A stretch of DNA of 30,133 nucleotides from Myxococcales bacterium (lineage in GTDB: Bacteria; Myxococcota; Myxococcia; Myxococcales; 40CM-4-68-19). The translations under genes and the position numbers were made by a program. The notes below the pieces were generated by a model. It saw only the letters and a program-made list of their open reading frames with translations. It did no database searches and was not told the DNA's origin. Where the stretch lies: NCBI GenBank assembly GCA_036271755.1, contig DATBAA010000959.1:1-30133 (forward strand), in the 5' to 3' direction. Shown piece after piece: positions 1-30,133 of the stretch (positions are counted from its first letter, which is position 1; every line of letters begins with the position of its first letter).

Positions 1-1
1 C

Positions 2-1597
<1,596 letters not shown>

Positions 1598-1598
1598 A

Positions 1599-2699
<1,101 letters not shown>

Positions 2700-2743
2700 G
2701 CTACCGGACGAACTGTGTGCTGGGCTTCATGAGGAGAGCGTAG

Positions 2744-4003
2744 ATGGCGACCGCGACCGCAGCAGCGAGCAAACCGAAGACCGCGGCACCCCCGCGCGTT
2801 CCCGTCTGGGTCTGGGAAGGCAAGACCCGGACCGGCGAGATCAAGAAGGGCGAGATCGAGGCGCCTGACGAGGCCAGCGTCCAGCAGCGCCTGCGCGCCA
2901 TGGCCCTGCAGAGCGTGAAGATCAAGAAGAAGCCCATGCAGCTGAGCTTGAAGCTGCCGGGCATGGGCGGCATCGCCCAGAAAGACCTGGTCATCTTCAC
3001 CCGCCAGTTCGCGACGATGATCGACGCCGGCCTTCCGCTGGTGCAGTGCCTCGACATCCTCGCCACCCAGCTCGACAACCTCGCCTTCCGCGACGTGCTC
3101 ACCAAGGTGAAGGTCAAGGTGGAGTCGGGCTCGACGCTGGCCGACGCGCTGGGCGATCACCCGAAGGTGTTCGACACCCTCTACGTGCAGCTGGTAGCCG
3201 CCGGCGAAATCGGCGGTATCCTCGACACGATCTTGAACCGCCTCGCCCAGTACATCGAGAAGAACGAGAAGCTCAAGGGCAAGGTGAAGAGCGCCATGGT
3301 GTACCCGATCGCCGTGTTGTGCATCGCGGTCGTGGTCACCGTCGTGCTGCTGCTCAAGGTCACGCCGGTCTTCGAGAAGATGTTCAAGGACTTCGGCGGC
3401 GCCATGCCCGCGCCCACCCAGATCGTCATCGACATGTCGCAGTGGCTGCAGTCGTACGGCGTCTATCTGCTCGTCATCATCGTGGGCAGCGTCTTCGCCT
3501 TCAAGTTCTGGTACGGCTCGAAGAACGGCCGCGTCCAGTTCGACAAGTTCATCATCAAGACGCCCATCTTCGGCGACCTCATCCGCAAGGTCGCTGTGGC
3601 CCGCTTCACCCGCACGCTGGGCACCATGATCTCCTCCGGCGTGCCCATCCTCGACGCCATGGAGGTGGTCGCGAAGACCGCCGGCAACACCGTGGTCGAG
3701 CGCGCCATCCGCTACACCAAGGAGAAGATCTCCGAGGGCAAGACCATCGTGCAGCCGCTGGCGGAGACCAAGGTCTTCCCGCCCATGGTGGTGCAGATGA
3801 TCGGCGTCGGCGAGGCCACCGGCGCCATGGACCAGATGCTCACCAAGATCGCCGACTTCTACGACGACGAGGTGGACACGGCGGTCGCCGGGCTCACCAG
3901 CCTCATCGAGCCGGTGATGATGGTGTTCCTGGGCGGCGTGGTCGGCGGCTTCCTCGTCGCCATGTACCTCCCCATCTTCAGCATCGCCGGCTCGATCAAG
4001 TAG
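2744..4003 (+). CDS. pilC: Type IV pilus inner-membrane platform protein PilC (T2SSF family)
   Basis: FTRQFATMIDAGLPLVQCLDIL, AGEIGGILDTIL, GEATGAMDQML, C-terminal AMYLPIF; SD GAGGAG at 2731-2736. Confidence 0.96.
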   Translation: MATATAAASKPKTAAPPRVPVWVWEGKTRTGEIKKGEIEAPDEASVQQRLRAMALQSVKIKKKPMQLSLKLPGMGGIAQKDLVIFTRQFATMIDAGLPLVQCLDILATQLDNLAFRDVLTKVKVKVESGSTLADALGDHPKVFDTLYVQLVAAGEIGGILDTILNRLAQYIEKNEKLKGKVKSAMVYPIAVLCIAVVVTVVLLLKVTPVFEKMFKDFGGAMPAPTQIVIDMSQWLQSYGVYLLVIIVGSVFAFKFWYGSKNGRVQFDKFIIKTPIFGDLIRKVAVARFTRTLGTMISSGVPILDAMEVVAKTAGNTVVERAIRYTKEKISEGKTIVQPLAETKVFPPMVVQMIGVGEATGAMDQMLTKIADFYDDEVDTAVAGLTSLIEPVMMVFLGGVVGGFLVAMYLPIFSIAGSIK

Positions 4004-4015
4004 CCGGGCAACTCC

Positions 4016-5650
4016 GTGGGCGCGGCCGCAGACAGCTTCGCGTCGATGCCCCCGGAGGCGAAGGCGCCCGAGCTCTTTCGCAAGCTGCTCTGGCTGAGCG
4101 GGCTCCGGCTCCTCGTCGGCACCGCGCTGCTCACCGCCACCGCGGTGCTCTCGTTCGGCTCGGGCGGAGAGACGTTCCCCGGCCGGGCCGAAGCGCTGCT
4201 CTACGGCATCATCGCCAGCATCTATCTGGGGTCGCTGATCTCGGTCGCGTTCCTGCGCTCGGGGCGGTTTCTGGCCGGCGTCGCCAAGGGGCAGATCGTC
4301 GGCGACGTGCTGGCGGCCAGCGGGCTCGTCTACCTGACCGGCGGCGCCGAGAGCATCTTCACCATCCTCTATCCGCTGGCCATCGTGAACGCGGCCATCG
4401 GGCTGGGGCGGCGCGGCGCCTTGGCGGGCGCGCTGCTGTCGGCCATCGCCTTCTGCCTGCTGGCGCTGGGCATGGAGCGCGGCCTCATCGCGCCGCCGCT
4501 CGCGTTCGTCGAGCGCACTCCGCTGCCCGCCGCGCGGCTGATGCTGACGCTGGCGGCGAACCTCTCTGCCTTCCTGCTGACGGCGCTGCTCGCCGCGTAC
4601 CTGGCCTCCGCGCTGCAGGGCGCCCGCAAGGAGCTGGCCAAGACGGCGACCGAGCTGGCCGGCCTGGAGGCGTTGCACGAGAGCATCGTCGAGTCGGTGG
4701 CCAGCGGCATCCTCACCACCGACGTGAGCGGCCGCATCACCTACTTGAACCGCTCCGCCACGCAGCTGACCGAGCTGCAGCTCGAGGACGTGCGCGGCGA
4801 GCCGCTCGATCATCTGCTTCCGCTGCTCTCGCAAGGCCAGCGGCACGGCGAGGCGATCTTCGGACCTCGCGTGGTCAGCTTCGCCATCGCCGATCTGACG
4901 CTGGCCGCCGGGGGCCAGGTGATCGTGCTGCAGGATCTCACCGAGCTGCGGCGCATGGAAGAAGAGGTCCGCCGCGCCGACCGCCTGGCCGCGCTGGGCA
5001 AGCTCTCCGCCGGCCTCGCGCACGAGATCCGCAATCCGCTGGCGTCGATGTGCGGCTCGGTGGCGCTGCTCGGCAAGTCGCCGGGGCTGGGCGAGAAGGA
5101 GCGGCGCCTGCTGCAGATCGTCTTTCGCGAGGGCGAGCGGCTGGAGGTGCTGGTGAGCGAATTTCTCGCCTTCGCGCGGCCGGCCGAGCCGCGGATGGCG
5201 CCCATCGAGCTGGGCGAGCTGCTCGATGACACCCTGGCGGTCTTCCAGCTGGACGCCAAGGCTGCCTCGCTCGACGTTTCGGTGGACTCTCCGCAGGCGC
5301 AGGTCCGGGTGCTGGCCGACGCGGGCCAGCTGCGCCAGGTGCTGTGGAACCTGCTCAGCAACGCCGCCGAGGCGGCCGGCGCGGGCGGCACCGTGCGGGC
5401 GCGGCTGCGCCAGGCGGAGTCCATGGCGGTGCTGGAGGTCGAGGACAGCGGACCCGGCATTCCCCAGCCGGATCTCCAGCGCATCTTCGATCCGTTCTTC
5501 ACCACCAAGGAGTCGGGCACCGGCCTGGGTCTCGCCATCGTCCATCGCATCGTCGAGGCCCACGGCGGCCAGCTCTCGGTCGAGAGCGCTCCAGGCAAGA
5601 CCCGCTTCTCCATCGCCCTCCCCGCGCAAGCCTCCCGCACCGCCGCGTAG
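4016..5650 (+). CDS. pilS: Membrane sensor histidine kinase PilS
   Basis: Multi-TM N-terminus, PAS-like segment, H-box GLAHEIRNPLAS, HATPase motifs (NAAEA, EDSGPGI, FFTTK, GTGLGL); lies between pilC and pilR. Start uncertain (GTG 4016 or ATG 4046). Confidence 0.9.
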   Translation: MGAAADSFASMPPEAKAPELFRKLLWLSGLRLLVGTALLTATAVLSFGSGGETFPGRAEALLYGIIASIYLGSLISVAFLRSGRFLAGVAKGQIVGDVLAASGLVYLTGGAESIFTILYPLAIVNAAIGLGRRGALAGALLSAIAFCLLALGMERGLIAPPLAFVERTPLPAARLMLTLAANLSAFLLTALLAAYLASALQGARKELAKTATELAGLEALHESIVESVASGILTTDVSGRITYLNRSATQLTELQLEDVRGEPLDHLLPLLSQGQRHGEAIFGPRVVSFAIADLTLAAGGQVIVLQDLTELRRMEEEVRRADRLAALGKLSAGLAHEIRNPLASMCGSVALLGKSPGLGEKERRLLQIVFREGERLEVLVSEFLAFARPAEPRMAPIELGELLDDTLAVFQLDAKAASLDVSVDSPQAQVRVLADAGQLRQVLWNLLSNAAEAAGAGGTVRARLRQAESMAVLEVEDSGPGIPQPDLQRIFDPFFTTKESGTGLGLAIVHRIVEAHGGQLSVESAPGKTRFSIALPAQASRTAA

Positions 5651-5697
5651 CTGAACTGTTTTGTTTTTCTTCTAGCGAGCTGAGGTAGGTTTCGGGG

Positions 5698-7072
<1,375 letters not shown>

Positions 7073-7080
<8 letters not shown>

Positions 7081-7846
7081 GATCGCGCTTGCTGAAGATG
7101 AGGCCGCTCAAGAGCAGGAGCACCGCGGCGTAGCAGAGGCCGTAGGCGGCGGAGGTGGCGACGTAGCTGCCGGGGACCACCAGCCGGTTGGCCGCGCTCG
7201 ACTTGAGGTTGAGCAATTCCAGATCCGGCAGCAGCCGGTAGAAGAGGCTGGCGAAGCTCCGCGCCGAGGTGCTGTGCGACCGCTCGCCGAACGCGCGCAG
7301 ATCGCTCACCAGGTGGCCGATGAGGAAGATGGCCAGCGAGAAGCCGGCGGCGAGCATCGGCGTGGAGAAGCTGCCGAAGAGCATGGCCACGGCCGCCAGC
7401 AGGGTGAGCTCGATGAAGATGAGGAACATCGCCTGCACCACGGTCGCGTCCAGCCGCTCGCTGGCGAGGCGCATCAGGATGCCCAGCAAGAGCAGCATGA
7501 GCAGCGCGTTGGCGGCCAGCACGGCGACGAGGCCCAGGTAGCGTCCAACGACGAAGGTGCCGCGGGTCACCGGCTTGGCCAGCGTGGGAAAGATGGTGCG
7601 CCGCTCGATCTCGCCGGCCACCAGGTTGACGCCCACCACCACCGCGATGAGCGCGCCGCCCAGCTCCGCCGCCGAGAGGCCCTGGTCGAGGATGATTCGC
7701 CGCCACTCGCCGAAGGTGAGCTGCGCCACGAAGAGCGAGCTGCCGAGCAGGAGCGCCGCGAAGATGACGACGTTGTAGAGCAGCTTCGAGCGGATGAGCT
7801 CGCGCACGGTGTTCCAGGCAAGAGCAGCGACCAGGGACAAGTTCAT
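7073..7846 (-). CDS. pilI: ABC-2-type permease, PilI-like
   Basis: 257 aa with about 6 hydrophobic segments, EIERRTIFPTLAKPVTR motif, C-terminal FSKRDLK typical of ABC-2 permeases; SD GAGG upstream; cognate ATPase at 11938. Confidence 0.8.
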
Positions 7847-7853
7847 GAAGACC

Positions 7854-8777
7854 TCATTGCGCGAGCAGACCCGACTGCGTTCCCTGGCGTCCCCGCACGC
7901 GCAGCCGCGGGGCGGCGCTGGAGACGGCCTCGCCGTTCGGCAGCAGCTTGTAGCTTCCGCCGTGCGGCTCTTGCGGCGCCTCGGGCAAATCGCCTGTGGA
8001 GACCAGCGCAGCGATCGACTGCGCCGCGGCGCCGGTGCGCTGCTTGTACTTGTCCGACGCCGCTTCGATCTCGCGCAGGTGCCGCTCCATGCGCAGGTCG
8101 AGCAGGCGCTCGTGCCAGGCAGCGCGGGTGGCGTCCTCGGTGGCCTCGGACTCCATCACGGTGGCGAGCTTCTCGCCCAGGTCGACCGCGCCGGCGTCGG
8201 CGGCGAGCCGGGTGGCGAGAAAGCCGATGTACTTCGGCGCGTCCGGGAGCTTGGCGGCGGCGGTCATGGCTTCCGCGGCGTCGCCCATCTTGCCCAGGTA
8301 GAACGAATCGATGAAGCCGAGCAGGAAGGGCACGCGCCAGTCGCCGGGACAGGCGGCGACACCGCGGCGCAGGAGCTGCTCGGTGGCCATCACATCGGTG
8401 GCCTTGCCGTCGATGGTGTGGCGGGGCATGGCGCTGCCCGCGTAGCGGTAGGCGCCGCAGAACTGCGGGTCGAGCTCGGTGGTGTAGTCGAGCAGGCGGG
8501 CGAGCTGCAGATCTTCGAGCCGGGCTCCGGCGGCGGTCATGGCCGCTTTGCGGCCGCCGTGGATCTGCACCGCCGCGAGGAAGCTCAGGTCGGCGACGAA
8601 CGAGCGCATGCCGAACGAGAAGGGCCGGGCGACTTCCGGCGGAAAGAGCGGGGCCTCGAACGCCGCGGAGGTCACCTCGGGCCGGCTGCCGTCCGCGAGC
8701 TCACGCAGCCCGTAGGCAGAGAGTCCGAAGACGGCGATGGCGGCGATTCGAAGGAGAGGTCCCCGCACGGCATTCAC
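7854..8777 (-). CDS. pilG: PilG-like (myxobacterial PilG / Geobacter XapA-like) membrane-anchored TPR-like protein
   Basis: N-terminal TM anchor, FGMRSFVADLSFLAAVQIHG and LDYTTELDPQFCGAYRYAG motifs, helical repeats (DWRVPFLLGFIDSFYLG); directly downstream of pilA. An alternative GTG start at 8768 is plausible. This is myxobacterial PilG, not the CheY-like PilG of Pseudomonas. Confidence 0.7.
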   Translation of the reverse strand: MNAVRGPLLRIAAIAVFGLSAYGLRELADGSRPEVTSAAFEAPLFPPEVARPFSFGMRSFVADLSFLAAVQIHGGRKAAMTAAGARLEDLQLARLLDYTTELDPQFCGAYRYAGSAMPRHTIDGKATDVMATEQLLRRGVAACPGDWRVPFLLGFIDSFYLGKMGDAAEAMTAAAKLPDAPKYIGFLATRLAADAGAVDLGEKLATVMESEATEDATRAAWHERLLDLRMERHLREIEAASDKYKQRTGAAAQSIAALVSTGDLPEAPQEPHGGSYKLLPNGEAVSSAAPRLRVRGRQGTQSGLLAQ

Positions 8778-8784
8778 TTTATCA
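8776..8784 (-). promoter_or_regulatory. Candidate extended -10 promoter (TGaTAAAGT) for pilG-pilI
   Basis: On the minus strand TGATAAAGT lies just after the pilA terminator and 7 nt before an in-frame GTG (8768); no SD visible. Confidence 0.4.
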
Positions 8785-8791
8785 GGCTCGC

Positions 8792-8831
8792 GAAAGAAGA
8801 GGGCGGCGACCTCGCGTGAAGGTCGCCGCCC
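8792..8831 (-). terminator. Rho-independent terminator of pilA
   Basis: Perfect 12-bp stem GGGCGGCGACCT / AGGTCGCCGCCC (8801-8812 / 8820-8831) with a 7-nt loop, followed on the minus strand by TCTTCTTTC; starts 24 nt after the pilA stop. Confidence 0.85.
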
Positions 8832-8854
8832 GAAAATTCAGATTCGCTGAGAGA

Positions 8855-9427
8855 CTAGCGGTTGACGTCGTTCTGGTCGTTGGACGGCTCGCCCGAGGCG
8901 ATGTTCTGGCCGAGGTGCGAGTCGCAGGTGGCGTCGCTGGTGCGGCCGTCGCTCGAGATGCTCCAGATGTCGGTGGTGGTGTCGGTGTCGATGTTGCCGA
9001 CGGCCTCGCCGACGAAGCCGGTCGAGGTGACGGTCGGGTTGGCAACGCCGCAGGTCAGGCCGGCGACGGTCAGCGGGCTGTAGCCCTTGAAGACGTCGAC
9101 TTCGATGGCCATCGCGTTGGTCGCGGTGCTGGAGCCGGTGCCCGTGCGGGTGTCGAACGCGGTGCCCTGGGTGGTGAAGTAAGCGTAGCGGTTGTTGCGC
9201 TCAGGAGCGAAACCGATTTCGCCGACGTAGGAGGAGTAGCGATCCTTCTCCTGCGAGAACGCCTTCTCGGCGGTGAACATCGCCTTCAAGTTGGCCTTCG
9301 CCTCCGACTGCTTGGAGCGGGCCTGGAACTTGATGAAGTTCGGGATGGCGATGGCGGCGAGGATGCCGATGATGGCGACGACGATCATCAGCTCGATAAG
9401 GGTAAAGCCCTTCATCAGCTTCTTCAT
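8855..9427 (-). CDS. pilA: Major type IVa pilin PilA
   Basis: Class III signal MKKLMKG|[37 protein letters not shown] with Glu at +5; [10 protein letters not shown] and GNIDTD...DIW motifs as in myxobacterial pilins; two Cys; SD AGGAG at 9438-9442; own promoter and terminator. Confidence 0.97.
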
Positions 9428-9482
9428 GGTTTCGTTACTCCTACGGGTGCTGGCGGGGTTGCCAGGAGACGGGAATCACTTA

Positions 9483-9498
9483 AGCAAGCGCCTTGCCA
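9483..9498 (-). promoter_or_regulatory. Sigma-54 (-24/-12) promoter of pilA
   Basis: Minus strand reads TGGCAAGGCGCTTGCT, matching TGGCAC-N5-TTGC(A/T) with exact GG-N10-GC spacing, about 55 nt upstream of the pilA ATG. Confidence 0.88.
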
Positions 9499-9535
9499 GC
9501 CGTAAAGAAAACCTCCAGGCCGTTTAAAGCCGGAC

Positions 9536-11899
9536 CTACACGCGATTGGTGACAGAAAGTGTCAGTCGGCCGACACGGTTTGTCACTATCAGGATCATAA
9601 GCGCCAAAATAGCGACGCCAATGCCGGCGGCGAGGCCTGTAGGGCGGAAACGCAGCTCGACCTCGTGATGCCCAGCCGGCACCACAACGCCCGCAATCGC
9701 GCCGTCCACCGCCAGTGTCGCGGCAGGTTTCCCGTCCACCTGCGTGCTCCAACCCGCGTCGTAGTGCTCGCCCACTTCCAGGATCGCGGCGGAGCGCGCG
9801 TTCACCTCCGCGTGCATGTGCTCGGGCGAGATGCGCGTCAGCGCGACGGTGCCCGGCGAGCCCCGGGCCGGAGCGACCAACGTCGCGGCCTGCGCGTCGC
9901 GGGGGAGCAGGATCGCGGTGCGCGTCGCATCGACGGCCCGCAGGCGCGCGGCGAGCGCGGGCATGTCGGGCGCGGTCTCGGCGTGGTCGAGCAGCCGCGC
10001 GCGCGGACCGGCGGGTAAGGTGAGCAGCCACATCCCGTAGTGGATGCGTTGGAAGCCCAGCTCCGCCGCGTGCGCATCGGTGAGCCCGCGCGGCATCGTC
10101 AAGAAGAAGCGGACGGTGAGCAGCGAGAACGACTCTCGCGGCGCGCCCTCGAGGAGCGGCGCGAAGTCGGGATCGGGGACGCTGAAGTAGTCCGAGACGC
10201 CCTCTATATGGAAGAGCGCATCGAACTGCGGCCGCAGCGGCTCGCGCACGTTCAGGTTGCTGCTGGTCTTGGGGTCCAGGTCCTGCGCGACGATGCCGAG
10301 CTCCGGCCGCACGTAGAGCCGCCAGCGGCCGGCGCTCGGGCCGGCGATCCGTTCGAGCTCGGGAGCCAGCGGCGGCGGATCGCGGAAGTTTTCAATGGGA
10401 ATGGTGATGAGCTGAGTCCCGGCGGAGGCGAGCGACGCCGCGGCGCAGGTGGCGGTGGCCAGGGCCGCGCCCGGGAGCCGCGGCCGCAGCACGAAGGCCA
10501 GCGCCGCCAGGGCGAAGAGGCCGATCAGCTCACCTTCTTGAAGGAGGCCGCCCTGCAGCGAAGAGACGAAGCTGGCCGCGGCTTCGGGTGAGTGGATCTG
10601 CCCCCGGGTAGCGAACCAGTCGCGCAGAGCGCCGGCGCGCTCCGTGGCCAGGAACGAGCCGGTGGCGAAGACGGCGGAAGAGAGCCCGGCCAGCGCCGCC
10701 AAGGCGACCGCGCGGCGGCGCGAGCGGAAGGCCGCGTCCGCGCCCAGCGCGGCCGCCACCGCCAGCATCAAGGAAGCGAAGGCGATCAGCTTCTCGGCAT
10801 AGCGAAAGAGCCCGAAGCCCGGCACCACGCGGTGGAGGATGGGCTGCAGCCCCAGCTTCTCGCCGGTGGCCGCCAGCGCGAACAGGAGCCCTCCATAGAG
10901 GAAGAAGCGGCCGCGCCTTCCGCCCAGGAGCGCGAAGAGCGCGAAGAGGAGCGCGCCCGTGCCCAGGTAGATGCTGGGCGCGAAGGAGACGCCGTCGAAG
11001 TACTCCTCGAACGGAGAGAGGCCGCGGCTCTCGCGCAGCGAGGCGGCGAGCTCGGGCGCGTCGTCGAAGGCGCGCGGAACGAAGAGGCCCGGAAGCCGCT
11101 CCGGCGAGACGGCGAAGTGCTCCAGCTCGTAGCGCGACAAACCCTTGGCCCGGCGCGAGACCTGGCTCGCGGCGGGCAGCGCGACGGGCGCGCTCAGCGC
11201 CAGCGCCAGGCCTCCCCAGGCGGCGGTCAGCAGCAGCGCCCGCGGCAGCTCCTTGCGCCGTGAGAGCGCGCGCGCCACCGCGAAGGCCGCTCCGATGAGT
11301 CCGCCCACCAGCATGGACTGCGGCTCGCCGCCGTAGGTGCAGAGCGCCAGCAGCGCGGACGCCGAAAGGAGCCTGCCGCGCGACGGCTTGTCGAGCAGGG
11401 CGATGAAGCGCTCCAGCGCCAGCGGCACACCCGCCGGACCCACCACGTAGATGATGTTCGACGCCGCTTGTGAGACGAGATAACCGCAGGCGCCGAAGAC
11501 GACGCCGCCGGCGGTGGCTCCCGTGCGGGAAGCGCCCAGCCTGCGCGCCAGCAGGTAGAGCCCCGCGCCGGCCAGCAGCAGCGGCAGCAGGTGATTGAGC
11601 TTGAAGGCCAGGTCGAAGGGGAAGATCAGATAGAGGAGCGACCAGGGGTGCAGCATCCCGGGCGACACCTGCCCCAAGACCGAGACGCCCGACTCGGTCC
11701 AAGGGTCCCAGAACGGAAGCTGCCCTTGCCGCAGCCGTTCGGCCATATACTTCTTGACCGGGTAATAAAGGCGGCCGGTGTCCCGATAGAAGAGCTGCAC
11801 GTCGGGGTCGAGCACCGGCCAGGCGAGCAGGAGAAACGCGCCCAGGGCGATGAGCGCCGGCAGGAAACGTCGCGAAGTTGCCCACTTGCCTTGGCGCAC
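9536..11899 (-). CDS. YfhO-family GT-C-type multi-membrane protein (putative glycosyltransferase)
   Basis: About 787 aa, many TM segments; LFYRDTGRLYYP and PFWDPWTESG in the first loop; FRYAEK; soluble domain ending GEHYDAGWSTQVDGK...AIAGVVVPAGHHEVELRFRP plus a final TM, the typical YfhO C-terminus. The ORF-track start (TTG 11935) is 2 nt from pilH, so GTG 11899 is preferred. Confidence 0.78.
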   Translation of the reverse strand: MRQGKWATSRRFLPALIALGAFLLLAWPVLDPDVQLFYRDTGRLYYPVKKYMAERLRQGQLPFWDPWTESGVSVLGQVSPGMLHPWSLLYLIFPFDLAFKLNHLLPLLLAGAGLYLLARRLGASRTGATAGGVVFGACGYLVSQAASNIIYVVGPAGVPLALERFIALLDKPSRGRLLSASALLALCTYGGEPQSMLVGGLIGAAFAVARALSRRKELPRALLLTAAWGGLALALSAPVALPAASQVSRRAKGLSRYELEHFAVSPERLPGLFVPRAFDDAPELAASLRESRGLSPFEEYFDGVSFAPSIYLGTGALLFALFALLGGRRGRFFLYGGLLFALAATGEKLGLQPILHRVVPGFGLFRYAEKLIAFASLMLAVAAALGADAAFRSRRRAVALAALAGLSSAVFATGSFLATERAGALRDWFATRGQIHSPEAAASFVSSLQGGLLQEGELIGLFALAALAFVLRPRLPGAALATATCAAASLASAGTQLITIPIENFRDPPPLAPELERIAGPSAGRWRLYVRPELGIVAQDLDPKTSSNLNVREPLRPQFDALFHIEGVSDYFSVPDPDFAPLLEGAPRESFSLLTVRFFLTMPRGLTDAHAAELGFQRIHYGMWLLTLPAGPRARLLDHAETAPDMPALAARLRAVDATRTAILLPRDAQAATLVAPARGSPGTVALTRISPEHMHAEVNARSAAILEVGEHYDAGWSTQVDGKPAATLAVDGAIAGVVVPAGHHEVELRFRPTGLAAGIGVAILALMILIVTNRVGRLTLSVTNRV
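9550..9585. promoter_or_regulatory. Tandem palindromic upstream activator sites (probable PilR enhancer)
   Basis: TGACA-GAAAG-TGTCA (9550-9564) and CGACA-CGGTT-TGTCA (9571-9585), 21 bp apart, with a central GTCGGCCGAC palindrome (9565-9574); about 80-115 bp upstream of the inferred pilA start site. Confidence 0.7.
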
Positions 11900-11937
11900 G
11901 CTAGACGTTATCCGCGCCGCGGGACCACGAGGCAACT

Positions 11938-12876
11938 TTGGAAGCGCAGGTTCGAGCAGAGAGGCTGAGCAAGACGTTCCGGGTCGGGTTCCTCGCGCGG
12001 CGGGTACGCGCCGTGGAGGACCTGTCGTTCGAAGTGCGCCGGGGCGAGATCTTCGGTCTGCTCGGCCCGAACGGCGCCGGCAAGACCACCACCTTGAAGA
12101 TGCTGCTCGGCTTCGTGAAGCCCAGCTCGGGCAGCGCCTATATCGGAGACGCCCGCGCCGGCACGCTCGAGGCGCGGCGCAACCTGGGCTACCTGCCGGA
12201 GAACCCGGCGCTCTACGAGTTTTTGCGCGGCGACGAGTACCTGGTCTTCGCCGGCCGCCTCGCCGGGCTCTCGCGCGCGGACGCGCGGGCGCAGGCGAAG
12301 GACCTGCTCGAGAAGGTGGGCCTGGCCGGCCGCGCCGACCGGCCGGTGCGCCGCTTCTCCAAAGGAATGGTGCAGCGGCTCGGCCTCGCGCAGTGCTTGC
12401 TGGGCGATCCGCGGACGGTGGTGCTGGACGAGCCGATGAGCGGCCTCGACCCCATCGGCCGCAAGGACGTGCGCGATCTGATCCTCAAGCTGCGCGAAGA
12501 GGGCCGCACGGTGCTCTTCTCCACCCACATCCTGAGCGACGTGGAGGCCATCTGCGACCGCGTCGGCATCATCGTCGACGGACGGCTCACCGACTGCGGC
12601 GCCCTGGCAGACCTGGTCGAGCCCGGAGCGCGCGCGGTGGAGCTGATCGTCGAGAAGCTGCCCGCCGAGCTGGAGGAAAAGTTCCGCAGCGGCGGCGTGC
12701 AGATGCTGCAGCGCGACCGCGCCATGGTGCTGACCTTCGCCCAGGAGGAGCAGGCCCAGGAAGCGCTGCGGGCGTCCCTGGGCGCGGGCGCGACGGTAGT
12801 CTCGCTGACCCCGCACAGGCGTTCGCTCGAGGAGCTGTTCGTGGCCCGCGCGCGCGGCACGGCCACGACCTCCTGA
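11938..12876 (+). CDS. pilH: ABC transporter ATP-binding protein, PilH-like
   Basis: GPNGAGKTT, signature FSKGMVQR, Walker B VVLDEP, H-loop STH; TTG start with GAGG SD; stop overlaps the pilD start. This is myxobacterial PilH, not the CheY-like PilH. Confidence 0.85.
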   Translation: MEAQVRAERLSKTFRVGFLARRVRAVEDLSFEVRRGEIFGLLGPNGAGKTTTLKMLLGFVKPSSGSAYIGDARAGTLEARRNLGYLPENPALYEFLRGDEYLVFAGRLAGLSRADARAQAKDLLEKVGLAGRADRPVRRFSKGMVQRLGLAQCLLGDPRTVVLDEPMSGLDPIGRKDVRDLILKLREEGRTVLFSTHILSDVEAICDRVGIIVDGRLTDCGALADLVEPGARAVELIVEKLPAELEEKFRSGGVQMLQRDRAMVLTFAQEEQAQEALRASLGAGATVVSLTPHRRSLEELFVARARGTATTS

Positions 12877-13745
12877 TGGAACTGCTCGCGCAGGGCATGC
12901 CGCTCGCGTTCGCGGCGTGGGTCTTCACGCTGGGCGCGGTGATCGGCAGCTTCCTCAACGTCGTCATCGCGCGGGTGCCGAAGGGCGAGAGCGTGGTCAG
13001 GCCGGCCAGCCGCTGTCCGCGCTGCAAGTCGGCGATTCGCTGGTACGACAACATCCCCATCGTCTCGTGGCTCGTGCTGCGCGGAAAGTGCCGCGACTGC
13101 GCGCTGCCCATCAGCCCGCGCTATCCGCTGGTCGAGCTCCTGGTGGCGCTCTTGGCGGTGGCGGCGGCGCGGCAGCTCGGGCCCACCTGGACGGCGCTGG
13201 CGTACTTCGTCTTCGCGGCGGCGCTGGTGGCGCTGGCGTATATCGACCTGGACACCTGGCTGCTGCCGGCGGAGATCACCTATCCGCTGATCGCGCTGGG
13301 CCTCGTCTCGCCGCTCTGGAACCACGCGCTCTCCTTCCGGGACGCGCTCATCGGCGGGGCTGCAGGCTTCGGGCTCTTCGCCGCCATCGCGCTCTTTGGA
13401 GAGAAGGTCCTCAAGAAAGAAGTGATGGGCTGGGGCGACGTCTACCTGCTCGCGGGCATCGGCGCCTGGCTGGGATGGCAAGCGCTCCTGCCCGTCGTCC
13501 TGCTCTCGGCCCTCCAGGGCGCGGCGGTGGGCATCGTGCTGCTGCTGCTCGGCAAGACGCCGGACGGCCAGACTCCGGCGACGGTGGTGCAGCCAGAGCC
13601 CGACGCGGTCGAAGACGACTGGGTGCCGCCCAAGAACGCGGTGCCGTATGGGCCGTTCCTGGCGTTGGCCGCGCTCGAGTACCTGCTGGCCGGCGCGCGC
13701 ATCGTCTCCACCTGGGACAGCGTGCTGCAGCGGATCTTCGGATGA
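12876..13745 (+). CDS. pilD: Prepilin peptidase / N-methyltransferase PilD
   Basis: ATG at 12876 (TGATG overlap with pilH), in the distal part of ORF-track 11850..13745. GSFLNVVIARVP, CPRC...CRDC zinc site, YIDLD and MGWGD catalytic Asp motifs, VPYGPFLA. Confidence 0.95.
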   Translation: MELLAQGMPLAFAAWVFTLGAVIGSFLNVVIARVPKGESVVRPASRCPRCKSAIRWYDNIPIVSWLVLRGKCRDCALPISPRYPLVELLVALLAVAAARQLGPTWTALAYFVFAAALVALAYIDLDTWLLPAEITYPLIALGLVSPLWNHALSFRDALIGGAAGFGLFAAIALFGEKVLKKEVMGWGDVYLLAGIGAWLGWQALLPVVLLSALQGAAVGIVLLLLGKTPDGQTPATVVQPEPDAVEDDWVPPKNAVPYGPFLALAALEYLLAGARIVSTWDSVLQRIFG

Positions 13746-15076
13746 GGGTCGAGCGCGGCTCGCTCCGGCTGCGGCTCTTCGCCATCGTGCTGGCCGCCGC
13801 GCTGGTGCCCATGGCGCCGCTCGCCATCGCGCTGCTCTTGCAAGTCCGCGACGCGCTCTACTCGCGCCGCCTCGCCGACGCGCGCGACCGCCTGCGCGCC
13901 GCCGCCGAGACGGTGCGCGCGAGCTGTCCAGACGGCTTCGAGGGATGCGCGGTGAAGGCCGCCGCTGGTAGCGGGGCCCGCTTTCTCACCCGCAAGTGCC
14001 CGCAGCCCGTCGTCCGCACGGGCGAGTCGATCTTCTTCTGCGCCGACCTGCCGAGCGGCTCCCTCGAGCTGCGCGAAGAGCTGGCGCCGGTCCGCCGCCA
14101 GCTGGAAGCGCTCGACGTGCGGCTCCTGGCGACGCTCCTCGGCTTCGTGGCGCTCTTGGTCGGCATCGCGGTGTGGCTGCTCGAGCGCGGCTTCGTCCGC
14201 CGGCTCGAGCAGGTGGATCTCGCGCTCGAGGTGGTGGGCGCCGAGCAGGAGGGGCCGGCGCTCTTGCCCGAAGGAGGCGACGCGGTGGGGCGGGTCTCGG
14301 CGGCCGTCAACCGGCTGGCGCAGCGCCTGCGCGATGAGCGCGGCCGGACGCGCGCGCAGATCGTGGCGCTGGAGACCGCCAATGAACAGCTCGGCTCCGC
14401 CCGCGAGGATCTGCAGCGCAGCGAGCGGCTCGCGAGCGTGGGGCGGCTGGCGGCGGGCGTCGCTCACGAGGTGGGCAACCCCGTCTCGGCGCTCATCGGC
14501 TACGCGGCGCTGATGCGCGAGCGGCTGCAGCAGGGCAACGACGTGGCCGAGTATGCCGAGCGGGTAGAGCGCGAGGCCAACCGCATCGATCGCATCTTGC
14601 GCGACCTGCTCGATCTCGCCCGGCCCCGCGAGGTGAGGCCGGTCCCCGTGGATCTGCGGCGCGCGGTCTCGCTGGCCCAGGCGCTCATCGAGCCGCAGCC
14701 GGTGTGGCAGGGCGTCTCGCTGCGGGTCGAGCTGCCCGAAGAGCTTCCCCCGGCGCTGGGCGAGGAGCATTACGTCGTGCAGGTGCTGGTGAACCTGCTC
14801 GCCAACGCCGCGCGGGCCGGCGGCAAGAACGTGAGCGTCACCGGCGGCGCCGCCCGGGACCAGCTCCTGCTCGAGCTGGCAGACGACGGCCCAGGCCTCA
14901 CCGCCGACGCGCTCGAGCACTTGTTCGAGCCGTTCTTCACCACCGCGGCGCCCGGCCAGGGCACGGGCCTCGGGCTCGCGCTCTGCCACGCGACCATGGA
15001 GCGCATCGGCGGCGGCATCTCCGCCCGCAACGGCGGCCGCGGCGCCATCTTCACGCTGCGCTTCAAGACGGCCTAG
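13742..15076 (+). CDS. pilS2: Sensor histidine kinase, PilS2-like
   Basis: ATG at 13742 (ATGA overlap with the pilD stop). Two TM segments, HAMP-like linker, GVAHEVGNPVSAL H-box, FEPFFTT...GQGTGLGL; same position after pilD as M. xanthus pilS2 (from memory). Confidence 0.8.
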   Translation: MRVERGSLRLRLFAIVLAAALVPMAPLAIALLLQVRDALYSRRLADARDRLRAAAETVRASCPDGFEGCAVKAAAGSGARFLTRKCPQPVVRTGESIFFCADLPSGSLELREELAPVRRQLEALDVRLLATLLGFVALLVGIAVWLLERGFVRRLEQVDLALEVVGAEQEGPALLPEGGDAVGRVSAAVNRLAQRLRDERGRTRAQIVALETANEQLGSAREDLQRSERLASVGRLAAGVAHEVGNPVSALIGYAALMRERLQQGNDVAEYAERVEREANRIDRILRDLLDLARPREVRPVPVDLRRAVSLAQALIEPQPVWQGVSLRVELPEELPPALGEEHYVVQVLVNLLANAARAGGKNVSVTGGAARDQLLLELADDGPGLTADALEHLFEPFFTTAAPGQGTGLGLALCHATMERIGGGISARNGGRGAIFTLRFKTA

Positions 15077-16602
15077 CGAATCAGTTTGACGATCCGCACC
15101 CGCCACCACGGCTGGATCGGGTCGGTGGAGAAGACCCAGGGCAGAAGGCCGGCGTGGCTGGACCAGAGGCCGGCGCCGCTCGACATGGTGCGGATGGGAA
15201 ACGGATCGCCGATGGCTCCCTCCGCGACCGCCACCGCATCGCCGAGCGGAATGCCCAGCGAGCCCGGGTAGCTCAGATCGAGCACCTCGTCGCCCGCTTC
15301 GAGCCCCGCGCCGGCAGGCGAGCCGGGCTTGAGCTCGCCCCAGAGGAAGACAGCGCCCGCCCGCGGCGCGTACTCCTGCGCGCCCCAGGGCGTGCCGGCG
15401 ACGTAGACCCGCGGCGTCTGTGCCTTGGCGGCGGCGACCTGCGACAAGGTCAGGTCGCGCAGGGCGTTGGCGTAGCGCTCGTCGTCGATGCTGGCGGCGA
15501 CGCTGATGGCCAGGGTCACCGCGGCGCACGCCCAGACCCGCGCGGGCTTCGCGTCGACGCCGCGGAGGATGAGCAGGAAGATGGGCGGCAGCGCCAGCGC
15601 GACGTACTTGGCGGCGGCCTGGTTGTAGACGAGCGGCACCGCCAGCGCCCCGAAGAACCAGAGCCAGAGGAAGATCGAGTCCAGATCGAAGGCCGGCAGC
15701 CGCAGCCGCGCCAGCGCGAAGAGCACCGTGCCGAAACCCACCAGCAAGGTTGGGAAGACGCCCAGCGGCGCCAGCGCGAAGAGCACGAGCGCCACCACCT
15801 CCAAGAGCGGCCGCGAGGGCTTGAAGATCGCCGCTGCCAGCGCCGCCGCGCTGAAGAGCGCCAGCGCCGCCGAGGTGGAGAGCAGGCGCCAGACGAAGAG
15901 CACTCCGCCGGAGCCGTGCAGCTGCGCGGTGGTCACGGTCTGCGCGCTGCCGAGGGTCTGGACGCCGCCGGCTTGCGGCACGCGGCTGGCCAGCGTCCAG
16001 AGCACGAACGCGGCGGCGAGCGCCGCCAGGGGGAGCAGCGCCCGCCACTTGCGCCGCGAGAGCTGCACGCAGCCCGCGAGCAGCAGGACGGGGAGGGCGC
16101 TGATGCGCAAAGTCCAGCCAAACGCGAAGAGCGCGCTGGCCGCGGCGATCTTCCACCAGCGCGGCTCCTCGGCGTCGCTCCAGAGCAGCGCCACGGCGCC
16201 CGCGACCGCCGCCACCATCGGCACGTCGGGCATCAAGGTGGTCGCGGGCAGGAGCACGCAGCCGCTGCAGACGAACAAGAGCGCGGCGGCCCACGGATCG
16301 CGCACGCCGAACTGCCGCGCGACCGCACGCATCGCGAAGACAGCCAGGAGCGCGAAGGGCAGCAGCAAGAGGTGCAGCGCCAGCTCCGATTCGCCGAACA
16401 CCGACATCATGCCGCCCAGCAGCCAGGCCGCGCCGGGCGGATTGGACGCGCTGCCCCCTCCATAAGGATGCAGCGGGTTCTGCTGCGCGGCGCGCGCCAG
16501 CCCCAGGAAGGTAGCGTCGTCGATGTGGAAGGCCTTCCCCGCCTGCGGCAGGAGAACGGCCGCGGCGGCGAGGTAGGCCGCCCAGTCGCGAAGCTTGCGC
16601 AT
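15073..16602 (-). CDS. ArnT/PMT-like (GT-C) membrane glycosyltransferase
   Basis: Probable start MRKLRDW (ATG 16602), 509 aa. First-loop acidic pair FHIDDATF, SNPPGAAWLLG, ESELALHLL, TLMPDVP, AAKYVALALPP; about 11-13 TM segments plus a small C-terminal soluble domain. Confidence 0.72.
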   Translation of the reverse strand: MRKLRDWAAYLAAAAVLLPQAGKAFHIDDATFLGLARAAQQNPLHPYGGGSASNPPGAAWLLGGMMSVFGESELALHLLLLPFALLAVFAMRAVARQFGVRDPWAAALLFVCSGCVLLPATTLMPDVPMVAAVAGAVALLWSDAEEPRWWKIAAASALFAFGWTLRISALPVLLLAGCVQLSRRKWRALLPLAALAAAFVLWTLASRVPQAGGVQTLGSAQTVTTAQLHGSGGVLFVWRLLSTSAALALFSAAALAAAIFKPSRPLLEVVALVLFALAPLGVFPTLLVGFGTVLFALARLRLPAFDLDSIFLWLWFFGALAVPLVYNQAAAKYVALALPPIFLLILRGVDAKPARVWACAAVTLAISVAASIDDERYANALRDLTLSQVAAAKAQTPRVYVAGTPWGAQEYAPRAGAVFLWGELKPGSPAGAGLEAGDEVLDLSYPGSLGIPLGDAVAVAEGAIGDPFPIRTMSSGAGLWSSHAGLLPWVFSTDPIQPWWRVRIVKLIR

Positions 16603-16636
16603 CCGCGGCGGATAGCACGGTGTAGAGTGAGCCGCC

Positions 16637-18043
<1,407 letters not shown>

Positions 18044-18238
18044 AGCGCCTATATCCTGATTGAACCTACCTTTGCCCCCACAAGTGCTGGTGGAATGCAA
18101 AAGTGTGCACCTCTAATGCGGGTGAAGTGACGGGTCAATGCACCGTCAATGATGAGAAAGTGACGCCAGGTTCCTTGACCGCCTACACGATTCCGATCCA
18201 ACGATGCTCGCGCAATTTGCAGCAGCGGCGGAGGGGCC

Positions 18239-18454
18239 GTGAACCGAGTGCAGAAGTTTCGTGAAGCCGCGCTGATGGCCAAGGCAGAGCTGGCCCGCAA
18301 GGCCGGCGTCTCTGAATCCACCATCGATCGGGTGGAGTCGGGTCACGACTGCCGGATGGAGACCAAGCGCAAGATCCTCTTCGCGCTCGGCCTCACCTTG
18401 CAGGAGAGTCAGAAGCTGTTTCCGCGCAACGCAAGCCGTGCGCGGGTGGGATGA
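18239..18454 (+). CDS. Small XRE/Cro-family helix-turn-helix protein
   Basis: 71 aa, KAELARKAGVSESTIDRVESG HTH; GTG start with GGAGG SD. Confidence 0.85.
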   Translation: MNRVQKFREAALMAKAELARKAGVSESTIDRVESGHDCRMETKRKILFALGLTLQESQKLFPRNASRARVG

Positions 18455-18472
18455 ACGGGATTGGACGTTTTC

Positions 18473-18501
18473 TTGGGTGGCTCGGTTTCCGGTGGTAGCG
18501 T
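18473..18501 (+). promoter_or_regulatory. Candidate sigma-70 promoter of pilMNOPQ
   Basis: TTGGGT (18473-18478), 17-nt spacer, TAGCGT (18496-18501) with an extended TG at 18493-18494; SD AGGAGAGG downstream. Confidence 0.45.
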
Positions 18502-18538
18502 CCGCAAGTCTTAAGGCTGCAGGAGAGGCGATTTCACA

Positions 18539-19609
18539 ATGGCAAAGAGCAGGCTTACGCTCGGTCTCGACATCGGCTCCTCCTCCGTCAAGCTCGTCCA
18601 GTTGAAGGAGGCGAAGCGCGGTTACATCCTCGAGGCCTTCGGCGTGGCGCCGCTGCCGCCCGAAGCCATCGTCGACGGCGCGCTGATGAACTCCACCGCC
18701 ATCGTCGAAGCCATCCGCGGCCTCGTCAGCCAATACAAGTTGAAGAACCGCGAGTGCGCCATCGGCGTCTCCGGACACTCGGTCATCATCAAGAAGATCA
18801 GCATGCCGAAGATGACCCGCGAGGAGCTCGAGGAGAGCATCCAGTGGGAGGCCGAGCAGTACATTCCCTTCGACGTGAAGGACGTGAACATCGACGTCCA
18901 GATCCTCACGCCGCCCGACGTCGACACCGGCACCGGCCAGATGGACGTGCTCCTGGTCGCCGCCAAGAAGGACATGATCAACGACTACACCTCGGTGGTC
19001 AGCGAGGCCGGGCTCTTGCCGGTAGTGGTCGACGTCGACGCCTTCGCGGTGCAGAACTCTTTCGAAGTGAACTACGAAGTGCCCAAGAGCGAGACCATCG
19101 TGCTGGTCAACGCCGGCGCCTCGGTGGTGAACATCAACGTCCTCGCCAACGGCTTCACCACCTTCACGCGCGACGTGACGATGGGCGGCAACCAGTTCAC
19201 CGAAGAGATCCAGAAGCAGCTGAACGTCTCCTACGACGAAGCCGAGAAGCTGAAGGTCGGCGGCGACGCGGCGCAGGATTCCGACAGCGTGGTGCCGCAG
19301 GAAGTGGAGCGCGTCATCCAAGGAGTCGCGGACCAGATGGCCGGCGAAATCCAGCGCTCGCTCGACTTCTACACCGCCACCGCGGCCGACTCGCACATCG
19401 CCCGCCTCTATCTGTCGGGCGGCACCGCCAAGATTCCCGCGCTCTTCAAGGTCATCGAGCAGCGCGTCGGTGTTCCGGTCGAGATCTTGAACCCCTTCAA
19501 GGGCGTCGAGATCGACAACCGCAGGTTCGATCCCAACTACGTGATGGACGTCGCCCCGTCGGCGGCCGTCGCCATCGGGCTTGCGTTGCGCAAGTCGAAC
19601 GAGCGCTAG
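18539..19609 (+). CDS. pilM: Type IV pilus alignment protein PilM (actin-like)
   Basis: LGLDIGSSSVKLVQL, EAEQYIPF, VDVDAFA, VNAGAS, LSGGTA, AVAIGLALR. Confidence 0.96.
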   Translation: MAKSRLTLGLDIGSSSVKLVQLKEAKRGYILEAFGVAPLPPEAIVDGALMNSTAIVEAIRGLVSQYKLKNRECAIGVSGHSVIIKKISMPKMTREELEESIQWEAEQYIPFDVKDVNIDVQILTPPDVDTGTGQMDVLLVAAKKDMINDYTSVVSEAGLLPVVVDVDAFAVQNSFEVNYEVPKSETIVLVNAGASVVNINVLANGFTTFTRDVTMGGNQFTEEIQKQLNVSYDEAEKLKVGGDAAQDSDSVVPQEVERVIQGVADQMAGEIQRSLDFYTATAADSHIARLYLSGGTAKIPALFKVIEQRVGVPVEILNPFKGVEIDNRRFDPNYVMDVAPSAAVAIGLALRKSNER

Positions 19610-19619
19610 GGGCGATGCC

Positions 19620-20156
19620 ATGATCCGCATAAACCTTCTTCCAGTCCGCGCCTCCAAGAAGCGCGAGTTCGGCCGCCAGCAGCTCGTCTTCCTGGCGCTG
19701 ATCCTCGTCCTGGTCGGAATTGGAAACTACTTCTGGTACGGCAAGGTCCACGGCGAGCTGGAGGCGATGGATCAGCAGATCACGCGCACCCGCAGCGAGA
19801 TCGCCCAGCTGGAAAAGACCATCGGCGAGGTGAAGTCCATCAAGGAGGACAAGAAGGCGCTCGAGGACAAGCTCAAGATCCTCGACACCCTCAAGAAGGG
19901 CCGCTCCGGCCCGGTCCGCGTGATGGACGATCTGGCCACCATCATTCCGCCCAAGGTCTGGATCGTCGACTACTCGGAGACCGCGGGCGCCGTGTCCATC
20001 GCGGGGCGCGCGGCGGCGTACGAGGATCTCTCCTCCTTCTCCAAGAAATTGAAAGAGTCGAAGCACTTCAGCAACGTCAACATCAAGAACGCGCGGCAGG
20101 CGGCCGACGGCACCGTCGACTTCAACATCACCTGCAACGCCGACTATTCGGCCTGA
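19620..20156 (+). CDS. pilN: Type IV pilus alignment protein PilN
   Basis: True start MIRINLLP (the PilM-binding INLLP motif) at ATG 19620; single TM, coiled coil, periplasmic domain. Confidence 0.93.
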   Translation: MIRINLLPVRASKKREFGRQQLVFLALILVLVGIGNYFWYGKVHGELEAMDQQITRTRSEIAQLEKTIGEVKSIKEDKKALEDKLKILDTLKKGRSGPVRVMDDLATIIPPKVWIVDYSETAGAVSIAGRAAAYEDLSSFSKKLKESKHFSNVNIKNARQAADGTVDFNITCNADYSA

Positions 20157-20165
20157 GGGGGGACC

Positions 20166-20753
20166 ATGGCACTCACCGGACAAGACCTCCTCAACGGCAT
20201 CAACAAAGCTCCGCTCGGCACCAAGCTGGGCGTGGTCGCGGGCCTCGTGGCCGCGCTGACCTTCGCCAACTGGTACTTCTTCATCGACCCGGACCAGACC
20301 GCCATCACCCAGCGGCAGGCGACGTTGCGCGGGCTCGAGGATGAGCTCATCCAGAAGCAGTCCATCGCCAACAACCTGGCCCAGTTCAAGCACGAGAAGG
20401 AGATCCTCGAGCGTCGGCTGGCGCAGGCGCTGACCGAGCTGCCCAACGAAGCCAACATCGACGATCTCATCCGTTCGCTCTCGGAGATCGGCACCAAGAG
20501 CGGCCTCGTCATCAACAGCATCGATCCGGCGCCCGAGGTGAAGCAGTCGTTCTACGCCTCCATCCCGGTGGTGATGTCGGTGACCGGCAACTACCACGAG
20601 ATCGGCGTCTTCCTCGACGCCATCTCCAAGCTCGCGCGCATCGTCAACGTCACCAACATCAAGATGAACGGCGCCAAGACCGTCAACGAGAAGCTGGTCG
20701 TCCAGGCGACCTACATCGCAACCACCTTCCGCTTCCTGCCGGAGGCCAAATGA
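20166..20753 (+). CDS. pilO: Type IV pilus alignment protein PilO
   Basis: TM, coiled coil, LTELPNEANIDDLI, FYASIPV...GNYHEIGVFLDAISKLARIVNV. Confidence 0.93.
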   Translation: MALTGQDLLNGINKAPLGTKLGVVAGLVAALTFANWYFFIDPDQTAITQRQATLRGLEDELIQKQSIANNLAQFKHEKEILERRLAQALTELPNEANIDDLIRSLSEIGTKSGLVINSIDPAPEVKQSFYASIPVVMSVTGNYHEIGVFLDAISKLARIVNVTNIKMNGAKTVNEKLVVQATYIATTFRFLPEAK

Positions 20754-21325
20754 TCCGCCGGAGCCTCCACTCTTCCGCGCTGGTGTTGCTGCTCGCAACG
20801 GCCTGCGGAAGTCCGCCGCCGCCGCCGCGCAAGGCAGCCGCGCCGGCCGCCGCGTCGCCCGTCGTCGAAGAGACCAAGACGGACGTGCCGGTCAACATCT
20901 ACGTCTACTCGCCCATCGGCAAGCGCGACCCGTTCCAGAACACCGCGGCGGCGCAGCGCGCCGGCGGCATCGCCCACGTCGACACCCGCGGCCGCAACAA
21001 GACCCCGCTGGAGAAATGGCCGCTGGACATGCTCAAGCTCTCGCTCACCATGACGGGAACGGCGAGCCCGCTCGCCATGGTGGAAGACCCGGAGAAGCGC
21101 GGCTGGCCCGTGCACCTGGGCGACTTCGTCGGCCAGAACGGCGGCAAGGTCACCGGCATCCACCGCGACGAGGTGGTGGTGACCGAGACGATCACCGATC
21201 ACTCCACCGGCCGGGTCTACCCGGTCAACGTCAAGCTGACGGTCCCGGTGGACAAGACTGAAGAATCAGATCTCAAGGCCCTGCAGGAAGGCGAGTCTCT
21301 CGGCGTCTCCAAGGGTTCGCAGTAA
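20750..21325 (+). CDS. pilP: Type IV pilus lipoprotein PilP
   Basis: Lipobox LLATAC, YSPIGKRDPF, PLEKWPLDMLKL, VHLGDFVGQNGGKV; ATGA overlap with pilO. Confidence 0.92.
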   Translation: MIRRSLHSSALVLLLATACGSPPPPPRKAAAPAAASPVVEETKTDVPVNIYVYSPIGKRDPFQNTAAAQRAGGIAHVDTRGRNKTPLEKWPLDMLKLSLTMTGTASPLAMVEDPEKRGWPVHLGDFVGQNGGKVTGIHRDEVVVTETITDHSTGRVYPVNVKLTVPVDKTEESDLKALQEGESLGVSKGSQ

Positions 21326-21354
21326 TGCGCGTCGACACTTCGAAGGAGAAGCGG

Positions 21355-24003
<2,649 letters not shown>

Positions 24004-24012
24004 GAGATGCAT

Positions 24013-24621
24013 ATGACCAAGCGCATCCTCAGCGGCACGCTCGTCGCGCTCGCCATGTCCAGCTGCTCCACCGACAACAAGAGCGGAGCACTGCCGGTGA
24101 CCAGCGTCATCCTCGGCACCGCGACCGTCACGATCAACCCCGACGGTTCGAGCACGACCGCGTGTGCCTTCGTCGCCACGGCCGTCGAGACCGAGTTTCC
24201 CGTCTTCGCCGCCAACGCCGCCAACAGGCTCGGCGCGGCTGGCTTCGTGGTGAAGAACCAGCTCACCCTCCCCAGCACCGTCAACACCGTCTTCAACAGC
24301 GACACCACGACCTTCAGCCCGCATCAGGCCGTGGTCGACTACGAGATCGTCGGCGGAGGGACGAGCATCGCCGAGCAGATCATCCCTGTCTCGGGCACCT
24401 CGGTGCCGAGTGGAACGTCAGGAGCCGTGATCGTTCCGCTCTTCCTGCCGGCCGCGGCGCTCGCGGCCGCCAAGACAATGCCGGGCGGCGGAGGCGTCTT
24501 TCGCACCACCGTTCGCATCGAGGGCGAGCTCGACGACGGCAGCAAGGTCACCACCTCCGAGCACGAGTTCGTGTTCACGGTGCAGACCGCGACCAACGCC
24601 GTCAGCACGCCCTGCTTCTAG
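24013..24621 (+). CDS. Uncharacterised beta-rich lipoprotein
   Basis: MTKRILSGTLVALAMSS|C lipobox-like signal; SD AGGAG favours ATG 24013 over 24007; Thr/Val-rich alternating pattern; two further Cys. Confidence 0.8.
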   Translation: MTKRILSGTLVALAMSSCSTDNKSGALPVTSVILGTATVTINPDGSSTTACAFVATAVETEFPVFAANAANRLGAAGFVVKNQLTLPSTVNTVFNSDTTTFSPHQAVVDYEIVGGGTSIAEQIIPVSGTSVPSGTSGAVIVPLFLPAAALAAAKTMPGGGGVFRTTVRIEGELDDGSKVTTSEHEFVFTVQTATNAVSTPCF

Positions 24622-24637
24622 GCGTCTCGAGCCCCGC

Positions 24638-24835
24638 TTGACCTTGACGCTGGCGGGGCTGTACGTGAAGCAAGGCCTCGTCGGCCGGGCGCGCGAGATC
24701 TACAAGCAGCTCGCGGAAGGGCCGGACGAAAGCATCGCGGCCGAGGCGCGCAAGCGGCTGGCCGAGCTGCCTTCAGCCGGTTTGCGCATAGCGATCTTGG
24801 AAGAGCTTCTCACGCGGGTACGCAGCCGGAGGTAG
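24638..24835 (+). CDS. 65-aa TPR-like mini-protein (or remnant of a larger TPR gene)
   Basis: TLTLAGLYVKQGLVGRAREIYKQL resembles a TPR helix pair; fills the gap and ends 2 nt before mglC; TTG start and no SD. Confidence 0.55.
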   Translation: MTLTLAGLYVKQGLVGRAREIYKQLAEGPDESIAAEARKRLAELPSAGLRIAILEELLTRVRSRR

Positions 24836-24837
24836 CG

Positions 24838-25200
24838 ATGGGCTTTCGGGAAGACCTCGAGGCGATCTGCGGCAAGGTCGAGGGGTCGTTCGCGGCCAGC
24901 TTGATGGGCTTCGACGGCATCGCCATCGAGACGCACGAGACCAGGCAGGCGGCCGGCATCGCCATGCAGGACCTGCTCGTCGAGTACAGCGGCATCATCT
25001 CCCAGGTGCGCCAGGCGGCCGAGACGCTGCAGATGGGGCGCGCTTCAGAGGTCTCCATCCGCACGGAGAAGCTGGTGGCGGTGGCCCGGCCCATCACGCC
25101 CGACTACTTCCTGGTGCTCACGCTCTCGCCCGACGGCAACGTCGGCCGGGCGCGCTACGAGCTGCGCATCGCCAGCCCCAAGCTCGTCGCCCAGCTTTGA
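24838..25200 (+). CDS. mglC: Roadblock/LC7 protein MglC (MglB paralogue)
   Basis: 120-aa roadblock fold with F25-D26-x-I28 (MGFDGI), the surface motif I recall for M. xanthus MglC; same position between pilQ and efp; GGAGG SD. Confidence 0.82.
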   Translation: MGFREDLEAICGKVEGSFAASLMGFDGIAIETHETRQAAGIAMQDLLVEYSGIISQVRQAAETLQMGRASEVSIRTEKLVAVARPITPDYFLVLTLSPDGNVGRARYELRIASPKLVAQL

Positions 25201-25297
25201 AGGCTTGCGCGCGAGAGCGCGGACATTGGTAACGCAGCAACCCTGGACGGTGCCTGCGGTTTGTTGTACACCGCGCGCCTTCTGGAGGACGCAATCG

Positions 25298-25873
25298 ATG
25301 GCCGATGTGATCGACACCAGTGAGTTCCGCAACGGGCTCAAGATCCTGATGGACAACGAGCCGTACGTCATCGTCGAGTTTCAGCACGTGAAGCCCGGCA
25401 AGGGCTCGGCGTTCGTTCGCACCCGCTACAAGTCCCTCATCTCCGGCCGCGTGCTGGAGAAGAACTTCAAGTCGGGTGAGAAGGTTGGCCGCCCCGACAT
25501 CGAAGAGAAGAAGATGCAGTACCTCTACAAAGAGGGAGAGCACTTCGTCTTCATGGACACGAAGAACTTCGAGCAGAGCCACGTCGACGAGGCCGGCCTG
25601 GGCGAGTCGAAGAACTTCCTCAAGGAGAACATGGAAGGCGGCGTGCTCTTCTGGAACGGCCGCGCCATCTCGGTGGATCTGCCCAACGCCGTCGAATTGA
25701 AGGTCACGAAGTGTGACCCCGGCGCGCGCGGCGACACCGTCTCCGGAGCGTTGAAGCCCGCCACCATGGAGACCGGCTACACGCTCAACGTCCCGCTCTT
25801 CATCAACGAGGGCGACGTGCTCAAGATCGACACCCGCACGGGTGAATACCTCACCCGCGTCGCCACCGGCTAA
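25298..25873 (+). CDS. efp: Translation elongation factor P
   Basis: ATG 25298 with GGAGG SD; [12 protein letters not shown] loop, [20 protein letters not shown]. Confidence 0.97.
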
Positions 25874-25881
25874 GACCTCCC

Positions 25882-26364
25882 ATGGACGTCGAGAAACTGA
25901 AGGCCATTCTCGCGGCACTGCAGAGCACTGACGTCACCCGGCTGACCTGGACTTTGGACGGCGAGGTGCTGGATCTGCGCCTGGGACACCCGCCGGCCGC
26001 CGCGCCCGCGGTGATGCAGGCCATGCCCATGGCCCAGCCGGTGAGCGCTTCGCAGGCCGCGCCTTCGCAGACTTCAGCGGCCGCGCCCGCGCCGGCCGCC
26101 GCGAAGCCCGACAGCGGCAAGAAGACCTTCACCGTCAACTCGCCCTTCGTCGGCACCTTCTACCGGTCGGCCAGCCCCGACAGCCCCTCGTTCGTGGACC
26201 TGGGCCAGTCGGTGAAAAAAGGCCAGGTGCTCTGCATCGTCGAGGCCATGAAGCTGATGAACGAGATCGAGGCCGACCAGTCCGGCAAGCTCGTCGAGGC
26301 GCTCATCCAGAACGGCAGCCCGGTCGAATACGGCGAGGCACTCTTCCGCTTCGAGCCGGAGTAG
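25882..26364 (+). CDS. accB: Acetyl-CoA carboxylase biotin carboxyl carrier protein
   Basis: [24 protein letters not shown] biotinylation motif, Ala/Pro linker. Confidence 0.96.
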
Positions 26365-26373
26365 GATCTCCCC

Positions 26374-27723
<1,350 letters not shown>

Positions 27724-27785
27724 AGCGCTGTAAGGTTGGGGCTTTTATACTCCTTTGTAGGCCCCGGAAAACGCCGGTCTTTCCC

Positions 27786-27815
27786 TTGACCAATTGCTTG
27801 GTTGCCCGTTACGGT
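27786..27815 (+). promoter_or_regulatory. Candidate sigma-70 promoter of sgmX
   Basis: TTGACC (27786-27791), 18-nt spacer, TACGGT (27810-27815) in the AT-richer accC-sgmX intergenic region. Confidence 0.55.
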
Positions 27816-27866
27816 GGGCTGCTGGCCCGGCTGTCTTGAACCCCTCAGGTGAGCGCTCCGCAACCG

Positions 27867-30133
27867 ATGGATAAAAACAAGGTCATCGAGTCTGCGTCGA
27901 AGCTGATCAGCAAAGGTCAGTTCGAAAAAGCCGTCAAGGAGTACCAGCGCATCCTGGAAGTGGATCCGGACGACGTCCGCGTCCTGCAAAAGCTGGCCGA
28001 GCTGTACCAGAAGATGAACCGCAAGGCCGAGGCGGCGGACTGCTTCGAGAAGGTCGCCAAGACCTACGCGGCGCAGGGCTTCTATTTGAAGGCCGTGGCG
28101 CTCTACAAGCAGGTGCTCAAGGTCATCGACCGGGTGGAGGTGAACGTCCGGCTGGCCGAGCTCTACCAGCAGCTGGGTCTCGTCGGCGACGCCACCAAAG
28201 AGTGGCAGACGGTGGCCGCCTATTACGAGAAGCTGGGCGACACCAAGGCCAGCCTCGATACGCTGAAGAAGCTGGTCGATCTGGACCCGGACAACGTCGC
28301 CGCGCGCATCCGGCTGGGCGAGCAGTACGCGCGGCAGGACGACCTGGTCGAAGCCGTCACCGAGCTTCGGCGCGCTGCCACCTATCTGCAGCGCAACGGC
28401 CGCACCGACGACTATCTGCGCGTGGCCGAGCGCATCAGCCACCTGGACCAGAGCGACGTGGGCCTCGCCCGCGAGCTGGCGGAAAGCTACCTCTCCCGCG
28501 GCGACTCCAAGCGGGCGCTCGCCAAGCTGCAGATCTGCTTCAAGGCCAATCCGCGCGACCTCACCACGCTGCAGATGCTGGCGCGGGCGTTCCAGGAGCT
28601 GGGGCAGATCTCCAAGACCGTCTCGGTGCTCAAGGAGCTGGCGCGCGTCCATCTCGACGGCGGACGGCACGACGAGGCGCGCAAGACGTATCTGCAGGCG
28701 CAGGAGCTGGCTCCGGACGATCAGGAGATCAAGACCGCTCTCAAGAACGTCGAGACCGAGGCAGGCAAAACCGCGCCGGCGCCGGTCGCGGCGGTGGCTC
28801 CGTCGAGGCCGCTCACGGGTCCGGTGAAGGTGCCGTCCAGCCCGGGCATGCGGCCGGCTTCGATGCGGCCTCCGACCGGGCCTGTCGCAAAGCCCACCGC
28901 CGGTCCGGCCAGTGTTCCCTCGCGGCCGCCGACTGCCGCGCCGCCGTCGCGCCCCGAGCCCGCGGCCAACGTGGCGCCCACGCCGGCCACCGCGGCGGCG
29001 GTTCCCAAGCTGCTCAAGGAGACCGAGGTCTACGTCAAGTACGGCCTGCACGAGAAGGCGCTCGAGCACCTGCGCAAGATCTTCGCGGCAGACCCGGACA
29101 ACCTCGAGGCGCACGACAAGGCGAAGGCCGTCGCGCTGGCCATGGGCCGCACCGAAGACGCGGTCGCCTCGCTGGCCAACATCCTCCGGCTGGCGCCGCC
29201 CGGCGATCCGAAAGCCGCCGCCGCCCGCGCGGAGCTGGCTGGCCTGGACGCGGCCCACCCCGCGCTCGGTGGCGCGGCCGTATCGCCCGCGGCTGATCCG
29301 GCGAACGAAGAGCTGATCGAAGAAGAGCTGGACGACGACGGCCTGGACGGCTCGGACATCCTGGAGGAGCACGACGAGGCCGACCGGACCTCGGTCGACG
29401 AGGAGCCCATCGCTGTCGCCGCCGCGGAGGTGGAGTCTGCGGTGGCCGCGGAGAAGGCCGCGCGGCGCGCTCCGCCGGCTCCGGCACCCAGGGCGGCAAA
29501 AGCCGTTGAAGCTCCACCGTCCATCGTCATCGCCGACGATCTGCTGGTCGACGGCTACGAGGAAGAGGTCGCGCCGGCCGCCGCTGCCCGCGACGACGAT
29601 ACGATCGAGTCCGAGCCGGCTGCCAAGAGCGAGGGCGACGACGAGTTCGCCAGCGACATCGCCGAGGCAGACTTCTACATCCAGGCTGGCCTGGTCGAGG
29701 ACGCGCGCGCCATCCTGGAGGCCATCACCATGGCCTCGCCCGACCATCCCGGCGCGGCCAGCAGGCTGCGCGAGATTGCGCCGCCGCCGCCTGCCAACGA
29801 GCACGACGACCTGGCCGCGGAGCTGGCGGCGGAGCTCGCCGCCGAAGTCGGCAGCGAGAAGGACGAGGACGACAAGCCGCTGGACGGCGACGCGCTGGAC
29901 CCCTTCCAGGTGCCGGCGCACGAGGTGCTGGGCGAGTTCCGCGCCAAGCTCTCGCAGACGGTGCGGCCCGAGGACGTCCAGACGCATTACGACCTGGGCA
30001 TCGCCTATAAAGAGATGGGCCTCGTCGACGAGGCGGTGGCCGAGTTCGAGCTGGCCGTGCTGCACGGCAGCGGCGGCCCGCGCGCGCCCGACTGCATGCT
30101 GATGCTGGGCATCTGCGAGGCCGAGCGCGGCAA
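27867..30133 (+). CDS. sgmX: Large TPR protein, SgmX-like (3' truncated; absent from the ORF track because there is no stop in the window)
   Basis: Manual translation: MDKNKVIESASKLISKGQFEKAVKEYQRILEVDPDDVRVLQKLAELYQK...QGFYLKAVALYKQVLK; later KETEVYVKYGLHEKA, EADFYIQAGLVEDA and THYDLGIAYKEMGL fall in the same frame at the positions checked. Matches M. xanthus SgmX and its place after accC as I recall them. Confidence 0.85.
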   Translation, partial: MDKNKVIESASKLISKGQFEKAVKEYQRILEVDPDDVRVLQKLAELYQKMNRKAEAADCFEKVAKTYAAQGFYLKAVALYKQVLKVIDRVEVNVRLAELYQQLGLVGDATKEWQTVAAYYEKLGDTKASLDTLKKLVDLDPDNVAARIRLGEQYARQDDLVEAVTELRRAATYLQRNGRTDDYLRVAERISHLDQSDVGLARELAESYLSRGDSKRALAKLQICFKANPRDLTTLQMLARAFQELGQISKTVSVLKELARVHLDGGRHDEARKTYLQAQELAPDDQEIKTALKNVETEAGKTAPAPVAAVAPSRPLTGPVKVPSSPGMRPASMRPPTGPVAKPTAGPASVPSRPPTAAPPSRPEPAANVAPTPATAAAVPKLLKETEVYVKYGLHEKALEHLRKIFAADPDNLEAHDKAKAVALAMGRTEDAVASLANILRLAPPGDPKAAAARAELAGLDAAHPALGGAAVSPAADPANEELIEEELDDDGLDGSDILEEHDEADRTSVDEEPIAVAAAEVESAVAAEKAARRAPPAPAPRAAKAVEAPPSIVIADDLLVDGYEEEVAPAAAARDDDTIESEPAAKSEGDDEFASDIAEADFYIQAGLVEDARAILEAITMASPDHPGAASRLREIAPPPPANEHDDLAAELAAELAAEVGSEKDEDDKPLDGDALDPFQVPAHEVLGEFRAKLSQTVRPEDVQTHYDLGIAYKEMGLVDEAVAEFELAVLHGSGGPRAPDCMLMLGICEAERG
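28770..29000 (+). other. Pro/Ala-rich low-complexity linker in SgmX
   Basis: Translates as TAPAPVAAVAPSRPLTGPVKVPSSPGMRPASMRPPTGP...APTPATAAA. Confidence 0.8.
29301..29660 (+). other. Acidic low-complexity linker in SgmX
   Basis: Translates as EELIEEELDDDGLDGSDILEEHDEADRTSVDEE...DDDTIESEPAAKSEGDDEF. Confidence 0.8.

Follow-up and report, generated by a model that had tools for sequence, protein, structure and literature searches.

A gene for a YfhO-family GT-C glycosyltransferase lies directly upstream of pilA, the gene for the major type IV pilin, in an uncultured Myxococcales bacterium from soil, and this arrangement is conserved among its relatives. We give a probability of roughly 0.55 to the reading that the product is an active enzyme and an optional accessory of the type IV pilus cluster, glycosylating PilA. 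The two genes occupy the following positions in the window, i.e. the whole stretch of 30,133 nucleotides that was analysed:

9536 to 11899, minus strand: YfhO-family GT-C glycosyltransferase gene, 787 aa (translation, Pfam YfhO, AF2 model, structure matches)
8855 to 9427, minus strand: pilA, major type IV pilin of 190 aa and putative acceptor (Pilin_PilA 82.7 bits, N_methyl 35 bits)

The enzyme ORF starts with GTG and ends with a stop codon at 9538-9536 on the minus strand. An alternative in-frame TTG at 11935 would lead to a 799-aa enzyme; the public gene call (P0004) likewise gives 787 aa. The third-position GC content of the gene, 0.88, resembles that of the host genes. The pilA product scores 171 bits against the myxobacterial PilA model, which is under the cut-off of 400 for that model.

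The original prediction described a polytopic protein of about 787 residues with an RD motif in its first loop and a YfhO-type C-terminus, and this description holds: the 787-residue ORF carries R39-D40 and matches Pfam YfhO (PF09586) with 46.7 bits, above the gathering threshold of 28.5, over residues 700-773 only. PF09586 is also the precomputed label of nearly all homologues of the enzyme. In the same Pfam search, no TPR domain was matched and the Wzy_C domain was absent (E 0.01). The equivalog models for PgfM1 and PgfM2 (NCBIfam NF047589 and NF047590) gave 30 bits, in the C-terminal part only, against cut-offs of 1400 and 1500, and a sequence-profile search of solved structures returned nothing relevant, its one hit being a designed protein with an E-value of 0.014.

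The AlphaFold (AF2) model of the enzyme has a pLDDT of 95.2 and a pTM of 0.94, and the solved structures that it matches are GT-C glycosyltransferases only (Foldseek probability 1.0; VIA-align, where all 48 of the 48 top rows are GT-C enzymes). The VIA-align comparisons include STT3 (Z 19.3, 438 aligned residues, rmsd 4.2), AftD (Z 17.6, 573 residues aligned within 10-774), ArnT (Z 16.3), Pmt4 (15.6), PglB (15.2) and Pmt (14-15). The best reviewed match in Foldseek is the predicted structure of Bacillus subtilis YfhO (O31582; E 2.8e-16, TM 0.65/0.60), which aligns over its full length, residues 10-775 of the enzyme against 4-854. As in B. subtilis YfhO, the modelled architecture is a transmembrane bundle followed by a soluble domain (approximately residues 497-755), which is beta-rich with strands at 683-751, and by a final helix (756-784). 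Both the HMM search and the fold comparison, which the original prediction had proposed as its checks, thus point the same way, and on the model the enzyme has the GT-C fold and belongs to the YfhO family. R39-D40, within the sequence LFYRDTG, stands directly after the first transmembrane helix (model helix 2-30). It is invariant among 30 close homologues (alignment A2), across which about 60 further positions are also invariant, and in 100 homologues, with identities as low as 23%, its conservation is 90% or more (alignment A1). From the positively charged N-terminus and the topology of the family, the first loop that bears this motif probably faces the periplasm.

A role in the pilus is suggested by the position of the gene. 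The slot that it fills lies beside pilA, with the following genes of the window around it:

7073 to 7846, minus strand: ABC-2 type permease, PilI-like (Pfam)
7854 to 8777, minus strand: protein of 307 aa without a family match, occupying the PilG position and conserved after pilA in all relatives
11938 to 12876, plus strand: PilH-like ATPase of an ABC transporter, in divergent orientation to the enzyme gene at a distance of about 40 nt

The enzyme gene is found in 16 genomes of this Myxococcia family, namely its own and 15 of 24 relatives, all the genomes compared being those of uncultured organisms. In two of the 16 the copy lies at a contig edge, and these were left out of the linkage count; in all 14 assessable genomes carrying the gene, a copy immediately precedes pilA, in the same orientation, and lies between it and the divergent pilH-like gene. 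The same placement is seen in genome G202 and on two metagenome contigs, those of P0005 (83% identity) and P0032 (44%). At least five family genomes (G007, G010, G014, G018 and G019) share this cluster but leave the slot vacant, pilA being directly divergent from pilH. In G004 and at locus L111 the slot is filled by tandem duplicates of the enzyme gene. A search for related loci based on alignment A2 yielded 16 loci, largely in genomes overlapping those of the genome search, so that the two surveys are not independent. The enzymes encoded in the pilA-linked slot share only 40-60% identity, and in the enzyme tree the pilA-linked copies are not a single orthologous clade. At a second locus (L024, L086), a paralogue of the enzyme adjoins three pilin genes, and two remote homologues (P0096 and P0101, 31-32% identity) lie within pilus clusters of other lineages, in the gene orders pilS-pilR-YfhO-x-pilin-Wzy_C and YfhO-pilD-kinase-pilin. 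Since only about one in six of the full-length paralogues in a 5.5 Mb genome lies by pilA, and this recurs in every assessable relative that bears the gene, the adjacency is far above chance. The linkage is therefore conserved and not sporadic, as a neighbourhood survey had been expected to reveal if the original prediction were right: it is found in 14 of 14 assessable family genomes and on three further contigs.

The following elements, in and around the region between the two genes, appear to belong to pilA:

9484 to 9498, minus strand: sigma-54 type -24/-12 element of pilA, TGGCAAGGCGCTTGC, the sole TGGCA-N6-TTGC match in the 30 kb window
9550 to 9585, minus strand: two TGACA-N5-TGTC palindromes situated within the final codons of the enzyme gene, which may form a PilR enhancer for pilA
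8801 to 8831, minus strand: strong terminator hairpin downstream of pilA, with 13 pairs of which 10 are G-C

The sigma-54 element is situated 37 nt past the enzyme stop codon, in agreement with the roughly 40 bp announced, and 57 nt ahead of the pilA ATG at 9427; comparable elements are present upstream of pilA in relatives. The palindromes have no other match in the window, where 0.08 would be expected by chance, and a similar palindrome is located about 120-150 nt upstream of pilA in relatives both with and without the enzyme gene. The earlier claim that no terminator separates the enzyme gene from pilA also stands. No convincing terminator was detected between them: the number of terminator-like sites falls inside the range given by shuffled sequences, and in folding too the region does not surpass them (z -0.65). 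The lone hairpin, 9576-9559, is in the coding tail and corresponds to the palindromic enhancer-like repeat; it was rejected as a terminator because this repeat is also conserved upstream of pilA where the enzyme gene is missing. Co-orientation of the two genes on the same strand was correctly noted, but it does not show that they are transcribed together: in genomes with and without the enzyme gene alike, pilA retains a candidate enhancer and a sigma-54 promoter of its own.

Other glycosylation genes occur in the same clusters, the one in the window being the following:

15073 to 16695, minus strand: second GT-C gene, PMT_2, between pilS2 and pilR2 (Pfam PMT_2 32.4 bits, cut-off 26.1)

It was put forward in the original prediction as a part of the system. 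The gene is indeed there and is a possible partner of the YfhO-type enzyme, but it is confined to the closest relatives: among 41 relatives, it is limited to G000 and G017, and it is also found on the P0005 metagenome contig (L100). In other relatives the pilS2-pilR2 slot holds different genes. The clusters of G012, G009 and G011 contain a 515-aa PMT_2-like protein, GT2 genes and methyltransferases, and the start of the same 515-aa gene is seen at a contig end in G015. The GT2 of G012 matches AglJ, polyprenyl-phospho-GalNAc synthase and ArnC; those of G009 and G011 are only 31-32% identical to it. In the genome of the enzyme itself, the relatives of the G012 GT2 are distant (28-34% identity), with no close homologue, and the sole GtrA domain forms part of a fusion with a CDP-alcohol phosphatidyltransferase. 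Genes for a donor synthase or a flippase are absent from the window, in which no GT2 partner of the CsbB, GtrB or PgfS type is found either.

The pilins themselves do not separate the two groups of genomes. The Ser/Thr-rich nature of the pilin had been taken as a pointer to glycosylation, which turned out not to be discriminating: the Ser/Thr fraction is 0.17-0.27 in genomes without the enzyme gene versus 0.14-0.28 in genomes with it, and cysteines, alignment and architecture are alike in both. Pilins are about 201-215 aa long without the gene versus 189-200 aa with it, a difference that was not taken as evidence. Co-evolution of pilin and enzyme was considered as well; the pilin tree tracks the presence of the gene by genome, but given its weak support and the relatedness of the species this was not counted.

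Type IV pilins are known to be glycosylated by two types of enzyme, namely oligosaccharyltransferases of the Wzy_C type (TfpO, PglL) and TfpW, which is of the GT-C type. TfpO/PilO and PglL act on pilin in the periplasm, and tfpO is next to pilA; they belong to the Wzy_C family, with a different fold, and transfer preassembled oligosaccharides from undecaprenyl pyrophosphate. TfpW is a GT-C enzyme, encoded next to pilA by a variable accessory gene, that glycosylates the Pseudomonas pilin (bioRxiv 10.1101/2020.04.19.049825). This D-arabinofuranosyltransferase of P. aeruginosa group IV modifies several pilin Ser/Thr residues in the periplasm from a lipid-linked donor. TfpW has 646 residues, 11 transmembrane segments, a DDX motif and a C-terminal periplasmic TPR domain, whereas the enzyme described here has 787 residues, an RD motif in its first loop and a beta-rich periplasmic domain followed by a last transmembrane helix; tfpW lies downstream of pilA and the enzyme gene upstream. 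By the description of TfpW, the two are members of different GT-C families.

Within the YfhO family, CsbB-GtcA-YfhO of B. subtilis and Lmo1079 of Listeria belong to three-component glycosylation of teichoic acids. B. subtilis YfhO, only 12% identical in sequence to the enzyme, has, like it, a large extracytoplasmic domain before the last transmembrane helix (PMC5836110). The original prediction reasoned that, in the absence of lipoteichoic acid, the acceptor had to be new. This argument overlooks the fact that the streptococcal YfhO-family enzymes PgtC2 and PgfM1 are proven protein O-glycosyltransferases that modify Ser/Thr-rich protein regions, with undecaprenyl-phosphate sugars as donors (PMC12041528). 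The streptococcal systems, PgtC2/GtrB and PgfM1/PgfM2/PgfS, have the Pfam family and the GT-C fold in common with the enzyme, act outside the cytoplasm and attach single sugars to Ser/Thr residues of proteins that are at the surface or associated with the membrane (PMC12041528). The glycosyltransferase genes of the Pgf operon are beside those of their adhesin substrates, and the set of two GT-C enzymes and one GT2 resembles the YfhO, PMT_2-like and GT2 sets of related pilus clusters. The differences are that sequence similarity to PgfM1/PgfM2 is limited to approximately the last 65-75 residues, that the streptococcal hosts are monoderm while the host here is diderm, that the streptococcal acceptors are disordered Ser/Thr tracts, which PilA lacks, and that these systems have a GT2 partner whereas the window has none. 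Teichoic acid, the acceptor of B. subtilis YfhO, is not known in diderm myxobacteria. Glycosylation of proteins by YfhO enzymes and of pilin by GT-C enzymes are both already known.

The pathway that we consider most probable is the following. A cytoplasmic GT2 would load a single sugar onto polyprenyl phosphate, a donor type suggested by the enzyme family and, indirectly, by the GT2 of polyprenyl-phosphate type in the pilus cluster of G012, and the lipid-linked sugar would be flipped across the inner membrane. At the periplasmic face, the enzyme would transfer it, by means of Arg39-Asp40 in the first loop, to Ser/Thr residues of membrane-anchored PilA, before PilA is assembled into the fibre. 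The PMT_2-like GT-C of the same cluster might add or extend sugars. That pilin would be the acceptor is suggested by gene placement and by analogy.

One could object that the enzyme glycosylates something other than pilin in the periplasm, either further envelope proteins that have Ser/Thr-rich stretches, as with streptococcal PgtC2, or an envelope glycan such as LPS or exopolysaccharide. Its place beside pilA would then reflect no more than a hot spot for variable genes in the pilA-pilH gap. We consider this less likely, but there are several observations in its favor. The genome encodes five more full-length paralogues away from pilus genes, in unrelated contexts (peptidases, a TPR protein, an exchanger, FKBP) with no glycan or pilus theme, and two of these unlinked paralogues are the closest within-genome relatives of the enzyme (61% and 55% identity). 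Across the class, YfhO-like genes are frequent (in 79 of 201 genomes at E 1e-20), and around the best matches in five large-genome relatives the nearest 1.5 kb contain no pilin gene. In addition, pilA has its own promoter and no pilin feature tracks the presence of the enzyme gene. However, the placement recurs with divergent enzymes and is seen again in remote lineages and beside pilin genes at another locus, and hitch-hiking alone would not preserve it; moreover, glycosylation genes are found in the other variable slot of the cluster, too.

Its location between pilA-pilG-pilI and the divergent pilH raises the question of whether the enzyme serves the PilG/H/I ABC-2 type exporter, modifying a transported lipid-linked glycan or glycolipid and not pilin. 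ABC-2 exporters are of the type that exports teichoic acids and O-antigens, which fits this view. So does the fact that Bacillus YfhO modifies a polymer, lipoteichoic acid (PMC5836110). Yet family genomes devoid of the enzyme gene still have intact pilG/H/I-like genes, which means that the transporter is independent of it, and the pilus clusters of the remote homologues list no such transporter genes nearby; we regard a role in export as improbable. Finally, catalysis could have been lost, the protein persisting as a membrane accessory or chaperone for pilin in the manner of TfpX/Y/Z of Pseudomonas, non-enzymatic pilin accessory genes being reported beside pilA (PMC11841053). This seems very improbable, since the first-loop Arg-Asp and the other invariant positions, together with the whole GT-C fold and C-terminal domain kept at high model confidence, make up the pattern expected for an active enzyme.

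We thus return to pilin glycosylation by an active enzyme. A GT-C enzyme encoded ahead of pilA, in a pairing kept in many relatives, is a good candidate for a third class of pilus-glycosylating enzymes. We give even odds to the broader proposal that GT-C enzymes of the YfhO type constitute a third and hitherto undescribed class of glycosyltransferases for type IV pilins and that, in this family, the pilA-pilH and pilS2-pilR2 intervals of the pilus cluster are hot spots where GT-C enzymes, lipid-sugar synthases and methyltransferases are swapped. A literature search brought up no paper linking a YfhO-family enzyme to pilin and none on pilin glycosylation in myxobacteria. The presence or absence of the gene within one genus provides natural controls. 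Glycosylation of Pseudomonas pilin is reported to protect against pilus-specific phages (bioRxiv 10.1101/150227), and variation of the pilus surface, for example against such phages, may likewise be the role of the enzyme.

If pilin is the acceptor, the range of YfhO enzymes would extend from Gram-positive wall polymers and adhesins to a surface filament of a diderm. Should the hot-spot proposal be right as well, species would have their own pilus glycoforms, probably under phage or kin-recognition pressure. Social motility of myxobacteria is driven by type IV pili, which also bind exopolysaccharide. If these pili had a variable sugar coat, this would have consequences for motility, for cell-cell recognition and for phage or predator-prey interactions in soil.

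The type IVa pilus cluster is complete in the window, which is one entire contig of 30.1 kb in a metagenome-assembled genome of 5.5 Mb (91% complete).

Genes of the pilus cluster, in cluster order
pilB, pilT, pilC, pilS, pilR (+)
ABC-2 permease (PilI-like), 307-aa protein, pilA, and the enzyme gene encoding the YfhO-type protein (-)
ABC ATPase (PilH-like), pilD, kinase pilS2 (+)
15073-16695 (-), PMT_2 GT-C gene, between pilS2 and pilR2
pilR2, pilMNOPQ (+)
efp, accB, accC, TPR protein, at the end

The 307-aa protein occupies the PilG position and had no family match. The pilA, pilG-like and pilI-like genes (7073-9427) are transcribed in the opposite direction to the rest of the cluster, and the pilH-like ATPase gene (11938-12876) is split from them, on the other side, a layout kept across the host's uncultured family; in M. 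xanthus, pilA-G-H-I are co-linear with pilR. A 71-aa HTH (XRE-type) gene precedes pilM (18239-18454) and is also called, weakly (HTH_31/HTH_3), on the related contig L100. Elsewhere in the genome (contig C195, L078:4402-4965, -), an orphan second pilA, 87% identical to that of the cluster, lies downstream of a DUF2845 gene, among genes without pilus or glycosylation functions.

The open reading frame at 9536-11899 (-) encodes 787 aa from a GTG start, as does the public gene call (P0004); codon bias resembles that of the host (GC3 0.88). Both sequence marks in the original prediction were recovered. The first-loop RD motif, R39-D40, directly follows the first TM helix and is invariant in 30 homologues and nearly invariant in 100; the YfhO-type C-terminus passes the Pfam YfhO threshold, in an alignment limited to residues 700-773. 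An AlphaFold2 model (100 homologues as input; mean pLDDT 95.2, pTM 0.94) was compared with solved structures, among which Foldseek returned GT-C enzymes alone at probability 1.0. The top rows of VIA-align were likewise GT-C enzymes (48 of 48), with Z-scores of 19.3 for STT3, 17.6 for AftD (573 residues aligned, span 10-774), 16.3 for ArnT, 15.6 for Pmt4 and 15.2 for PglB. The fold, on which a glycosylation role could have foundered, is thus predicted to be GT-C. The best reviewed-protein match is B. subtilis YfhO, over its full length (E 2.8e-16, TM 0.65/0.60, 12% identity); a sequence search of solved structures found no YfhO-family structure. Since the structural matches are to GT-C enzymes only and YfhO matches throughout, the protein is a YfhO-family GT-C enzyme. 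As an equivalog of streptococcal PgfM1/PgfM2 it was rejected (30 bits vs cut-offs of 1400-1500).

About 90 full-length homologues (E below 1e-100), mostly from soil metagenomes and Myxococcales MAGs, form a discrete subfamily with the enzyme. We surveyed 40 relatives with a homologue cut-off of E 1e-50: a homologue was present in 15 of the 24 genomes from the same family and in none of the 16 from other families of the order. The best copy immediately precedes pilA, in the same orientation, in the host genome and in 13 of these 15 relatives, the contig ending at the enzyme gene in the other two, so that the suspected linkage to pilA is not sporadic. Gene maps reveal a single conserved architecture in which the enzyme gene is an insertion separating pilA from the divergent pilH-like gene. 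The same placement is found in a further related genome (G202), on the 187-kb contig of P0005 (83% identity, gene order identical including PMT_2) and on the 888-kb contig of P0032. In at least five family genomes (G007, G010, G014, G018, G019) the cluster is the same but for the missing enzyme gene; there pilA and pilH are immediate divergent neighbours, separated by about 260 nt. The members of this slot are strongly divergent (40-61% identity to the window enzyme) and do not form one clade in the tree. A second locus carries a paralogue whose neighbours are three pilin genes and one secretin-like gene. Tandem YfhO-like gene pairs lie upstream of pilA in G004 (L069:10305-15013) and on the P0032 contig (L111:1905-6373); in G012, a pilA copy (L072:10739-11246) that matches in two frames and is apparently frameshifted separates the enzyme gene from an intact pilA.

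Among the remote homologues sampled, two of three belong to pilus clusters in other lineages: P0096 (pilS, pilR, YfhO, 615-aa protein, pilin, Wzy_C protein) and P0101 (M20 peptidase, methyltransferase, YfhO, pilD, kinase, pilin). The neighbourhood of P0105 has no pilus cluster. On the P0096 contig (L109), the YfhO homologue lies between pilR and the pilin gene, and a Wzy_C (TfpO/PglL-like) gene follows the pilin, so that this one cluster would hold two candidate types of pilin-glycosylating enzyme.

The enzyme gene had been described as ending just before the pilA sigma-54 promoter, with no terminator between, and the junction bears this out. Its stop codon is followed after 37 nt by TGGCAAGGCGCTTGC (9498-9484), the sole TGGCA-N6-TTGC match within the window, 57 nt before the pilA ATG; the two genes have no credible terminator between them, and a strong one lies 3' of pilA. 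Two TGACA-N5-TGTC palindromes, absent elsewhere in the window and likely a PilR site, fall within the final codons of that gene (9550-9585), whose 3' end therefore overlaps the pilA regulatory unit. Genomes that carry the enzyme gene and genomes that lack it both retain the enhancer-like palindrome and the -24/-12 element, so that the gene lies upstream of a regulatory unit of pilA that is intact. As the palindromes also precede pilA in relatives lacking the enzyme, they represent an ancestral pilA upstream element, into which the reading frame of the inserted gene runs.

We regard O-glycosylation of the pilin from a polyprenyl-phosphate sugar as the most likely function, with a probability of about 55%. 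The original prediction had taken YfhO for a lipoteichoic acid enzyme; this needs revision, as since 2025 the family members PgtC2 and PgfM1 are known to act as O-glycosyltransferases on Ser/Thr-rich regions of membrane and surface proteins in streptococci, GtrB or PgfS supplying the undecaprenyl-phosphate sugars (PMC12041528). The proposed role thus shares an already known kind of protein glycosylation. Pilin glycosylation by a GT-C enzyme is likewise known from TfpW, also encoded beside pilA (bioRxiv 10.1101/2020.04.19.049825), and pilin glycosylation protects Pseudomonas from pilus phages (bioRxiv 10.1101/150227). In literature outside subscription journals, we found no paper linking YfhO to pilins and no GT-C pilin glycosylation besides TfpW; a study comparing the pilus clusters of myxobacteria (PMC6060248) was found to make no mention of glycosyltransferases.

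The main rival, a different periplasmic acceptor, seems to us less likely. Several observations weaken the case for pilin. No donor genes lie within the window, and a genome-wide search for a donor pathway gave distant GT2 candidates only, the sole GtrA domain being fused to a CDP-alcohol phosphatidyltransferase domain. (This ORF of about 770 aa, on contig C460, L083:2-2311, -, adjoins a phosphodiester glycosidase gene.) The genome has five further full-length paralogues, neighboured by peptidases, a TPR protein, an exchanger and an FKBP, and in the tree two of them are the closest relatives that the pilA-linked copy has within the genome. Across the class, YfhO-like genes occur commonly (79 of 201 genomes at E 1e-20), and in five large-genome relatives no pilin gene lies within 1.5 kb of the best match. 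Pilins from genomes with and without the enzyme gene are equal in architecture and Ser/Thr content; all those compared share a Ser/Thr-rich segment near residues 92-104, which leaves nothing that could be named as an acceptor signature. Pilin clades track the presence of the enzyme gene at genome level, which shared ancestry could explain.

In this family the cluster has a second variable slot, between pilS2 and pilR2; G010 and G018, both without the enzyme gene, have no gene there.

Contents of the pilS2-pilR2 slot (further coordinates: L103:2064-10485, L070:990-2630)
G000 (host genome; 15073-16695, -), G017, P0005 contig (L100): PMT_2 GT-C gene
G012 (L072:2257-5042), G009, G011: 515-aa polytopic protein and GT2 genes
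G009, the only genome where shown: methyltransferases and flavin amine oxidase
G015: 515-aa gene, of which the contig end leaves only the start
G021: LIC_10190-family membrane protein
G007 (without enzyme gene): GT2-methyltransferase fusion and polytopic protein

Among named Atlas clusters, the 515-aa protein is nearest to PMT_2, STT3 and ArnT (score 0.99), which serves only as a lead. The GT2 of G012 has C-terminal TM helices and best matches AglJ, dolichyl-phosphate hexose transferase, polyprenyl-phospho-GalNAc synthase and ArnC, and is probably of the polyprenyl-phosphate type; those of G009 and G011 are 31-32% identical to it. The pilus cluster of this family is thus repeatedly equipped with components of a pathway for glycosylation from lipid-linked sugars in the periplasm.
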